Shown here: one piece after another, positions 1-64,000 of the stretch
How the letters are laid out: every line of letters starts with the position of its first letter
Position numbering within the stretch: position 1 is the first letter of the stretch
Origin: an uncultured Actinomycetota bacterium
GTDB taxonomy: Bacteria; Actinomycetota; Actinomycetes; Propionibacteriales; Nocardioidaceae
Length of the DNA: 64,000 bases
Direction: 5' to 3'
NCBI GenBank assembly: GCA_963835385.1
Contig: CAWIFK010000002.1
Coordinates: forward strand, 255,572-319,571
Notes under the pieces: generated by a model
The model's database searches: none
Told to the model about the DNA's origin: nothing
The model's input: only the letters and a program-made list of their open reading frames with translations
Program-made: the position numbers and the translations under genes

Positions 1-351
1 CCGCTGCGAGGACAACGCCTCCGGCAGCAGCCGACCGTCGCGGACGAGGAACGTGGGCTGGGCCGTGGCGATCTTCCTGGCCCAGGGCAGGTGGGACGTC
101 ACGAGCGCGACGGCGAACTGGAGCAGAGCGAGCCCCGCCAAGGCGGCGGCACCCTCACTCCAGCTGACCGAGGTGTTGAGCACGATCGTCGCGAGGGTCG
201 ATCCCAGTGCCACCGTCACCACGAAGTCGAACGCATTGAGCTTGGCCAGCGTGCGCTTGCCGGACACGCGGAGGATCACCACCAAGGTGACGTAGGCCGT
301 CGCGACCGTCACGAGGACGCGGATGATGTCGGACCAGTTGTCGAACCACAT
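1..351 (-). CDS. DUF421 (YetF-like) membrane protein, runs off the window edge (3' part missing)
   Basis: Manual translation: MWFDNWSDIIRVLVTVATAYVTLVVILRVSGKRTLAKLNAFDFVVTVALGSTLA... The 'GKRTLA..NAFDFVVTVALGS' motif is typical of DUF421. Not in the ORF track because it is truncated. Confidence 0.85.
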   Translation of the reverse strand, partial: MWFDNWSDIIRVLVTVATAYVTLVVILRVSGKRTLAKLNAFDFVVTVALGSTLATIVLNTSVSWSEGAAALAGLALLQFAVALVTSHLPWARKIATAQPTFLVRDGRLLPEALSSQR

Positions 352-360
352 GCTGAAGGC

Positions 361-366
361 ATACCC
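361..366 (-). promoter_or_regulatory. SigF/SigB-type -10 element (GGGTAT) 9 nt before the DUF421 ATG
   Basis: Forward ATACCC reads GGGTAT on the minus strand. No good -35 match. Confidence 0.45.
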
Positions 367-514
367 ACGACGCCGGCATGTGTGTCGTTCGGCGGCGGTG
401 CTGGCCGGCGACGGCCGCGCGCCAAGGGCCCGGCTGCGGGGCGTCACGTGATCGAGTGACGCGCTTCGACCGGCTTCCGGACCGCCTCCGCGGCCAGCGG
501 GCGCGCCCGGATCG

Positions 515-778
515 CTACTCCTGGATGTAGAGCTCGAGCGTCTCGCCGAGCACCCCGTCGTACTGCATCGCGGCCGCGCCCGCCTCTGACTGCAGCGCCG
601 TCATCATCGCGTTCATGTCCGGGACGTCCATGCTGAGGCTGACGTGCCTACGGTTCGTGGGGCTGACGAAGGTGCGCAGGTTCGTGACTCCGACTGGCCC
701 GAAGAACTCGGCACGCTTGGGTGAGGACAGCCAGTGGTCGACGTCCTTGACGTCGTGGGTCGCAACGACTGTGGGCAT
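515..778 (-). CDS. Small (87 aa) hypothetical protein, dimeric alpha/beta-barrel (ABM/DUF3764-like)
   Basis: MPTVVATHDVKDVDHW...AMQYDGV pattern. GGGAGA RBS upstream of ATG 778. The ORF-track start at 1045 is an over-extension. Confidence 0.75.
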   Translation of the reverse strand: MPTVVATHDVKDVDHWLSSPKRAEFFGPVGVTNLRTFVSPTNRRHVSLSMDVPDMNAMMTALQSEAGAAAMQYDGVLGETLELYIQE

Positions 779-1034
779 GGTGGTCTCCCGACCTGGGGTC
801 GACTGATTCGACCGCTGATCCACACTAGGGGCGCCGAGCGCGGTCGGGCATGACACCCATGGGTCAGAGGTCGGGCCCGGTCTGCCCGCATTGCGCCCAT
901 CGCCGCGGTCCTGTTGCCCGGAGTAGCGACGGAGCCCGGTGCTCCGCTTCACGTGCCGCGGCCGCGAGCCGGATTTCGTCCACAGTTGCTGCTCTCGGGT
1001 GGTTGTCCACCGGTCGTACGCGTGTGCTCGTGGG

Positions 1035-1056
1035 CGTCGGTGCATCTCCCTAGCGT
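1035..1056 (+). promoter_or_regulatory. RecA-NDp/PafBC-type promoter of the DUF222-HNH gene (leaderless)
   Basis: cGTCGG-tgcatctccc-TAgcgT versus consensus TGTCGG-N10-TA-N3-T (1 mismatch). ATG is 6 nt downstream. Confidence 0.7.
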
Positions 1057-1062
1057 GGGGCC

Positions 1063-2478
1063 ATGACGTTGATCCAGGACCCTCCCGAGACCGCGGGCAC
1101 CGCGGGCACCGCGGGCACCGCGGGCGCGGTTGGCCCCGGTGGCGCTGCGAGTACGGCGAGCCCCGATGGCGGGACTGGGACGGCTGGGACCGCGGGCACG
1201 ACCGCCACGGCCGGCGGGAGTGCGCCGTCGCGGCCGGCGGTGTTGCGGCTGTGTGACTCGTTGGACCGGGCGCTGGACGCGGTGGCAGCGTCCCCGGCGT
1301 GGGCGCTGTCGGCGGCGGAGCAGGCCGAGGCGTTGGTGGCGTTGCGGCGGCAGCGGGCGCGGTTGAAGGCGCTGGAGCTGCAGGTGCTGGTGGCGGCCGA
1401 CCGCAATGGGGTCGGCTCGGAGTCGGGGGCGACGTCGACGCCGGCGTGGCTGGCCGACCAGACCAAGTCGGGGCGGGTGGGGTGTTTCCGGGATCTGCGG
1501 CTGGCCCGGGCGCTGGATGAGGAGTACGAGGCCACGGGGCGGGCGCTGGCGGCGGGGGTGATCGATGCGGAGAAGGCGGCGGTGATCGTGGCGGCGGTCA
1601 CCGCGTTGACCGCCGAGCACGACGACCTGCCCTCCGACATCCGGGGACGGGCCGAGGCGCACCTGCTGGACCTGGCGACCCGGTTCGACGCGGTCCGGTT
1701 GCGGCAGCTGGGCAAGCGGCTGTTGAAGGTGGTCTGCCCGGAGGCGGCCGATGCCGCGGAGGGCGCGAAGCTGGAGGCCGAGGAGAAGCGGGCCCGCCGG
1801 CTGGCGTACCTGTCGCTCCGCGACAACGGGGACGGCACCAGCCAGGGCCGGTTCCGGCTGCCCACGCTGCACGCGCACCTGTTGAAGAAGGCGCTGGAGG
1901 CGTTGACCTCGCCGCGGGTGATCGGCGAGGGCCGGATCGACCCGGAGACCGGCAAGAAGCTGGACCACTCCACGTTGCTGGGACACGGGTTCATGGACCT
2001 GTTGGAGAACCGTCTCGATCTGGCCGCGATGCCGGCCGGCCACGACTCGCCGTTCACGTTGACGATCCACGTCGACCTGCACGCCCTGCAGAGCGGGATC
2101 GGGGTCGCCACGGTGGAGACCGGGCACCGGATCTCCGCCGGCGAGGCACGGCGGCTGGCGTGCAAGGCCGGGATCATCCCGATGGTCCTCGACGGGGCGT
2201 CGGTGCCGCTCGACCTAGGCCGGGAGCGCAGGTTGTTCTCCAAGCAGCAGAAGCTCGCACTCGATCACCTCTACGGCGGGTGTGCCGCGGTCACCTGTGA
2301 CCGGCCGCCGTCGTGGGTGGAGTACCACCACCTCGACCCGTGGCACCGCGGCGGACGCACCGACCTGCACAACGGGATCCCGCTGTGCCCGCCGCACCAC
2401 CACATGGCCGACCACCCCGACACCTTCGACATGACCCGCTTGCCCACCGGCGGCGTCCGCTTCACCAGACGGACGTAG
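1063..2478 (+). CDS. DUF222 (13E12/REP13E12 repeat family) protein with C-terminal HNH endonuclease motif
   Basis: DUF222-type N-terminus (LARALDEEYEATGRALAAGVID...AEAHLLDLATRFD). C-terminal 'GCAAVTCDRPPSWVEYHHLDPWHRGGRTDLHNGIPLCPPHH'. Confidence 0.9.
   Translation: MTLIQDPPETAGTAGTAGTAGAVGPGGAASTASPDGGTGTAGTAGTTATAGGSAPSRPAVLRLCDSLDRALDAVAASPAWALSAAEQAEALVALRRQRARLKALELQVLVAADRNGVGSESGATSTPAWLADQTKSGRVGCFRDLRLARALDEEYEATGRALAAGVIDAEKAAVIVAAVTALTAEHDDLPSDIRGRAEAHLLDLATRFDAVRLRQLGKRLLKVVCPEAADAAEGAKLEAEEKRARRLAYLSLRDNGDGTSQGRFRLPTLHAHLLKKALEALTSPRVIGEGRIDPETGKKLDHSTLLGHGFMDLLENRLDLAAMPAGHDSPFTLTIHVDLHALQSGIGVATVETGHRISAGEARRLACKAGIIPMVLDGASVPLDLGRERRLFSKQQKLALDHLYGGCAAVTCDRPPSWVEYHHLDPWHRGGRTDLHNGIPLCPPHHHMADHPDTFDMTRLPTGGVRFTRRT
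1090..1125 (+). repeat. ACCGCGGGC x4, in-frame (Thr-Ala-Gly)4
   Basis: Four perfect 9-bp copies read directly; degenerate copies near 1177-1200. Confidence 0.95.
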
Positions 2479-2585
2479 ACCGACGCGGGTAGACCGGCGC
2501 GACCATCCGGACGGTGGAGAACAAGGTCGATGGGTCGAAGCTGGTCGAGCCCGCAGTGCGATGGACGAGGCCGTTCGCGAGCTTG

Positions 2586-4460
2586 TCAGAGCGCGCCGAG
2601 CGCCCGCGCCACCGGCACCACCGACGCGGCGGCCCAGGCCTGCGGCCGGCAGGACGCGGGGTAGGGGACCGGCGGCCAGACCTCGTCGGCCGGCTGGCCG
2701 CCGAACAGCTCGGGCAGCCGGTAGTCGAACCCCTCCGCCGAGGACAGCAGCCCGGACGCGACCGAGGCGGCCTCGGCGGCGTACCCGTCGCGCAGCATCC
2801 CGTCGATCACCATCGCGGTGTCGTGCGACCACACCGACCCGGCGTGGTAGCGCAGCGGCCAGTAGGCGCCGTTGGTGGTCGACAGCGTGCGGATCCCGTA
2901 GCCGGAGAACATCGTCGGGTCCAGCAGCCGGTCGACGACGGTCCGCTGCTCGTCGGGGTCCAGCAGACCGGTGCCGAGCAGGTGGCCGATGTTCGAGCTG
3001 ACCCCGTCGACCGGCTGCTTCTTGGCATCGAGCGCGAGCGCGGGGTACCTGCCCTGCGCGTCCGAGACCCAGAACTCGTCGCGGAACCGCTGCTTCAGGG
3101 CGGCGGCCCACGTGCGCCAGGAGTCACCGCCCGGCCGGCCGAAGGCGTCCAGGAGGTCGGCGCCCTTCAGCGCCGCTTCGTAGGCGTAGGCCTGCACCTC
3201 GCACAGCGCGATCGGACCGTCGGCGATCGTGCCGTCGTGCCAGCGGATCGAGTCGCCGGAGTCCTTCCAGCCCTGGTTGGCCAGGCCGTGCCCGGTGGTG
3301 TCGAGATACTCCAGGAAGCCGTCGCCGTCGGAATCGCCGTACTCGCCGAGCCACCGCAGTGCCGCCTCCAGGTGGTCCAGCAGCGCCTCCACCTCGTCCG
3401 CGGCCATGCCGGCCCGCCAGGTGTCGTGCAGCAGCGTGATCCACAGCGGCGTCGCGTCGATGGTGCCGTAGTAGACCGGCGGCAGGTGGAACCCCTCGCC
3501 CTCGTGCGAGACGTCGGTACGCCGCACCTCGTGCAGGATCTTGCCGGGCTGCTCGGCCGTCTCCTCGTCCACCTTCGTGCCCTGACGTGCCGCCAGCGCC
3601 CGCAGCGTCCCGGCGGCCAGCGACCGGTCCACCGGCAGCAGCATCCGGGCCGCGATCAGCGAGTCACGGCCGAACATCGTGTAGAACCACGGCGCGCCGG
3701 CAGCGAGGAACACGTCGTTCGGCAGCGACCGGTCCGCGATCCGCAGGCTGTTGAGGTCCGAGAACGCCTGCTCAGCCAGGCGCTGCAACCGCTGGTCGCT
3801 CGCGGCGAGCTGAGGGGCGGCGACCGGGGGAGCGCTGACCCCGAGCACCGGCGAGGCGGCGTCCGACGCCTGCAGCGTCCAGCCGACGACCTCCTCGTCG
3901 CCGGGAGACAGGCGCACCTCCCACGCCACCGTCAGAGAGTCGTCGCACACCTCCACCGCGCCACCGGCGACGCTCAGCTCCGCGGCGGTGTCCGTGTCGC
4001 GCCACGACCACCGTGGCCCCTGCGAGGGATCCAGCGCAGGCGGGACGGCGCCGGTGTGACCGGTCTTGATGGTCTCCATCGGCGCGGTGTCGAGCCCCAG
4101 CACCAGCTCGAGCGAGACCGAGACGTCCACGTGCAGGGCCGAGGCGACCCGCAGCTCCTCGGTCACGTTGTCGACGTTGGCGCGCCGGGTGCGCTCGATC
4201 GTGACCAGCGGGTCCGGCACCTCGGTCGCCACGGTGACGACGTACACGAACGACACCTCGGTCGCCGACCGCACCTGCGTGGAGACGTGCCGCAGCTCGT
4301 GCTCGGCCACGCCGAGCCGCGCGGAGGCGACGATCCGCTCGTCGCCGCAGTAGATGCCTTCGGCCCCCTCACCGATCCCGCCGTCGGGCTGCGACCACGC
4401 CTGGACGGGCGCGCGGAACACGCCGGTCAGATGCGCGAGGTACGGCTGGGTGGGGGTCAT
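2586..4460 (-). CDS. Amylo-alpha-1,6-glucosidase / glycogen-debranching-like (alpha/alpha)6 glycoside hydrolase
   Basis: Motifs AAGAPWFYTMFGRDS, EQPGKILHEVR, YYGTIDATPL, GLANQGWKDSGD, YHAGSVWSHD, PYPASCRPQAWAA. Confidence 0.9.
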   Translation of the reverse strand: MTPTQPYLAHLTGVFRAPVQAWSQPDGGIGEGAEGIYCGDERIVASARLGVAEHELRHVSTQVRSATEVSFVYVVTVATEVPDPLVTIERTRRANVDNVTEELRVASALHVDVSVSLELVLGLDTAPMETIKTGHTGAVPPALDPSQGPRWSWRDTDTAAELSVAGGAVEVCDDSLTVAWEVRLSPGDEEVVGWTLQASDAASPVLGVSAPPVAAPQLAASDQRLQRLAEQAFSDLNSLRIADRSLPNDVFLAAGAPWFYTMFGRDSLIAARMLLPVDRSLAAGTLRALAARQGTKVDEETAEQPGKILHEVRRTDVSHEGEGFHLPPVYYGTIDATPLWITLLHDTWRAGMAADEVEALLDHLEAALRWLGEYGDSDGDGFLEYLDTTGHGLANQGWKDSGDSIRWHDGTIADGPIALCEVQAYAYEAALKGADLLDAFGRPGGDSWRTWAAALKQRFRDEFWVSDAQGRYPALALDAKKQPVDGVSSNIGHLLGTGLLDPDEQRTVVDRLLDPTMFSGYGIRTLSTTNGAYWPLRYHAGSVWSHDTAMVIDGMLRDGYAAEAASVASGLLSSAEGFDYRLPELFGGQPADEVWPPVPYPASCRPQAWAAASVVPVARALGAL

Positions 4461-4579
4461 GCGAGCGCCTCCTGGGCGGTGGTCGGCGGTATGGCGGCAG
4501 GGCGAGCGCTCGGCGGCCCGGGCGGTTTCTCGATCGTGCCGCAGGCGTCACCGGCGGGGGACGGGCAGGTCACGCCCTC

Positions 4580-4608
4580 TTGACATGAAGTGTCGCTGGT
4601 CACAGGAT
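4580..4608 (+). promoter_or_regulatory. Housekeeping-sigma promoter of the LacI/sugar ABC operon
   Basis: TTGACA (4580-4585), 17-nt spacer, CAGGAT (4603-4608). Confidence 0.75.
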
Positions 4609-4620
4609 GACGTTAGCGCG

Positions 4621-4632
4621 TTGAACGTTCAA
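4621..4632. promoter_or_regulatory. LacI-family operator O1, TTGAACGTTCAA
   Basis: Perfect 12-bp palindrome with central CG, just downstream of the -10 and adjacent to a LacI gene. Confidence 0.8.
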
Positions 4633-4687
4633 AGTCGTCTTTCTCCGGTTCGGTCGAGACAAGGTTCGCCGCCCGTTGGAGCGAGTT

Positions 4688-4699
4688 TTGAACGTTCAT
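4688..4699. promoter_or_regulatory. LacI-family operator O2, TTGAACGTTCAT
   Basis: 11/12 identical to O1, 67 bp downstream. Confidence 0.75.
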
Positions 4700-4750
4700 C
4701 GTCGCCGGAGCAGAGCCCGCCCGCCACGGCCCAGACGGAAGGAGCAGGCG

Positions 4751-5860
4751 ATGGCCGAGAAGCCCACCCTCGTCTCGCTCGCCCGTGACCTCGGGGTCTC
4801 CCGGCAGACCGTCTCCAACGCCCTCAACGCCCCGCACCGGGTCAACGCGGTGACCCTCGATCGGGTGCTCAAGGGCATCGAGGAGTCCGGCTACCGCCCG
4901 CACATCGCCGGCCGCCAGCTGCGCACCCGGAGCTCGCACAACCTCGCGATGCGGCTCTACCCGTCCACCGACGGGGTCAACGGCTCGGTGCTCGACCGGT
5001 TCATGCACGCGCTCACCGAGGCCGCCCAGCGCCACGGCTACCGCCTGATGCTGTTCACCGCGACCGACGACGCCGGCGAGATCGACGCGATCGACGACCT
5101 GCTCGGCACCGCGGACATCGACGGGTTCGTGCTCACCTCCACCCACCACGACGACGCCCGCACCGCGTGGCTGCTCGAGCACGACGTGCCGTTCGTCGCG
5201 TTCGGCCGGCCCTGGGCCGACCCGAGCCGGCTCCAGCACGCGGCGCCGCACTCGTGGGTCGACGTCGACGGCGGCGCCGGTACGGCGGAGGCCGCCGCGC
5301 TCCTGCTGGGCCGGGGCCACCGACGCGTCGGCTTCCTCGGCTGGCCGGGCGGGTCCGGAGTCGGCGACGACCGTCGCGCCGGGTGGCGCCGGGCCCTGGC
5401 GGACGCCGGACTCGACGAGGTGGCCGACGAGCTGCACGTCGAGGTCGAGGACAGCGTCGCCCAGGGCGCCCGCGGCGCGCGCGAGCTGTTCGAGCGGGGC
5501 GCCGACGCCCTCGTCTGCTCCAGCGACTCTCTGGCCCTCGGAGCGGTCACCGCCTGGCGCGAGCGGGAGCAGCGGCCGGCCGCCGGCCCACCGGTGATCG
5601 GGTTCGACGACACCCCGGTCGCCGCCGCCCTCGGGCTCTCCAGCGTCCGCCAGCCGATCGAGCAGGTCGCCCGGCGCGTGGTCGACCTGCTGCTGCGGCA
5701 GCTGCCGGCGGCCCGGGCCGGCGCCGACCCCACCCCCCGCCACGAGCTGCTCGCCGCCTCCCTCGTGGAGCGGGAGCCGGACCCGAACCTGTTCGCCGCC
5801 CCCCACCCGGCGGCACGCGATGACCAACCCATGACTGACCCAGCACCGACCCAGCACTGA
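4751..5860 (+). CDS. LacI family transcriptional regulator
   Basis: HTH 'PTLVSLARDLGVSRQTVSNALN', hinge 'GYRPHIAGRQL', sugar-binding 'VIGFDDTP'. RBS AAGGAG upstream of ATG 4751. Confidence 0.95.
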   Translation: MAEKPTLVSLARDLGVSRQTVSNALNAPHRVNAVTLDRVLKGIEESGYRPHIAGRQLRTRSSHNLAMRLYPSTDGVNGSVLDRFMHALTEAAQRHGYRLMLFTATDDAGEIDAIDDLLGTADIDGFVLTSTHHDDARTAWLLEHDVPFVAFGRPWADPSRLQHAAPHSWVDVDGGAGTAEAAALLLGRGHRRVGFLGWPGGSGVGDDRRAGWRRALADAGLDEVADELHVEVEDSVAQGARGARELFERGADALVCSSDSLALGAVTAWREREQRPAAGPPVIGFDDTPVAAALGLSSVRQPIEQVARRVVDLLLRQLPAARAGADPTPRHELLAASLVEREPDPNLFAAPHPAARDDQPMTDPAPTQH

Positions 5861-5885
5861 CCCAGCACCGACCCAGCACCGACCC
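5837..5885 (+). repeat. GACCCAGCAC(C/T) x4 plus partial, overlapping the LacI stop codon
   Basis: 11-bp units at 5837, 5848, 5859 and 5870. TGA at 5858-5860 spans units 2 and 3. Confidence 0.95.
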
Positions 5886-5944
5886 ACCGACCCGTGGCCC
5901 GAGGGGTCGCGCACCGACCCGACACCCTCCAGGCGTCTCCCGGC

Positions 5945-6016
5945 CCCCGAGAGCACCCCGAGAACCCCGAGAGCGCCCCGAGAACCCCGAGAACCCCGAG
6001 AACCCGAGAACCCGAG
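5945..6016 (+). repeat. CCCCGAGAA-type tandem array (8 units of 8-11 bp, last one partial)
   Basis: Read directly. Ends 2 nt before the AAGGAG RBS of the solute-binding protein gene. Confidence 0.9.
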
Positions 6017-6031
6017 CGAAGGAGTCACCCG

Positions 6032-7306
6032 ATGACAGCCCCCACCCCAGCCCCCCGCCGACCGAGGACCGGCCGCCGGCTGGCCGCCGCGGCGCTCGGC
6101 ACCTCCGCCGCGATGCTGCTCGCCGCCTGCGGCGGATCCGGATTCGAGGACGAGGGCAGCGCCGGCGCGGAGCAGAAGAGCGACGCCCCGATCACCGTGC
6201 TCATCGGCTCCTCCGGCGACGCCGAGACCGAGGCCGTCACCGACGCGGTGAAGAAGTGGTCCGACGAGTCCGGCGTCAAGGCCGAGGTCCGGGCCGCGTC
6301 CGACCTGAACCAGGAGCTCGCGCAGGGCTTCGCCGGTGGGCAGCCGCCGGACGTGTTCTACCTGTCGACCGACCAGCTCGCGTCGTACGCCTCGAACGGC
6401 TCGCTGGAGCCCTACGCCAGTGACCTGGAGAACGCCGACGCGTTCTTCCCGACGCTCGAGGACGCGTTCACCTACGAGGACCAGTTCTGGTGCGCGCCCA
6501 AGGACTTCTCGACGCTGGCACTGGTGATCAACACCAAGCTGTGGAAGCAGGCCGGGCTCACCGACGCCGACGTGCCGACCGACTGGGATCAGCTCGCCTC
6601 GGTCGCCCAGAAGCTCACCAAGGGCAAGCAGAAGGGCCTGGTCTTCAGCCCGGAGTACCAGCGCGTCGGCGTCTTCTTCGAGCAGAACGGCGGCGGCCTG
6701 GTCAACGACGAGGGCACCGAGGCGACCGTGAACAGCCCCGAGAACGTCGAGGCGCTCACCCAGGTCAAGCAGATGCTCGCCGACGGCTACGCGGCCTACT
6801 CCTCCGACGTCGGCGCCGGCTGGGGCGGCGAGGCGTTCGGCAAGGGGCTCGGCGCGATGACGATCGAGGGCAACTGGATCGCCGGCGCCATGGAGAACGA
6901 CTTCCCCGACGTCGACTACCAGGTCGTCAAGCTGCCCGCCGGCCCCGCCGGTGAGGGCACCCTGCAGTTCACCAACTGCTGGGGCATCGCCTCCGGCAGC
7001 GACAACATCGACGGGTCGGTCTCGCTCGTCGAGCAGCTCACGTCGGCCGACCAGCAGATGGCGTTCGCCGACGCGTTCGGCGTGATGCCCTCGGTCGAGG
7101 CGGTCGCCGACGAGTGGAAGAGCGCGAACGCCAAGTCCGCGGCCTTCATCGAGAGCGCGGACTTCGCCGGCAACCTGCCGACCCAGGAGGGTGCGGCGGA
7201 CGTGATCGCCGAGCTCAACGCCCAGCTGGCGACGCTGAAGGGCTCGCAGCCGCAGCAGATCCTCGACGGCGTCCAGAAGAACATGGAAGCCGTCGTCTCG
7301 CAGTAG
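6032..7306 (+). CDS. Sugar ABC transporter substrate-binding lipoprotein
   Basis: Lipobox 'MLLAACGG', 'PPDVFYL', 'GAMTIEGNW'. RBS AAGGAG. Confidence 0.93.
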   Translation: MTAPTPAPRRPRTGRRLAAAALGTSAAMLLAACGGSGFEDEGSAGAEQKSDAPITVLIGSSGDAETEAVTDAVKKWSDESGVKAEVRAASDLNQELAQGFAGGQPPDVFYLSTDQLASYASNGSLEPYASDLENADAFFPTLEDAFTYEDQFWCAPKDFSTLALVINTKLWKQAGLTDADVPTDWDQLASVAQKLTKGKQKGLVFSPEYQRVGVFFEQNGGGLVNDEGTEATVNSPENVEALTQVKQMLADGYAAYSSDVGAGWGGEAFGKGLGAMTIEGNWIAGAMENDFPDVDYQVVKLPAGPAGEGTLQFTNCWGIASGSDNIDGSVSLVEQLTSADQQMAFADAFGVMPSVEAVADEWKSANAKSAAFIESADFAGNLPTQEGAADVIAELNAQLATLKGSQPQQILDGVQKNMEAVVSQ

Positions 7307-7324
7307 TCGGCTCCCTCAAGACCG

Positions 7325-7365
7325 GTGGTCCCCGTCCGCCTCCTCCATCGGCAGGCGGGGACCAC
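7325..7365 (+). terminator. Intercistronic stem-loop after the SBP gene
   Basis: GTGGTCCCCG...CGGGGACCAC 10-bp perfect stem with imperfect extension. Confidence 0.6.
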
Positions 7366-7390
7366 CCACCAACCCCAGGAGGGTGAGCAG

Positions 7391-8494
7391 ATGGCAACGC
7401 GCGTGGGCGACCGGGTGGCGCGACCTGGGCTCGGGAACAAGGCACGTCAGCAGCTGGCCGGCTGGATCTTCATCTCCCCGGTCGTGGTGCTGCTCGGGCT
7501 CTTCCTGTTCGTGCCGGTGATGATGGCGGCGTGGGTGAGCGTGTCGGACTGGTCCGGCCGGGGCAGCCCGCTCTCGTCCGGGGTGTCGTTCGTCGGTCTC
7601 GAGAACTACAGCCGGATCCTCAGCGGAGGCGGCCTGGACACGCAGGACTTCGGTACCTCGATCCGCAACAACCTGTACTACGTGCTGCTGGTCGTCCCGA
7701 TCCAGACGGCGCTGGCCCTCGGCCTCGCGGTGCTGGTCAGCAGGCGACTCCTCAAGGCCCGCGGCTTCTTCCGCACCGCGTTCTACTTCCCGTCGGTGAC
7801 GAGCTCGGTCGCGATCACCGTGCTGTGGCTGTTCCTGTTCAACGCCTCCGGAGTGATCAACAAGATCCTCTCCTGGGTCAGCATCGACGGCCCCAACTGG
7901 TTCGCCGACCCGCGCGGCGTGCTGCACCTGCTCCTGGGCGCCATCGGCATCGACGCCGCCCCCGACGCGCTGGCGAGCAGCGAGTTCCTCGGCATCTCGT
8001 GGTGGGAGTGGTTGGCGGGGCCCTCGGTCGCGATGAGCGCGTTCATCCTGATGGCGATCTTCACGACGTCGGGCACGTTCATGCTGCTGTTCATCGCAGC
8101 GCTGCAGAACATCGGCCCCGAGATGGAGGAGGCCGCCACCCTGGACCGGGCGAACGCCTGGCAGCGGTTCCGCTACGTGACCCTGCCGATGCTCAAGCCG
8201 ACGATCTTCACGGTGGTGACGCTCGGCCTGATCGGGACCTGGCAGGTCTTCGACCAGATCTACGTCGGCACCCAGGGCGGCCCGGCCAAGACGACGCTGA
8301 CGCCGGCCTACCTGTCGTTCAACGCCGCGTTCAACCAGCAGGACTGGGGTGAGGGCGCCGCGATCGCGTTCATCCTCTTCGCGATCATCGTGTTCTTCAC
8401 GCTGGTGCAGCGGTGGGTGCTGCGCGACCGCGACAAGGTGAAGAGCACCCGCGACCCGAAGGCACAGGCAGCAGCAGTGGAGGCGGAGCGATGA
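7391..8494 (+). CDS. Carbohydrate ABC transporter permease (MalF-like)
   Basis: 'FVGLENY', 'RTAFYFPSV', EAA loop 'EEAATLDRANAWQRFRYVTLPMLKP'. RBS GGAGGG upstream of ATG 7391. Confidence 0.93.
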   Translation: MATRVGDRVARPGLGNKARQQLAGWIFISPVVVLLGLFLFVPVMMAAWVSVSDWSGRGSPLSSGVSFVGLENYSRILSGGGLDTQDFGTSIRNNLYYVLLVVPIQTALALGLAVLVSRRLLKARGFFRTAFYFPSVTSSVAITVLWLFLFNASGVINKILSWVSIDGPNWFADPRGVLHLLLGAIGIDAAPDALASSEFLGISWWEWLAGPSVAMSAFILMAIFTTSGTFMLLFIAALQNIGPEMEEAATLDRANAWQRFRYVTLPMLKPTIFTVVTLGLIGTWQVFDQIYVGTQGGPAKTTLTPAYLSFNAAFNQQDWGEGAAIAFILFAIIVFFTLVQRWVLRDRDKVKSTRDPKAQAAAVEAER

Positions 8495-9387
8495 GCACCA
8501 CGACAGAGACGACCCGCCCGGAGACCTTGGCCCAGCCGGTCCCGGCGCAGCGACGACGGCGCCCTATCGGCTCGGCCGGCTGGTCGACGTACCTCGTGCT
8601 GGGCGTGCTGGCGCTGATCTACATCATGCCGTTCCTGATCCAGATCGCGACCTCGTTCAAGACCGAGCCGGAGGCGGCGGCCAACCCGATCGGGCTGATC
8701 CCGCAGAACTGGACCACCGCGGCCTACGACCGGCTCTTCCGGTTCTCCGACTACGCCCTGTGGACCACGAACTCGGTGATCGTGACCGTGTTCGTCACCC
8801 TCGGCCGGGTCTTCTTCGACTCGCTCGCCGGCTACGCGCTGGCGCGAATCCACTTCCGGGGGCGCAGCATGGTGTTCGCCCTGCTGGTCGCGGTGATGGC
8901 GGTGCCCGCCGTCGTGCTGCTGATCCCGAAGTTCCTGGTGATCAACCAGCTCGGCATCTACGACTCCTACCCGGGCATGATCGTGCCGCTGCTGGCCGAC
9001 GCCGCGGGGGTGTTCATCATGAAGAACTTCTTCGAGAGCATCCCGAAGAGCGTCGAGGAGCAGGCGCGCATCGACGGCGCCGGCACCTTCCGGACGTTCT
9101 GGTCGATCGTGCTGCCGATGGCCGCGCCCGCGGTCATGACGATCACGATCCTGTCCTTCCAGGGCTCCTGGAACGAGCTCAACCACTTCATCATCGCGAC
9201 CCAGAGCCCGAGCCTGACCGTGCTCACCAAGGGGGTGGGGCAGCTCGCGTCGGGCCAGCTCAGCCAGGGCACGCAGTACCCGATCAAGCTGGCGGCAGCG
9301 GCACTGATGACGATCCCGGTCGCCGTGGTGTTCTTCGTCTTCCAGAAGCGCATCATGAACGCGAGCGCGGGCGCGGTGAAGGAGTAG
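8491..9387 (+). CDS. Carbohydrate ABC transporter permease (MalG-like)
   Basis: 'NSVIV', 'AGYALAR', EAA loop 'EEQARIDGAGTFRTFWSIVLP'. ATGA overlap with the previous gene. Confidence 0.93.
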   Translation: MSTTTETTRPETLAQPVPAQRRRRPIGSAGWSTYLVLGVLALIYIMPFLIQIATSFKTEPEAAANPIGLIPQNWTTAAYDRLFRFSDYALWTTNSVIVTVFVTLGRVFFDSLAGYALARIHFRGRSMVFALLVAVMAVPAVVLLIPKFLVINQLGIYDSYPGMIVPLLADAAGVFIMKNFFESIPKSVEEQARIDGAGTFRTFWSIVLPMAAPAVMTITILSFQGSWNELNHFIIATQSPSLTVLTKGVGQLASGQLSQGTQYPIKLAAAALMTIPVAVVFFVFQKRIMNASAGAVKE

Positions 9388-9427
9388 CGCGGCCGGCCCG
9401 ACGTCGCCGAAGGTGCCGCTCCGCGAT

Positions 9428-11227
9428 CTACTTCACGCCGGAGAGGCGTCGCCACAGCCACCCGGACGCGACGACCCGGCCCTCGATGACGTAGGTGGCC
9501 GTCGACTCGTCACTCAGTACGGCGTCGAGCGTGCGTCGCGCGAGGGCCGTGCCGGCGACGAGCAGCTCGTCGCCGGGGCGCAGCACGAGGTCGTCGTCCG
9601 GCGTGACCACACTCTCGCCCTCGCGGAGCAGCGTCAGTGGCAGCGCTCTCTGCGGCAGCTCGCGGTCGTTGGGGCTGCGCAGAAGGTCTCCGAGCCGGAG
9701 CCCGCCGCCACTGAGCCAGGCGCTCACCGCGGGGGCGTCGTCCTCGGTCAGCCGGACCAGCCACATGTAGGGGGTGCCTGTTCCGCACCGCTCGACCAGC
9801 CGCGCCACCACCTTCGAGGACCAGTCGTCGCTCTGCCGGGGGACCTGAGGCAGGAACTTCATGAGCGCCGGGTTCGCGAGCCGCGCCAGCACCTCGTGCA
9901 CGATGACGTCGGCCGGCTGCATGCCGAAGTCCAGCGGGACGGCCTCGAACAGTGAGGAGTTCCCCGCGCGGTTCTGCAGCGCGACGATGTAGACGTCCGG
10001 GTTCGACCGGTGCGCCGCCTCGATGAGCCACAGGTTGGTCGTGTCGCTCTCGGTGGCCGCGACGAACACCGCCGTGTCAGGGGCGTCGGCCACTGCGATG
10101 CCGGCGGCCTTCAGGGCACTCGTCTGGTCCTCCACGTCGCGACGCTCGTCGACCACGTCCACCTCGATGTCCTCGGCACGCAGGTCGTCGGCGAGCTCAC
10201 TGCCGAGACGGCCGGTGCCGTAGACCACCCACCGTCCCCGCGGCAGCGGGTCCCGACGAGGGGGCAGGAGCGTGCCCGGGGCGCTGGTCAGCCACGTCAT
10301 CAGCTGGAAGGCGGCCGGTGACCGGTAGAGGATGCGCAGATGGTTGCCGAAGCGGTCGAAGGGGTTGATCACCTGGGGCTTGCCGAAGGTCCGCATCCGC
10401 TCCGCCACGTCGCGCGAGTGTGCCCGGGCGATCACCGGCAGGTCGGGTCTCATCAGGGCGGTGGTCATGGCGACGTCGAGGTTGGTCTGCTCGTCGCCGG
10501 TCAGGGCGACCACGCCTTCGCAGTGCGGATGCCCCACGCCGGCCATCATCAGCCGGTTGGTGTCCCTGGCGTCACCCAGCATGGCGGGCGTGTCGGCGTG
10601 GTACGGCTCGAGGTCCACCCCGGCGATGCGGGTGTCGTCGTGCTCCACGATCACGAACCGGTGGGCCATGTCGTCTAGCGACCGAGCCAGCCGCTTGGTG
10701 GCCTGCCCGTAACCGACGAGCACCAGGAAGGGCTCCCGCATGCGCTGGACCTGGCGGGCGAAGCGGCGCCTGGCGAGGGCGCGCCGGAACGCCCGGTCCT
10801 GCATCAGCGTGAGCAGGGACCCGATCGCGTACGCCCAGCCGATGACCGACAAGAAGATCGCGAACGTGACCCACATCCGCTGCTGGGGGGTGAACGCGTG
10901 CGGGAGCTCGCCGAATCCGATGGTGGTCGCCGTGTAGCTCATGAAGTACAGCGACTCGAACAGCGACATCCGGTCGGGCCGTCCCTGCTCGTCCTGACCG
11001 GGAATGATCGACAGACCGAGCACGCTCACCGCGAACACGACGATGAGCACGATCAACGGTGCGCGCATCCTTCGCAGGACCAGCAGGATGCCGACGGAGG
11101 GTTCTCGGCCGGACGGCCTCCCCAGCGGCGAGGTCCGGTGGTCCTCGGCCGGGTCCTCGTCGTCGCGGGGGTCCTCGCGCTGGTCGTCGAAGAGCCGCAG
11201 GACCAGCGCCAGCAGCGGGTTGGTCAT
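9428..11227 (-). CDS. Potassium channel family protein with TrkA-N/RCK (NAD-binding) domains
   Basis: Pore and filter 'SLYFMSYTATTIGFGELP', Rossmann 'LVGYGQAT', 'GDARD', second RCK 'VYGTGRLG', RCK-C 'LRPGDELLVAG'. Confidence 0.9.
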   Translation of the reverse strand: MTNPLLALVLRLFDDQREDPRDDEDPAEDHRTSPLGRPSGREPSVGILLVLRRMRAPLIVLIVVFAVSVLGLSIIPGQDEQGRPDRMSLFESLYFMSYTATTIGFGELPHAFTPQQRMWVTFAIFLSVIGWAYAIGSLLTLMQDRAFRRALARRRFARQVQRMREPFLVLVGYGQATKRLARSLDDMAHRFVIVEHDDTRIAGVDLEPYHADTPAMLGDARDTNRLMMAGVGHPHCEGVVALTGDEQTNLDVAMTTALMRPDLPVIARAHSRDVAERMRTFGKPQVINPFDRFGNHLRILYRSPAAFQLMTWLTSAPGTLLPPRRDPLPRGRWVVYGTGRLGSELADDLRAEDIEVDVVDERRDVEDQTSALKAAGIAVADAPDTAVFVAATESDTTNLWLIEAAHRSNPDVYIVALQNRAGNSSLFEAVPLDFGMQPADVIVHEVLARLANPALMKFLPQVPRQSDDWSSKVVARLVERCGTGTPYMWLVRLTEDDAPAVSAWLSGGGLRLGDLLRSPNDRELPQRALPLTLLREGESVVTPDDDLVLRPGDELLVAGTALARRTLDAVLSDESTATYVIEGRVVASGWLWRRLSGVK

Positions 11228-11236
11228 CGACGGCTC

Positions 11237-11623
11237 CTATCGGCGGCGGAAGGAGACCGTCTCGACGACGAGGATGACGACGGACACGATGTTCGCCAGC
11301 AGCGCCCCCGCGGAGAGGGACACGACGCTGGCGGTCATGGAGGCAGACATCGGCCCGTCCAGGACGTTGGTCGCGTAGGCCCAGACCACGGCGGCGGTGA
11401 TGAGCTGCAGGCTCGCGACGAGGCTCGTCGCGAGCTGGACGGCGCCGATCTGCGTCCGGTCGCCGAACTTCAGCACGGTCGCGATGAGGTTGACCACGAC
11501 CGCGGCGAACAGCTCGTAGACGTTGTGCAGAGAGGGGTCGCCGATGTCACCGATGACGAACCCGAAGTTCAACGTCGCGGCGAGCAGCACGAAGAAGCCG
11601 AAGACCACCTTCTCCAGGTTCAC
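11237..11623 (-). CDS. Small membrane protein, DUF6394-like
   Basis: MNLEKVVFGFFVLLAATLNFGF...LIATVLKFGDRTQIGA..LATSLVASLQL. GTG start with GGGAGA RBS. Stop lies 9 nt before the channel start. Confidence 0.75.
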   Translation of the reverse strand: MNLEKVVFGFFVLLAATLNFGFVIGDIGDPSLHNVYELFAAVVVNLIATVLKFGDRTQIGAVQLATSLVASLQLITAAVVWAYATNVLDGPMSASMTASVVSLSAGALLANIVSVVILVVETVSFRRR

Positions 11624-11735
11624 GCGTTCTCCCCTCGTCTGCCTACGCATCGTACGGGGCCTTTGACCGTTCTCCCGGCAGGGCATAGGCCGTGGCGTCC
11701 CGGCTGCCCGTGGTTGTGTGCGGCAGACTGGCCAC

Positions 11736-12707
11736 ATGCCCGACGACTTCGTGGTCGCCCGGAACCCCGAGGGTGACTCGTCGCTGCCGTACCTCCTGCG
11801 GATCCCGCTCGGCCGCGACGGCGTCATCGTGAAGGCGAAGGAGACCTGGCCGCGGACCAGCAAGGTCTACTGCCACCGGGTCGACGACTGGCCGGCCGAC
11901 GCCGAGATCGTCGAGCGGGTGCCGACCCGCTCGTGCGTGCGTCGGGGCGCGGCGATCGACCTGGTCCTGGACCGGGGGCGCGAGAACCGCTCGCAGCTGG
12001 TGTTCACCCGGATCCGCGGCGGCCGGCAGGCGATCTTCTGGCAGACTGCCCGCACCAGCAAGCAGGCCAGGCCCGCGGTCACCGTGCCATCCGCCCGTGC
12101 GGCCGGGCTGCGCGATCTCGAGATCGTCGTGGACAGCCACGAGCGGTACCCCTTCGCGTTCAAGGACCAGCAGGTGGTGACGCGTCGGGCCGGGCTGCCC
12201 GCCGGCGACTACGGGGTCATGGTCGACGGGTCGCTGCTGGCGAGCGTGGAGCGGAAGAGCCTCGGCGACCTGGTGTCGTCATTGACCACCGGCAAGCTGA
12301 AGTACCAGCTCGCCGACCTGGCCGCCGTACCGCGCGCGGCGCTGGTCGTGGAGGATCGCTACTCCCAGGTCTTCAGATCCGAGCACGTGCGACCGGCGGT
12401 GATCGCCGACGGCCTCGCGGAGTGCCAGGTGAACTGGCCGACGGTGCCGATCCTGTTCCTGGAGACCCGGTCGCTGGCCCAGGAGTGGACCTACCGGTTC
12501 CTGGCCGCGGCGCGGGCTGCCGCCGAGCACGAGTACGGCGGCGAGGTGGCCCTCCGGGCTCTTGCGCCGGCACCCGCACTGGCGCCGCCGGAGCCGACGC
12601 CGGCCGAGGTGCGGTCGTGGGCGATCGCGCAGGGACTCGAGGTGTCCGACCGTGGCCGGGTGAGGAAGGAGATCGTCGAGGCCTACCGGGCGGCGCGGCT
12701 GGGCTGA
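11736..12707 (+). CDS. ERCC4/XPF-type nuclease domain protein with C-terminal Lsr2 DNA-binding domain
   Basis: ERCC4 motifs VVDSHE, AGDY, VERKSLGDL, LVVED. C-terminus 'AEVRSWAIAQGLEVSDRGRVRKEIVEAY' matches the Lsr2 C-domain. Leaderless -10 CAGACT 6 nt before ATG. Confidence 0.85.
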   Translation: MPDDFVVARNPEGDSSLPYLLRIPLGRDGVIVKAKETWPRTSKVYCHRVDDWPADAEIVERVPTRSCVRRGAAIDLVLDRGRENRSQLVFTRIRGGRQAIFWQTARTSKQARPAVTVPSARAAGLRDLEIVVDSHERYPFAFKDQQVVTRRAGLPAGDYGVMVDGSLLASVERKSLGDLVSSLTTGKLKYQLADLAAVPRAALVVEDRYSQVFRSEHVRPAVIADGLAECQVNWPTVPILFLETRSLAQEWTYRFLAAARAAAEHEYGGEVALRALAPAPALAPPEPTPAEVRSWAIAQGLEVSDRGRVRKEIVEAYRAARLG

Positions 12708-12782
12708 ACCGCGGGGTCACCGTGGCGTACCCGGGGTCTGGCGAGGCTTCCCCCGGCAGAACCGACGGCGCAGACTCGTTGC

Positions 12783-13163
12783 ATGCCGGATGCTCGTGTG
12801 CTCACCGTTCGCCAGCCGTGGGCGTGGGCGATCGTGCAGGGCGCCAAGGACGTCGAGAACCGGTCGTGGCGGACGTCGTACCGGGGGGCTCTCCTGATCC
12901 ACGCGGGCCAGACCGTCGTGCGCCACGCCTACGCGGTGGTGGAACGCCTGACCGAGCAGTCACCGCCGGCGCCCGCGGACATCACCAGGGGAGCGATCAT
13001 CGGGGTCGTGGAGCTGGTCGACTGCGTGACCGATGCGGACTCCCCGTGGGCCGACGAGGGGCAGTGGCACTGGCTGCTGCGCGACGCACGGCCGATCCAG
13101 CCGGCCTTCCCGTGCCCCGGCAGGCTCAACCTGTGGCCACCGCCGCCGGACCTGCGCTGGTGA
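12783..13163 (+). CDS. ASCH domain protein
   Basis: 'LTVRQPWAWAIVQGAKDVENRSWRTSYRGALLIHAG...GAIIGVVELVDCV'. Leaderless -10 CAGACT at 12771-12776. Confidence 0.9.
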   Translation: MPDARVLTVRQPWAWAIVQGAKDVENRSWRTSYRGALLIHAGQTVVRHAYAVVERLTEQSPPAPADITRGAIIGVVELVDCVTDADSPWADEGQWHWLLRDARPIQPAFPCPGRLNLWPPPPDLRW

Positions 13164-13336
13164 CCCGTTCGTGGGTGCACGTTCCTGCACTTCACCACCC
13201 TGAGGGTGCACGGCGACGACGTGGCCGAACGCCGACGGGGAGGCGGGGAAGCTCGGGATCCGCGACGAGTTCGCCGACACCGTCACCCGGTCTCAGCCTG
13301 CGGTCTCGGTGATGCTGCTGTGAGCGAGGACCGGGG

Positions 13337-14086
13337 TCACGCGTCGGTGAGCCGTAGCGTCTGCAGACGCCGACCGGCGTAGGTCGTCGCGGCGACCGTC
13401 ACGATGCTCAGCAGGACCACCGCGGTGCCGAACCCGACGGCCGCCTGCACGCCGAGGTCGAACGCGGCGTCGCCGAGTGCCTGTTGCACGACGGCGAGCG
13501 ACCACTGCTGGATGCTCAGCGTCTGGGCGCCGGGAACGAGGCCGCCGACGAGGGACTCCCAGACCAGGGCGTAGACGAGCCCCACCACGACGGCGTTCCT
13601 GGTGAGCACGGCCAGGAGCAGGAACACCGCGGAGTAGGCGATGCCGGCGGCCAGGGCGCCGAGGGTGAAGGCGACGGTCACGCGCCCCACCTCGCCGGTC
13701 AGCACCACCCCGGCCACGGCGATCGGGACCACGCCGAAGAGCACCACCACCGCGAAGGCGACGGCCAGCTTGGTGACGACGATGGAGTAGCGGCTCAGCG
13801 GCTTGGTGAGCAGGTAGACGATCGAGCCCTCGTCGATCTCCGGGCCGATGGCGCCGGTGCCGGCGACCAGCGTCAGCAGGGGCATCAAGACGGCGATCCC
13901 GAAGGTGCTGAGCAGGTTCGGTGCCAGCGGCCCCTGCAGCTCTGCCTCGATCTCGGCGTCGAGCCCGGCCAGGATCCGTGCGAGCGTGCAGATGCCCAGC
14001 AGCGCCAGCGGCAGGAGCAGCAGGACCAGGGTGCGCTTGCGGCCGAGCAGGCTGCGGCTGGTCAGGGAGGCGACGGTCGCGTTCAT
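13337..14086 (-). CDS. ABC-2 type transporter permease
   Basis: Six hydrophobic segments; 'EIDEGSIVYLLTKPLSR' motif. Confidence 0.9.
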   Translation of the reverse strand: MNATVASLTSRSLLGRKRTLVLLLLPLALLGICTLARILAGLDAEIEAELQGPLAPNLLSTFGIAVLMPLLTLVAGTGAIGPEIDEGSIVYLLTKPLSRYSIVVTKLAVAFAVVVLFGVVPIAVAGVVLTGEVGRVTVAFTLGALAAGIAYSAVFLLLAVLTRNAVVVGLVYALVWESLVGGLVPGAQTLSIQQWSLAVVQQALGDAAFDLGVQAAVGFGTAVVLLSIVTVAATTYAGRRLQTLRLTDA

Positions 14087-15009
14087 CGCGTCACCAGGTA
14101 GGAGAAGACGCTCTCCAACGACTCGTCGGCGGGCCGCACCTCGAGCAGCCGGATGCCGTGACGGGAGGCGAGCCGGGGGAGCGAGTGCACGAAGGCCGAG
14201 TAGTCGGTGGCCTGCACGTGCACGCTCGTGCCACCGGTGGGGGCGGTCACCAGCTCGACGGCCGAGGCGCTCGGCTCCGCTATCACCACCGACGCGAGGG
14301 TCCGGTCGTCGCTGGACCGGATGGTGTACTGGTGCGGCCGCTGCGTCATCAGGCGGCGGATCTCCCGGAAGTCACCCGAGGCGGCGTGGCGGCCGGAGAC
14401 CATCACCTCGATCCGGCCGGCGATCTGCTCCACCTCCTCGAGGATGTGGGAGCTGAACAGGATCGTGCGGCCCTCGTCGCCCAGCCGGTGCAGCAGGTCC
14501 ATGAGGTGCAGCCGTTGGCGCGGGTCCATCCCGTTGAACGGCTCGTCGAGCAGCAGCACCGTGGGGTCGTGCACCATCGCGGTCGCCATCTTGATCCGCT
14601 GCTTCATCCCCTTGGAGTAGGTACGGATGTCACGGTCCTGCGCGTCCTCCATCTCGACGGTGGCGATCGCCCGGCGGGCCGCGGAGGGGGGATCGGCGAG
14701 CCGGTGCAGCTTGGCGTTGGCCAGCACGAAGCTCCAGCCGGTGACCGCGTCGTACATCTCCTCACGCTCGGGCACGAGACCGAGGTCGCGGTAGATCTCC
14801 TTGTCGCGGTACAGCGGCCGCCCGTCGAGCGTCACGCTTCCCGCCGACGGCGCGAGGAACCCGGCCATCATGTGGATGAGCGTGGACTTCCCGGCACCGT
14901 TCGGACCGAGCAGGCCGGTCACCCCGGGAGCGAGCCGCATCGTGACGTCGTTGACCGCCACCACGTTCCCGAACCAGCGCGAGACCTGGTCGAGCTCGAC
15001 GACGCTCAC
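14083..15009 (-). CDS. ABC transporter ATP-binding protein
   Basis: Walker A GPNGAGKS, signature YSKGM, Walker B LLLDEP. GTG start overlaps the upstream stop. Confidence 0.93.
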   Translation of the reverse strand: MSVVELDQVSRWFGNVVAVNDVTMRLAPGVTGLLGPNGAGKSTLIHMMAGFLAPSAGSVTLDGRPLYRDKEIYRDLGLVPEREEMYDAVTGWSFVLANAKLHRLADPPSAARRAIATVEMEDAQDRDIRTYSKGMKQRIKMATAMVHDPTVLLLDEPFNGMDPRQRLHLMDLLHRLGDEGRTILFSSHILEEVEQIAGRIEVMVSGRHAASGDFREIRRLMTQRPHQYTIRSSDDRTLASVVIAEPSASAVELVTAPTGGTSVHVQATDYSAFVHSLPRLASRHGIRLLEVRPADESLESVFSYLVTR

Positions 15010-15902
15010 GACAGCGCCTTGCGGTAGCGGGCGACCAGGCCGGCGTAGCAACCGGCGACCAGCAGCACGACGAGCGCCGTGAAGACCACCGCACCGAGCA
15101 CCCCGGGCGGCTGCTGGTCGATCGAGGAGTCGGCACCGAGCAGGCTCGCGACCACGCCGTCCACGAGGGTGTAGGGCGAGATCAGCCCGGTGTAGCCGGT
15201 GAACGTGTCGTTGCCGAACTCGTAGGCGATGCCCATCACTGCGGCCTGCATCCCGGACAGGACCAGCAGCACGCCCACGACCGCGGCCACGCCCAGACCG
15301 CGCCGCGGGGTCATCGCCGCCACCAGCAGGCCGATGCCGGCGAGCACCAGCGCGAGCAGCGCGGCGCCGGCCATCGCCCGGAGGTAGTCCGGCCACTGGT
15401 CGCCCAGAGGGAGCTTCGCGAGCAGCGCCCCGAGGAACAGGAGCGTGATCGGCAGGCCCATCAGCACGAACAGCGCCACGCTCATCCCGGCGTACTTGGC
15501 CTGGACGTACTGCGGGCGGCTCAGTGGCCGGGAGAAGTAGAGCGCCGCCACCCGGAACCGCAGGTCACGAGACATCACCACCGGCGACTGGGCACCGACG
15601 AAGATCGTGACCGCGACCTGGAAGGCGAAGACGTAGCCGGTGTAGCCGAGCGGCAGCGCGGCCAGGTCGAAGTAGCCGACCACGATGCCGATCGCGACCG
15701 CAGGCAGCGCCATCAGCCCGAGCAGCAGCATCGGCACGATCCTGGACCGTGCCGAACGGCCGAATCCGTAGACGCCGCGGAGCGTGTCGAGGAACAGCGA
15801 CCGGCGGATGTACGCCGCCCCGAGGCGGGGACCGTCGTAGTGGCGGTAGCCGATGTCGTGGATGGCGCCGGCGTTCTGCGGGGGAGCGGTCGGCTCAGAC
15901 AC
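15006..15902 (-). CDS. ABC-2 type transporter permease
   Basis: 'IHDIGYRHYDGPRLG', 'DLRFRVAALYFSRPLSR'; multiple TM segments. Confidence 0.9.
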   Translation of the reverse strand: MSEPTAPPQNAGAIHDIGYRHYDGPRLGAAYIRRSLFLDTLRGVYGFGRSARSRIVPMLLLGLMALPAVAIGIVVGYFDLAALPLGYTGYVFAFQVAVTIFVGAQSPVVMSRDLRFRVAALYFSRPLSRPQYVQAKYAGMSVALFVLMGLPITLLFLGALLAKLPLGDQWPDYLRAMAGAALLALVLAGIGLLVAAMTPRRGLGVAAVVGVLLVLSGMQAAVMGIAYEFGNDTFTGYTGLISPYTLVDGVVASLLGADSSIDQQPPGVLGAVVFTALVVLLVAGCYAGLVARYRKALS

Positions 15903-16914
15903 GGGCCTCTCCTCCCTCGACTGCCGGGGTGGGCGGGGTGGACGGCGTGGAGGGGGTGGTGGGCGTGGACGGGGTGTCGGCCCCGAGCGGACCGGCGCCG
16001 TCGCGGTCGGCCGGTCCGGCGCGGTGGGTGAACAGCTCGGTCATCCGGTGTCGCTGCTGCTCCATCCGGACCAGCCCCAGCTCGAGATCGGTGACGGCGT
16101 CGCGCACTGCGTCGTACGCCGACTCGTCGGTCACGTCGACGTACAGCAGGGTGCCGTTGCTCTGGACGGCGATGCCGGCCTCGCGGAGCCGGGCGTGGAC
16201 GGCGGCGGGGTCGCCGTCGACCTCCACCGCGACCACCGGAGTGGCAGCGGTGACCGACGCCGTGGAGCTGTGCCGCAGCAGCCGACCGCCGTCGATGACC
16301 ACGACCTCGCGACAGACCCGTTCGAGCTCGCCGAGCAGGTGTGAGGTGACGACGACCGAGATCCCGAACTCGGCGTCGATGCGGCTGACCAGCTCGAGCA
16401 TGTCGTCGCGGCCGGCCGGGTCCAGCCCGTTCGTCGGCTCGTCGAGCAGGACCAGGGTGGGGTCGTGGACCAGTGCCTGGGCGAGCTTGACGCGTTGCCG
16501 CATGCCGGTGGAGTAGCCGCCCATCGGCCGGTAGCGCTCCTCGTAGAGCCCGACGTGGCGCAAGATGTCCGCGGCCCGTTCGCGCGCGGCGGTCTGGGGC
16601 AGCCCGGACATCCGCGCCATGTGCACGACGAACTCCGTCGCGGACACGTCGGGAGGCAGGCAGTCGTGCTCGGGCATGTAGCCGACCCGCTCGCGGATCC
16701 CGGCACCGTCGGTGGCGACGTCCAGGTCGAGCACCCGCGCCGTGCCCTCGGTCGCGGGCAGCAGTCCCAGCAGGATCTTGAGCAGCGTGGACTTCCCGGC
16801 ACCGTTGGCACCGACCAGCCCGGTGACGCCGGGCGTGACCTCCACGGTGAGGTCCTCCACGGCGGTCACCGTGCCGAACCGCTTGGTCAGCCCCTCGGTG
16901 TGGATGAGCGTCAC
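15895..16914 (-). CDS. ABC transporter ATP-binding protein
   Basis: GANGAGKST, YSTGM, LLDEP. Low-complexity TPS-repeat tail. GGAGG RBS. Confidence 0.93.
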   Translation of the reverse strand: MTLIHTEGLTKRFGTVTAVEDLTVEVTPGVTGLVGANGAGKSTLLKILLGLLPATEGTARVLDLDVATDGAGIRERVGYMPEHDCLPPDVSATEFVVHMARMSGLPQTAARERAADILRHVGLYEERYRPMGGYSTGMRQRVKLAQALVHDPTLVLLDEPTNGLDPAGRDDMLELVSRIDAEFGISVVVTSHLLGELERVCREVVVIDGGRLLRHSSTASVTAATPVVAVEVDGDPAAVHARLREAGIAVQSNGTLLYVDVTDESAYDAVRDAVTDLELGLVRMEQQRHRMTELFTHRAGPADRDGAGPLGADTPSTPTTPSTPSTPPTPAVEGGEARV

Positions 16915-17046
16915 GTGCGGCCTCCTCCCGGTCCGGTTGCCGGCCCGTTCTCGATGCTTGGCCTCACCCTAGGGGCGGGCGGCGACAGCCCGTCGCGCGT
17001 GCGCGCCTTCGCCGCGGCTCGGGCACAGCTCCGCGGCCGCGCCTTC

Positions 17047-17298
17047 TCAGGACGTGTACGGCCCGGGATCGCCGGGGGCGGCCACCCGCTCCTCCGACGG
17101 CATCAGGATCCACAGGACCGGGTAGACCAGGATCTGGCTGCCCGGCACGACCATGAGCAGCAGCACGAACAGCAGCCGGGCTGTCCACGGGCCGAGGCCG
17201 AACCGGCGGCCGAGTCCGGCGCAGACACCGGCCAGCACCCGGCTGTCGCGAGGGCGGACGAGGCCCTGGCGGGCGAAGCTCTGGTGGACGTCGTTCAT
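17047..17298 (-). CDS. PspC domain-containing protein
   Basis: 'LVRPRDSRVLAGVCAGLGRRFG....RLLFVL......ILVYPVLWILMP'. Confidence 0.9.
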   Translation of the reverse strand: MNDVHQSFARQGLVRPRDSRVLAGVCAGLGRRFGLGPWTARLLFVLLLMVVPGSQILVYPVLWILMPSEERVAAPGDPGPYTS

Positions 17299-17569
17299 GG
17301 TGAAGCCCTTCCTCAGGTCGGTGTCGAGGGAGGATCCCCTGACATCTCCAGTGTGCTCCGCAGCGCCGCGTCGCGACATCCGGTGTGGCCCTGAGCCGAC
17401 CCCGGGAACGGGTCGGTCGGCGGGTCAGGGTCGGCCGGCGGAGCGGACGCGAGCCGACGCGAGCGCCGGGCGGGCCACGACGGCGCACCGTGCACGATCT
17501 TCGCCCCATCAGCCCACCGCAGAGGGCCAAAAGCACGCACCATGCGCGAGTTCTGCCCTCACGCGGGCC

Positions 17570-17623
17570 GCCGCGCTCGCCGCGCTCGCCGCGCTCGCCG
17601 CGCTCGCCGCGCTCGCCGCGCTC
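17570..17623 (+). repeat. GCCGCGCTC x6 intergenic tandem repeat
   Basis: Six perfect 9-bp copies read directly. Confidence 0.95.
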
Positions 17624-17695
17624 GCCGACGTACGTCGCTCGCGAGTGGGACCTTGGCCTCTCGCCGCCCACCACCGCGCGGCGTCGTCTGGGGGT

Positions 17696-18685
<990 letters not shown>

Positions 18686-18686
18686 C

Positions 18687-19865
18687 GTGTCCGCCGCCCT
18701 GCTCCTCGCCGCGAAGGACCTCCGGCAACGGCTGCGCGACCGGTCCGCGGTGATGCTCGCCGTGGTCGTGCCGCTGGCCCTCGCCGCGATCTTCAGCGTG
18801 CTCTTCGGGCCGTCGGCCACCCCGCGGGCGTTCGAGTACGCCGTCGTGGACGCCGACGGGTCGCAGCTGAGCCGCGCCTTCGTCGACGACGTACTCACCG
18901 GCTTGGAGCAGGCCGACGTCGCCGAGATCGTGCCTTTCGACGACGCCGCGGACGCCCGCGGGCAGGTGAGCGACGGCTCTGTCGACGCGGCGTTCCTGCT
19001 GCCCGCCGGCTTCGAAGCTGGCGTGCGCGGCGCGAAGCCGGTGGACATCGCGGTCGTCGCGAGCCCGGACTCCGCGACGGCCGCGTCGGTGGCGCGCTCG
19101 GTGGCCCGGTCCTACGTGGAGGGGCTCAACGCGGTCCGCGTCGTGATCGCGGCTCTGGGGACCGGCGGAGTCCGGCTGGCACCGGCTGACATCGCGGCAG
19201 TCGCCGAGCAGACCGTGCACGGCGCGAGCCCGGTGCTGCTCACCGACGTCTCGGCGACGGCACGGGTGCTCGACGCCAAGACCTACTTCGCGGCCGGGAT
19301 GGCGGTCTTCTTCCTGCTGTTCACCGTGCAGTTCGGCGTCTCCTCGCTCATCGACGAGCGGGCGGAGGGCACGCTGTCGCGGCTGCTCGCGGCGCCGGTG
19401 CCGCGCTGGTCGATCCTGGTCGGCAAGCTGGTCACCAGCATCGTGCTCGGCGTGGTGAGCCTGACGGTGCTCGTTCTCGCCACCTCGCTGCTGCTCGGCG
19501 CGCGCTGGGGCGACCCGTTCGCCGTGGCGGCACTGATCCTGTGCGGTGTCCTCGCCGCGACGGGCATCACCGCGGTGGTTGCCTCCGCAGCGCGGACCGC
19601 CGAGCAGGCGGGTGCCTGGCAGGCCGTGGTCGCGGTCAGCCTCGGCCTGCTCGGCGGCGCGTTCTTCCCGATCCAGCAGTCGGGCTCGGTGATGGCGACG
19701 CTCAGCCTCGTCACGCCGCACGCGTGGTTCATGCAGGGCCTGGCGAACCTCTCCAGCGGCGGCGGGCTGTCCGAGGTCTGGAGGGCCTGCCTGGCGCTGC
19801 TGGTGATGGCCGCGGCAACCGGTGCCGTCGCGCTGGTGCGCATCGACCGGGTGGTGGCGCCATGA
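18687..19865 (+). CDS. ABC-2 exporter permease with large extracellular domain (LnrM-like)
   Basis: N-terminal TM, extracellular loop, 'ERAEGTLSRLLAAPV', C-terminal TMs. Confidence 0.9.
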   Translation: MSAALLLAAKDLRQRLRDRSAVMLAVVVPLALAAIFSVLFGPSATPRAFEYAVVDADGSQLSRAFVDDVLTGLEQADVAEIVPFDDAADARGQVSDGSVDAAFLLPAGFEAGVRGAKPVDIAVVASPDSATAASVARSVARSYVEGLNAVRVVIAALGTGGVRLAPADIAAVAEQTVHGASPVLLTDVSATARVLDAKTYFAAGMAVFFLLFTVQFGVSSLIDERAEGTLSRLLAAPVPRWSILVGKLVTSIVLGVVSLTVLVLATSLLLGARWGDPFAVAALILCGVLAATGITAVVASAARTAEQAGAWQAVVAVSLGLLGGAFFPIQQSGSVMATLSLVTPHAWFMQGLANLSSGGGLSEVWRACLALLVMAAATGAVALVRIDRVVAP

Positions 19866-21025
19866 CCGCGCTCGCCATCGCCGGGGTCAACCTGCGCCGC
19901 ATGGCGCGTGACCGCACCAACCTGTTCTTCCTCCTCGTCTTCCCCCTGCTGATGATCCTGGTGCTCGGCACCGCGTTCGGCGGGGAGAACGACCCCCGGC
20001 TCGCCGTCGTCGCGCCCACCGGGTCCCCGCTGGCCGCGGCCCTGGTGGACGGCCTCCGGGAGGCGCAGGGGCTCGAGGTGCAGCGCTACGACGACCGTGC
20101 CACGGCCGTCGACGCGGTCGAGGAAGGGCGCGTCGAGGCGGCCGTGGTCGTCCCGGCGCGGTACGACGCGGCGGTGGTCGCCGGGCGGCCGGTCCGGGTG
20201 GCCTACCTCTCGCGCGCCGACCGGAGCGCCCAGCAGGTGGGGATGATCGTGCGTGCCGCCGTGGACGAGCAGGCGGCCCGGCTGCGGGCGGCGCGCACCG
20301 TGGCCGAGCGGGCCGGCGTCGACGTCCCGGCAGCGGTACGGCGTACCGACGCCGCCGCGCGCACCGTCACCACGGTGGGCGTCACGACGCGCACCGCCGG
20401 CGACGCGATCTTCCCCGAGAGCCTCGGCCGGTTCGACCTCGGGGCCAGCTCGCAGCTGCTGCTGTTCGTCTTCATCACGTCGATGACGGCTGCGGCCGCG
20501 CTGATCGAGACCCGGCGGCTGGGCGTCGCCCGGCGGATGTTCGCCACACCGACCCGGGTGTCGACGATCGTGGCGGGCGAGGCGCTCGGTCGCATCGCCA
20601 TCGCGGCGACGCAGGGCCTGATCATCATGCTGGGAGCCCGCCTGGTCTTCGGCGTCTCCTGGGGCAGCCCGCTGCCTGCGCTGCTGCTGATGCTGCTCTT
20701 CGCCGCAGTCGCCGGCGGCGCCGGTCTGCTGCTGGGCTCGCTGGCCCGGACCGGGCAGCAGGCGATCGCAGCCGGCCTGCTGGTGGGCCTCGCCCTCTCC
20801 GCGCTCGGCGGCTCGATGATGCCACTGGAGTTCTTCTCGCCCACGTTGCGCACCGTGGCGCACCTGACCCCGCACGCGTGGGCGGCCGACGGGTACGCCG
20901 AGCTGGTGCGCCACGGCGGCACGCTCGGCTCGGTCCTCCCTGAGCTCGGCGTCCTGCTGCTCTACGCCGCGGTGCTGTTCGTGGTCGGCTCCTGGCTGCT
21001 GCGGCGCAGGATCCTGCGCGGCTGA
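19862..21025 (+). CDS. ABC-2 exporter permease with large extracellular domain (LnrN-like)
   Basis: 'ETRRLGVARRMFATP', 'LTPHAWA'. ATGA overlap. Confidence 0.9.
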   Translation: MTALAIAGVNLRRMARDRTNLFFLLVFPLLMILVLGTAFGGENDPRLAVVAPTGSPLAAALVDGLREAQGLEVQRYDDRATAVDAVEEGRVEAAVVVPARYDAAVVAGRPVRVAYLSRADRSAQQVGMIVRAAVDEQAARLRAARTVAERAGVDVPAAVRRTDAAARTVTTVGVTTRTAGDAIFPESLGRFDLGASSQLLLFVFITSMTAAAALIETRRLGVARRMFATPTRVSTIVAGEALGRIAIAATQGLIIMLGARLVFGVSWGSPLPALLLMLLFAAVAGGAGLLLGSLARTGQQAIAAGLLVGLALSALGGSMMPLEFFSPTLRTVAHLTPHAWAADGYAELVRHGGTLGSVLPELGVLLLYAAVLFVVGSWLLRRRILRG

Positions 21026-21128
21026 GACGACCGAGGCGAAGGGCCCCGGGTGCCGACCTCGGCCGCTCGGGCTCGGCACGCCCCCTGACCCGTGTCGACG
21101 GGCCGGGGGAGCGGACCGCGACGGGCGG

Positions 21129-21704
21129 CTACTCCTGGACGCCGCGGCCGCTGGCCATGTCGCGGAGCCGGTCGAACAGCCCGGCGACCGGGCCGACGGC
21201 CAGGCGCTTGCCCGGGTCGTTCGGCACGCTCGGGTGCGGTCGGGTCGGCGCCATCGCCTTGACCGCGTCGACCTGCTTGCCGAGCTCGACCAGCTCCTCC
21301 TCGCTCATGATCTCGCGCATCCGCGGGAACATCTCGCCCTCCTCCTCGGCGACGTGCTCGCGGATCTCGGCCATCAGCGTGCGGATCTCCTGCTCGAAGC
21401 TCGCATCGTCGGGGTCGAGCCCCTCCAGCCGCTTCATGGTCTTCTCGGCCTCGGCGTGCTCCTGCTTGGCCCGCTCGGCCTCCTCCGCGCTGACCTTCTC
21501 CTTCACCTTGGGGTAGACGGCCACCTCCTCGGCGACCGCGTGGCGGACCAGCTCGATGGTGATCTGGTCCGCGAGGTCCCTGCGGAGCTCGTCGTCGGTG
21601 CCGCTCCGCGTCTGCATCAGGGTCTCCAGCTCCGTGAACATCGCCTCCACCTCGCGGTGGTCGGTGCTCAGGATCTCGATGACGTCGCGCTGCTGGTCTG
21701 ACAT
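21129..21704 (-). CDS. Hemerythrin HHE cation-binding domain protein
   Basis: 'DHREVE', '[11 protein letters not shown]', 'EHAEAE', '[11 protein letters not shown]', C-terminal 'APTRPHP'. AGGAGG RBS. Confidence 0.92.
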
Positions 21705-21802
21705 GGCGCCTCCTGTGGGCGTGGTCGTGTGCCGGTTCCCCTCGTCTGGGTGCGCCGTGTCCCCCCGGATCCCCCGTCCCCCGGCACGGCGCACCTGCGG
21801 GG

Positions 21803-21827
21803 GTACCCCTGCGGAGCCGGCGTACAC
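21803..21827 (-). promoter_or_regulatory. SigF/SigB-type promoter of the hemerythrin gene
   Basis: Minus strand reads GTGT-N15-GGGTAC. Confidence 0.65.
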
Positions 21828-21895
21828 GCGTGGCGCCTGGCCCGCTTCTCGGGACGGTGCGACGGTCGCGGGGTGTGTCGGGCGGCCGCCGGGAT

Positions 21896-21909
21896 GGGGC
21901 ATTGGTCCC
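21896..21909. promoter_or_regulatory. DosR/DevR-like box upstream of pflB
   Basis: GGGGC-ATTG-GTCCC versus core GGGAC-N4-GTCCC (1 mismatch). Confidence 0.45.
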
Positions 21910-22011
21910 TGTCTGGATCGTTCCAATCGCGCGAGGGTGGAGGTGGTCGGACAGGAGCCGGCCCGCCCGCCCCGGCAGGTGCAGCCAGCAACCGAGGGAT
22001 GCCAGCACATC

Positions 22012-24348
22012 GTGTCCACGACCCATGCCCCCGTCGTCCAGCCCGTCGCCCACCCCGAACCCGACACCCACGACCACCGAGCCGACCAGCCCGCCCGACC
22101 CGCCAGGCCCGCCGAGCCGTCGGGCGACCCGTGGCGCGGGTTCGCCGGCTGCACCTGGCGCGAGGCCGTGGACACCCGGGGCTTCATCCAGGACAACTAC
22201 CGCCCCTACGCGGGCGAGGCCGACTTCCTGAGCGGACCGACCGACCGGACCACGCGCCTGTGGCAGCAGCTGTGCGCGATGTTCCCGGCCGAGCGAGCCC
22301 GGGGCGTGCACGACATCGACACCCACACCCCGTCGTCGATCACCAGCCACGGCCCCGGCTACATCGACCGCGACCGCGAGATCATCGTCGGCCTGCAGAC
22401 CGACGCGCCGCTGAAGCGGGCGATGATGCCCAACGGCGGCTGGCGGATGGTGCAGGCGGCCCTCGACGCGTTCGGCTACCAGGCCGACCCGCAGGTCGAG
22501 AGGATCTTCACGACGTACCGCAAGACCCACAACGACGGGGTGTTCGACGCCTACACCCCGCAGATCCTGGCCACACGCCGCAGCGGCCTGGTCACCGGAC
22601 TCCCGGACGCCTACGGCCGCGGCCGGATCATCGGCGACTACCGGCGGGTGCCGTTGTACGGCGTCGACCGGCTCGTCGCGGCCAAGCGGGCCGACCTGCG
22701 CGGCCTGGACGAGCGGCCCTCCACCGAGGAGGTGATCCGCGACCGCGAGGAGATCAGCGAGCAGATCCGCGCGCTGCTGGACCTGCGCACGATGGCGGCG
22801 TCGTACGGCTTCGACATCTCCGGCCCGGCGGCGACCGGCCAGGAGGCCGTGCAGTGGCTCTACTTCGCCTACCTGGCCGCCACCAAGGACCAGAACGGCG
22901 CGGCGATGTCGCTGGGCCGCACCAGCACCTTCCTCGACGTCTACCTCGAGCGTGACCTCGCGGAGGGGACACTGACCGAGGAGCAGGCGCAGGAGCTCGT
23001 CGACGACTTCGTCATCAAGCTGCGGATCGTCCGGTTCCTGCGGACGCCGGACTACGACGCGCTCTTCTCCGGCGACCCGACGTGGGTGACCGAGAGCCTC
23101 GGCGGTGTCGGCGCGGACGGACGCCCCCTGGTCACCCGGACGTCGCTGCGCTACCTGCAGACGCTCTACAACCTGGGCCCGGCTCCCGAGCCGAACATGA
23201 CGGTGCTGTGGTCGCGCGACCTGCCGGAGGGCTTCAAGCGGTTCTGCGCGCAGGTCTCGCTGGACACCAGCGCGATCCAGTACGAGTCCGACGAGCTGAT
23301 GCGCCCGCTGTGGGGCGACGACACGGCGATCGCCTGCTGCGTCTCGCCGATGCCGGTCGGCAAGGCGATGCAGTTCTTCGGCGCCCGCGTGAACCTCGCC
23401 AAGACGCTGCTCTACGCGATCAACGGCGGTCGCGACGAGGTCTCCGGGGCCCAGGTCGGTCCGGCGCTGCCGCCGGTGACCGGCGAGGTGCTGGAGTACG
23501 ACGAGGTGCGGGCACGTCTCGACGCGATGATGGACTGGCTGGCCGCGACGTACGTCGACGCGCTGAACGTCATCCACTACATGCACGACAAGTACGCCTA
23601 CGAGCGGCTCGAGATGGCGCTGCACGACAGCCTGGTGCACCGCACGATGGCGTGCGGGATCGCGGGCCTGTCGGTTGCGGCCGACTCGCTGTCGGCGATC
23701 CGGCACGCGCAGGTGCGCCCCGTCCGCGACGAGACGGGTCTGGTGGTGGACTACGAGGCGACGGGGGAGTTCCCGACCTACGGCAACGACGACGACCGCG
23801 TCGACGCGATCGCCGTCGAGCTGGTCCGCTCGTTCATGCAGAAGCTCCGCACCCACCAGACCTACCGCGACGCCGAGCACACCCAGTCGGTGCTGACCAT
23901 CACCAGCAACGTGGTCTACGGCAAGGCGACCGGCAACACCCCCGACGGACGCCGCGCCGGCGAGCCGTTCGCGCCGGGCGCCAACCCGATGAACGGTCGA
24001 GACACCCACGGCATGGTGGCCGCGGCGCTGAGCGTGGCGAAGCTGCCGTTCGACGAGGCCAGGGACGGGATCTCGCTGACCACCACCGTGACGCCGGCCG
24101 GGCTCGGCCGCACGCGTGCAGAGCAGGTGGCCAACCTCGTGGGGGTGCTCGACGGCTTCGTCGGCTCGCGCGGCTTCCACATGAACGTCAACGTGCTGGA
24201 CCGGGCGACGCTGCTCGACGCGATGGAGCACCCGGAGCGCTACCCGCAGCTCACGATCCGGGTCTCCGGCTACGCCGTGAACTTCGTCCGGCTCACCCGC
24301 GAGCAGCAGCAGGACGTCGTGAACCGCACCTTCCACGGCGGACTCTGA
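22012..24348 (+). CDS. pflB: Formate C-acetyltransferase (pyruvate formate-lyase)
   Basis: Active-site 'IACCVSPM', glycyl radical '[15 protein letters not shown]', '[11 protein letters not shown]', '[17 protein letters not shown]'. Start approximate (GTG 22012). Confidence 0.97.
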
Positions 24349-25130
24349 TGACCACCCCCGAGCCGGGCACCGCGACGACAGCCACCCTGGCCGGCGGGCG
24401 ACCGGTCGTCGGGTCCGTGCACTCCTGGGACCTCTCCACCGGGGTGGACGGGCCGGCCACCCGGTTCGTGCTGTTCACCGCCGGGTGCCCCCTGCAGTGC
24501 CTCTACTGCCACAACCCCGACACCTGGCGGATGCGCAACGGCACCCGCGAGCGGTCCGACGAGATCCTCGAACGGGTCGCGCGCTACGTGCCGTTCCTGA
24601 CCGCGGCCGGCGGCGGCCTCACCGTCTCCGGCGGCGAGCCGCTGCTGCAGGCAGCGTTCACCCGCGCGGTCCTCACCGGTGCCCGGGACCTGGGGCTGCA
24701 CACCGCGCTCGACACCTCCGGGCTGCTCGGTGTCCGAGCCGACCAGGCGCTGCTCGACGCCACGGACCTGGTGCTGCTGGACCTGAAGGCCTTCGAGCCG
24801 GCGCTCTACCGCCGGCTCACCGGGGGGCCGCTGCGCCCGACCCTGCGGTTCGCCGAGCGGCTCGCCGCGCTGGGCAAGCCGACCTGGGTGCGGTTCGTGC
24901 TGCTCCCCGGGTGGACCGACGAGCCGGACCAGCTGCGCGGTCTCGCTCGCTACGTGGCCGGGCTGGGCAACGTGGAGCGCGTCGACGTGCTCGGCTACCA
25001 CCGGCTCGGGCGGGAGAAGTACGCCGCTCTCGGGCTGCCCGACCGCCTCGCCGGGGTGCCCGGCGCGACCCCGGAGCAGGTGGAGGTGGCCCGCCGGGTG
25101 TTCGAGGACGCGGGACTCGTCGCCACCTGA
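24348..25130 (+). CDS. pflA: Pyruvate formate-lyase activating enzyme (radical SAM)
   Basis: 'GCPLQCLYCHNPDTW' CxxxCxxC, 'GGLTVSGGEPLLQ', 'LHTALDTSG'. TGATG overlap with pflB. Confidence 0.96.
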   Translation: MTTPEPGTATTATLAGGRPVVGSVHSWDLSTGVDGPATRFVLFTAGCPLQCLYCHNPDTWRMRNGTRERSDEILERVARYVPFLTAAGGGLTVSGGEPLLQAAFTRAVLTGARDLGLHTALDTSGLLGVRADQALLDATDLVLLDLKAFEPALYRRLTGGPLRPTLRFAERLAALGKPTWVRFVLLPGWTDEPDQLRGLARYVAGLGNVERVDVLGYHRLGREKYAALGLPDRLAGVPGATPEQVEVARRVFEDAGLVAT

Positions 25131-25149
25131 GCGCGTGTGCCCCGGGGGG

Positions 25150-25539
25150 CTACTCCAGCGAGCTGGCGTCGTCGGGTACGTCGACGGCGTGCGCGCGCAA
25201 CGCCTCGAGCGGCACCACCTCCAGCGCCCGCTCGTTCGTGGCCGCCAGCACGACCGGGGCGGGCACCCCGTCCTCGTACGCCTGCACCCACCGCAGGGCG
25301 ACCACGCACCAGCGGTCGCCGGGCCGCAGGCCGCGGAAGCCGTACGCAGGGAGGGGGGTGACCAGGTCGTTGCCGACCGACCGCTGGTGCTCGAGGAACT
25401 CGGCGGTCATCACCGCGCAGACGGCGTGCAGCCCGACGTCCTCCGGTCCGCAGCTGCACGAGCCGTCGCGGTAGAAGCCGGTGACCGGGTCGGTGCCGCA
25501 CGGCTGCAGGTCGCCGCCCAGGACGTTGCGCTCGCTCAC
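25150..25539 (-). CDS. DUF2237 family protein
   Basis: 'NVLGGDLQPC..DPVTGFYRDGSC....D.G.HAVCAVMT.EFL...GNDL.TP.....F.GL.PGDRWC....RW'. Leaderless -10 CATCCT. Confidence 0.9.
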   Translation of the reverse strand: MSERNVLGGDLQPCGTDPVTGFYRDGSCSCGPEDVGLHAVCAVMTAEFLEHQRSVGNDLVTPLPAYGFRGLRPGDRWCVVALRWVQAYEDGVPAPVVLAATNERALEVVPLEALRAHAVDVPDDASSLE

Positions 25540-25624
25540 CCGGCCAGGATGTCACCCGGGCCCGCTCAGGGTCACGCGGGCGTCAGTCCGTGCGGCGCAC
25601 CACCACCCAGAAGGCGGCCGCGCC

Positions 25625-26356
25625 TCAGCCGGAGCCGGACATCCTGCGCCGGGGCGGGGTCGTCGACTGCAGCGCGACGAGCCGCAGGAAGATCCAGACC
25701 ATCCCGACCTGCCACGCGATGGCGAGCACCACCAGCAGCGGCCACCAGTGTCCGGCGAGCCCGTCGATGGCCTCGCGGGGCAGCACCGCCAACGAGTACG
25801 ACATGCCCACGAACAGGATGCCGAGCCAGGCCGCAGCCGAGCGGTAGCCGCGGCTCCAGTCACGCGGTGAGGTGATGCCCAGCGCCTCGAGGTCGTCGGG
25901 CGGGTGGTCGCGCAGCATCTTGCGCACGGAGGGGTAGACCTGCACACCCGGGTACTTCAGCGCCAGCATCCGCCTGGCCCGTCTCGCGGCGGGGGGCGTC
26001 CAGCGGACGGCGGGCGGCAGCGTCACCGCCTCGATCCGTGCCGCGCCGGCGCGGAAGCCGCGGTCACCGAGGATGCACCGGCCCTGGATCGCCACGACGG
26101 CGCTCACCGGGCCGATCGCCACGGTCGCGCTACCGGGCAGGTACCACCCGTAGAGGCCACACCGGCAGTCGGCCGAGGGAGCCGCGTGCTCGCCGCCGGT
26201 CGCACATCGTGCGCGCTCCAGGTGGCCGTCCCACGGACCGTACTCGGCGTGGACCAGCGGGTAGAGCCCGTCCGAGCGCAGGTAGAACTGCCGGTATCCC
26301 CGCAGCTCGCCCGGGACCAGCGCCGGGCCGACGGGTGTCTCGGTGGGCTCGCTCAT
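25625..26356 (-). CDS. Hypothetical protein with C-x5-H-x6-CxC motif and two C-terminal TM helices
   Basis: 'ARCATGGEHAAPSADCRCGLYGW', 'VVAIQGRCILGDRGFRAGAARIEAV'; hydrophobic 'AWLGILFVGMSYSLAVL' and 'WWPLLVVLAIAWQVGMVWIFL'. Confidence 0.8.
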   Translation of the reverse strand: MSEPTETPVGPALVPGELRGYRQFYLRSDGLYPLVHAEYGPWDGHLERARCATGGEHAAPSADCRCGLYGWYLPGSATVAIGPVSAVVAIQGRCILGDRGFRAGAARIEAVTLPPAVRWTPPAARRARRMLALKYPGVQVYPSVRKMLRDHPPDDLEALGITSPRDWSRGYRSAAAWLGILFVGMSYSLAVLPREAIDGLAGHWWPLLVVLAIAWQVGMVWIFLRLVALQSTTPPRRRMSGSG

Positions 26357-26466
26357 GTGCGTTCGGGGACCGGCGCCGGCTCACGGTCCGGCTCGGGCTC
26401 CCTGAGGGGCTCCACCGGAAGTGGCTCGAACTCCACCTCGCGTCGCTCGATGCCGATGTTCCCCAT
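26353..26466 (-). CDS. Unannotated 37-aa Glu/Pro-rich small protein MGNIGIERREVEFEPLPVEPLREPEPDREPAPVPERT
   Basis: Manual translation. Strong RBS GGGAGGTG 4-11 nt before ATG. Its stop overlaps the next start (ATGA). Confidence 0.75.
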   Translation of the reverse strand: MGNIGIERREVEFEPLPVEPLREPEPDREPAPVPERT

Positions 26467-26654
26467 GCCGCACCTCCCGCTGAGCCGTTGCGACGTCCCC
26501 TGGAGCGACCGCGCCCCCAGGCGGACGCCAACCCTCCACCCATCGTGCGACTGCGGACGGCGGTTGTCGAGAGGTCCCCGAGCAGTAGTTGCGACGACTC
26601 ACGGCGGTGCCCGGCCGCGACGAGTCCCGGGAGCGCAACGGGTGCGGCCGGTTC

Positions 26655-26676
26655 TGTCCGTGCCTCGTGACATCCT
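26655..26676 (+). promoter_or_regulatory. RecA-NDp/PafBC-like promoter of recCBD (leaderless)
   Basis: TGTCCG-tgcctcgtga-CAtccT (TGTCnGTG-N8-hexamer). GTG start 7 nt downstream. Confidence 0.6.
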
Positions 26677-26683
26677 GCGTCGC

Positions 26684-29600
26684 GTGACGTTGCAGACCCA
26701 TCGGGCAGAGCGGACCGACCTCCTCGCGGACGGTCTGGCCGCACTGCTGGCGAGCCCGCTGGCGGACCCGTTCGCCGAGGAGGTCGTCGTGGTGCCGGCG
26801 CGCGGGGTGGAGCGCTGGCTGACGCAACGGCTCTCGCACCGGTTGGGCGCCGGGGTCCGTGGCGGCGACGGGGTCTGCGCGGGCGTGCGTTTCCTGAGCC
26901 CGCACTCGCTGGTGGCGATGCTGCTGGGCAAGGACGGCGACGACCCGTGGGACCCCGACCGTCTGGTGTGGCCGCTCCTCGACGTCATCGACGACTCGCT
27001 CGGCGAGCAGTGGTGCGCCACGCTCGCGGCCCACCTGGGGCACGGCGTCGCCGGCGAGGAGGGAGTGCTGCGGCGGAGTCGTCGCTACTCCGTCGCCCGG
27101 CGGCTGGCGGGGCTGTTCGCGGGGTACGCCGTCCAGCGGCCCGCCCTGGTGGCGGACTGGCGCCAGGGGCGCGACGCCGACGGCACCGGCACCGCTCTCG
27201 ACGAGGACCTGCTCTGGCAGCCGGAGCTGTGGCGCCGTCTGGTGCCGCGCGTCGACGGGACGCCGCCCGACGTGCGGCACGCGCAGACGCTCGAGCGGCT
27301 GCGCACGGGCGGGGACGCACTCGACCTGCCGCCCCGGCTGTCGTTGTTCGGGCACACCCGGCTGCCGGTCACCGAGGTGGAGCTGCTCGGGGCGCTCGGC
27401 GAGCTGCGGGACGTGCACCTGTGGCTGCCGCAGGCGTCCGGCGTCCTGTGGGACGAGCTGGCCGGCGTGTCGGCTGCCGGGCCGGTGCCGCGCGCAGAGG
27501 ACACCTCCGTCCGGTGCGTCGGCCACCCGTTGCTGGGGTCGCTGGGGCGGGACGCTCGCGAGCTGCAGCGCACGCTGGCGGTGGCGCCGGCGGGCTCGGA
27601 GCAGGCCGAGCCGCCGGACCCCCGGGGCCGGCCGGACCCCTCCGGCGGCGACGCCGCGGAGCCGCCGGGGCCGGGCTCGTCGCTGCTGGCGTGGCTGCAG
27701 GACGACCTGCGGGCCAACGCGGAGCCGGACGCCGGCACCCGCGCCGGTCGGGTGCACCGGCCCGCGGACCGGTCGGTGCAGGTGCACGCCTGCCACGGCA
27801 CGACCCGCCAGGTCGACGTACTCCGCGAGGTGCTGGTCGGGCTGCTCGAGGACGACCCGACGCTCGAACCGCGCGACATCCTGGTGATGTGCCCGGACAT
27901 CGAGGCGTACGCGCCGCTGATCCAGGCCGGGTTCGGGCTCGCCGACCTGCCCGGCGCGCACGAGGGCCACCCGGGACACCGGCTGCGCCTGCGGCTGGCC
28001 GACCGTGCCCTGTCCAGCACCAACCCGCTGCTGGCGGCCGCTGCCACCCTGGCCGAGCTCGCCGGAGGCCGCGTCACCGCGACGGAGGTGCTCGACCTCG
28101 CCTCCGCGGAGCCGGTCCGGCGACGGTTCGCCTTCACCGACGACGACCTGGCCCAGCTCGCCCTGTGGGTCGAGCAGTCCGCCATCCGGTGGGGGCTCGA
28201 CGCCCGGCACCGCGGGTCCTACGGGCTGGGCCTCGCGGACAACACCTGGGAGGCGGGGCTCTCGCGGATCCTGCTCGGTGTGGCGATGGCGGAGGACGAG
28301 CACCGCTACGTCGAGAGCGCCCTGCCCGTCGACGACGTGTCCAGCAACGACATCGACCTGGTGGGCCGGTTCACCGAGTACGTCGAGCGCCTGCGCGGGT
28401 TCGTCGAGGCGGCCACCCGGGCCGGCACCATCGGCCAGTGGGTCGCGGCACTGTCGAGCGGCGTGGAGCAGCTGACCGCCGTGGCGCCGCGCGAGGCCTG
28501 GCAGCAGGCGCAGTTCGACCGCGAGCTGGCGCGGATCCACGCATCCGCCACCGGCCAGCACGGCGACCGCACGCCCCTGCTGCTGGCCGACGTGCGGCAC
28601 CTGCTGGCGCACCGGCTCGGTGGCCGGCCGACGCGGGCCAACTTCCGCACCGGCACGCTCACCGTCTGCACGATGGTCCCGATGCGGTCCGTACCTCACC
28701 GGGTGGTCTGCCTGCTCGGCCTCGACGACGGGGTCTTCCCGCGCACCGGCTCCCTCGACGGCGACGACGCGCTCGCCCGCCGCCCGATGACCGGCGAGCG
28801 CGACGTCCGCAGCGAGGACCGGCAGCTGTTCCTCGACGCGATCCTGGCGGCCAAGGAGACGCTGGTGATCACCTACACCGGGGCCAACGAGCACACCGGG
28901 GCGCAGCGACCCCCGGCGGTGCCGCTCGGCGAGCTGCTCGACGGGCTGGACCGGACGGCGGCCGGACCGGTGCGCGACCAGGTGCTGGTCAAGCACCCGC
29001 TGCAGCCCTTCGACGTGCGCAACCTCGTCCCCGGCGACCTGGTGGCCGACCGGCCGTTCAGCTTCGACGCCGCCGCGCTCGCGGGGGCGGAGGCCGCCCG
29101 CCGGACCCGCAGGCCGGTGACCACGCTGGTGCCCGAGCCGTTGCCAGCGACGTCCGCCCAGGACGTGGCCCTGGCCGACCTGCAGGCGTTCCTGGCCCAC
29201 CCCGTCCGGGCGTTCCTGCGCTCGCGGCTCGACGTCACCGCGCCGCTGGAGGCCGAGGAGACCCGCGACGCCATCCCGATCACCCTCGACGGGCTGGCGA
29301 AGTGGTCGATCGGCGACCGGCTCCTGGAGGAGATCCTGGCCGGCGTGCGGCCCGACGCGGGCATGCGTGCCGAGCGGCTGCGCGGGGGCCTGCCGCCCGG
29401 CGCGATCGGCGCCCGCACGCTCACCGAGGTCGACGCCGAGCTGCGGCCCCTGGTCCGGCACGCCCTGTCGCTGCGTCAGGGGGAGCCCCGCACCCTCGAC
29501 GTGGACGTCGACCTCGGCCGCGGCCGCCGGCTGACCGGCACGGTCACCTCGGTGTTCGGCAACCGGCTGGTCACCGTGACCTACTCCCGGCTGGCCGCCA

Positions 29601-30109
29601 AGCACCGACTGCGGTCCTGGCTCGACCTGCTCGCGCTGAGCGCCGGCCACCCGGACGAGAGCTGGACCACGCACGCGATCGGTCGCGGCCGGGGGGCCAT
29701 CGCGGTCGCCGAGTGCGGGCCCCTGGACCACTGCGCCGAGGCCTGGCTGCGCGAGCTCGTGGCCCTCTACGACCGCGGCATGCGCGAGCCGCTGCCACTG
29801 CCGCTGAAGACCGCCGCCGTCTACGCCGACGAGGCCCACCGGCGCCGCACCGGCGCCGGCCGCAACGACCCGCTCTGGAAGGCGCGGCGGGAGTGGGAGA
29901 CCGACCGGTTCTCGCCGACCGGCATCCCCGGGGAGGACGCCGACCCGGCGCACGTGCAGGCGTTCGGCGAGCACGCGCCCTTCGAGTGCCTGCTCGCCGC
30001 CCCGCGTGCGGACGAGGACTGGAACGACGAGCCGCACCGGCTGGGGCAGTACGCCGTCCGGCTCTGGCAACCGCTGCTCGACGGCGGCGAGAGGGTGGGA
30101 CACCTGTGA
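26684..30109 (+). CDS. recC: Exodeoxyribonuclease V gamma subunit
   Basis: 'LQTHRAERTDLLADGLA..L..P..DPF..EVVVVP..GVERWLTQRLS', 'RLSLFGHTRL', 'SVQVHACHG..RQV.VLRE', 'LCTMVPMRSVPHRVVCLLGLDDG.FPR'. Confidence 0.95.
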   Translation: MTLQTHRAERTDLLADGLAALLASPLADPFAEEVVVVPARGVERWLTQRLSHRLGAGVRGGDGVCAGVRFLSPHSLVAMLLGKDGDDPWDPDRLVWPLLDVIDDSLGEQWCATLAAHLGHGVAGEEGVLRRSRRYSVARRLAGLFAGYAVQRPALVADWRQGRDADGTGTALDEDLLWQPELWRRLVPRVDGTPPDVRHAQTLERLRTGGDALDLPPRLSLFGHTRLPVTEVELLGALGELRDVHLWLPQASGVLWDELAGVSAAGPVPRAEDTSVRCVGHPLLGSLGRDARELQRTLAVAPAGSEQAEPPDPRGRPDPSGGDAAEPPGPGSSLLAWLQDDLRANAEPDAGTRAGRVHRPADRSVQVHACHGTTRQVDVLREVLVGLLEDDPTLEPRDILVMCPDIEAYAPLIQAGFGLADLPGAHEGHPGHRLRLRLADRALSSTNPLLAAAATLAELAGGRVTATEVLDLASAEPVRRRFAFTDDDLAQLALWVEQSAIRWGLDARHRGSYGLGLADNTWEAGLSRILLGVAMAEDEHRYVESALPVDDVSSNDIDLVGRFTEYVERLRGFVEAATRAGTIGQWVAALSSGVEQLTAVAPREAWQQAQFDRELARIHASATGQHGDRTPLLLADVRHLLAHRLGGRPTRANFRTGTLTVCTMVPMRSVPHRVVCLLGLDDGVFPRTGSLDGDDALARRPMTGERDVRSEDRQLFLDAILAAKETLVITYTGANEHTGAQRPPAVPLGELLDGLDRTAAGPVRDQVLVKHPLQPFDVRNLVPGDLVADRPFSFDAAALAGAEAARRTRRPVTTLVPEPLPATSAQDVALADLQAFLAHPVRAFLRSRLDVTAPLEAEETRDAIPITLDGLAKWSIGDRLLEEILAGVRPDAGMRAERLRGGLPPGAIGARTLTEVDAELRPLVRHALSLRQGEPRTLDVDVDLGRGRRLTGTVTSVFGNRLVTVTYSRLAAKHRLRSWLDLLALSAGHPDESWTTHAIGRGRGAIAVAECGPLDHCAEAWLRELVALYDRGMREPLPLPLKTAAVYADEAHRRRTGAGRNDPLWKARREWETDRFSPTGIPGEDADPAHVQAFGEHAPFECLLAAPRADEDWNDEPHRLGQYAVRLWQPLLDGGERVGHL

Positions 30110-33100
30110 GCACGACACCGGCCGCGACCGACGGGGCGACCGACGTCGCCCCCGACGGGGCAACCGTCCCCGCGACCGACGGGGCGACCGACGAGCCGGC
30201 CGCCTTCGACATCCGTGGGCCGCTGCCCACCGGCACGACCCTGCTCGAGGCCAGCGCCGGCACCGGCAAGACCTGGACGATCGGCGCGCTGGTGACCCGG
30301 TACGTCGCCGAGGGGGTCGCCACGCTCGAGGAGATGCTGGTCGTGACCTTCGGCCGCGCCGCCAGCCAGGAGCTGCGCGAGCGGGTCCGCACCCAGCTGG
30401 TCGCCGCCGAGCGCGCGCTGGCCGACCCCGCGAGCGCCGACCCCCACGACGAGCTGGCGACGCTGCTGCTCGACGCGCCGGAGGACGAGCGGGCGCTGCG
30501 ACGGGAGCGTCTGCGGGGGGCGCTCGGCGCGTTCGACGGCGCCACGATCGCCACCACGCACCAGTTCTGCCACCTCGTGCTGCGCAGCCTCGGGGTGGCC
30601 GGAGACACCGACTCCAACGCCACGCTGGTGGAGGACCTCGAGGACCTGCTCGGCGAGGTCGTCGACGACCTCTACCTGCGGCGGTTCGGCCCGCTCGACG
30701 ACACGCCTCCGTTCAGCCACGCCGACGCGATGAGGCTCGCGCGGGTGGCGGTGACCGACCCGCAGGCCCGGCTGGAGCCGCGTGAGGCCGGCGACGACGA
30801 CGTACCAGGGCAGCGGGTCGCGTTCGCGCGAGCCGTCCGCGAGGAGCTCGACCGCCGCAAGCGCCGGCTCGGCGTGCTCAGCTACGACGACCTCCTCTCC
30901 CAGCTCGCAGAGGCGCTCACCGACGACGACGCCCCGGCCCGGCAACGCATGCGGCAGCGCTGGCGGGTCGTGCTCGTCGACGAGTTCCAGGACACCGACC
31001 CGGTGCAGTGGCAGGTGCTCGACCGGGCGTTCAGCAACCACGCGACGATGGTGCTGATCGGCGACCCCAAGCAGGCCATCTACGCCTTCCGCGGCGGCGA
31101 CGTGACGACGTACCTCCAGGCCGCGGCCACCGCGACCACCCGCATGACGCTGGACCGCAACTGGCGCACCGACTCCACGCTGCTGGACTCGCTGCAGGCC
31201 GTGCTGCGCGGCGCCACGCTCGGTGACGAGAAGATCGTGGTGCGCGAAGTGCGGGCGAGGCACCAGGGCAGCCGCCTCGAGGGCGCCGGGCCGGCGTTCC
31301 GGCTCCGGGTGGTGCGCAAGGACGTGCTCGGCGCACGGCGCGACCTGTCGGTGACCCAGGTCCGTCCGCACCTGTACGACGACGTCGCCCGCGACATCAA
31401 GCAGCTGCTGACGTCGGGGGCGACCTACTGCGGAGAGCCGCTGCAACCGCGCGACGTCGCGGTGATCGCCTACCGCAACAACGACCTCCAGCAGGTGCAG
31501 CGCGCCCTCGCGGCGATCGGGGTGCCGGCCGTCGTCGCCGGCAGCGGCAGCGTGTTCGCCACGCCGGCGGCGACCGAGTGGCTGCGGCTGCTGGAGGCCC
31601 TGGAGCAGCCGCACCGCTCCGCGCGGGTGCGCAGCGCTGCGCTCACCTCGTTCTTCGGGTACGCCGCCGCCGAGCTCGACGCCGGGGGAGACGGGCTCAC
31701 CGACCGGGTCGCGGAGACCGTGCGCGACTGGGCCGAGCTGTTCGTCTCGCGGGGCGTGGCCGCGGTGCTGGAGGCAGCGGTCGCGGGCGGCCTGACCGCA
31801 CGGGTGCTCTCCCGCGTCGAGGGCGAGCGGCTGCTCACCGACCTGCGGCACGTCGGCCAGTCGCTGCACGAGGTGGCGGTCGGCGAGCGGCTCGGCCTGG
31901 TGGCGCTGCTGACCTGGCTGCGGGCGCAGATGGCCGAGGACAAGGCCGAGGTCGCCTCCGACCGGACCCGGCGGCTGGACAGCGACGCCGCCGCCGTCCA
32001 GCTGGTGACGATCCACGGCAGCAAGGGCCTGGAGTACCCCGTCGTCTACCTGCCGACGCTGTGGGACCGCTACCCGCCCCGGCTGCCGTTCCCGCTGTTC
32101 CACTCCCCGCCGGAGGACGGCGGGCACCGCTGTCTCGACGTGGGCGGCGGGGGAGCGTCGTTCGCGGCGAGCACGGCGCGCGCGCTCGCCGAGGACGACG
32201 GCGAGTCGCTGCGGCTGCTCTACGTCGCGATGACCCGGGCCCGCTCCCAGGTGGTCGCCTGGTGGGCGCCCACCCCGAAGAACACGCCCTCGTCGGCGCT
32301 GCAGCGGATGCTGTTCGGCCGCAGGCCCGGCACCGCCACGGTGAAGGCGTCGCAGGACCTGCACTCCGAGGAGGACGTCGCCCGGATCCTCGGTGTCTGG
32401 CAGGGGGAGGAGGGCGGTCCGGCGTACGAGGAGTCCCGGCTCGCCGGCCTTCCCCCGGTCGAGCTGACCGCGGATGGCCGGAGGCTCGGCGTCCGACGCT
32501 TCACGCGCCGCATCGACACGACGTGGCGGCGCACGTCGTACACCGCACTGAGCTCGTCAGCGCCGGAGCCGCCGGTCCGCGCGGCGGTCGGCAGCGAGCC
32601 CGAGGACCGGCCGAAGGACGACGAGCCGGACCTGGCCGCGCTGGCACTCGCCGCCGACCTCGACGGTGCGCCGCAGCCTTCGACCGACCCGGAGCCGTCG
32701 CCGGACGCGGTGCCCTCGCCGATGGCCGGCCTGCCGGTCGGGGCGACCTTCGGCTCACTGGTCCACGCCGTGCTGGAGCACGCCGACCCGCTGGCCCACG
32801 ACCTGCGTGCGGAGCTGCTGGCGCACATCGACGAGCAGCTGGTCCGGTGGCCGGTGGCCCTGGACCGCGACGAGCTCGCCGACGCGCTGGTGGCGGTGTG
32901 CGACAGCCCGCTCGGGCCGCTGGCCGGTGCCGCGACCCTGCGCGACCTCGCGCTGGCCGACCGGCTGCGCGAGATGGAGTTCGAGCTGCCGCTGTCGGGG
33001 GGTGACGTCCGGGGCTACCCGGCGGCGCCGGTGCTGCTGGGCGACGTCGCGCCGTTGCTGCGCGCGCACCTGGGCGAGGGCGACCCGCTGCTGGACTACG

Positions 33101-33576
33101 CCGACGCGCTGGCCGAGCCCGCCCTGGGCGGTCAGGACCTGCGGGGCTACCTCACCGGCTCCGTCGACGTCGTGCTCCGGGTGCCGTCGGGTGCCGCGCA
33201 CTCCTACCTGGTGGTCGACTACAAGACGAACTGGCTCGGCGGGTTCCCGGGCGAGGGGGGCCCGCCGCTGACCTCCGACGACTACCGGCCGGACAAGCTG
33301 GCGGCGGCGATGGGCCACTCCGACTACCCGCTGCAGGCGCTGCTCTACGCCGTGGTGCTGCACCGGTTCCTGCGGTGGCGCCAGCCCGGCTACGACCCGC
33401 ACGTCCACCTCGGCGGCGTCCTCTACCTCTACCTGCGGGGCATGTGCGGCCCGGACACCCCGCTGGTGGACGGGCAGCCGTGCGGCGTCTTCGCCTGGCA
33501 GCCGCCGGTCGCGCTCGTGGAGGCGCTGTCGGACCTGCTGGACGGCGTCGCGCCGGCGACGGGGGTGCGGGCATGA
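30106..33576 (+). CDS. recB: Exodeoxyribonuclease V beta subunit (UvrD helicase plus PD-(D/E)xK nuclease)
   Basis: 'LLEASAGTGKT', 'LVDEFQDTD', 'IGDPKQAIYAFRGGD', 'TIHGSKGLEYP', 'LYVAMTRA', nuclease 'GSVDVV...VVDYKTN...YPLQALLY'. GTGA overlap. Confidence 0.96.
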   Translation: MSTTPAATDGATDVAPDGATVPATDGATDEPAAFDIRGPLPTGTTLLEASAGTGKTWTIGALVTRYVAEGVATLEEMLVVTFGRAASQELRERVRTQLVAAERALADPASADPHDELATLLLDAPEDERALRRERLRGALGAFDGATIATTHQFCHLVLRSLGVAGDTDSNATLVEDLEDLLGEVVDDLYLRRFGPLDDTPPFSHADAMRLARVAVTDPQARLEPREAGDDDVPGQRVAFARAVREELDRRKRRLGVLSYDDLLSQLAEALTDDDAPARQRMRQRWRVVLVDEFQDTDPVQWQVLDRAFSNHATMVLIGDPKQAIYAFRGGDVTTYLQAAATATTRMTLDRNWRTDSTLLDSLQAVLRGATLGDEKIVVREVRARHQGSRLEGAGPAFRLRVVRKDVLGARRDLSVTQVRPHLYDDVARDIKQLLTSGATYCGEPLQPRDVAVIAYRNNDLQQVQRALAAIGVPAVVAGSGSVFATPAATEWLRLLEALEQPHRSARVRSAALTSFFGYAAAELDAGGDGLTDRVAETVRDWAELFVSRGVAAVLEAAVAGGLTARVLSRVEGERLLTDLRHVGQSLHEVAVGERLGLVALLTWLRAQMAEDKAEVASDRTRRLDSDAAAVQLVTIHGSKGLEYPVVYLPTLWDRYPPRLPFPLFHSPPEDGGHRCLDVGGGGASFAASTARALAEDDGESLRLLYVAMTRARSQVVAWWAPTPKNTPSSALQRMLFGRRPGTATVKASQDLHSEEDVARILGVWQGEEGGPAYEESRLAGLPPVELTADGRRLGVRRFTRRIDTTWRRTSYTALSSSAPEPPVRAAVGSEPEDRPKDDEPDLAALALAADLDGAPQPSTDPEPSPDAVPSPMAGLPVGATFGSLVHAVLEHADPLAHDLRAELLAHIDEQLVRWPVALDRDELADALVAVCDSPLGPLAGAATLRDLALADRLREMEFELPLSGGDVRGYPAAPVLLGDVAPLLRAHLGEGDPLLDYADALAEPALGGQDLRGYLTGSVDVVLRVPSGAAHSYLVVDYKTNWLGGFPGEGGPPLTSDDYRPDKLAAAMGHSDYPLQALLYAVVLHRFLRWRQPGYDPHVHLGGVLYLYLRGMCGPDTPLVDGQPCGVFAWQPPVALVEALSDLLDGVAPATGVRA

Positions 33577-35318
33577 CCGAGCTGTTCGAGGTGAGCGACG
33601 CGGCGGACCGGCGGCTGGCGCTCTCGGCCTCCGGCCTGCTGCGCGAGTTCAACGAGGCCGGCGTGCTGACCGCTGCCGACGTGCACGTGGCGCGGCGTTC
33701 CGGCGCACTCGCCGGCGAGCACGACGAGACGGTGCAGCTCGCCTGCGCGCTCGCGGTGCGGGCCGTGCGGCACGGTTCGGTGTGCGTGGACCTCGCGCAG
33801 GTCGCCGACGTGGCGCCGGACCTGGCGTGGCCCGCGGTCGAGCCGTGGACCGCAGCGGTGGCCGCCTCGCCGCTGGTGGCGGCGGGGGTGCTGCGGTGGG
33901 AGTTCGGGCTGCTGTACCTGGACCGGTACTGGCACCAGGAGGTCAGCCTCTGCGACGACCTGCGCGCCCGCATGTCGCGCCCGCGGCCACCGGTCGACGA
34001 GGCGCTGCTGGACCGGGGCCTGCGACGGGTGTTCCCCGGGTCGACGTACGACGAGCAGCGCAGCGCCTCGCGCCAGGCGGCGTCGCAGTGGACGACCGTG
34101 CTGACCGGGGGGCCGGGCACCGGCAAGACCACCACCGTGGCGGGTCTGCTGGCGCTGCTGGCCGAGCAGGCGGGCGGCGCGGGGTCGCCACCGCTGCGGA
34201 TCGCGCTCACCGCGCCGACCGGCAAGGCCGCCGCGCGGCTGCAGGAGGCGGTCCTGCGGTCGGTGGCGGCGCTGCCGGTGGAGGACCGCGACCGCCTCGG
34301 TGACCTGCAGGCGGTGACCCTGCACCGGCTGCTCGGGCCGCGCCGCGACAACGGCACCCGGTTCCGCCACCACCGCGGCAACCGGCTGCCGCACGAGGTG
34401 GTCGTCGTCGACGAGTCGTCGATGGTCTCGCTGACGATGATGACCCGGCTCGTCGAGGCGGTGCGCCCGGACGCGCGGCTGGTGCTGGTCGGCGACCCCG
34501 ACCAGCTCGCGTCGGTCGAGGCCGGAGCCGTGCTCGGCGACCTGGTCGGAGGGCTGGCCGGCGCCGATCCGTCCCCGGTGACGAGACTGGCGACCACGCA
34601 CCGCTTCGGCGCCGACATCGGCCGGCTCGCGGCCGCGGTCCGCGGCGGGACCGCGCACGACGTGCTCGCCGTGCTGCGCTCCGGTGCGGCGTCGGTGGAG
34701 TTCGTGGAGACCGAGCAGCCGGCCCCGACCCTGCGAACGCCGGTGCTCGAGGCGGCCCTGCGCGTGCGGGCGCACGCCGACGCCGGCGACGCCGCCGCGG
34801 CGGTGCGCGCGCTGGACCGGCACCGGCTGCTGTGCGCCCACCGCGACGGTCCCTTCGGCGTGCAGCACTGGAACCGGCAGGTCGAGCACTGGGTCACCGA
34901 GGCCACGGGAGACCCGCTGCACGAGCCGATGTACGCCGGCCGGCCGCTGCTGGTCACCGCCAACGACTACGGACTCGGGGTCTACAACGGTGACGCCGGC
35001 GTGGTCGTCCGCGCCGGGGACGGGGTGCGTGCGGTGATCGACGGCGCCCATGGCCCGACCAGCTTCGCCACCAGCCGGATCAGCGACGTCGAGACCATGT
35101 TCGCCACCACCATCCACAAGAGCCAGGGCAGCCAGGCCGAGGAGGTCACGGTGCTGCTGCCGCCGGCCGAGTCGCGGCTGCTGACCCGCGAGCTGTTCTA
35201 CACCGCGGTGACCCGCGCGCAGGCGAAGGTGCGCGTCGTCGGCACCGAGGAGTCGGTCCGCGCGGCCGTCGAGCGACGGGCGCGCAGGGCGAGCGGGCTG
35301 CAGCAGCGGCTCGGGTGA
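33573..35318 (+). CDS. recD: Exodeoxyribonuclease V alpha subunit
   Basis: 'LTGGPGTGKTT', 'APTGKAAARL', 'VVDESSMV', 'LVGDPDQLASVEAGAVL', 'TIHKSQGSQ', 'LFYTAVTRA'. ATGA overlap. Confidence 0.96.
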   Translation: MTELFEVSDAADRRLALSASGLLREFNEAGVLTAADVHVARRSGALAGEHDETVQLACALAVRAVRHGSVCVDLAQVADVAPDLAWPAVEPWTAAVAASPLVAAGVLRWEFGLLYLDRYWHQEVSLCDDLRARMSRPRPPVDEALLDRGLRRVFPGSTYDEQRSASRQAASQWTTVLTGGPGTGKTTTVAGLLALLAEQAGGAGSPPLRIALTAPTGKAAARLQEAVLRSVAALPVEDRDRLGDLQAVTLHRLLGPRRDNGTRFRHHRGNRLPHEVVVVDESSMVSLTMMTRLVEAVRPDARLVLVGDPDQLASVEAGAVLGDLVGGLAGADPSPVTRLATTHRFGADIGRLAAAVRGGTAHDVLAVLRSGAASVEFVETEQPAPTLRTPVLEAALRVRAHADAGDAAAAVRALDRHRLLCAHRDGPFGVQHWNRQVEHWVTEATGDPLHEPMYAGRPLLVTANDYGLGVYNGDAGVVVRAGDGVRAVIDGAHGPTSFATSRISDVETMFATTIHKSQGSQAEEVTVLLPPAESRLLTRELFYTAVTRAQAKVRVVGTEESVRAAVERRARRASGLQQRLG

Positions 35319-35345
35319 GCCGGCCACAGCCCGCCGCCCCTCGGC

Positions 35346-36401
35346 TCAGCGCTTGATGACCACCTTCAGCGCCTTCGTCTCCGCGGCGCGGCCGAAGGTG
35401 TCGTAGGCGTCCAGCATGTGCTCGAGCGTGAAGTGGTGGGTGCCGAACTTCTCCGCGGCGAGCTTGTGCTGCGCGACGAGCTTGAGCAGCATCGCGGTCG
35501 TGTTCGTGCTGACCAGACCGGTCGTGATGGACAGGTCCATGATCCACAGGTCCTGCAGCGCCAGCTCCACCGGAGCACCGTGCACGCCGACGTTGGCGAC
35601 CGAGCCGCCCGGGCGGACGATCTTGGTGCAGGCCTCGAACGTCGCCGGCACGCCGACGGCCTCGATCGCGACGTCGACGCCCAAGCCGTCGGTCATGGCC
35701 TTGACCTCGTCGATCCAGCCCTCGGTGCCGTTGTTGACCGTGTCGGTCGCGCCGAACGTCTTCGCCTGCTGGAGGCGGTTCTCGTCGAGGTCGAGCGCGA
35801 TGATCCGGGCGGCGCCGTACAGCCCGGCGGTCATGATCGCAGCCAGCCCGACGGGTCCGGCCCCGACGACCGCGACGACGTCACCCGGCTGCACGCGCCC
35901 GTAGCGCACGCCGATCTCGAAGCCGGTGGGCAGGATGTCCGACAGCATGACGGCGGCCTCGTCGCTGACCCCGTCGGGGAGCTTGTAGAGCGAGTTGTCG
36001 GCGAACGGCACGCGGACGTACTCCGCCTGGGTGCCGTCGATCAGGTGGCCGAAGATCCAGCCGATGCCGGAGGCGCCCTCGTCGGCGAGGCAGTGGGCGT
36101 AGAGCCCCTGGTGGCAGTAGGAGCAGGCGCCGCACGCGCTGATGCAGGAGATGATCACGCGGTCGCCGATGGCGATCGTGGAGACTGCCGAGCCGACCTC
36201 CACGACGGTGCCCACGCCCTCGTGCCCGAGGATGCGTCCCTCGGTCACCGCGGGCACGTCGCCCTTGAGGATGTGCAGGTCGGTGCCGCAGATCGTGGTC
36301 GTGTCGACCTGGACGATGACGTCCGTGGGCTGCTGGATCTCGGGGTCGGGGACCTCCTCCCAGCTCTTGTTGCCGGGTCCGTGGTACACGAGCGCCTTCA
36401 T
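35346..36401 (-). CDS. Zinc-dependent alcohol dehydrogenase (MDR family)
   Basis: 'ICGTDLH', 'GHEGVG', structural Zn 'CGACSYC......C', 'GAGPVG'. Confidence 0.95.
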   Translation of the reverse strand: MKALVYHGPGNKSWEEVPDPEIQQPTDVIVQVDTTTICGTDLHILKGDVPAVTEGRILGHEGVGTVVEVGSAVSTIAIGDRVIISCISACGACSYCHQGLYAHCLADEGASGIGWIFGHLIDGTQAEYVRVPFADNSLYKLPDGVSDEAAVMLSDILPTGFEIGVRYGRVQPGDVVAVVGAGPVGLAAIMTAGLYGAARIIALDLDENRLQQAKTFGATDTVNNGTEGWIDEVKAMTDGLGVDVAIEAVGVPATFEACTKIVRPGGSVANVGVHGAPVELALQDLWIMDLSITTGLVSTNTTAMLLKLVAQHKLAAEKFGTHHFTLEHMLDAYDTFGRAAETKALKVVIKR

Positions 36402-36579
36402 GGGCTTCCTCCGGGGCCGTGGTGGTCCGGTGCTGGTGTCCGGGCTCGCCAGGGACAGCCTGTCTCCGGAGAAGGTCCTCAGACAGGGCAGTACGTCCCC
36501 GCCTCGTCCGGCGATGGTCCCCGCTCCGCACGGGTGAGAGGGGCGTGATCGAGCGGACCCCGGGGTACGGCGTCCCGGC

Positions 36580-37074
36580 TCACAGCACCGTCGCGCCGTA
36601 CATCTCTCCGAGCGGGTCAGAGATCAGCTCGATCCGGGCCCCGTCGGGGTCGCGGAAGTAGATCGAGGTGCCGCTCTCCTCGAGGTACTCCACCCCGGCG
36701 TCGCCGAGGTTGCTCCTGAGCCGCTGCCACTGCTGCGGCTCGACGGAGATCGCCAGGTGGTGCAGACCGCCGAGCACCTCGGCGTACGGACCCAGCTCGA
36801 GCCCGGGCAGGTCGAAGAAGGCGAGGAGGTTGCCGTTGCCGATGTCGAAGAAGAAGTGGTTCGAGCCGGGGTAGTCGCGGTTCTCGAAGATCTCCGTCAA
36901 GGGGAACTCCAGCACCCCCTGGTAGAACCGGACCGTCCGCTCGACGTCGGAGCAGATGAGCGCGGTGTGGTGCAGGCCGCGGGCCGACGAGGGTGGCCGG
37001 TCCGTGGTGCGCAGGTGGGTCGACCGGATGCGCTCGCGTGCGGCCTCGATCGCAGTCAGGTCCAGCCGCGTCAT
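36580..37074 (-). CDS. VOC (glyoxalase/bleomycin resistance) family protein
   Basis: 'GLHHTALICSDVERTVRFYQGVLEF', 'HFFFDIGNGNLLAFF', 'SIYFRDPDGARIEL'. Confidence 0.92.
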   Translation of the reverse strand: MTRLDLTAIEAARERIRSTHLRTTDRPPSSARGLHHTALICSDVERTVRFYQGVLEFPLTEIFENRDYPGSNHFFFDIGNGNLLAFFDLPGLELGPYAEVLGGLHHLAISVEPQQWQRLRSNLGDAGVEYLEESGTSIYFRDPDGARIELISDPLGEMYGATVL

Positions 37075-37175
37075 GTCGCGCCCCCTCGTGCAGGACTGGT
37101 GTCCGTCCCACGTTAGGTCTCGCGCGGGTCCGCGCCCATAGCCCGGGAGGACCACCGCGCGCCCCGGGAAGCGCG

Positions 37176-40166
37176 TCACTCGTAGCGCAGCGCGGCGGCC
37201 GGGTAGGTGCGCGACGCCCGCCGGCTCGGCAGCCAGGTGGTGAGGACCGACGACAGCACCACGACCGCGAGGATGAGCAGCAGCGCCGTCCACGGCGGGC
37301 GCAGCGACAGGCTCTCGTAGCCCGGCTGGTCTCCCGAGTCCACGATCACGTTGTAGGCGACGATGAGCCCGAGGGCGGAGCCCAGCACCACGCCGATCAC
37401 GGTGACGAACAGCGCCTCGACCAGGAAGCTGGCCTGCACCATCCGGGCCTGGAACCCGATGGCTCGCAGCACGCCGATCTGCTGACGTCGCTCCACGACG
37501 GCTCGTGCGGTGATGACGCCCAGCGCCGCGACGCCGATCACCAGCCCGAGTCCGAGGAAGCCGAGCACGAGGTACTGGAAGGTGAGCGACGCCCCGACGG
37601 CCTCGTCGAGCACCTCGCTCTGCGCAGCGGCCTGCATGCCGTTGTCGAGGAACGCGGACTCGAGGTCCCGGGCGGCGGCGACCGGGTCGACGCCCGGGCC
37701 GGTCTGGAAGTACCACACCGTGGGGGTCGCGGCCGCGCCGAGCGGGGCCAGGGTCCGCTGCGAGGTGGACAGACCGATCATCGCGAGGGGGACGGTGTCC
37801 GAGAGGACCCCGATCACCTTCATCCGCACGACCCGACCCGACTGGGTGTCGCGCACCTCGACGGGAACCGGCGCGAACCCCTGGTCCTCGAAGTAGAGCC
37901 CGTGCAGCTTGAAGTCCGACACCTGCGTGCTGCCCCAGTTGGCCTTGCGCGGCACGGAGTAGGCGTCCACGACCGCCAGGCCCGGGTGCGCGGCCAGGGC
38001 GTCCCACACCTCGCGGTCGGTGTCGTAGCCCCGGGCGCGGGTGGCGAAGCGGTACGTCGTCGTCCGCGTGAACGACCGGTCGAGCCCGCGGACGACGTAG
38101 CCGGTGTAGGCGGCGGCGCCGGCCTGTCGCGCCTCGACGGGCACGTAGGACTGTCCGGCGGCGGAGACGAACTCGCCGGGCGGGATGCCGTTCGCGTCGG
38201 CCAGGGCGGCATCCATGTCGGTGACCGGGCTCAGGGGGGAGGTCTGCGCGGTGACCTGGTAGCCGCCGCCGAAGAGCTCCTCGTCGTTCATGGTGGCGAG
38301 GAAGGAGGCAGAGGTGGAGGCGCCCGTGACCAGCGTGAACACCACCAGCGTGAACAGGCCGATGGTGGCGCCGGTGCGGAACCGGTTGCGCATCGGCTGG
38401 GCGATCGCGGTGCCGACCACCGGCGCGGCCCTGCGGGAGCGGCCGAAGACCCACATCAGGCCGTCGAGCACGACCGCCAGGTTGAACACGACCACGGCGG
38501 TGGCCCCGGCGACCAGCATCAGACCGACCACGACCCAGACCGAGAAGTTCATGCCCAGGCCGGGCACGATCTCCCCGTAGACCTTGAAGGGCAGCAGGTT
38601 CCACACCAGGACCCCCGTGCCCGCGACCGTCCAGGCCAGCCGGCTGCCGCCGCCGAGGAGGCGGACCAGCGGGACGACGGCCAGGATCGCGAGCGTGCCG
38701 CCGACCAGGAGGGCGGTGGCGTTCTTCGACGAGAAGGCCGCCGCCACGAGCAGGGCGGCTCCGGCCAGGCAGCCTGCGGCGACCGCTCCGTGCGAGCGGC
38801 GGCGGTGGTGCCGGGGCGGCTGCGGCAGGTTCCGCACCGCCGAGACGATGTTGAGGCCGCTGACCCGCCAGGCGGCGACCACGACCACGGCCAGGGTGAG
38901 CAGCACGCCCAGCGAGAACGCCACGATCAGCGACGTCCACGTGAACGAGTAGCGGATGGTCACGCCGGACTCGCTCATCGCGCCCGCCACGACCCACGCC
39001 ATCCCGAAGGCCAGGCCGAGGCCCAGCGCGGCCCCCACGACGGCCGCCAGCACGTCGTACGCCGCTCCCTCGAAGACGAACATCTGCACGAGGTGCCGGC
39101 GCTGGGTGCCGATCGCGCGGGCGGTGCCCATCTCGCCGCGGCGTTCGGCGGCGAGCATGACGAAGACCAGGAAGATCAGCAGGATGCCGGCGGAGATCGT
39201 GAAGGTGCCGAAGGTGGAGAACAGGGAGAGGAACGTGGCGCCCTGCTCGTCGGCCTGCTGCAGGCCGTCCCGCTTGACCGGCTGGGCCTCGAGGCCGAGG
39301 GCGTCGGTGGTCGGCCGCAGCGACGCGATGGCCGCGGAGGTGCGCGAGGCGCCGCTGGTCGCGTCGCCGACGTTGGAGACGCGCACCTGCTGAACGTCGC
39401 TGCCGACGCCGAGCAGCCGCTGGGCCGCCGGCAGGCCGACGAGCAGCGCGCCCGCGTCGGTCCCCGTCCCGTCGTAGTCGACGACGTCGGCGACCCGCAC
39501 CGCGTGCGGACGCCCGCCCGTGAAGACCGTCAGCCGGTCGCCGGGGCCGGCGGAGAGGTCGTCGGCGGCCGCCGTGTCGAGGTACACCTCACCGGGTCCG
39601 AGCGCGTCGAGCGCGACGGGGTCGCCGGAGCGGTCGCGGATCGTCCCGAACCCGGTCATCGCGCCGGGATCGGTGGCGAACAGCGTCAGCTGCGGCTCGG
39701 TGGACCGGCTGGTGAGGTTCTGGACCGCGACCGGCTCGCTGATCGCGGGACCGGCGCCGTCCACGTCGGCCGAGCCCCTGGCCGCCGCGACCACCTGATC
39801 GGCCTCGGCGGAGGTGAGGTAGCGGGCGCCGGTGCTCTGGCCCAGCGTCCCGATGTCCGGGGCGTCGACCGACCGGCTCGAGACCACCTCGTCGGTCTGC
39901 CCCAGCGAGTCGATCACGGAGGTGCGCACCGTGCTCGCCATGATGTCGCCGAAGGCCAGGGCCGATCCGATGATCATCGTGCCGAGCATCAGGCCGCTGA
40001 CGATGATCGCGGTGCGGGACCGGCGCCGGGACACGTTGCGCACGCCGAGCTTGAACAGCACCCGGCTGCGCAGCGCCATCAGGGCGACGACCGCCAGGGC
40101 CAGCACCACCAGGGCGCCCAGCACTACCGCGAGCGACGTGACAGGGAGACCGAACAGCTCGCGCAT
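37176..40166 (-). CDS. FtsX-like ABC transporter permease (two MacB/FtsX modules, 996 aa)
   Basis: 'ERRGEMGTARAIG' and 'ERRQQIGVLRAIG' FtsX motifs; two large periplasmic segments. Confidence 0.9.
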   Translation of the reverse strand: MRELFGLPVTSLAVVLGALVVLALAVVALMALRSRVLFKLGVRNVSRRRSRTAIIVSGLMLGTMIIGSALAFGDIMASTVRTSVIDSLGQTDEVVSSRSVDAPDIGTLGQSTGARYLTSAEADQVVAAARGSADVDGAGPAISEPVAVQNLTSRSTEPQLTLFATDPGAMTGFGTIRDRSGDPVALDALGPGEVYLDTAAADDLSAGPGDRLTVFTGGRPHAVRVADVVDYDGTGTDAGALLVGLPAAQRLLGVGSDVQQVRVSNVGDATSGASRTSAAIASLRPTTDALGLEAQPVKRDGLQQADEQGATFLSLFSTFGTFTISAGILLIFLVFVMLAAERRGEMGTARAIGTQRRHLVQMFVFEGAAYDVLAAVVGAALGLGLAFGMAWVVAGAMSESGVTIRYSFTWTSLIVAFSLGVLLTLAVVVVAAWRVSGLNIVSAVRNLPQPPRHHRRRSHGAVAAGCLAGAALLVAAAFSSKNATALLVGGTLAILAVVPLVRLLGGGSRLAWTVAGTGVLVWNLLPFKVYGEIVPGLGMNFSVWVVVGLMLVAGATAVVVFNLAVVLDGLMWVFGRSRRAAPVVGTAIAQPMRNRFRTGATIGLFTLVVFTLVTGASTSASFLATMNDEELFGGGYQVTAQTSPLSPVTDMDAALADANGIPPGEFVSAAGQSYVPVEARQAGAAAYTGYVVRGLDRSFTRTTTYRFATRARGYDTDREVWDALAAHPGLAVVDAYSVPRKANWGSTQVSDFKLHGLYFEDQGFAPVPVEVRDTQSGRVVRMKVIGVLSDTVPLAMIGLSTSQRTLAPLGAAATPTVWYFQTGPGVDPVAAARDLESAFLDNGMQAAAQSEVLDEAVGASLTFQYLVLGFLGLGLVIGVAALGVITARAVVERRQQIGVLRAIGFQARMVQASFLVEALFVTVIGVVLGSALGLIVAYNVIVDSGDQPGYESLSLRPPWTALLLILAVVVLSSVLTTWLPSRRASRTYPAAALRYE

Positions 40167-40179
40167 CGCGGGCCCCTCC

Positions 40180-40497
40180 TCAGCTGGGTGCCACCGCCGG
40201 CAGCTCGGCGAACGCGACCTCGTAGCGCTCGCGGCCCGGTGCGGACTTGAAGATGGTCATGTACTGCTCGAGGAGCTCGGAGTAGAACCCGGTGGGTGCA
40301 CCGGCCTCGGCGTGCTCGGCGGTGTCCCAGAACGTGACCACGGCTCCGAGGCCCTCGGGGGTGGACATCACCAGCACTCCGCGGTAGCCGGGCTGCTCCT
40401 GCACGGACGGCAGGATGTCCGCGCGGTACATCTGGACCGCCGAGTCCGTGCTGATCCGCACGGTGTCCACCTCAAGCAACGTCAGGCGTGCGAACAC
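40180..40497 (-). CDS. Small ABM-like (dimeric alpha/beta barrel) protein
   Basis: 'MFARL...[13 protein letters not shown]....S....G..VTFWDT.EHA.A'. GGAGG RBS within the end of the ATPase gene. Confidence 0.75.
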
Positions 40498-41245
40498 GGT
40501 CGGCCTCCATCCGCTCCTCGTCGACGACCCGGCCGTCGAGCATCCTGATGATCCGGTCGGCCCGGCGGCCCACCGCGATGTCGTGGGTGACGATGAGGAA
40601 GCTCAGGTGCCGCTCGAGGTTGAGCCGCCGCATCAGCGAGGTGATCTCCTCCGCCGACTCGCTGTCGAGGTCCCCGGTGGGCTCGTCGGCCCAGACGATG
40701 GCGGGGGAGTTCACGAGCGCCCGGGCGATGGTGACCCGTTGCCGCTCGCCGCCGGAGAGCTCGTCGGGGACGTGCTTGGCCCGGTCGGCGAGGTTGACCA
40801 GGTCCAGCGCGTCGAGTGCGCGGACGCGGGCCGCCTTGGGCGACACGCCGGCCAGCAGCAGCGCGAGCTCGACGTTCTCCACCGCGGAGAGCACCGGCAT
40901 CAGGTTGTAGAACTGGAAGACGAAGCCCATCCGCTCCGCGCGGTACCTGGTGCGCTCCCGGTCCGAGAGGTCGGCCAGGCTCACGCCCTCGATGTGCACG
41001 GCGCCGCCGTCGATCTCGTCGAGTCCGGACAGGCAGTTGAGCAGCGTGGTCTTGCCACAGCCGCTCGGACCCATGACCGCGACCATCTCGCCGCGCCGCA
41101 GGCGCAGGTCGATGCCGTTGAGGGCGTTGACCTGCACGCGGCCGGTGTCGTAGGTCTTCTGCACGCCCACCGCCTGCACGATGGTGCCGTCCTCGACGAC
41201 GGTCAGTGACGCAGACCGGGCGGATCGGCTTCCGAACAGCTTCAT
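40472..41245 (-). CDS. ABC transporter ATP-binding protein (LolD/MacB type)
   Basis: 'GPSGCGKTT', 'GFVFQFYNL', 'LSGGERQRV', '[11 protein letters not shown]'. Start uncertain. Confidence 0.93.
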
Positions 41246-41311
41246 CGATGGTCCCCCTCGAGCGGGCTCGGGCTGTGCTTCCAGCCTGGGAACGTGCCGC
41301 GCCGCCGGTCA

Positions 41312-41325
41312 GGGGCCAAGGTCAC
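41312..41325. promoter_or_regulatory. DosR/DevR-like box upstream of the FtsX ABC operon
   Basis: GGGGC-CAAG-GTCAC (minus strand GTGACCTTGGCCCC). Confidence 0.35.
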
Positions 41326-41410
41326 GCTCGCGCGGGGGGTGAAGGGCGGCCGGCGCGACGCCCCGGTCCGGTCGTCCCGTCCCGTCCCGGACCAACCTCG
41401 TGAACAGCGC

Positions 41411-42166
41411 TCACTCCACCGGCAGCAGCTCGGGCCGCTTGCAGAGACCTCCACCGTCGAAGTCGTCACCGCGCACGCGTCCCCACACCCAGGGAGCGAG
41501 GTGCGTGCCGACCCACCACGCCTCGCGGCCGACGATGCGCAGCAGCCCGCCCGGGACCGTCTCCTCCGGCTCGGCACGCCAGTCCTCGGCCTCCAGGCCG
41601 ACGGCCTCGGCGAGGGCGGCCGCGATGCGCCGGTGGCCCTCGGTGTTGGCGTGCAGCCGGTCGTCGTGCCACAGCGCTGGGTGGCTGGCCATCGGCTCCG
41701 CCGCGAGGTCGACCACCACGACGCCGTACGAGGACCCGGCCTCGCGCACGACCCGGTTGAGCAGCTCGATCCGGGGCCGCAGCGCGAACGCCAGGGGGGC
41801 GACGCGGGCCATGTCCGGCATCGTGAACGTGAGCACCTCGGCGCCCTGCTCGCGGAGCGCGCGGTACATCGTCAGCAGGCTCTCCCTCAGCCCGGTGCGG
41901 TCGAGCCGGGGGCGCAGCAGGTCGTTGACCCCGGCGACGAGCAGCGCGATGTCCGGTCGCAGGGCGAGTGCGCGGTCGAGCTGGGTCGCGCACACCTCCT
42001 GGGAGGTCTGACCCCGCACCGCCAGGTTGGCGTAGACCAGCCCGGGCCGTTCAGCGGCCAGCCGGTGCGCGAAGCGGTCCGCCCAGCCGACGTACCCGCC
42101 GTCCCGGCCGGGGTCCTCCAGCCCCTCGACGGTGCTGTCACCGAGCGCCACGAGTCGTTGCGTCAT
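41411..42166 (-). CDS. SGNH/GDSL hydrolase family protein
   Basis: Block I 'ALGDSTVEG', 'ANLAVRG', 'AGVNDLL', 'DDRLHANTEGH'. Leaderless -10 CAGAAT. Confidence 0.93.
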   Translation of the reverse strand: MTQRLVALGDSTVEGLEDPGRDGGYVGWADRFAHRLAAERPGLVYANLAVRGQTSQEVCATQLDRALALRPDIALLVAGVNDLLRPRLDRTGLRESLLTMYRALREQGAEVLTFTMPDMARVAPLAFALRPRIELLNRVVREAGSSYGVVVVDLAAEPMASHPALWHDDRLHANTEGHRRIAAALAEAVGLEAEDWRAEPEETVPGGLLRIVGREAWWVGTHLAPWVWGRVRGDDFDGGGLCKRPELLPVE

Positions 42167-42268
42167 GCAGCGATTCTGGCGGTCCCGGCCGCGCCGCTCT
42201 CGGGCGGGTCGCGCCCGCGGGCCCTCAGCCTGGCAGGGGGCAGGGCCGGCTCCACCGACCGTCCGGTG

Positions 42269-42811
42269 TCAGTCGCAGAAGTCGCAGATGCCCGACGCGG
42301 GGACCGCGACGTAGCACCTCGGGCAAAGCCGGACCTCGGGGGCCGGCTTCGCGACACGCGCCGGCGTCTTCCGGCGCGTCGTCGCGGCGCGCTTCGCCGG
42401 GGCCTGCGGCGCGTGAGCAGCAGCCCCCGCAGCGTTCGCGCCGTGCCCGGGTCCTGCCGCCGGTGCGGGTGCCGGCTCGGCCCTGGTGCGAGCCGCGGGC
42501 CGGGCGGTGCGCTCGGCAGCCGCTGCCGCCTGCTCGTCGACGACCACGTCGAAGCCCAGGCCGCTCAGCACGCGTACGGCGCCGTTCTCGTCGCCGCGGT
42601 ACTCCTCCCGCGCCGGAGGCACGCCGGTCGCGGTGAGGTAGGCGACCCCGAGGATCGCCTTGGGGTCGTACTCCTCGCCGCGGAACCACAGCTGTGAGAC
42701 CCGCGCGCGGCCGAAGCCGTAGCGACTCAGGAACTCTCGCGACCCGAGGCGGTTGCACTCCTCGATCGCCGCCAGCACGTGCGACCGGTCGACGCGGCTC
42801 CAGTCAGGCAT
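42269..42811 (-). CDS. Protein with ScoMcrA-like N-terminal head domain, Ala/Pro/Lys/Arg linker and C-terminal zinc ribbon
   Basis: 'HVLAAIEECNRLGSREFLSRYGFGRAR..L..RGEEYDPKAILGVAY...LSGLGFDV'; 'CPRCYVAVPASGICDFCD'. Leaderless -10 TAGGTT. Confidence 0.7.
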   Translation of the reverse strand: MPDWSRVDRSHVLAAIEECNRLGSREFLSRYGFGRARVSQLWFRGEEYDPKAILGVAYLTATGVPPAREEYRGDENGAVRVLSGLGFDVVVDEQAAAAAERTARPAARTRAEPAPAPAAGPGHGANAAGAAAHAPQAPAKRAATTRRKTPARVAKPAPEVRLCPRCYVAVPASGICDFCD

Positions 42812-43000
42812 GAGGCCCAACCTATGCCACCACCCGAGCGGCGGCCCACCCCCGGTTTGCCGGTACCGCGCCGGGTCTGGACCGGGCGCCGCCGCGACCG
42901 TGACGGCGACGTCGCGGGGAGAAGGGGGACGACAGGAGGCTCCCGTGGACGCCCGGCCGGAAGCTCTGCCAGGACGCCGTCGGCGTGCCAGCATGGGGGC

Positions 43001-44245
43001 ATGAGCGAGCTGCGCCCGAAGGCCTTGTCGACCGCGCTCGGTTCCGCCGAGCAGGTGGAGCTGACCGAGCAGTGGGCGGCGAACAACTACAGCCCGTTGC
43101 CGGTGGTGATCGGATCGGCGGCGGGATGCTGGGTCACCGACGTCGAGGGCAACCGCTACCTCGACTGCCTGGCCGGCTACTCCGCGCTCAGCTTCGGCCA
43201 CGGCCACCCCCGGCTGCTGGCGGTGGCGCACCGGCAGCTCGACCGGCTCACGCTGACCAGCCGTGCCTTCCACAACGACCAGCTCGGACTCTTCGCCCGG
43301 GACCTCGCCGCGCTCACCGGCAAGGACATGGTGCTGCCGATGAACACCGGCGCGGAGGCGGTCGAGACCGCGATCAAGGCGAGCCGGCGCTGGGGCTACC
43401 AGGTGAAGGGAGTCGCGCCGGACCGGGCGACGGTCGTGGTCATGGACGGCAACTTCCACGGGCGCACCACGACCATCGTCGGCTTCTCCACCGACGACGC
43501 CGCGCGCAGCGGCTACGGACCCTTCACGCCCGGCTTCCGGGTGGTGCCGTACGGCGATGCCGCCGCGCTCGCCGACGCGGTCGACGAGACGACGGTGGCC
43601 GTGCTGCTCGAGCCGATCCAGGGCGAGGCCGGCGTGCTCATCCCGCCCGACGGCTTCCTGCGGGACGCGCGGGCGCTGTGCGACGACCGGCGCGTGCTGC
43701 TGGTCGCCGACGAGATCCAGTCGGGTCTGGCCCGCACCGGCCGCACGTTCGCCTGCGACCACGAGGACGTCGTCCCGGACATCTACGTCCTCGGCAAGGC
43801 TCTGGGCGGCGGCCTGTACCCGGTCTCCGCGATCGCCGCCGACCGTGAGGTGATGCAGGTGTTCACCCCCGGGTCGCACGGCTCGACGTTCGGGGGCAAC
43901 CCGCTGGCCGCGGCGATCGGCCGCGAGGTGGTCTCGATGCTGAGCACCGGCGAGCTCCAGGAGCGGTCCGCCGGGCTGGGCGCCGTGATGGAGGAGGGAC
44001 TGTTGGAGCTGCTGGGCGACAGCCTGGTGCAGGTCCGCTGCCGTGGGCTCTGGGCCGGCGTCGACATCGCCCCCGCGCTGATGTCCGGGCGCCAGATGTG
44101 CGAGGCGCTGCTGGACCGGGGGGTGCTGGCGAAGGAGACGCACGGGTCGACGATCCGGCTGGCGCCGCCGCTGGTCGCGACCGAGGACGACATCGCGTTC
44201 CTCCTCGACGGCTTGCGGGAAGTGCTCACCTCGCTGGCCGCCTAG
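43001..44245 (+). CDS. rocD: Ornithine--oxo-acid transaminase
   Basis: 'ANNYSPLPVVI', 'YLDCLAGYSALSFGH', 'LEPIQGEAGV', 'DEIQSGLARTG', PLP lysine 'LGKALGGG', 'HGSTFGGNPLA'. Leaderless -10 CAGCAT. Confidence 0.93.
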   Translation: MSELRPKALSTALGSAEQVELTEQWAANNYSPLPVVIGSAAGCWVTDVEGNRYLDCLAGYSALSFGHGHPRLLAVAHRQLDRLTLTSRAFHNDQLGLFARDLAALTGKDMVLPMNTGAEAVETAIKASRRWGYQVKGVAPDRATVVVMDGNFHGRTTTIVGFSTDDAARSGYGPFTPGFRVVPYGDAAALADAVDETTVAVLLEPIQGEAGVLIPPDGFLRDARALCDDRRVLLVADEIQSGLARTGRTFACDHEDVVPDIYVLGKALGGGLYPVSAIAADREVMQVFTPGSHGSTFGGNPLAAAIGREVVSMLSTGELQERSAGLGAVMEEGLLELLGDSLVQVRCRGLWAGVDIAPALMSGRQMCEALLDRGVLAKETHGSTIRLAPPLVATEDDIAFLLDGLREVLTSLAA

Positions 44246-44296
44246 CCACTCAGCCGCCTAGCCACTCAGCCGCCGAGCCGCCGAGCCGCCGAGCCG
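44237..44296 (+). repeat. GCCGCCTAGCCACTCA x2 followed by GCCGCCGA x3
   Basis: Read directly. The first unit contains the rocD stop codon. Confidence 0.9.
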
Positions 44297-44358
44297 GCCG
44301 GTGCGGGTCGTGCGCGGAATCCGGGGCGCGCACGCCGGGTTGGTGCAGGATCGGCGGC

Positions 44359-45999
44359 ATGCCTGTCCTGCTGCCGCCCCGGCCCACCTTCGTCACGGCC
44401 AGCGAACGTGCCGTGTGGGAGCGGCTTTCGGCACAGCTGGGGGACGACGACGTCCTGATCAGCGGACAGCGGATCTCCAGCCGGGACAAGGACCACGAGA
44501 TCGACGTGGCGGTCGCCTTCGCCGGCGGCGGGGTCGTGGTGGTCGAGGTCAAGGGCAGCAAGGTGTGGTGCGACGCCGGCGGCTGGTGGATCGACCGGCG
44601 CGGGCAGACGACCCGGATCGACCCGGTGACGCAGGCCCGGGAGGCGCAGTACGCCCTGCGGGCCTGGCTCGACCAGGACCCGCGCTGGCGCGGTCGGCGC
44701 GACCTGCGCTGGGGGCACGCGGTAGTGCTTCCCTACACCCGGGTCGACGACGACTTCGCGCTGCCCGACGCCCAGCGCTGGCAGGTGGCCGGCCGCGACG
44801 ACCTCGACGACCTGGCCGGGTTCCTGCGCCGGGTGGTCACCGACCAGACGAACGGCAAGCGGCTGCTGAGCCTCGACGACGTGTGGGCGCTCGCCGACGT
44901 GCTCGGCGGTCGAGGGCTGCCGCAGCGCGACCTGATCGGCGCGGGCGCCGAGCGGGAGGACGAGGTCGAGCGGCTGAGCGCCGAGCAGGCGGTCATCCTC
45001 GACGCCGCGCGGCAGCTGCACCGTGTCGAGGTGCGCGGCGGCGCCGGCAGCGGCAAGACCTGGCTGGCGGTCGAGCAGGCTCGCCGGCTGAGCCGGGAGG
45101 GTCGCCGGGTCGCGCTGACCTGCTACTCCCGCGGCCTGGCCGCGTGGCTGCAGAGACGGGTGGCGAGCTTCCCGCGCAAGGAGCAGCCGGCGTACGTCGG
45201 CACCTTCCACAACCTCGGCGTCGAGTGGGGGGCGCCCACCGGCCGGGAGGACGACCCGCGGTTCTGGGAGGTCGAGCTGCCCGAGCTGATGGTCGACCTC
45301 GGGGCGGGGCAGCCGGCCGGCAGACGCTACGACGACGTGGTGGTCGACGAGGCCCAGGACTTCGCCGACCTGTGGTGGCCTGCGGCGCTCGCCGCCCTCA
45401 AGGACGACGAGTCCGGAGGCCTGTACGTGTTCTCCGACGAGGGGCAGCGGGTGTTCTCGCGGTTCGGGGGCCCGCCGGCCGGCCTCGTGCCGCTGGTGCT
45501 CGACCAGAACCTGCGCAACACCAGGCAGATCGCCTCGAGCTTCTCCACGCTGGCCCCGATCCGGATGCGGCTCGGTGCGGCGGACGGCCCGGAGATCCGC
45601 TTCGTCGAGTGCACCGCGGCCGAGGCCCTCGACCACGCCGAGGACCAGGTGGACCCGCTGCTCGAGGACGGGTGGCGACCCGAGGACGTCGCGCTGCTGA
45701 CCACGGGCAGCCGCTCTCCGGAGCAGAAGTCCCGCCAGGAGGCGGGACCCGACGCCTACTGGGACACCTTCTGGGACGCGGAGCAGGTGTTCTACGGCCA
45801 CGTGCTGGGGTTCAAGGGGCTCGAGCGCCCGGCCGTCGTGCTCGCCCTCAACGAGGACCAGCCGGGCGAGCGGTCGCGTGAGCGGCTCTACGTCGGCCTG
45901 TCGCGCGCCCGCGACCAGCTCGTCGTGGTCGGCGACCCGGCGTTCGTCGAGCAGGTCGGTGGTGCCGCGGTGCTCAGGCACCTGCGCCGAGGTGCCTAG
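44359..45999 (+). CDS. NERD nuclease domain plus superfamily 1 helicase (UvrD-like C-terminal)
   Basis: NERD 'HEIDVAV....GVVVVEVKG...DPVTQA'; helicase 'GGAGSGKT', 'VVDEAQD', 'QNLRNTRQI', 'FKGLER', 'LYVGLSRA'. Leaderless -10 CAGGAT. Confidence 0.9.
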   Translation: MPVLLPPRPTFVTASERAVWERLSAQLGDDDVLISGQRISSRDKDHEIDVAVAFAGGGVVVVEVKGSKVWCDAGGWWIDRRGQTTRIDPVTQAREAQYALRAWLDQDPRWRGRRDLRWGHAVVLPYTRVDDDFALPDAQRWQVAGRDDLDDLAGFLRRVVTDQTNGKRLLSLDDVWALADVLGGRGLPQRDLIGAGAEREDEVERLSAEQAVILDAARQLHRVEVRGGAGSGKTWLAVEQARRLSREGRRVALTCYSRGLAAWLQRRVASFPRKEQPAYVGTFHNLGVEWGAPTGREDDPRFWEVELPELMVDLGAGQPAGRRYDDVVVDEAQDFADLWWPAALAALKDDESGGLYVFSDEGQRVFSRFGGPPAGLVPLVLDQNLRNTRQIASSFSTLAPIRMRLGAADGPEIRFVECTAAEALDHAEDQVDPLLEDGWRPEDVALLTTGSRSPEQKSRQEAGPDAYWDTFWDAEQVFYGHVLGFKGLERPAVVLALNEDQPGERSRERLYVGLSRARDQLVVVGDPAFVEQVGGAAVLRHLRRGA

Positions 46000-46042
46000 C
46001 GCGGTCGGCACCGGCCGCCCCGCGGCCTCGGTCGGGGCCACA

Positions 46043-46064
46043 TGTCGGCGGTCGGCCCTACCCT
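46043..46064 (+). promoter_or_regulatory. Perfect RecA-NDp/PafBC-type promoter
   Basis: TGTCGG-cggtcggccc-TAcccT equals TGTCGG-N10-TA-N3-T with no mismatch. Confidence 0.75.
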
Positions 46065-46076
46065 CGAAGGGTAGGG
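46056..46076. promoter_or_regulatory. Inverted repeat CCCTACCCT-cga-AGGGTAGGG overlapping the -10 element
   Basis: 9-bp perfect arms with 3-nt spacer; operator or hairpin. Confidence 0.5.
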
Positions 46077-46096
46077 GTCGAGCGACGGGGGCACAG

Positions 46097-47572
46097 ATGA
46101 GCGAGTTCGAGGCATTCGACCTGGACCGCAGCACCGGCCGGGCATGGCGGCGGTTCCAGGCGCGGCTGGCCGACCACGTGGCGGCGATGCGCGACGACGA
46201 CGTCCTCGTGGTCTCGGCCGACTCCGCGGTCGGCGAGGACGCGGACGGGGCGGCGCCCTACGTCCAGTTCTGTGCGTGGGGGCAGACCCTGGTGCGCGCC
46301 GAGGTGTCCAGCAACGCCTATCTCGCGGCCGAGGTGGCTTTGGACGGCTCCGGGTACGACGCGGTCGCCGCGATCGGCTGGGCCCGACCCACGCTCACGC
46401 CGGAGGACGAGCCGGACGAGGGGTCGGCCAACTTCTTCGTCGACCTCGAGCGTGCGGAGGCCGACCGGCTGGCGGTGATGTCGACGCAGGTGCTCCGGCA
46501 GGTCTTCGGGGTGCCGCACCCCGCCTTCCTGTCCGCCGACGGCTGGGAGCCCGACCTCTCCGACGACGCCCCGGTCGTGGTGGAGGAGCCGGTCGTCGAG
46601 TCGCCGGCGACGTTCCCCGACTCGCGCGAGCACCTGCTGCGGCTCGTGGACGAGGCGCTGACACCGGTGTTCGGGCAGGCGCCCGAGCACGACGAGGACG
46701 ACGACATCCCGGTCGTGAGCGGCACCGCCCTGGCCTACGTGCGGGTCCTGGAGCAGGTGCCGGGCATCTCGCTGTTCTGCGCGCTCGTCCACGGGGTCGC
46801 CGACCGTGACCGCGCCGCCTTCGAGGTCGCCGTGCTCAACCGCGACGAGCGCTTCCTCAAGTTCGTCCTCGACGAGGACCGGGTGATGGCGCAGGTGTTC
46901 CTGCCCGCCTACCCGTTCGCGCCGGAGCAGCTCAGGACGATGCTGGCGATCCTCGTCGAGGCCGTCGACACGATCGACGACGACCTGGTGGCGCGGGTGG
47001 GCGGCCGGCGTACCTTCGAGCCGGTCGAGGACCGCGCCGGCTCCCGATCCGAGGACTACCGGAGCCCGGGCCCCCTCACCGACGAGGAGCTGCACGCCCT
47101 GCTCGACGACGCCGAGCGGCTCGTCGTCGAGGAGCAGACCCCGCCGGTCCATCCGGCGATGACGACCCTGCTCGAGCTCGACGCCGACGAGCCGGGCTCG
47201 CTGACGCCGGAGCTGGCGGCCTCCGTCTGCTCCGGCGACCGGGACCTGCTCCTGGACCTGATCGCCTGGAGCAGCGAGCAGGAGATCGCCTGGCGACGCG
47301 CCCGCGACGCGGCCCTGACCGCCGCGGACACCGGTGACCGCGCCGAGGCCGGGGTCTGCGAGCGCGAGGCCGACCGGGCGCAGGCGATGGTCGAGCTGCT
47401 GCGCCGCACGCTGCGGCTGGTCGTCGAACGGCAGCTGGGCCGGGACCGGAGCCGCTTCGGCTACCTCGACGCCCGCCACCGCTCACAGACCCGCACGCGA
47501 CCCGATGCCGACCGGCCCCTGCCGGGCCTCGAGCCCCCGCCCGACGAGCCGGACCTGTTCGACGAGGGCTGA
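46097..47572 (+). CDS. Multi-domain T3SS (YopN/CesT)/YbjN-like peptide-binding chaperone protein (TY-Chap-like)
   Basis: N-domain 'AWRRFQARLAD...PYVQFCAWG...VRAEVSSNAYL...GW..P...NFF...RLA.M...LR.VFGVPHPAFL'; YbjN-like middle 'DEDDDIPV.SG...VRV...LN....FLKF'; helical C-domain. Confidence 0.7.
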   Translation: MSEFEAFDLDRSTGRAWRRFQARLADHVAAMRDDDVLVVSADSAVGEDADGAAPYVQFCAWGQTLVRAEVSSNAYLAAEVALDGSGYDAVAAIGWARPTLTPEDEPDEGSANFFVDLERAEADRLAVMSTQVLRQVFGVPHPAFLSADGWEPDLSDDAPVVVEEPVVESPATFPDSREHLLRLVDEALTPVFGQAPEHDEDDDIPVVSGTALAYVRVLEQVPGISLFCALVHGVADRDRAAFEVAVLNRDERFLKFVLDEDRVMAQVFLPAYPFAPEQLRTMLAILVEAVDTIDDDLVARVGGRRTFEPVEDRAGSRSEDYRSPGPLTDEELHALLDDAERLVVEEQTPPVHPAMTTLLELDADEPGSLTPELAASVCSGDRDLLLDLIAWSSEQEIAWRRARDAALTAADTGDRAEAGVCEREADRAQAMVELLRRTLRLVVERQLGRDRSRFGYLDARHRSQTRTRPDADRPLPGLEPPPDEPDLFDEG

Positions 47573-47658
47573 GGTCCCGCACTGCCGGCTCGGTCCGCCC
47601 GGTCCGTGGCGACCTGTCCGACATCGCCTCGCCGGGGCCGCGAAGCCGGAGCCGAGCG

Positions 47659-47672
47659 GGGTCCAAGGTCCT
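47659..47672. promoter_or_regulatory. DosR/DevR-like box upstream of E1alpha
   Basis: GGGTC-CAAG-GTCCT (minus strand AGGACCTTGGACCC). Confidence 0.35.
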
Positions 47673-47735
47673 TAGCACCCCCGGGCCGTGCGGCGTACGT
47701 TCCTGCGGAGGAAGCCCCTTCCCCCGGAGGTCCGG

Positions 47736-48773
47736 ATGACCACGCACGTAGCCCCTGCCGCCCCGACGGTCGCCGCGCCGAGCAGCCCGGACGCCGAGCC
47801 CACCGCGACGACCCGGGTCAAGCTCTACGAGACGATGGTGCTCAGCCGCACCTACGAGGAGGCGATCCTCCGCGAGTACCACGCCGACAAGGGGCCGGGC
47901 TTCGACATCGGCAAGGGGCTCGTGCCCGGCGAGATGCACCTGTCCGCCGGGCAGGAGCCCGTCGCAGCCGGGGTCTGCGCCCACCTGACCACCGAGGACG
48001 CGGTGACCGCCACCCACCGCCCCCACCACCTCGCCATCGCCCACGGCGTGGACCTCAACGCGATGACCGCGGAGATCTTCGGCCGCGTCGACGGGCTCGG
48101 CAGGGGCCGCGGCGGTCACATGCACCTGTTCGACCCGGCCACCCACTTCTCGTGCTCGGGCATCATCGCCGAGGGCTACCCGCCCGCACTCGGGCAGGCG
48201 TTCGCCTTCCACCGTCGCGGTACCGACCGGGTCGCGGTCGCGGTCACCGGTGAGGGCGCGGCCAACCAGGGCGCCTTCCACGAGTCGCTCAACCTGGCCG
48301 CCCGCTGGTCCCTGCCGGTGGTGTTCGTCGTCGAGGACAACGACTGGGGCATCTCGGTCCCGCGGTCGGTCTCGACCGCCGTCGGCTCGAACGCCGACCG
48401 CGCCGCGGCGTACGGCATCCCCGGCGAGCGGATCGAGGACAACGACGTCGAGGCGGTGTACGCCGCTGCCGGCCGTGCCGTCGCCCGCGCCCGCGCGGGG
48501 CAGGGGCCCTCGCTGATCGAGGTGCACACCCTGCGGATGTGGGGCCACTTCGAGGGCGACGCGCAGGGCTACCGCCCCGAGCTGGCCGAGGTGCCCCAGC
48601 ACGACCCGATCCCCGTCTACGAGAAGCGGCTGCGCGAGGCCGGCCTGATCGACGACGCGGCGGTCGAGGAGGTCAGGCGGCTGTGCGTCACCGCCGTCGA
48701 GGACGCCATCGGCTTCGCCAAGGCGAGCGCCGTACCCGACCCCGCCACCGCCACCGAGCACGTCTTCGCCTGA
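47736..48773 (+). CDS. ThDP-dependent 2-oxoacid/acetoin dehydrogenase E1 alpha subunit
   Basis: 'GEMHLSAGQE', 'THRPHH', 'GRGGHMH', ThDP motif 'GEGAANQG...EDND', 'RMWGHFEGD'. GGAGG RBS. Confidence 0.93.
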   Translation: MTTHVAPAAPTVAAPSSPDAEPTATTRVKLYETMVLSRTYEEAILREYHADKGPGFDIGKGLVPGEMHLSAGQEPVAAGVCAHLTTEDAVTATHRPHHLAIAHGVDLNAMTAEIFGRVDGLGRGRGGHMHLFDPATHFSCSGIIAEGYPPALGQAFAFHRRGTDRVAVAVTGEGAANQGAFHESLNLAARWSLPVVFVVEDNDWGISVPRSVSTAVGSNADRAAAYGIPGERIEDNDVEAVYAAAGRAVARARAGQGPSLIEVHTLRMWGHFEGDAQGYRPELAEVPQHDPIPVYEKRLREAGLIDDAAVEEVRRLCVTAVEDAIGFAKASAVPDPATATEHVFA

Positions 48774-48784
48774 AGGAGCACACG

Positions 48785-49813
48785 ATGACCATCACGGAGG
48801 CACCGCAGGAGACGCGCCGGCTGACCACGTCCAAGGCGATGGTCGAGGCGATCGCGCAGGAGATGGAACGCGACCCGTCGGTGTTCTACCTCGGCGAGGA
48901 CGTCGGGGCGTACGGCGGCATCTTCAGCTCCACCACCGGGCTGCTCGACAGGTTCGGGCCCGACCGGATCATCGACACCCCGATCTCGGAGACCGCCTTC
49001 ATCGGCCTCGGCATCGGCGCCGCGGTCGAGGGGATGCGGCCCGTCGTCGAGGTCATGTTCGCCGACTTCATGGGCGTCTGCCTCGACCAGATCTACAACC
49101 ACATGGCGAAGATCCACTTCGAGTCCGGCGGCAACGTGAAGGTGCCGATGGTGCTGACGATGGCCGCGGGCGGCGGGTACTCCGACGGCGCCCAGCACTC
49201 CCAGTGCCTGTGGGGCACCCTCGCGCACCTGCCCGGCATGAAGGTGGTCGTGCCCAGCAGCCCGGCGGACGCCAAGGGGCTGATGACCTCCGCGATCCGC
49301 GACGACAACCCGGTGGTCTACCTCTTCCACAAGGGCGTCATGGGGCTGCCGTGGATGGCGAAGAACCCCCGGGCGCTCGACGAGGTGCCGCAGGGCGACT
49401 ACACCGTCCCGATCGGCAAGGCCCGCGTCGCCCGGCCCGGCACCGACGTCACCGTCGTCACGCTGTCGCTCTCGGTGCACCACGCCCTCGACGTGGCCGA
49501 CGCGCTGGCCCCCGAGGGCATCGACGTCGAGGTGCTCGACCTGCGGAGCCTGGTGCCGCTGGACCGCGAGGCGATCCTCACCTCGGTGGGGAAGACCGGG
49601 CGCTTGGTGGTCGTCGACGAGGACTACCTCTCCTACGGTGTCTCGGCCGAGGTCGTCGCGACGGTCGCCGACCAGGACCCGGGGATGCTGGTGGTGCCGC
49701 CCCGGCGCATCGCCGTGCCCGACGTGCCGATCCCCTATGCCCACGACCTCGAGTACGCCGTCCTGCCCCGGCACGACCGGATCGAGGCCGCCGTGCGGGC
49801 CGTGGCCGGATGA
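48785..49813 (+). CDS. 2-oxoacid/acetoin dehydrogenase E1 beta subunit
   Basis: 'GEDVG..GGIF..T.GL..RFG..RIIDTPISE', 'GAQHSQ', 'DLRSLVPLD', 'VVVDED'. Confidence 0.95.
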   Translation: MTITEAPQETRRLTTSKAMVEAIAQEMERDPSVFYLGEDVGAYGGIFSSTTGLLDRFGPDRIIDTPISETAFIGLGIGAAVEGMRPVVEVMFADFMGVCLDQIYNHMAKIHFESGGNVKVPMVLTMAAGGGYSDGAQHSQCLWGTLAHLPGMKVVVPSSPADAKGLMTSAIRDDNPVVYLFHKGVMGLPWMAKNPRALDEVPQGDYTVPIGKARVARPGTDVTVVTLSLSVHHALDVADALAPEGIDVEVLDLRSLVPLDREAILTSVGKTGRLVVVDEDYLSYGVSAEVVATVADQDPGMLVVPPRRIAVPDVPIPYAHDLEYAVLPRHDRIEAAVRAVAG

Positions 49814-50043
49814 CCGAGGTCGCCTTCCCGCCGCTGTCGAAGGACGCGCCCGACGCCGAGGGAGTCGTCTCCACCTGGTTCGTCAGCGAGGGCGCCACCG
49901 TGGTCGCCGACGACCTCCTCGCCGAGGTCCAGGTCGACAAGGTGGCCGCCGAGGTGCCGGCCCCCGTCGCGGGGGTGGTGCACCTGCTGGTGCAGGAGGA
50001 GGAGGCCGTCCGGCAGGGCCGGCCGATCGCGCGGATCGACTGA
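49810..50043 (+). CDS. Stand-alone lipoyl (biotin/lipoyl attachment) domain protein, 77 aa
   Basis: 'EGVVSTWFVSEGATV..DDLLAEVQVDKVAAEVPAPVAGVV'. ATGA overlap; stop directly after the domain. Confidence 0.92.
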   Translation: MTEVAFPPLSKDAPDAEGVVSTWFVSEGATVVADDLLAEVQVDKVAAEVPAPVAGVVHLLVQEEEAVRQGRPIARID

Positions 50044-50109
50044 CCGGCCGGCTGGCCTGCGGCGAGCGGGGTGGACAAGCCGGACCCACCGCGGTCTACG
50101 GTGTCGCCG

Positions 50110-51465
50110 ATGTCCCACCACGACCCCGACGTGCCACCACCCTCGACGGCCTACCTCGACCAGCTCGGGGCGGAGACTGCCCGCAGGGCCGACCGGAGCG
50201 AGCCGATGAGCTCGCCGTACGCCGGTGCACCGCAGGGCGCGACGACGGCTCTCGACGCGCACGTGGCGGACCTGGGCGAGGAGCTCGTCGGCGTGCTGCG
50301 CACCCTGCACGAGCGTCCCGAGACCGCGTTCGCCGAGGTGGAGAGCGTCCGCACGCTCGTGGAGACGCTGGCCCGCCACGGCGTCGAGGCGACCCCCGGC
50401 GTCCACGGCCTCGACACCGCCTTCCGCGCCGAGCTGGCGGCCGGGGGCTTCGACCCCGGCCGGCACCGCACGGTCGCGATCCTCGCGGAGTACGACGCCC
50501 TGCCGGGGATCGGGCACGGCTGCGGCCACAACGTGATCGCCGCGACCGCGGTCGGGGCGTTCCTGGCGCTCGAGCGGCTGCTCGACGCGGACCCCGGCGC
50601 GTTCGAGGGCCGCGTCGTGCTGCTGGGGACGCCGGCCGAGGAGGGCCACACCGGCAAGGAGTACCTCGCCCGCGAGGGAGCCTTCGTCGGCGTCGACGCC
50701 GCGATCATGGCGCATCCCTACGGGGCGGACCTCGCCGAGCAGGTCTGGCTGGGGCGGCGCACCCTCAGCGCCACCTTCACCGGGGTGCCAGCGCACGCCT
50801 CGGCGCAGCCGTTCATGGGCCGCAACGCCCTCGACGCGGCGACGCTGGCCTACCAGGGCCTCGGCCTGCTGCGCCAGCAGCTGCCGCCGGTCGACCGCGT
50901 CCACGCCGTGATCACCGAGGGCGGCACCCGGCCCTCGGTCATCCCGCAGACCGCCCGGATGGACCTGTACCTGCGCTCGGCGTACCCCGAGACGCTCAAG
51001 GACCTGTCCCGCCGGGTCGACGACGTCCTGCACGGCGCGGCGCTGATGGCCGGTGTGGAGGTGCACGTCGACTGGGACCGCCACCCGCCGTCCCTTCCCG
51101 TGCGGACCAGCTCCGCGCTGACCGGGCGTTGGGTGGCCGCCCAGCAGGGGAGGGGCCGCGCCCCGCTGCCGGCCGGCGTGGTCTCGGAGACCCTCGCCGC
51201 CTCCACCGACTTCGGCAACGTCAGCTACCGGGTGCCGGGCATCCACCCGCTGATCAAGATCACCGACCTCGGGACCGCTCTGCACACCGAGGAGTTCGCG
51301 GCCGCAGCCGCCTCGGCGGAGGCAGAACGGGCCGCGCGCGACGGTGCCTACGGGCTGGCCTGCACGGCTCTGGACTTCCTCGTCGACGACGTCCTCGCCG
51401 CCGCGGTGCGGGAGGAGTTCGAGCAGGCGGGCGGCGCCGTCGACGTCACCGGCTACTTCGACTGA
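50110..51465 (+). CDS. M20 family metallopeptidase/amidohydrolase (AbgB/ACY1L2-like)
   Basis: 'AEYDALPGIGHGCGHNVIA', 'GTPAEEG..GK', 'AHAS..P..GRNALDA', 'ASTDFGNVS', 'LHT'. Leaderless -10 TACGGT 7 nt before ATG 50110. Confidence 0.92.
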   Translation: MSHHDPDVPPPSTAYLDQLGAETARRADRSEPMSSPYAGAPQGATTALDAHVADLGEELVGVLRTLHERPETAFAEVESVRTLVETLARHGVEATPGVHGLDTAFRAELAAGGFDPGRHRTVAILAEYDALPGIGHGCGHNVIAATAVGAFLALERLLDADPGAFEGRVVLLGTPAEEGHTGKEYLAREGAFVGVDAAIMAHPYGADLAEQVWLGRRTLSATFTGVPAHASAQPFMGRNALDAATLAYQGLGLLRQQLPPVDRVHAVITEGGTRPSVIPQTARMDLYLRSAYPETLKDLSRRVDDVLHGAALMAGVEVHVDWDRHPPSLPVRTSSALTGRWVAAQQGRGRAPLPAGVVSETLAASTDFGNVSYRVPGIHPLIKITDLGTALHTEEFAAAAASAEAERAARDGAYGLACTALDFLVDDVLAAAVREEFEQAGGAVDVTGYFD

Positions 51466-51481
51466 CCCCGCACCGCGGCTC

Positions 51482-51506
51482 GTTTGTGCCCGGAGGCCGT
51501 GGGTAC
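51482..51506 (+). promoter_or_regulatory. SigF/SigB-type promoter
   Basis: GTTT-N15-GGGTAC, an exact consensus match. Confidence 0.8.
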
Positions 51507-51571
51507 TTCACTTGCGCGGACGCACGCAACGAGACCCGGTCGGGTGCACTGCCACGAGGAGGGCGGACCTG

Positions 51572-52057
51572 ATGCACATGCCAGGACGAACGCCGGACAA
51601 GCGCATGGACGACCCGGAGGTCCAGCAGCGGGCGCGCGAGCTCGACGGGGAGCGGGAGCAGGCGGAGGAAGCGGCGCACGAAGGCGGCAACGCGCCGCTG
51701 TACGGCATCGCCACGTTCGTCCTGCTGGCCTGCGGAGCCTGGATGGCGCTGGGCACGTTCTTCCTGGGCTACCCCACGACCGAGACCGGCTACGACAACG
51801 TGCTGCGCTCCCTCGGGGCCGCCGTGGTGGTGCTGCTCGCGGGCCTGTGGCTGGTCAACGTGGCCGCGACCCGGTGGGTCGCCGGACTCTGCGTGGTGGT
51901 CGGCGCGGCCGAGGTGTACGCCGCGTTCGGTGTCTCTCACGACGAGCAGGTGACCGCCTACCAGTTCGGCATCATCGGCGGGCTGCTCATGATCGCCGGC
52001 ACTGTCGCCGCTCTGGCTCCCCGCCACCGCGGCAGGGGAGCCGCCCGGATGCGGTAG
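51572..52057 (+). CDS. Small membrane protein (4 TM, SPW-repeat-like) with acidic N-terminus
   Basis: GAGGAG RBS; four hydrophobic segments from 'LYGIATFVLLACGAW' to 'FGIIGGLLMIAGTVAAL'. Confidence 0.7.
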   Translation: MHMPGRTPDKRMDDPEVQQRARELDGEREQAEEAAHEGGNAPLYGIATFVLLACGAWMALGTFFLGYPTTETGYDNVLRSLGAAVVVLLAGLWLVNVAATRWVAGLCVVVGAAEVYAAFGVSHDEQVTAYQFGIIGGLLMIAGTVAALAPRHRGRGAARMR

Positions 52058-52296
52058 CCGGACCGCCGACGTCGCGCAGGGTGCCGCTCCTGCGCCTCTC
52101 GCCGTTGCCCCGGCAACGCCGGCCTGGTGACGCGGCTCCGGGCGTCCGGTTCGGGCGTGATGCGACTTGTCCGGCCGGTTTGGTCCGACCGCACGATCCG
52201 GACGCGGACCCGGCGTGTCGTTTAGGCAGGTCTTGGGCCGGGAAGGTCTGGGGATATTTGCTTGCTTGGGTAACGACCTGATTGGGTGATGTGTCC

Positions 52297-53844
52297 ATGA
52301 GCACAGAGGTACTTGCGGCCGAGTCCGAGACATGGCCTTGGCTGGCTGCCACCGAGGATGCGATCAACGGGTTCTTCGAACCGATCGCGAAAGCCGTCAG
52401 CTCCGTCATCTTCTACGAGGTGAACATCTTCGGCGTCAGCGTCCCGCTGATCGTGTTCTGGCTGGTGACAGCGGCGGCCGTCTTCACCATCTACTTCCGG
52501 GGCATCCAGTTCCGCGGCATCAAGACCTCCCTCGCCCTGGTCAGGGGGAAGTACTCCCGCAGCAGCGACCCCGGCGAGGTGACGCACTTCCAGGCGCTCT
52601 CCTCGGCGGTCTCGGGCACCGTCGGTCTCGGCAACATCGCCGGTGTCGGCGTCGCGGTGACCATCGGCGGTCCCGGGGCGACGTTCTGGATGATCGTCGC
52701 CGGGCTGCTCGGCATGTGCACGAAGTTCGTCGAGTGCACGCTCGGTGTGAAGTACCGCGAGGTGCACGAGGACGGGTCGGTCACGGGCGGCCCGTTCCGC
52801 TACCTCCCGGTGGCCTTCGAGCGCTTCGGCTCGGCCGCCTCGCGGGGCCTCACCCTCGTGTTCGCGCTGGCGCTGTTCCTCTTCGGTGCCGTCGGCGGCA
52901 ACATGTTCCAGGCCAACCAGACCTTCGCCCAGGTGCAGGAGGTCACCGGCGGTGACGACGGCTTCCTCGGCTCCAGTGGCTCCGCCCTCATCTTCGGCGT
53001 CGTGCTCGCCGCCATGGTCGGTGCCGTGATCCTGGGCGGCATCACCTCGATCGCCCGGGTGACCAGCAAGCTGGTGCCGTTCATGGCGATCCTCTACCTG
53101 ATCAGCTGCGTGCTGGTCATCGCCGGCAACATCGTGCAGGTGCCCGACGCGTTCGCCGCGATCGTCGAGGGCGCGTTCGCTCCCGCCGGCATCGCCGGCG
53201 GTACCCTCGGCGTGCTGATCATCGGCTTCCAGCGCGCGGCGTTCTCCAACGAGGCCGGCGTCGGCTCCGCTCCGATCGCGCACTCGGCGGTCAAGACCCG
53301 GCACCCCGTCAGCGAGGGCTTCGTGGCGCTGCTCGAGCCGTTCATCGACACGGTCGTGATCTGCACGATGACGGCGCTCACTATCGTCATCGCCGACACC
53401 TCGTTCTACAACAACGCGCAGACCGCTGTCGCCAACGGGGAGGCGCCTCCGGACGGTGTCGTCGTGACGTCCCGCGCGTTCGAGTCGTTCCTGCCGCAGT
53501 TCCCGGTGATCCTCGCGATCGCGGTGGCGCTCTTCGCGTTCTCGACGCTGATCACGTGGGCCTACTACTCGATGAAGGCCTGGACCACGATGTTCGGCCG
53601 CACCAAGCGCAGCGAGCTCACCTTCAAGGTGGTGTTCTGCGTGTTCACCGTCATCGGCACGGTGATGACGTTCGAGTCGGTGCTCACCTTCGCCGACTCG
53701 ATGCTGTTCGTCTGCGCGATCGTCAACCTGCTCGGCTGCTACCTCCTGCTGCCCAAGGTCCGCGCCGAGCTGCGCGACTTCGTGCAGGGCCTGCGCGAGG
53801 GCCGCATCCAGCAGGTGCCGGTGGAGGAGCGGGCCAACACCTGA
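52297..53844 (+). CDS. Alanine/glycine:cation symporter (AGCS family)
   Basis: 'FQALSSAVSGTVGLGNIAGV...GGPGATFWM', 'FSNEAGVGSAPIAH', 'FIDTVVICTMT'. Confidence 0.95.
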   Translation: MSTEVLAAESETWPWLAATEDAINGFFEPIAKAVSSVIFYEVNIFGVSVPLIVFWLVTAAAVFTIYFRGIQFRGIKTSLALVRGKYSRSSDPGEVTHFQALSSAVSGTVGLGNIAGVGVAVTIGGPGATFWMIVAGLLGMCTKFVECTLGVKYREVHEDGSVTGGPFRYLPVAFERFGSAASRGLTLVFALALFLFGAVGGNMFQANQTFAQVQEVTGGDDGFLGSSGSALIFGVVLAAMVGAVILGGITSIARVTSKLVPFMAILYLISCVLVIAGNIVQVPDAFAAIVEGAFAPAGIAGGTLGVLIIGFQRAAFSNEAGVGSAPIAHSAVKTRHPVSEGFVALLEPFIDTVVICTMTALTIVIADTSFYNNAQTAVANGEAPPDGVVVTSRAFESFLPQFPVILAIAVALFAFSTLITWAYYSMKAWTTMFGRTKRSELTFKVVFCVFTVIGTVMTFESVLTFADSMLFVCAIVNLLGCYLLLPKVRAELRDFVQGLREGRIQQVPVEERANT

Positions 53845-53862
53845 GCGACGCCCTCCTGCCGA

Positions 53863-53902
53863 CGACGGCGGCACGGCCCCCGGCGGGGTCGTGCCGCCGT
53901 CG
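53863..53902. terminator. Bidirectional stem-loop terminator between convergent AGCS and MFS genes
   Basis: CGACGGCGGCACGGCCCC-cggc-GGGGTCGTGCCGCCGTCG, 18-bp stem with one G-U pair. Confidence 0.8.
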
Positions 53903-53919
53903 CGTGCGGTGGGCAGTGC

Positions 53920-55488
53920 TCAGGCCGCGGCGGCCACCGCGGGCTGTGCCGGCACGTCCTGCCGGCGCGCGTTGATCACGAAGACCGAGACCAGGAGGGC
54001 GGCGAACAGCAGCGTCGCACCCCCCAGGAACGCCACGTGGTAGCCGGTGAGGAAGGCCTCGGGGGCCAGGCGCTGGGCGTCCTCGGGGCTCCGCGCGTTC
54101 TCGGTGAGGAACGTCGTGACGGCCCCGGCGAAGAGCGTGTTGAGCAGCGCTGTGCCGAGGGAGCCGCCGACCTGCTGCGAGGTGTTGAGCACGGCGCTGG
54201 CGATGCCGGCGTCGTGGGAGCCGACGTTGAGCAGAGCCGTGCTGGAGGCGGGGATGAAGACGCAGGCCATGCCGATGCTCAGCAGCAGCTCCGCGGGCAG
54301 CACCCGGGTGACGTAGGAGGTGTCGGCCTCCACCTGGGTCAGCAGCAGCATGCCGGTGACCGCCAGGCTGAGGCCGCCGACCATCAACGGCTTGGGGCCC
54401 ACGCGCGGGAGCAGCTGGGCGACCACGCCGGCGGTCAGGATGATGCCGACGCTGAAGGGCAGGAACGCGAAACCGGCCCGCAACGGGCTGTAGCCCAGGT
54501 TGAGCTGGAAGTAGTAGGTGAGGAACAGGAACATCGCGAACAGCCCGGCGCCGACGAACAGGAACACCAGGTAGGAGCCGCCGCGGTTGCGGTCGAGGAC
54601 CACTCGCAGCGGGAGCATGGGGTTGCGCGCGCGCCGTTCCCACAGGACGAACATCACCAGCATGACCACCGCGGCCACCAGCCACGCGACGGTGACCGGG
54701 TCCGACCAGCCCTGCACGGAGGTGTCGGTGGGGTCGCCGGGGTTCTTGGCCTTCGCCGCCTCGGTGAACCCGTAGACCAGCGAGAAGAGCCCGGCGGTCG
54801 CCAGCAGCACGCCCGGGACGTCGTAGCGGGTGTCGCCGGGGGCCTTGCTCTCCTGGACCAGGACCACGGCGGCCACCGCGACCAGGATCGCCACCGGCAC
54901 GTTCACGCCGAGGCACCAGCGCCAGGAGGTGTACTCGGTCAGGATGCCGCCGACGATCAGGCCGATGGCGGCACCGCCGCCGGAGAGTGCGCCGAACACG
55001 CCGAACGCCTTGGCACGCTCCCTGGGCTCGGTGAACGTCACCGTGACCAGCGACAGCGCGGCCGGCGCCATGAGCGCGGCGAAGGCGCCCTGCAGGGCCC
55101 GGGCGGCGAACAGCAGCTCCGCGTTGGGGGCGAGGCCACCGATGGCCGAGGCGGCGGCGAAGCCGCTCAGTCCGATGAGGAACGTGCGCTTGCGCCCGGT
55201 GTAGTCGGCGATGCGGCCGCCGAGCAGCAACAGCGCGCCGAAGGACAGGGTGTAGGCGGTCACGACCCACTGCCGGTCGGCGTTGCTGATCCCGAGGTCC
55301 TCCTGCGCCGAGGGCAGCGCGATGTTCACGATGGAGGCGTCGAGCACGATCATCAGCTGCGCGGCGGCGAGTACCGCGAGCGCCCACCAGCGTCTCGGGT
55401 CCTGCTCGCGGGGGTTCTCGAACGGCGCCGCCCGGTCTCCCCGGGGCGAGTCGACGGGGGGACGTGCTGGTGGCACTGAGTCGGACAC
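53920..55488 (-). CDS. MFS transporter, DHA2 (14-TMS) drug:H+ antiporter family
   Basis: 'QLMIVLDASIVNIALPS', 'LLLGGRIADYTGRKR', 'WRWCLGVNVP', 'YDVPG'. AGGAGG RBS before GTG 55488. Confidence 0.93.
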   Translation of the reverse strand: MSDSVPPARPPVDSPRGDRAAPFENPREQDPRRWWALAVLAAAQLMIVLDASIVNIALPSAQEDLGISNADRQWVVTAYTLSFGALLLLGGRIADYTGRKRTFLIGLSGFAAASAIGGLAPNAELLFAARALQGAFAALMAPAALSLVTVTFTEPRERAKAFGVFGALSGGGAAIGLIVGGILTEYTSWRWCLGVNVPVAILVAVAAVVLVQESKAPGDTRYDVPGVLLATAGLFSLVYGFTEAAKAKNPGDPTDTSVQGWSDPVTVAWLVAAVVMLVMFVLWERRARNPMLPLRVVLDRNRGGSYLVFLFVGAGLFAMFLFLTYYFQLNLGYSPLRAGFAFLPFSVGIILTAGVVAQLLPRVGPKPLMVGGLSLAVTGMLLLTQVEADTSYVTRVLPAELLLSIGMACVFIPASSTALLNVGSHDAGIASAVLNTSQQVGGSLGTALLNTLFAGAVTTFLTENARSPEDAQRLAPEAFLTGYHVAFLGGATLLFAALLVSVFVINARRQDVPAQPAVAAAA

Positions 55489-55694
55489 GAGACCTCCTGG
55501 CGTGATCCATCTGGCTGGAACGGCCGGTGGGCCGTCAGGGGCCACAACCGCCCCGCCGGAGCGACTCTTCCCGGGGGCACCCACATTTCTGTCCCGGAGC
55601 CTGCGGCGTCCAGACCAGGCGGAAAATCCCTTGACGCCCCGGCAGGGGAGTCGCACCTGCCCCCCGTGCTCGCTCGTGTGTGCGGGCCGGCCGG

Positions 55695-56894
55695 TCAGGA
55701 CCCGGCGACGACGGCCATGGTCTGCCGGGCGATCTCCCACTCCTCGTTCGTGGGCACGACCAGCACGGCGACCTCGGCGTCGTCGGCCGACACGACCGCG
55801 GGCGCGGTGAACCGTCCGGCGTCGTTGCGCTCGGGGTCGACGGCGATGCCCAGCCGGTCCAGGCCGCCCAGTGACGCTGCCCGGACCGCGGCGGAGTTCT
55901 CCCCGACGCCGGCGGTGAACACGACCGCGTCGACGCGGCCCAGCACCGCGTAGTAGGCCCCGACGTACTTGCGGATCCGGTGGCAGTAGACGTCGAACGC
56001 CAGGCGCGCCCGGTCCTCGCCGCGGGCGCGCAGCTCGTCGAGCCGGCGGAAGTCGTTCACGCCGGCGAGCCCCTTGAGGCCGGAGTGCTTGTTGAGCGCC
56101 TCGTCGATGTGCTCGATGGACCAGCCCAGCTGGCGGCTGAGGTGCGCCGGGACGGCCGGGTCCAGGTCACCGGACCGGGTGCCCATCACCAGGCCCTCCA
56201 GCGGGGTGAGGCCCATCGAGGTCTCGACCGAGCGCCCACCCGCGACGGCGGCCGCCGAGGCACCGTTGCCGAGGTGCAGCACGATCAGGTTCGTCTCCTC
56301 GACGGGACGGCCCAGCACGTCGGCCGCGGCGCGCGAGACGAAGGCGTACGACGTGCCGTGGAAGCCGTAGCGGCGTACCTCGTGCTCGTCGCGCCACGCC
56401 AGCGGCACCGCGTAGGTGTAGGCGTGCTCGGGCAGTGTCTGGTGGAAGGCGGTGTCGAAGACCGCCACCTGCGGGAGGTCGGGGAACAGCTTGCGGGCGA
56501 CGTGCATGCCCTCGAGGTTGGCCGGATTGTGCAGGGGAGCCAGCGGGACCAGCCCTTGCACCGCGGTCAGCAGGTCGTCGTCGACGAGGGCGGGGGAGGA
56601 GAACCGGTCGCCGCCGTGCACCACCCGGTGCCCCACTGCCCGGATGTCGACGTCGTCCAGCGACGGCCCGTGCTCGTCGAACGCGGACAGCGCCGCGCGC
56701 AGCGCCTCCTCGTGACCCGGCACGGCGCTCTCGGTGCGGTGCTCGCCGGTCCCGCACCGGTGCGTGAGCACGCCGCTGTCCTCACCGATCCTCTCGACGA
56801 GCCCGTCGGCGAGCTCCTCGCCCGAGTCGGCGTCGATCAGGCTGTACTTCAGCGACGACGAGCCGGCGTTGACCACCAGCACGAACGCCGTCAC
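55695..56894 (-). CDS. ackA: Acetate kinase
   Basis: 'VNAGSSSLKY', 'GHRVVHGG', 'APLHNPANL', 'FDTAFH', 'RRYGFHGTS', 'HLGNGAS', 'GTRSGDLDP', 'VPTNEE'. Confidence 0.97.
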   Translation of the reverse strand: MTAFVLVVNAGSSSLKYSLIDADSGEELADGLVERIGEDSGVLTHRCGTGEHRTESAVPGHEEALRAALSAFDEHGPSLDDVDIRAVGHRVVHGGDRFSSPALVDDDLLTAVQGLVPLAPLHNPANLEGMHVARKLFPDLPQVAVFDTAFHQTLPEHAYTYAVPLAWRDEHEVRRYGFHGTSYAFVSRAAADVLGRPVEETNLIVLHLGNGASAAAVAGGRSVETSMGLTPLEGLVMGTRSGDLDPAVPAHLSRQLGWSIEHIDEALNKHSGLKGLAGVNDFRRLDELRARGEDRARLAFDVYCHRIRKYVGAYYAVLGRVDAVVFTAGVGENSAAVRAASLGGLDRLGIAVDPERNDAGRFTAPAVVSADDAEVAVLVVPTNEEWEIARQTMAVVAGS

Positions 56895-58978
56895 GTGGCC
56901 GCCCCGGAGGGAACCTGTGCCTGGATGGCGGTGATCGCGATCGTGTTGACGATGTCTCGCACGGTCGCTCCGCGGGAGAGGTCGTTGACCGGCTTGCGCA
57001 GGCCCTGCAGCACCGGCCCGATCGCGACGGCGCCGGCCGAGCGCTGCACCGCCTTGTAGGTGTTGTTGCCCGTGTTGAGGTCGGGGAAGACGAAGACCGT
57101 CGCGCGGCCGGCCACGTGGCTGTCGGGCAGCTTGGTCCGCGCGACCGCCGAGTCGATGGCGGCGTCGTACTGGATCGGTCCCTCCACCAGCAGCTCCGGT
57201 GCGCGCTCCTTGACCAGCGCGGTCGCCTTGGACACCTTCTCGACGTCGGTGCCGGCGCCCGACGTGCCGGTGGAGTAGGACAGCATCGCCACGCGGGGCT
57301 CGATCCCGAAGCCGGCGGCGGTCGTCGCCGAGGAGACCGCGATGTCGGCCAGCTGCTCGGCCGACGGGTCGGGGTTGACCGCGCAGTCGCCGTAGACCAG
57401 CACCTGGTTCTCCAGGCACATGAAGAACACCGAGGAGACGACAGAGGTGCCGGGCACGGTCTTGACCACCTCGAGCGCGGGACGGATCGTGTGGGCGGTG
57501 GTGTGCACGGACCCGGACACCATCCCGTCGGCCAGCCCCAGCTCGACCATCAGCGTGCCGAAGTAGGAGACGTCCGTGACGACGGTCCGGGCATCCTCGA
57601 GGTCGATGCCCTTGTGCCTGCGCCGTTCGTGATAGGTGTGGGCGAAGCGGTCGACGAGCTGCTCGTCGTGCGGGTCGAGCAGCCGTGCCGCCGTGATGTC
57701 GACACCCAGCGTCGCCGCGCGCGCGGTCACCCGGATGGGGTCACCGAGCAGGGTCAGGTCGGCCATGCCGCGGCGCAGCACGACGTCGGCGGCCCGCAGG
57801 ATCCGGTCCTCCTCGCCCTCCGGCAGCACGATGTGGCGCCGGTCCGCGACGGCGCGGTCGATCAGCTGGTGCTCGAACATCAGCGGGGTGACCGCGTCGG
57901 TGCGAGCGACCTCGAGCCGGTCGAGCAGCACGTCGCCGTCGACGTGCTCGGCGAACAGCGACATCGCGGTGACCACCTTGCGGGTGGAGTCCTTGTCGAG
58001 CCGGCCGCGCACGTCGTTGAGGGCAGTGGTGGTCGCGTGGGTCCCCAGATCGGTGGCGATGATCGGCATCGTGGTGCCCAGGCCCTCGAGCAGCCGGGCG
58101 ACCTGCTCGGGCAGCGGCAGGCCGCCGTTGAGGATGATGCCGGCCATCTGCGGGAAGCTCGCCGACACGTGCGCCATGAGCACGCCGAGCACCACCTCCG
58201 GCCGGTCGCCGGGAGTCACCACCACGGCCCCCTCGAAGAGCCGGTCCAGCACGTTCGGCATCGTCATCGCCGCGACCACCAGGCCCGTCGACTCGCGCGC
58301 GAGCAGGGCCGCGTCCCCGCTGACCAGGGTGCCGCCGCAGGCGCGCAGCAGGTCGCCGACGGACGGCGCGTTGAGCAGGGGCTGCTCCGGGAGCGCGTAG
58401 CTCAGCGCGCCGTCGACGCCGATCGCCTGGGCGTCGCGCAGCACCTGCTGGGCGTCGCACCGGTTGGCGACGACCGCGAACAGCGTGCCGTGCTGCGCCT
58501 TGAGCTCGGCCACGGCCATCGACGCCATCGTGCGCAGGTCCTCGGGGCTCCGACCGTGACCGTTGAGCACCAGCAGTACCGGCGCACCGAGGTTGGCCGC
58601 GATCCGTGCGTTGTAGGCGAACTCCGTCGGCGTGCCCACGTCGGTGTAGTCGGACCCGACGACGACCACCGCGTCGCAGCGGTCGGCCACCTGGTGGTAG
58701 CGGTCCACGATCCGGTCCAGCGCGGCCGCCGGGTCGGCGTGCACGTCGTCGTAGCTGACGCCGGCGCACTCGTCGTAGGTCAGCGTCACCGCCTCGTGGG
58801 CGGTGAGGAGGTCCAGGACGTAGTCGCGGCCACCGGTCCTGGCGCTGTCGGCCCGGACGACCGGACGGAAGACGCCGACGCGCTCGACCCTGCGCGAGAG
58901 CTGTTCGAGCAGGCCCAGCGCGACGGTGGACTTGCCGGAGAAGCCCTCGGTCGAGGCGACGTACACGCTGCTTCCCAT
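56891..58978 (-). CDS. pta: Phosphate acetyltransferase, long form (BioD-like N-terminus plus DRTGG)
   Basis: 'VLPEGEEDRIL', 'DGMVSG', 'DCAVNPDP', 'FPDLNTGNNTYKAVQR', 'GPVLQGLRKPVNDLSRG'. Leaderless -10 TACGCT. Confidence 0.97.
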   Translation of the reverse strand: MGSSVYVASTEGFSGKSTVALGLLEQLSRRVERVGVFRPVVRADSARTGGRDYVLDLLTAHEAVTLTYDECAGVSYDDVHADPAAALDRIVDRYHQVADRCDAVVVVGSDYTDVGTPTEFAYNARIAANLGAPVLLVLNGHGRSPEDLRTMASMAVAELKAQHGTLFAVVANRCDAQQVLRDAQAIGVDGALSYALPEQPLLNAPSVGDLLRACGGTLVSGDAALLARESTGLVVAAMTMPNVLDRLFEGAVVVTPGDRPEVVLGVLMAHVSASFPQMAGIILNGGLPLPEQVARLLEGLGTTMPIIATDLGTHATTTALNDVRGRLDKDSTRKVVTAMSLFAEHVDGDVLLDRLEVARTDAVTPLMFEHQLIDRAVADRRHIVLPEGEEDRILRAADVVLRRGMADLTLLGDPIRVTARAATLGVDITAARLLDPHDEQLVDRFAHTYHERRRHKGIDLEDARTVVTDVSYFGTLMVELGLADGMVSGSVHTTAHTIRPALEVVKTVPGTSVVSSVFFMCLENQVLVYGDCAVNPDPSAEQLADIAVSSATTAAGFGIEPRVAMLSYSTGTSGAGTDVEKVSKATALVKERAPELLVEGPIQYDAAIDSAVARTKLPDSHVAGRATVFVFPDLNTGNNTYKAVQRSAGAVAIGPVLQGLRKPVNDLSRGATVRDIVNTIAITAIQAQVPSGAAT

Positions 58979-59073
58979 GGCGCGAGCGTAGCGGTCCGGG
59001 CGCTCTCCGGCCGGTCCTTCCCGGCGTGGCGCCCGGAGCGAACGCAGCGACGACCCGGCGCGCCGGATCGGAT

Positions 59074-59140
59074 GAATCAGATGAGCCGGTCGGGGTACGC
59101 GCCCCGCACGCGATGGTTCAAATCGGTCACCCGGGGGTAG
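59074..59140 (+). promoter_or_regulatory. Tandem SigF/SigB-type promoters of the BCCT gene
   Basis: GAAT-N15-GGGTAC (59074-59098) and GGTTC-N15-GGGTAG (59115-59140). Confidence 0.55.
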
Positions 59141-59181
59141 GCCGAAGGAGTCCCCTGCCGTCAAGCCCCTGGAGGCACTCC

Positions 59182-60906
59182 GTGGACAACAACGCGCCGT
59201 CCACCCTCGAACCACCGAATGGTCCTCGCGACCAGCAAGCTGTTCATCACAGCAAGGGCGTCAGTGCCCCCCACGTCTTCTTCCCCGCCCTCGGCCTGCT
59301 CGGGGCCACCGTCGTGCTGGCGATCTTCTTCCCCGAGGGCACCGGCAACGTGCTGTCGGCGATCCAGACCGACATCGTCGGCTGGTTCGGCTGGTACTAC
59401 ACCCTGACCGTCGCCGGCTTCGTGGTCTTCGCCCTCTGGATGGGGCTCAGCCGCTTCGGTGACATCACCCTCGGCGCCGACGACGAGAAGCCCGAGTTCA
59501 GCCTGCCCGCCTGGTTCGCGATGCTGTTCGCGGCCGGCATGGGCATCGGGCTGGTCTTCTGGGGGGCCGCCGAGCCGCTGACCTTCTTCGTCAACCCGAA
59601 GCCCGGCGTCGACGGCACCGACACCGAGCTCGCGCAGTCGGCGATGGCCCAGGTGTTCGTGCACTGGGGCTTCCACGCCTGGGCGATCTACGTCGTTCTG
59701 GGGCTGGCCCTGGCCTACTCCATCCACCGCAAGGGCCGGCCGGTGTCGATCCGGTGGGCGCTGGAACCACTGTTCGGCGACCGGGTACGCGGACGCCTCG
59801 GCGACTTCATCGACGTGGTCGCCATCGTGGGCACCGTGGCCGGAGTCGCCACCTCGCTGGGGCTTGGAGTGCAGCAGGTGTCGGCCGGGCTCGTGCACCT
59901 CGGCGTGTTCGACAGTGCCGGCAACGGCCTGATGGTCGGGCTGATCGTCCTGATCACGGCTGCCGCCACCCTCTCGGTCGTCAGCGGCGTGGGCAAGGGC
60001 ATCAAGTGGCTGTCCAACATCAACCTGGTGCTCGCGGGGATCTTCATGGCGGCCGTGCTGGTGCTCGGACCGACCCTGTTCCTGCTGCGCGACTTCGTGC
60101 AGAACATCGGCGTCTACTTCCGCGACGTCATCCCGATGACCTTCAACACCAGTGCCTTCGCCGGGGCGGAGGGCGAGGCCTGGCAGGCCGCCTGGACCAC
60201 GTTCTACTGGGGTTGGTGGATCTCCTGGGCACCCTTCGTCGGAGTCTTCATCGCCCGCATCTCGCGGGGCCGGACGATCCGCGAGTTCGTCGCCGGGGTG
60301 CTCCTGGTGCCGACCCTGGTGACGTTCCTGTGGTTCTCCGTCTTCGGTGGCTCGGCGATCTACCGCGAGATGTTCGGCAACGGCGGCCTGGTCGGCGAGG
60401 ACGGGTCGATCACCAGCCAGAACGTGCTCTTCGACCTGCTCGGCGACCTGCCGTTCGGCGCGCTGTTCTCCGTGGTCGCGATCGTGCTGGTGGCGATCTT
60501 CTTCATCACCTCCTCCGACTCCGGCTCGCTGGTCGTCGACATGCTTGCTTCGGGTGGTGACCCGGAGCCGCCGACCTGGAGCCGGGTGCTGTGGGCCTCG
60601 CTCGAGGGACTCGTGGCGATCGCGCTGCTGCTCGCCGGTGGTCTCGCCGCGCTTCAGACGGGGGCGATCATCACCGCCCTGCCGTTGAGCCTGGTGATGA
60701 TCCTCGTCTGCGTGGCGACCTATCGGGCCGTCAAGGACGAGCACGACGCCCTGCTGCGTGCGGAGCGTCGTCGGCGGCGCGAGCAGCTGGCCGAGGAGCT
60801 CAACGAGCAGGTCTCCGACCAGTGGTCGCAGACGATGGACCGCGAGCTCGGCGCGCACGTCGAGCGGCACGTCAGCTCGGCGCTGAGGCGCAACAAGGTG
60901 CACTAG
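59182..60906 (+). CDS. BCCT family (betaine/choline/carnitine) transporter
   Basis: 'WFAMLFAAGMGIGLVFWG.AEP', 'HWGFHAW', 'WTTFYWGWWISWAPFVG.FIARISRGRTIREF', 'TSSDSG'. GGAGG RBS. Confidence 0.96.
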   Translation: MDNNAPSTLEPPNGPRDQQAVHHSKGVSAPHVFFPALGLLGATVVLAIFFPEGTGNVLSAIQTDIVGWFGWYYTLTVAGFVVFALWMGLSRFGDITLGADDEKPEFSLPAWFAMLFAAGMGIGLVFWGAAEPLTFFVNPKPGVDGTDTELAQSAMAQVFVHWGFHAWAIYVVLGLALAYSIHRKGRPVSIRWALEPLFGDRVRGRLGDFIDVVAIVGTVAGVATSLGLGVQQVSAGLVHLGVFDSAGNGLMVGLIVLITAAATLSVVSGVGKGIKWLSNINLVLAGIFMAAVLVLGPTLFLLRDFVQNIGVYFRDVIPMTFNTSAFAGAEGEAWQAAWTTFYWGWWISWAPFVGVFIARISRGRTIREFVAGVLLVPTLVTFLWFSVFGGSAIYREMFGNGGLVGEDGSITSQNVLFDLLGDLPFGALFSVVAIVLVAIFFITSSDSGSLVVDMLASGGDPEPPTWSRVLWASLEGLVAIALLLAGGLAALQTGAIITALPLSLVMILVCVATYRAVKDEHDALLRAERRRRREQLAEELNEQVSDQWSQTMDRELGAHVERHVSSALRRNKVH

Positions 60907-60927
60907 GTCGCACCTCACGGGTGGACG

Positions 60928-60963
60928 GTGCTGCGGGGGGACCGGAAGGTCCCCCCGCAGCAC
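60928..60963. terminator. Perfect 16-bp stem-loop between convergent BCCT and ADH genes
   Basis: GTGCTGCGGGGGGACC-ggaa-GGTCCCCCCGCAGCAC. Confidence 0.88.
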
Positions 60964-61013
60964 GTCCGCGCCGGGCGTCGTGCCCGCCGGATGCGCCGGG
61001 TCAGGCCGGCGGG

Positions 61014-62066
61014 TCAGCTCGGCGGCGACGCCGGGCCGATCCGGACCACGGTGATGCCGGCGCGCGTGGCCGGCCGGCTCATCTCGTCCAGCGCGGCTCC
61101 CGCCTCTTCGAGTCCGATCACCCGGCCCACCAGCTCGGCGGGGCGCAGCTCGCCGCGCGAGATCATCCGCAACAGGCCCGGGTAGTCGCGGGCGGCCATC
61201 CCGTGGGACCCGTAGACCTCCAGCTCGCGGGCCACCACGCGGTCCATCGGGAGCGGGGGAGTCGCACGGTCCCCGAGCAGCAGGCCGACCTGGACGTGGC
61301 GCCCCCGCGGACGCAGGCACTCGACGGACGCCACGGCGGTCTCCGGCGAGCCCAGGGCGTCCAGCGAGACGTGGGCGCCGCCGCCGGTGAGCGACTCGAT
61401 GCGAGCCTGCACGCCCGTGCCGCCCGGGACCAGCTCACGGGCGCCGAGCTCTCCAGCCCGGCGCAGTGCGGCCGGCGAGACGTCGACGGCGACCACGCGC
61501 GCGCCGAGCGCCACCGCGATCATCACCGCCGAGAGGCCTACCCCGCCGCAGCCGTGCACCGCCACCCAGTCGCCGGCCCGGACGCGGCCGTGCACGGTCA
61601 GGGCGCGGTAGGCAGTGGCGAACCGGCACCCGAGCGAGGCGGCCGTGACGAAGTCGACGTCGTCGGGCAGGGGTACGACGTTGAGGTCGGCCGCGTGGAT
61701 CGCGACGCGGTCGGCGAACGAGCCGGGACCGGTGAAGCCGGGCTGGGTCTGCTGCGGGCAGACCTGCGCCTGCCCGGCCGCGCAGAGCTCGCAGTGCCCG
61801 CAGCCGCAGACGAACGGCACGGTGACCCGTTCTCCGGCACGGCGGGTCCGGACGGCCGGACCGACCTCGGCGACCACGCCGGCGAGCTCGTGGCCCGGCA
61901 CGTGCGGCAGCCGGACCGGGTCGTGACCCTGCCAGGCGTGCCAGTCCGAGCGGCAGACGCCGGTGGCCCGGACCTCGACGACCACGCCGTCGGCAGGGCA
62001 TCTCGGCTCGGCGACCTCCTGGACTGTCGGCACCACGCCGTACTCGCTGAACCGGACCGCACGCAT
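61014..62066 (-). CDS. Zinc-dependent alcohol dehydrogenase (MDR family)
   Basis: 'GVCRSDWH', 'PGHELAG', 'CGCGHCELC...QVC', 'GCRFATA', 'GCGGVGLS'. Leaderless -10 TACGAT. Confidence 0.95.
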   Translation of the reverse strand: MRAVRFSEYGVVPTVQEVAEPRCPADGVVVEVRATGVCRSDWHAWQGHDPVRLPHVPGHELAGVVAEVGPAVRTRRAGERVTVPFVCGCGHCELCAAGQAQVCPQQTQPGFTGPGSFADRVAIHAADLNVVPLPDDVDFVTAASLGCRFATAYRALTVHGRVRAGDWVAVHGCGGVGLSAVMIAVALGARVVAVDVSPAALRRAGELGARELVPGGTGVQARIESLTGGGAHVSLDALGSPETAVASVECLRPRGRHVQVGLLLGDRATPPLPMDRVVARELEVYGSHGMAARDYPGLLRMISRGELRPAELVGRVIGLEEAGAALDEMSRPATRAGITVVRIGPASPPS

Positions 62067-62109
62067 GCGCGCCATCGTAGAGACCGGTCGCCGGGATCGC
62101 CGCGCGCCG

Positions 62110-62134
62110 GTGTACGGCTCGGCGGGCGGGGTAC
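62110..62134 (+). promoter_or_regulatory. SigF/SigB-type promoter of the alpha/beta hydrolase gene
   Basis: GTGT-N15-GGGTAC, ATG 9 nt downstream. Confidence 0.65.
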
Positions 62135-62143
62135 CGCCGCGGC

Positions 62144-62899
62144 ATGACGCTGCCACGGGCGCGGGTCCGACCCGCGCCGGTCCCGCTGAGACGGTTCCCC
62201 CGGCTGCTCGCCCTCCCCGGGCTCGGGCTGACCGAGCATGCGTGGCGGCCCACCCTGGAGGCGCTGCCGCAGACGCACCGCGCCGTGCGGCTGCCCGGCT
62301 ACGGGCTGCCGGCGGGGCCTCGCGAGGACCTGTCGCCGCGCCGGCTGGCCGAGCTCGTCGTCGACGTCGCACTGCCGCGTTCCGGACCGGCGGTGCTGCT
62401 GGCTCACTCGGTGAGCTGCCAGGTCGCCGCGCACGTGGCGGCGCTGGTGCCGGACCTGGTCGCGACCGTGGTCCTGGTCGGCCCCACCACGGACCCGCGG
62501 GCGGCCACGTGGCCGCGCCTGGTCCGCGACTGGGTCGACACCGCACGCCGCGAGGAGCCCGGCCAGCTGCCGGGCCTGGTGGCGCAGTACCGGCGCAGCC
62601 GCCCGACGTCGATGCGCCGGGCGATGTCCGCCGCGCGGCACGACCGGATCGAGCAGGTGGTCGGCCGGCTGGCCTGCCCGGTGCTCGTGCTGCGCGGCCC
62701 CGAGGACCGCGTCTGCACGAGCGCCTGGGCCGACCAGCTCGTGCGATGCGCGCCGCACGGGTCCGCCGCGGTGACCCTCGAGCAGGGCGCGCACATGGTG
62801 CCGTCCACCCACGGGCCGCTCGTCGCCGCAGCCGTGCGCGACTGGCTGGCCGCCCACCCCGATTCGTCCGCGGTTGCGAGCCGATCCCGAGCGGGGTGA
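62144..62899 (+). CDS. Alpha/beta fold hydrolase
   Basis: 'LPGLG', 'LPGYG', nucleophile elbow 'AHSVSCQ', 'GPEDRVC', 'GAHMVP'. Confidence 0.88.
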   Translation: MTLPRARVRPAPVPLRRFPRLLALPGLGLTEHAWRPTLEALPQTHRAVRLPGYGLPAGPREDLSPRRLAELVVDVALPRSGPAVLLAHSVSCQVAAHVAALVPDLVATVVLVGPTTDPRAATWPRLVRDWVDTARREEPGQLPGLVAQYRRSRPTSMRRAMSAARHDRIEQVVGRLACPVLVLRGPEDRVCTSAWADQLVRCAPHGSAAVTLEQGAHMVPSTHGPLVAAAVRDWLAAHPDSSAVASRSRAG

Positions 62900-62919
62900 C
62901 CGCGGACGAATCGGGGTTG

Positions 62920-63267
62920 TCAGCCGCGCGGCTGGCTCGGGTTCGTCGGCACCCCCTGCGAGGGGGGATTGTGCGCCGGGCCCTCGGTCTGCGGTGTCAC
63001 CCTGGACTCCCGCGCCGCTCCGGAGCCGCTCTCGGGTGACGCTCCGGTGACGGGTCCGCCGCCGCCGGTCGGCTTGGCACCGCCGTGCAGCGCCTCGAGC
63101 CGCCGCCGCAGCACGTTCAGCGCCGGGAGCCGGTTGCCGTGCTTTGCCTCGTAGACCAGCAGCGCCTCCACACCGGACTGGTCCAGGCCGCGGATGCGGG
63201 ACTCGAGGGACCCGATCGGGAGGTGGTCGTAGTCGGGAAGCGGCAGCTGCTGCTTGTCGTCGCTCAT
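62920..63267 (-). CDS. Conserved actinobacterial hypothetical protein
   Basis: 'LPLPDYDHL...L..RIRGLD...VEALLVYE..H.NR...LNVL..RL' pattern; AGAGGAGA RBS. Confidence 0.75.
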   Translation of the reverse strand: MSDDKQQLPLPDYDHLPIGSLESRIRGLDQSGVEALLVYEAKHGNRLPALNVLRRRLEALHGGAKPTGGGGPVTGASPESGSGAARESRVTPQTEGPAHNPPSQGVPTNPSQPRG

Positions 63268-63285
63268 GTCATCTCCTCTCGTGCC

Positions 63286-64000
63286 TCAGGCCGTGCCCTC
63301 GGCGGGCTGGTCCCAGCGCAGCAGGGCAGCGACCGGGCTGCCGCCCAGCGTCGCGCGTCGGCTGACGCTGACGTCCGCGCCGGTGAGGGCTGCCGCCGCG
63401 ATCAGGGCCTGGTCCGCCGGTACGTCGCCGCCCGGCTCGACCGGTCCCAGGACGAGCCCCGGATGGTCGGCCGGCGCGATCGTGTGCTCGGCCGCGGCGG
63501 CGGGGTCGATCAGCAGGGTGTCGACCTGGCCGCGGACGAAGGCGTCGGCGACGTCGGCGACGCCGACCGCGACGGCCTCGCCGGTGCCGAGCCGGTCCTT
63601 GAGCCGGTGCGTCATGTCGAGGCGGCGGGCGACGGTGTGCTCCATCAGTGCCTCGCGGATCGCCTGCTGCATCGCGTCGTCGCCACCGTCCTGGGACCGG
63701 GCGCCGCTCTTGACGTGGACCACCTCGGCGGGGCCGTCCTCGAGGGCCGCGCTGACCTCGGCCACCGAGTGCGGGTCACCGGCGAGGAGCACCAGGCGGG
63801 GCCCCTTGCGGACCTGCCCGACGATCTCGTCGACGACCGCCTCGGCATTGCGCTTCCAGACGTTCTCGACGGTGTGCTGGTAGCGCAGCGCCGACCAGCC
63901 CCCGGTGGGGACCTTGTGGACGTGGTGGGTCTCGCCGCCGGGCGAGGACTCCTCCACCGGGTCGGGGACGTCCGAGGTGTACACCCCGACGTCGCCCCCC
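63286..64000 (-). CDS. baeRF2-type (bacterial archaeo-eukaryotic release factor / VLRF1-like) protein, 5' part outside the window
   Basis: 'HKVPTGGWSALRYQHTVENVWKRNAEAV', 'LVLLAGD', 'AFVRGQVDTLLI', 'DQALIAAAALTGADV...VAALLRW'. The frame is open to the window edge. Confidence 0.8.
   Translation of the reverse strand, partial: GGDVGVYTSDVPDPVEESSPGGETHHVHKVPTGGWSALRYQHTVENVWKRNAEAVVDEIVGQVRKGPRLVLLAGDPHSVAEVSAALEDGPAEVVHVKSGARSQDGGDDAMQQAIREALMEHTVARRLDMTHRLKDRLGTGEAVAVGVADVADAFVRGQVDTLLIDPAAAAEHTIAPADHPGLVLGPVEPGGDVPADQALIAAAALTGADVSVSRRATLGGSPVAALLRWDQPAEGTA

Follow-up and report, generated by a model that had tools for sequence, protein, structure and literature searches.

The gene at 11736 to 12707 on the forward strand of the window, by which we mean the whole 64,000-nucleotide stretch of DNA analyzed here, joins a nuclease domain of the XPF/Hef/Mus81 (ERCC4) type to an Lsr2-type DNA-binding domain, and it raises the question of what such a protein does in a bacterium. 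A 2012 survey of the PD-(D/E)XK superfamily lists ERCC4/XPF/Mus81 as "Archaea & Eukaryota, no HGT observed" (PMC3424549). The preliminary description of this locus had claimed an architecture of three parts, intact catalytic motifs and a retained RGR "grip", and had suggested that the protein could target foreign AT-rich DNA for cleavage or act in repair. It also knew of no experimental description, and our search of the full-text literature agrees, as it returned neither experimental work on any family member nor a description of an ERCC4-Lsr2 fusion or of a bacterial XPF family.

The open reading frame is intact and encodes 323 amino acids, from the ATG at 11736 to the TGA at 12705 to 12707. 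Its GC3 of 0.94 is typical of the adjoining genes in this region of about 70-72% GC, and the gene therefore carries no mark of recent compositional import. Pfam recognizes two domains, both scoring well above their cut-offs. ERCC4 (PF02732) spans residues 132-255 with 62.8 bits (cut-off 24; E 4.2e-17), and Lsr2_DNA-bd (PF23359) spans residues 287-320 with 51.6 bits (cut-off 26.9; E 5.9e-14). NCBIfam gave a partial match only, to the Hef nuclease region. The best matches among PDB sequences were the nuclease domain of Pyrococcus furiosus Hef (1j22; E 1.2e-4) and Lsr2 (2kng, 6qkp, 6qkq). Residues 1 to about 112 found no match in Pfam, NCBIfam or the PDB sequences when searched as a single sequence. 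The claimed three-part architecture is thus borne out, with two catalogued domains behind an N-terminal region of about 110 residues that matches nothing.

The nuclease domain (residues 126-262; 12111 to 12521) has the catalytic signature GDXn-ERKX3D together with the upstream acidic pair VDxxE. When aligned with Pyrococcus Hef (1j22), VVDSHE, GDY and ERKSLGD stand opposite VVDSRE, GDY and ERKSAND, so the motifs VDSHE (residues 132-136), GDY (157-159) and ERKSLGD (172-178) are intact, as had been proposed. The whole catalytic set (D133, E136, G157-D158-Y159, E172-R173-K174 and D178) aligns with that of Hef, and 49 sequences drawn from two subfamilies show no variation at D133, E136, GDY and ERK; D178 is not among the invariants. 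At the other end of the protein, the Lsr2-type C-terminal DNA-binding domain (residues 287-323; 12594 to 12704) contains R306-G307-R308 within SDRGRV (304-309). This motif lies opposite STRGRI of M. tuberculosis Lsr2 (2kng), and the RGR grip is indeed retained. The Lsr2 structures align with residues 289-322 only, and no further Lsr2 profile matched the protein. The nuclease and the tail are separated by the end of a long helix and an Ala/Pro-rich linker (residues 263-286; 12522 to 12593), which varies in length and sequence in the alignment, carries a 27-residue insert in one homologue and has the highest dN of all parts. Collectively, these comparisons confirm a real and intact gene for a predicted nuclease of the XPF/Hef type with an Lsr2-type DNA-binding tail.

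Two AlphaFold models were made. The first, based on close homologues only, gave a mediocre N-terminal domain (pLDDT 72), and the second, based on the alignment of 49 sequences from two subfamilies, reached a pLDDT of 89 for residues 1-270. Residues 128-267 are modeled as a Hef-like alpha/beta nuclease domain, and a Foldseek search of the PDB with the AF2 model as query returned Hef 1j22 (E 4.6e-8, TM 0.82, rmsd 2.5), with A. pernix XPF (2bgw), human XPF and Mus81 among the other matches. Profiles above their cut-offs and a modeled fold at TM 0.82 to Hef together uphold the earlier domain assignment. A flexible linker (residues 113-125; 12072 to 12110) precedes the nuclease, and residues 112-123 are disordered in the better model, with a pLDDT below 50.

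The N-terminal part (residues 1-112; 11736 to 12071) is an uncatalogued beta-barrel in the AF2 model and the most conserved part of the protein. It is modeled as a nine-stranded beta structure spanning residues 5-104 (pLDDT 84-93), and no helicase motifs are found in this all-beta region. A profile of 28 N-domain sequences found nothing in PDB sequences or Pfam. The invariant residues of the barrel are L17, P24, P39, C46, W52, P53, G71, L76, L78, R80, R85, F101 and W102, and P113 and R121 are also listed among the invariants of the N-domain. The top Foldseek match outside the ERCC4 enzymes was the archaeal LigD 3'-phosphoesterase 3p4h, and this likeness is weak (prob 0.95, E 0.03, TM 0.46, rmsd 5.2). 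Compared with the LigD phosphoesterases (archaeal PE 3P4H and bacterial LigD PE), the barrel shows no similarity in sequence or profile. Because no His or Asp is conserved among its invariants, in either the 49-sequence or the N-domain alignment, the barrel is very unlikely to contain a Mn2+-dependent phosphoesterase site. We therefore rejected an active LigD-type phosphoesterase, given the weak fold likeness, the missing catalytic residues and the lack of a profile match. The barrel is best described as an uncatalogued domain whose fold is possibly PE-like and which appears to lack the phosphoesterase active site. Its arginine and aromatic chemistry would suit nucleic-acid binding, which is our guess at its role.

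The protein belongs to a large family. Among 8,000 candidates examined, more than 6,700 clusters (90% identity) score E <= 1e-3, and the best 120 of these all have the ERCC4 plus Lsr2 architecture; wherever a source is named for these 120, it is Nocardioides or Nocardioidaceae. After clustering at 50%, 322 representatives fall below 1e-30. A scan in which each species was represented by one genome confirmed at least 559 loci, the class Acidimicrobiia among them (64-67% identity). An alignment of distant representatives shows that the barrel and the ERCC4 domain form the conserved unit, while the C-terminus, as judged by Pfam, is of the Lsr2 type, absent (in proteins of 270-283 amino acids) or a winged helix of the MarR/DeoR type. 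Winged-helix tails come from Chloroflexota (Limnocylindria), Trueperaceae (Deinococcota) and one Firmicutes MAG. Relatives with a winged helix or with no tail (Chloroflexota, Deinococcota and some Actinomycetota) share the same barrel and ERCC4 core at 35-47% identity, with the same invariants, and differ from the ERCC4-Lsr2 proteins in that their C-terminal module is a MarR/DeoR-like wHTH or missing. Lsr2-like tails also end a type II methyltransferase model of PADLOC and several phage protein families. The Lsr2 tail therefore looks like the actinobacterial version of a swappable DNA-binding module and not like a defining part. Both the tail swaps and the Lsr2-like tails of other proteins fit a generic DNA anchor that is typical of the lineage.

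Purifying selection acts on all three domains. In pairwise comparisons with six close relatives, the overall dN/dS is 0.14-0.23, and by part it is 0.11-0.21 for the barrel and 0.11-0.19 for the nuclease, the two most constrained parts, and 0.14-0.43 for the tail.

Our preferred reading, to which we give a probability of roughly 55%, is that of an accessory and stand-alone endonuclease of the XPF/Hef (ERCC4) type, which would be structure-specific and has the Lsr2 tail in place of the (HhH)2 domain. Archaeal Hef nuclease and the short XPF (1J22-1J25; A. pernix 2BGW and 2BHN) have in common with it the ERCC4 fold and the signature VDxxE / GDY / ERKxxxD, as well as a layout in which a flexible linker connects the nuclease to a small duplex-binding module behind it. 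In contrast to these enzymes, the ERCC4-Lsr2 protein has no (HhH)2 domain (no HhH profile matched) and ends in an Lsr2-type minor-groove binder instead. It also lacks the SF2 helicase domain, which is replaced by the N-terminal beta-barrel of about 112 residues, and it has no recognizable PCNA-binding tail. Furthermore, its host is bacterial, and the gene is accessory, mobile and single, with no partner. ERCC4-Lsr2 is a bacterial family with thousands of members that follows the XPF plan with both accessory modules replaced.

By analogy with its archaeal relatives, the enzyme would most likely be a homodimer that cuts one strand at junctions between single-stranded and duplex DNA, such as 3' flaps, splayed arms, forks and D-loops. 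The tripartite plan would be that of Hef/XPF, i.e., a reader of junctions or single-stranded DNA, then the nuclease, then a duplex binder, with unrelated modules having taken over both accessory positions in the bacterial family. The Arg- and aromatic-rich barrel sits where Hef/XPF have their helicase or helicase-like domain, and it probably holds a single-stranded arm or a DNA end. The Lsr2-type minor-groove binder would anchor the enzyme to the neighboring duplex, perhaps with a bias toward stretches richer in AT. The (HhH)2 domain in the A. pernix XPF-DNA structure is likewise a duplex binder that contacts the minor groove and the backbone. We infer the dimerization and the substrates from such analogy, and the roles of the accessory modules and the cellular pathway are likewise inferences. 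If biochemistry bears this out, the family would offer a compact model, of the single-chain type, for how XPF-like enzymes join their nuclease to a junction reader and a duplex anchor, and the recombination toolkit of actinobacteria would gain a structure-specific nuclease, mycobacterial and Rhodococcus plasmids included.

The distribution of the gene is patchy. The genome of the window has a single copy. Seven of 24 further genomes of the genus have a match, which is full-length in three and consists only of broken copies or fragments in four, and the remaining 17, many of them more than 98% complete, have none. The decayed copies comprise two truncated ones in one genome, of which one contains an internal TAG, a copy that a frameshift has split in another, three pieces in a third and a remnant of 74 residues in a fourth. 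DNA similarity to the closest relatives (86-79% identity) runs from 12-36 bp before the ATG to the stop codon, and the flanking genes all differ at these loci, i.e., the gene occupies different sites. The picture that emerges is of a functional but dispensable gene, which selection maintains where it is present but which is frequently lost and can move. In our preferred reading, it relocates between chromosomal sites, plasmids and transposons.

The promoter would travel with it. A -10-like hexamer, CAGACT (11724 to 11729, forward strand), lies six bases before the ATG and is the likely promoter of a leaderless transcript. Across the family, 60 of 81 loci have a NANNNT hexamer at a distance of 5-8 nt ahead of the start codon, compared with 6.7 expected from shuffles. 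This excess indicates leaderless transcription from a minimal promoter that moves together with the reading frame. Expression from such a leaderless -10 promoter would be constitutive.

In the wider family, the gene is also carried by mobile elements. In PLSDB, 23 plasmids carry a homologue of 52-60% identity, and their hosts are Mycobacterium, Rhodococcus, Streptomyces, Pseudonocardia and Mycolicibacterium. The homologue adjoins a serine recombinase and ParA on a 21-kb M. chimaera plasmid, IS21 istB and integrases on other plasmids inspected, a Tn7-like tnsA-tnsB-tnsC-tniQ set on one, HigBA and HipA toxin-antitoxin modules with IS elements on another, and a Tn3-type transposase and recombinase on yet another. 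In the protein tree, six of seven plasmid copies fall in one clade, and the copy on Rhodococcus pDK3 lies elsewhere on a long branch.

These associations speak for a different reading, in which the nuclease is cargo or a helper of mobile elements. It would trim flaps, resolve branched intermediates of transposition, conjugation or multimer resolution, or persist as a semi-selfish gene alongside DUF222-HNH elements. Besides the transposition and recombination genes on plasmids, this reading draws on the limits of similarity between congeners, which is confined to the reading frame and 12-36 bp, and on a MAG with two identical gene copies, each behind the same DUF222 fragment. Moreover, of 80 chromosomal loci, 11 have a DUF222-HNH ("13E12-type") gene at most 8 kb away, and in about eight of them the distance is no more than about 1 kb. 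However, most of the chromosomal loci have no transposase, integrase or repeat adjoining the gene, and no terminal repeats or target duplications were seen. In addition, the protein tree largely follows host orders, so much of the inheritance is vertical, although Acidimicrobiales are placed inside Actinomycetes. Phages also seem not to carry the gene, since no relative was found in the 50,697 phage genomes of INPHARED or in IMG/VR. A phage origin was rejected on the same searches, and the fold matches in BFVD span the ERCC4 domain only. Overall, we regard a role in mobile elements as unlikely, and about as likely as the role in defense that is discussed below. As a separate observation, the window itself has a DUF222-HNH gene at 1063 to 2478, 9 kb upstream of the ERCC4-Lsr2 gene.

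The neighborhood of the gene was examined for a partner or a defense context. Upstream in the window, in divergent orientation, are the genes for a DUF6394 membrane protein and a TrkA-type K+ channel, and downstream an ASCH-domain gene follows directly, then a convergent ABC-2 transporter operon. These window neighbors were not found beside homologues at the seven congeneric loci or at 80 loci of other species. The TrkA channel, DUF6394 and the ABC-2 transporter, none of which recurs at related loci, were therefore rejected as partners. The ASCH gene is preceded by CAGACT-N6-ATG, as is the ERCC4-Lsr2 gene, but ASCH genes lie near none of the 80 related and none of the seven congeneric loci, and we regard its position as a local accident. 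When 921 neighboring ORFs from the 80 related loci were clustered de novo, the commonest cluster occurred in 12 loci and no family in more. The 128 immediate neighbors at these loci fall into 135 Pfam families, of which the commonest, DUF222, has five members. PADLOC identified JetA in one of the 128, AbiEi in one and few others. The PADLOC matches to Csa3, and perhaps those to mad2, look like HTH cross-matches. From the scattered neighbors and the few PADLOC matches at the 80 loci it follows that the gene stands alone, with no dedicated partner and outside defense islands.

Stable surroundings occur in one Nocardioidaceae subclade, in which the gene keeps its synteny among housekeeping genes in the order amino-acid permease, TrmA-like methyltransferase, HTH_17 protein, 246-aa protein, ERCC4-Lsr2 and aconitase.

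A single-gene nuclease of defense or exclusion is the second alternative, in which the Lsr2 tail finds AT-rich (foreign) DNA in a host of 70% GC and the ERCC4 domain cuts the intermediates of its replication or recombination. Such a role is possible because the lifestyle of the gene is accessory, patchy and borne by plasmids and transposons. The gene is found in seven of 24 congeneric genomes, with broken copies or fragments only in four; it occupies different sites in close relatives; and 23 plasmids of actinobacteria carry it, next to TA modules and to Tn7-like, Tn3-like and IS21 elements. Its absence from both phage collections fits as well, the constitutive leaderless promoter would suit a sentinel, and the RGR motif is not only retained but nearly invariant, as SDRGR, in the alignment of the Lsr2-tailed subfamily. 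Against this, neither the nuclease nor the barrel matches a PADLOC model, defense models match few of the 128 immediate neighbors, and the same core carries a wHTH tail or no tail in relatives. The stable position between the genes for a TrmA-like methyltransferase and aconitase does not suggest a defense gene either. Finally, an unguarded nuclease with a low-specificity preference for AT would have no evident means of discriminating self from non-self. We consider this role improbable.

The proposal of the preliminary description, in which the Lsr2 tail would guide the nuclease to foreign DNA rich in AT, is a claim of this kind, and it is not supported, for four reasons. ERCC4 enzymes are structure-specific and not sequence-specific. 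The tail is a wHTH or absent in relatives. PADLOC has no model for the protein, and its sole match is between the Lsr2 tail and the tail of the methyltransferase model. The diversity of the immediate neighbors and the handful of defense matches among them gave the suggested association with defense islands no support. The strongest version of the idea would be a one-gene system of "xenogeneic cleavage", in which a mobile XPF-type nuclease dwells on AT-rich foreign DNA by means of an Lsr2-type reader of the minor groove and cuts the intermediates of replication or recombination. If true, it would be the destructive counterpart of silencing by Lsr2, spreading among Actinomycetota on plasmids and transposons, but we regard it as improbable.

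Our preferred reading of a stand-alone structure-specific endonuclease must also be held against a third alternative, in which the protein is a core enzyme of DNA damage repair, i.e., a bacterial counterpart of XPF in nucleotide excision or crosslink repair that belongs to the damage response. Homology to XPF/Hef is in its favor, as are a TY-Chap and UvrD-like helicase pair located 1-6 kb away in seven of the 80 loci and two wHTH-tailed relatives in Chloroflexota that lie 2-4 kb from AlkZ-like and O6-alkylguanine-transferase genes. However, AlkZ and MGMT genes occur near none of the 80 actinobacterial loci and nowhere in the window, and this linkage, limited to the two Chloroflexota relatives, was rejected. 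No repair gene is a conserved neighbor across the 80 related loci. The absence from 17 of 24 congeneric genomes, many of them more than 98% complete, with four of the seven matches broken, would also be odd for a core enzyme.

The upstream regions agree with this assessment. A PafBC/RecA-NDp motif was found in none of the 81 upstream regions of the family, and LexA-like matches, in six of the 81, are weak (three mismatches). The gene thus shows no sign of damage induction, as judged from these promoter sequences, and membership in a damage regulon was rejected. The suggestion in the preliminary description that the protein might act in repair is therefore weakly supported, because SOS and PafBC promoter motifs are missing and the gene is dispensable. 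We regard a core repair role as very unlikely. The patchy spread, frequent decay and carriage on mobile elements, which are unusual for a plain repair factor, also weigh against our preferred reading, and they suggest a role related to conflict or to the elements themselves.

The weakest alternative, a non-catalytic nucleoid-associated or regulatory protein that is a paralogue of Lsr2, is highly improbable, since the likeness to Lsr2 is limited to the DNA-binding tail of 37 residues, the oligomerization domain is absent, and the catalytic residues of the nuclease are invariant and under purifying selection. The protein shares with Lsr2 (M. tuberculosis Rv3597c; 2KNG, 6QKP) the C-terminal two-helix DNA-binding domain with the RGR grip, but it is three times longer, carries an active-looking nuclease and has no N-terminal dimerization/oligomerization domain, the part that makes Lsr2 a bridging silencer. 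What speaks for this alternative is that homologues go under two such names at NCBI, "Lsr2 family protein" and "histone-like nucleoid-structuring protein Lsr2". Databases also use the name "ERCC4 domain-containing protein", and the label "Lsr2" is a misnomer in many entries for ERCC4-Lsr2 proteins.

The start codon of the nuclease gene lies two bases after the stop codon of a 246-aa gene (TAGCCATG) in one Nocardioidaceae subclade (loci L040, L046, L050, L057, L064-L066, L069 and L072), and an HTH_17 protein gene stands ahead of the 246-aa gene. This spacing and gene order suggest a subclade-specific operon made up of these three genes. A second recurring arrangement is a tandem-YbjN "TY-Chap" protein paired with a UvrD-like helicase, found 1-6 kb from the ERCC4-Lsr2 gene at L023, L028, L048, L051, L059, L061 and L102.

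Homologues of the DUF222-HNH ("13E12-type") gene, which the window carries at 1063-2478 (+), are located at most about 1 kb from ERCC4-Lsr2 in roughly 10% of the related loci (listed for L024, L059, L061, L070, L075, L037, L099, L025 and L048). By our own judgement, this closeness is commoner than chance alone would give.

In the window, the nuclease gene is followed by an ASCH-domain gene of 126 aa (12783-13163, +; Pfam ASCH, E 2.3e-6), whose product is a very strong match to the phage family phrog_3193 (E 4.5e-47). This gene does not neighbour the nuclease at any of the 87 related loci. The -10-like CAGACT of the ASCH gene is found at 12771-12776 (+), and the leaderless CAGACT-N6-ATG layout is common to this gene and the ERCC4-Lsr2 gene. 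The other side of the nuclease gene is occupied on the minus strand (9428-11863) by a TrkA-N/TrkA-C K+ channel gene (599 aa) and then a DUF6394 membrane protein gene. If DUF6394 is called as its longest ORF, 11237-11863 (-), it runs into the 5' end of the nuclease gene; however, the Pfam match covers this ORF only from residue 113 onwards, so translation probably begins at a more internal position.

Loci L059 and L061 are two contigs of one MAG (CAVSYA01). The nuclease gene is identical on both, and on both it is preceded by a DUF222 fragment and a TY-Chap gene that are likewise the same. The two loci seem to stem from a segmental duplication of recent date or from a duplicate made in assembly or binning. 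Truncated, frameshifted or fragmented nuclease genes were found five times in four congeneric genomes (G002:C12, G002:C19, G014:C16, G024:C11 and G001:C1) and once more in a genome from another family of the same order (G029:C8), all within loci L005-L013.

At L111 and L112, in Chloroflexota/Limnocylindria MAGs, relatives of the nuclease with a winged-helix tail have genes for an AlkZ-like glycosylase and an O6-alkylguanine-DNA methyltransferase 2-4 kb away and are directly adjoined by PIN or HEPN/nucleotidyltransferase toxin-antitoxin modules. No such arrangement was seen near the actinobacterial loci.

The PADLOC type II methyltransferase defence model PDLC03328 (MTase_II) ends in an Lsr2-like tail (positions 533-570); thus, Lsr2 DNA-binding domains are also fused to DNA enzymes other than the ERCC4 nuclease.

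Follow-up and report, generated by a model that had tools for sequence, protein, structure and literature searches.

A putative PafBC-type DNA-damage promoter in front of a gene for an acidic three-domain TY-Chap protein in a member of the Nocardioidaceae

The window analysed here, i.e. the whole stretch of 64,000 nucleotides, contains an open reading frame for an acidic protein of 491 amino acids, referred to as P0001 (Table 1). The neighbouring genes in the window encode an aminotransferase, a NERD nuclease-like domain fused to a UvrD-like SF1 helicase (NERD-SF1 helicase) and E1 dehydrogenase subunits. The GC3 value of the P0001 gene is 0.92-0.96. The stop codon of the helicase gene ends at 45999 and the ATG of the P0001 gene is located at 46097, leaving the intergenic gap of 97 bp already described in the initial annotation.

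Table 1. Location and basis of the features at the P0001 locus (positions in the window)
Feature	Position	Strand	Basis
NERD nuclease-like domain fused to UvrD-like SF1 helicase	44359..45999	+	Pfam NERD, UvrD_C_2, AAA_19
Putative PafBC -26 element TGTCGG, with GTC triplet	46043..46048	+	Sequence; sole exact match in the window; consensus PMC8635444
Perfect 9+9 inverted repeat CCCTACCCT-cga-AGGGTAGGG, overlapping the -10 element; genome-specific	46056..46076	.	Sequence, orthologue comparison
Putative -10 element TACCCT (TANNNT), 10 bases past the -26 element	46059..46064	+	Sequence
Predicted transcription start	46070..46072	+	Inferred from leaderless genes behind the same motif in the same genome
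5'-UTR box GGGTCGAG; lies at -21 to -24 relative to the start codon in Nocardioidaceae orthologues	46075..46082	+	Conservation
GGGGG ribosome-binding stretch, 5 nt before the ATG	46087..46091	+	Sequence; conserved in Nocardioidaceae orthologues
P0001 gene, 491-aa acidic protein	46097..47572	+	Open frame
TY-Chap3, residues 15-145	46139..46531	+	Pfam PF22552, E 5.5e-33, 114.6 bits; AF2 alpha/beta, high pLDDT
TY-Chap1/YbjN-like, residues 178-308	46628..47020	+	Pfam PF22551, E 3.1e-42, 143.8 bits
Chap-C helical domain, residues 350-442	47144..47422	+	Pfam PF22554, E 3.9e-24, 85.6 bits

Within the gap we found the exact motif TGTCGG-N10-TA-N3-T that had been reported there (46043-46064, with TGTCGG at 46043-46048, TA at 46059-46060 and T at 46064). 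The consensus known for PafBC-dependent promoters is tGTCgg(N10)tA(N3)T, in which the GTC is strictly conserved (PMC8635444). The -26 element upstream of P0001 has this invariant GTC, it is followed at the same 10-base spacing by a -10 element of the tANNNT type, and a -35 consensus is missing; no -35/-10 pair of the sigma-70 type was found between 44200 and 47800. Shuffled sequences gave a chance frequency of about 5e-7 per position, in agreement with the earlier rough estimate, or 0.06 exact matches per window on both strands, and the match at 46043-46064 is the only one in the window. Control by LexA (SOS) was rejected, since the actinobacterial SOS box TCGAAC-N4-GTTCGA has no site with up to 3 mismatches within 46000-46096.

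Throughout the genome the exact motif occurs 20 times compared to roughly 4 matches expected if the shuffle rate of the window is scaled up. Each of the 20 matches directly precedes a long open frame, the distance to the start codon being mostly 5-8 nt. The frames behind them include recA, uvrA, uvrB, uvrC, radA, polA, dnaX and sbcD, furthermore genes for a PD-(D/E)XK nuclease, SNF2 and DEAD helicases and DUF6504. If the first element is relaxed to GTC alone, 36 of 58 matches in the genome are followed after 5-9 nt by the start codon of a long frame, and such matches also precede 13E12-like DUF222 genes. Canonical regulon genes (recA, uvrABC, radA, polA, sbcD, DUF222) thus share the motif. The genes for the regulator itself are located on contig C4, where pafA and dop are followed by two adjacent WYL genes. 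The initial annotation had described PafBC regulons as consisting mostly of repair enzymes. This is too narrow, since sigma factors and oxidative-stress genes belong to the published regulon as well (PMC8223512).

The promoter upstream of P0001 shares with the mycobacterial PafBC/RecA-NDp promoters, e.g. that of Mycolicibacterium smegmatis recA, the bipartite tGTCgg-N10-tANNNT structure, the GTC and the missing -35 element. The position of the PafBC genes beside pafA and the motif before recA, uvrABC, radA and DUF222 genes are common to both systems, too. The host, in contrast, belongs to the Nocardioidaceae, for which we found no experimental regulon study in the literature examined.

Conservation of the motif in front of orthologous genes had been named in advance as one of the observations on which this interpretation would stand or fall. 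A single-protein query for related loci gave no match, and the homologues were recovered with alignments. The set comprises 58 distinct three-domain proteins of at least 400 amino acids from Nocardioidaceae and the Rhodococcus erythropolis group, both paralogues of the latter being included. In 47 of the 58, which include related genomes and are hence non-independent samples, the motif is present on the coding strand up to 150 nt upstream, compared to a background of 0.002 per 150 nt; on the opposite strand of the same 150 nt it was found in none. Spacer and flanks of the motif have diverged, and its distance to the gene is similar across the 47 loci, including those with quite different upstream genes. 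Both Rhodococcus paralogues lie behind the motif. It is missing in 11 of the 58 homologues, and at least at the loci L174 and L176 this looks like the effect of a mis-set start codon. Two-domain forms without the box are found in Propionibacteriaceae; a loss of PafBC as the cause was rejected, since four of five such genomes retain pafA and dop. Consensus match and conservation together support the initial assignment to the PafBC class, and the gap promoter is very probably controlled by PafBC, although the biochemistry of this regulator was worked out in mycobacteria only and the host here is a member of the Nocardioidaceae. Because the pairing of motif and gene recurs in most relatives, P0001 probably belongs to the DNA-damage (PafBC) response of actinobacteria, among whose members it has so far not been reported. 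A link between YbjN proteins and PafBC was not found in the literature examined.

P0001 had been described as a protein with tandem CesT/YbjN-like domains and a helical C-terminal domain. This agrees with the Pfam families TY-Chap3, TY-Chap1 and Chap-C, all of which score above the curated cut-offs of 27 bits, and the residues of the TY-Chap1 region also match PF10722 (YbjN, E 3.9e-6). NCBIfam yielded nothing useful, and a search of the PDB with the sequence profile of P0001 remained without hits up to E = 1. The AF2 model reached a pLDDT of 85 and a pTM of 0.40; at this pTM the mutual packing of the two chaperone-like domains is not established. In a Foldseek search with the model, 48 of the best 50 hits were proteins with the class I chaperone fold or YbjN-like proteins. 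The matches of TY-Chap1 were SycH, ExsC, SycN-YscB, CesT, YbjN and DR_1245, and the target TM-scores of the class I chaperone, YbjN and DR1245 matches ranged from 0.65 to 0.75. Pfam domains and modelled fold thus point to a non-enzymatic, chaperone-like protein, as proposed initially. Chap-C folded alone with a pLDDT of 90.7 and showed no significant fold match in the PDB (best E about 1; weak resemblance to PadR-like and coiled-coil proteins). In the alignment of the homologues one of its cysteines is invariant and a second one is mostly conserved. Within the genus, the orthologues are 42-68% identical to P0001.

The best structural matches are the class I chaperones of type III secretion (ExsC-ExsE 3kxy, SycH-YscM2 1ttw, CesT-CsrA 5z38, SycN-YscB 1xkp). 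They are acidic, bind extended client peptides across a dimer and act in partner switching, too. SycN-YscB is a heterodimer of unlike subunits and in this respect resembles the two unlike domains of P0001. Unlike these chaperones, P0001 has both halves fused in one chain and an extra helical domain, and the identity is 9-21%. Actinobacteria are not known to possess type III secretion. A further non-enzymatic protein of this fold class is DR1245 of Deinococcus radiodurans (PDB 4h5b, Foldseek rank 42), a YbjN-like protein which binds the repair protein DdrB and in this respect is a precedent for the role considered below; its deletion slows growth and leaves radiation resistance unchanged (PMC3575483). 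DR1245 is a single-domain protein, and a relationship to P0001 at the sequence level does not exist.

Of the 35 flanked loci, 13 have the NERD-SF1 helicase next to the P0001 homologue, in an order that varies. The helicase lies upstream in seven of these 13 loci, downstream on the same strand in four, divergently in one and about 1.5 kb upstream in one; in L062 and L078 the downstream helicase is tightly coupled. Among 36 genomes of the genus, 13 contain both genes, three only the chaperone-like gene, six only the helicase gene and 14 neither of them. No PafBC box was found upstream of the helicase gene, which has its own promoter where it lies upstream, and the link is absent next to the Rhodococcus homologues. 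In four loci the neighbour of the P0001 homologue is recD. A protein of 467-490 amino acids with a GxGxxG-type motif and without family match was encoded nearby in seven loci; it was discarded as a partner and its position taken as shared gene order.

These observations suggest the following explanation. The gap would hold a PafBC-dependent promoter of the 'sigma adaptation' (RecA-NDp) type, composed of the -26 element TGTCGG and the -10 element TACCCT without -35 element. [quoted passage not shown] The mRNA would start near 46071, and its untranslated leader of about 26 nt would contain the GGGTCGAG box and GGGGG. The product of the mRNA would unite in one chain two domains which are unlike each other but share the type III secretion chaperone/YbjN fold, probably as the single-chain counterpart of a chaperone dimer, to which the helical Chap-C domain would add a pair of cysteines. 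After induction, P0001 might grip a client protein by an extended or basic segment in order to hold, deliver or restrain it during repair. The NERD-SF1 helicase-nuclease is the best candidate client, being a recurrent yet non-universal neighbour, and RecBCD may be another one. As a whole, the explanation of P0001 as a PafBC-driven, damage-induced and client-gripping adaptor protein appears reasonably likely to us. The adaptor role taken by itself, which leans on the modelled fold, is about evenly balanced, and the naming of the NERD-SF1 helicase as the client, derived from gene order, is tentative and rather to be doubted. A wider idea would be that tandem TY-Chap proteins quite generally provide bacterial DNA-damage responses with a layer of regulation, based on partner switching, which has escaped notice until now. 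The induced protein would capture a segment of a nuclease-helicase (NERD-SF1, perhaps RecBCD) or of its inhibitor and thereby activate or silence an enzyme whose production is constitutive, in the way that ExsC and CesT control regulators in secretion systems. This generalization we consider improbable.

What is known of the PafBC response was established in mycobacteria, and its enzymes have attracted most of the attention. Among the homologues of P0001 recovered, none came from a named Mycobacterium, Streptomyces or Corynebacterium record. Since the three-domain TY-Chap family is absent from the model species recovered, it could not surface in the mycobacterial experiments. The comparative evidence assigns this whole uncharacterised family to the DNA-damage response and separates it from the ADP-ribosylation context that gave its domains their names, and with the NERD-SF1 helicase there is a concrete candidate client. 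If P0001 is indeed a damage-induced adaptor or restraint of a nuclease-helicase, repair in actinobacteria would gain a step of post-translational control.

Alternatively, the P0001 gene might be part of a conflict (anti-phage) system, in which the chaperone binds ADP-ribosylated host proteins and the NERD-helicase is the effector. Control by PafBC would then reflect the sensing of single-stranded DNA made during infection. The TY-Chap and Chap-C families were described as accessory chaperones of systems centred on ADP-ribosylglycohydrolases, and TY-Chap1 and TY-Chap3 were defined in such systems together with WYL regulators, restriction-fold nucleases and helicases (Iyer, Burroughs, Aravind and colleagues 2022, PMC9503650). 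All three families match P0001 in the domain order of the Rhodococcus homologue, and the linked nuclease and helicase are represented by NERD and SF1 directly upstream. The helicase is recognised by the PADLOC models RTasNERD-Hel (E 1e-29) and NERD+UvrD, but there is no PADLOC match for the chaperone-like protein. Consistent with a conflict system, the chaperone-like gene is patchily distributed (16 of the 36 genomes of the genus), its product is less conserved than the helicase and the pair is flanked by housekeeping genes as if inserted. The high conservation of the helicase (75-84% identity within the genus), however, is unusual for a defence effector. Furthermore, the genome, which is 99.86% complete, has no match to ADP-ribosylglycohydrolase (PF03747), and for this reason the published context of the TY-Chap families does not apply. 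A WYL or Nudix one-component regulator is not encoded beside P0001 and no regulator gene adjoins the pair among the annotated neighbours; the genes for the WYL proteins (PafBC) lie on a different contig. The promoter is of the type common to core repair genes, which ties the P0001 gene to the DNA-damage regulon instead. We therefore consider a role in conflict unlikely.

It might also be that P0001 acts mainly by its charge as a DNA mimic, which occupies the DNA-binding surfaces of nucleases or helicases after damage and thereby limits them. P0001 has a net charge of -53 and a pI of 4.3, and its net charge per residue falls into the lowest 0.2% of the large open frames of the genome. The acidity is conserved in all orthologues (net charge -41 to -64), and the family contains an invariant acidic motif, HDEDxDIP. 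Class I chaperones and YbjN proteins, however, are generally acidic, and because of this the charge cannot separate DNA mimicry from the gripping of peptides. No known DNA mimic is among the best 50 fold hits. This alternative seems quite unlikely. Lysine is scarce in P0001 (1 in 491 residues); an escape from pupylation was rejected as explanation, because 6.7% of the large open frames are as low.

The initial annotation had further pointed to an inverted repeat over the -10 element and considered a second repressor layer. The repeat is present, with CCCTACCCT at 46056-46064 and AGGGTAGGG at 46068-46076 separated by cga, the left arm covering the -10 element. Perfect 9-bp inverted repeats with loops of 3-7 nt occur about 0.18 times per kb in the genome, resulting in a chance of roughly 0.015-0.02 for a given gap of 97 bp. 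This low chance and the location over both the -10 element and the predicted start might indicate an operator for a second dimeric repressor in addition to activation by PafBC. On the other hand, about 13 distinct comparable perfect repeats exist in the window, and the -10 element by itself already restricts the sequence of the left arm. The palindrome was absent upstream of every orthologue examined and has no second copy in the genome, where neither arm is paired elsewhere. For these reasons, and with the gap lacking a LexA box, the second repressor layer is unsupported, and we regard it as very unlikely. The palindrome could have arisen by chance, or it could form a hairpin halting read-through from the helicase gene. 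According to the predicted fold, the hairpin is formed only in read-through RNA from the upstream gene. A classic terminator was rejected, since the palindrome is not followed by a T-run and the gap does not stand out in its folding (z = -1.1).

A chance match of the motif, with constitutive transcription of the P0001 gene or read-through from the helicase gene, would fit the approximately 4 chance matches expected per genome and a leader that most of the regulon lacks, but it is close to refuted by the retention of the motif at similar distance in most homologues.

In the genes preceded by this motif in the same genome, mRNAs are mostly leaderless with start codons 5-9 nt, mostly 6-7 nt, past the T of the -10 element, whereas the P0001 gene has a conserved predicted leader of about 26 nt. 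The GGGTCGAG box within this leader does not generally accompany gene starts in the genome. Its distance to the ATG across orthologues is not a multiple of three, excluding that the box is coding. Pairing with the TTCGAC codons of the coding region was rejected as well, since the box is kept in orthologues whose N-terminal coding sequence differs.

An exact copy of the PafBC-type (RecA-NDp) promoter motif TGTCGG-N10-TA-N3-T precedes the gene of the 491-aa chaperone-like protein, in the gap behind the helicase gene (see table). No other exact match occurs in the window (0.06 expected from shuffled sequences), and the gap contains no LexA box. Both this motif and the inverted repeat overlapping its -10 are present as described in the initial annotation. 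In mycobacteria, the WYL domains of PafBC bind single-stranded DNA, upon which PafBC links SigA region 4 to the -26 element and enables the housekeeping polymerase to use promoters lacking a -35 (PMC8635444, PMC11804915). By analogy, the promoter of the chaperone-like gene would be activated in the same way.

The source genome (4.32 Mb, 72% G+C, placed in Nocardioidaceae by its named relatives) carries dop and pafA, closely followed by a pair of neighbouring WYL-domain genes, the order usual for pafA-pafB-pafC loci. It has 20 exact copies of the motif, compared to about 4 expected by chance. Each of the 20 is shortly followed by a long open frame whose codon bias is that of genuine genes, the start codon mostly coming 5-8 nt after the motif. 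The products include RecA, UvrA, UvrB, UvrC, RadA, DNA polymerase I, DnaX and SbcD, furthermore a PD-(D/E)XK nuclease, an SNF2 helicase, a DEAD-box helicase, a DUF6504 protein, thymidylate kinase and a DinB/MDMPI-like protein; the chaperone-like protein and a few others complete the set, which is recognisably the mycobacterial PafBC regulon (PMC8223512). Strict conservation in the PafBC consensus tGTCgg(N10)tA(N3)T is limited to the GTC triplet (PMC8635444). With only GTC fixed in the first element, 58 matches were detected in the genome, and in 36 cases a long gene has its start codon 5-9 nt behind the match. Such a distance indicates leaderless mRNAs, and most of the putative regulon would be leaderless. 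Several DUF222 or DUF222-HNH genes, which we take to correspond to the damage-inducible 13E12 family genes of Mycobacterium tuberculosis, are among these 36, including one in the window. Contigs C4 and C10 carry additional DUF222 genes with similar promoters. Judged by its placement, the motif denotes a promoter class that is in use in this genome.

Features of the window, with two motif examples from elsewhere in the genome (G000; C, contig)
Feature	Position	Strand	Remark
Promoter CGTCGGTGCATCTCCCTAGCGT, same class	1035-1056	+	GTC triplet kept; ATG 6 nt later
Leaderless 471-aa gene	1063-2478	+	DUF222 and HNH endonuclease domains; behind CGTCGGTGCATCTCCCTAGCGT
NERD + UvrD-like SF1 helicase gene	44359-45999	+	directly upstream of the chaperone-like gene
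Intergenic gap, 97 bp	45999 to 46097		end of upstream stop codon to ATG
-26 element TGTCGG	46043-46048	+	
-10 TACCCT	46059-46064	+	ten bases past TGTCGG
Inverted repeat CCCTACCCT-cga-AGGGTAGGG	46056-46076		left arm over the -10
GGGTCGAG box and GGGGG stretch	46075-46091		5' untranslated region; conserved in Nocardioidaceae orthologues
Chaperone-like gene, 491 aa	46097-47572	+	behind the PafBC-type promoter
TY-Chap3	residues 15-145		Pfam, far above cut-off
TY-Chap1	residues 178-308		Pfam, far above cut-off
Chap-C	residues 350-442 (47144-47422)		Pfam, far above cut-off
Motif at recA	C2:186168		
Motif at uvrA	C17:104095		

Homologues were collected from 60 related genomes and two scans of a one-genome-per-species collection. 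Without duplicates, the set comprised 58 distinct homologues with 400 residues or more, each examined with 150 nt of upstream sequence. On the coding strand the motif was found in exact form in 44 and in GTC-anchored form in 47 of these 58, mostly starting 53-61 nt ahead of the start codon; on the opposite strand it was found in none. Elsewhere in these loci the motif occurs at a background rate of 0.002 per 150 nt. Thereby, the initial annotation's own refutation test, lack of motif conservation in orthologues, turned out in its favour. Spacer and flanking bases have diverged among the homologues, indicating that the motif was retained and does not merely reflect recent common descent. The set extends to a different order with the Rhodococcus erythropolis group, whose genomes carry two three-domain paralogues each. 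These share about 35% identity, and the motif precedes both of them (positions -54/-55 and -102/-106). In R. erythropolis NBRC 15567 (loci L136 and L177) the leader measures about 30 nt in one case and about 80 nt in the other. Eleven homologues lack the motif, at least two of which (L174, L176) look like mis-set start codons. The motif is also missing in 67 of 71 homologues of about 300 residues without Chap-C, mainly from Propionibacteriaceae, many of which share another conserved sequence around the -10, GTGCGCTAGGTTCG (loci L017-L020 and L093-L135). This suggests a different control of the two-domain form; pafA and dop are still present in four of five genomes carrying it.

Promoter class and membership in the PafBC regulon are well supported by these sequence comparisons. 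The promoter class and the domain families were already known; the link between them appears to be new, and we found no paper mentioning both YbjN and PafBC. Homologues were not obtained from named Mycobacterium, Streptomyces or Corynebacterium records, although scans with short peptide patterns cannot prove absence; lack of the family in these genera would explain why it is missing from published regulons. The chaperone-like gene would be a new member of a known regulon and is directly testable in laboratory strains of Rhodococcus or Nocardioides.

This gene is among the few putative regulon members with a leader. Conserved within Nocardioidaceae are a GGGTCGAG box, located at -21 to -24 relative to the start codon, and behind it the GGGGG ribosome-binding stretch. 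The spacing of the box is constant with respect to the start codon rather than the -10, and the box is kept in orthologues with differing N-terminal coding sequence. Gene starts in this genome do not generally carry it, and it is absent in Rhodococcus. Because most of the regulon is putatively leaderless, the conserved leader suggests some post-transcriptional control.

Alongside the palindrome over the -10, the initial annotation raised a possible second repressor layer. We found no support for this, as the repeat is absent upstream of all orthologues examined and neither arm is paired anywhere else in the genome. Comparable perfect inverted repeats occur about 0.18 times per kb in the genome; finding one in a 97-bp gap is mildly unlikely (probability about 0.015-0.02), but the window contains about 13 in all. 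The predicted transcription start lies inside the right arm, so that the gene's own mRNA could not form the hairpin, which is possible in read-through RNA from the helicase gene according to the predicted fold. No T-run follows the palindrome, and the predicted fold of the gap is unexceptional. The repeat may be due to chance or may act as a local insulator against read-through.

Pfam and an AlphaFold2 model built on 22 homologues (mean pLDDT 85, pTM 0.40) bore out the expected tandem chaperone-like domains and helical C-domain; with this pTM the domains are well defined singly, their mutual arrangement is not. The protein matches no catalytic family. A very large protein collection contains 1,200 cluster representatives that match it with an E-value of 0.001 or lower, 211 of them with 1e-30 or lower. 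Foldseek against the PDB retrieved mostly type III secretion class I chaperones (SycH, ExsC, SycN-YscB, SchA, VecA, SycE, SycT, SigE, CesT, SicP), but also E. coli YbjN and Deinococcus DR_1245 (target TM-scores 0.65-0.75, identity 9-21%). When modelled by itself (pLDDT 90.7), Chap-C forms a bundle that includes a long helical hairpin, and the fold search gave no significant match for it. One invariant and one mostly conserved cysteine of Chap-C (contexts AASVC and xVCxxE in the homologue alignment) might be a redox-sensitive pair. With a net charge of -53 (orthologues -41 to -64) and a pI of 4.3, the protein belongs to the lowest 0.2% of large open frames in the genome in net charge per residue. 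TY-Chap domains were defined in ADP-ribosylglycohydrolase-centred systems (PMC9503650); this genome, in contrast, has no ADP-ribosylglycohydrolase. It has a second, stand-alone TY-Chap1/YbjN-like gene (154 aa, C17:1577-2041; locus L032:1450-1914, - strand), whose neighbours gave no family matches.

Two unlike chaperone-fold domains in one chain are probably the equivalent of a chaperone dimer, and the putatively induced protein probably grips an extended or basic client segment. The nearest working models are the partner-switching chaperones ExsC and CesT as well as DR1245, the partner of DdrB (PMC3575483). An adaptor role is plausible, with the helicase-nuclease and RecBCD as best candidate clients, which might be stabilised, delivered or restrained; sequence cannot tell which.

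Neighbours were surveyed at 35 loci with about 3.5 kb on each side, from one of the two one-genome-per-species scans. The helicase adjoins the chaperone-like gene in 13, all 13 being non-Rhodococcus records, in varying order: upstream on the same strand (7 loci), downstream on the same strand (4), divergent (1) or about 1.5 kb upstream (1 short-form locus). Tight stop/start coupling in two of the downstream cases (L062, L078) would place the helicase under the PafBC promoter as well. At the Rhodococcus locus examined no helicase is nearby; recD is a neighbouring gene in 4 loci. In a genus census of 36 genomes, 13 had both genes, 3 only the chaperone-like gene, 6 only the helicase and 14 neither (Fisher's exact test, p = 0.003, for related and hence not independent genomes). 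The helicase matches defence-associated NERD-helicase models in PADLOC, but its conservation (75-84% identity) by far exceeds that of the chaperone-like protein (42-68%). Where the helicase lies upstream of the gene, as here, no PafBC box precedes it, and it appears to have a leaderless promoter of its own. In the window its 5' region (44330-44361) shows a -10-like GCAGGAT 7 nt ahead of the ATG, which reads GCATGAT in orthologues. The pair is flanked by ordinary metabolic genes: upstream lies one for a class III aminotransferase, downstream lie those for E1 alpha and beta dehydrogenase subunits and for an M20 peptidase. The gap between aminotransferase and helicase carries short tandem repeats at 44246-44300, two copies of GCCTAGCCACTCAGCC followed by three of GCCGAGCC.
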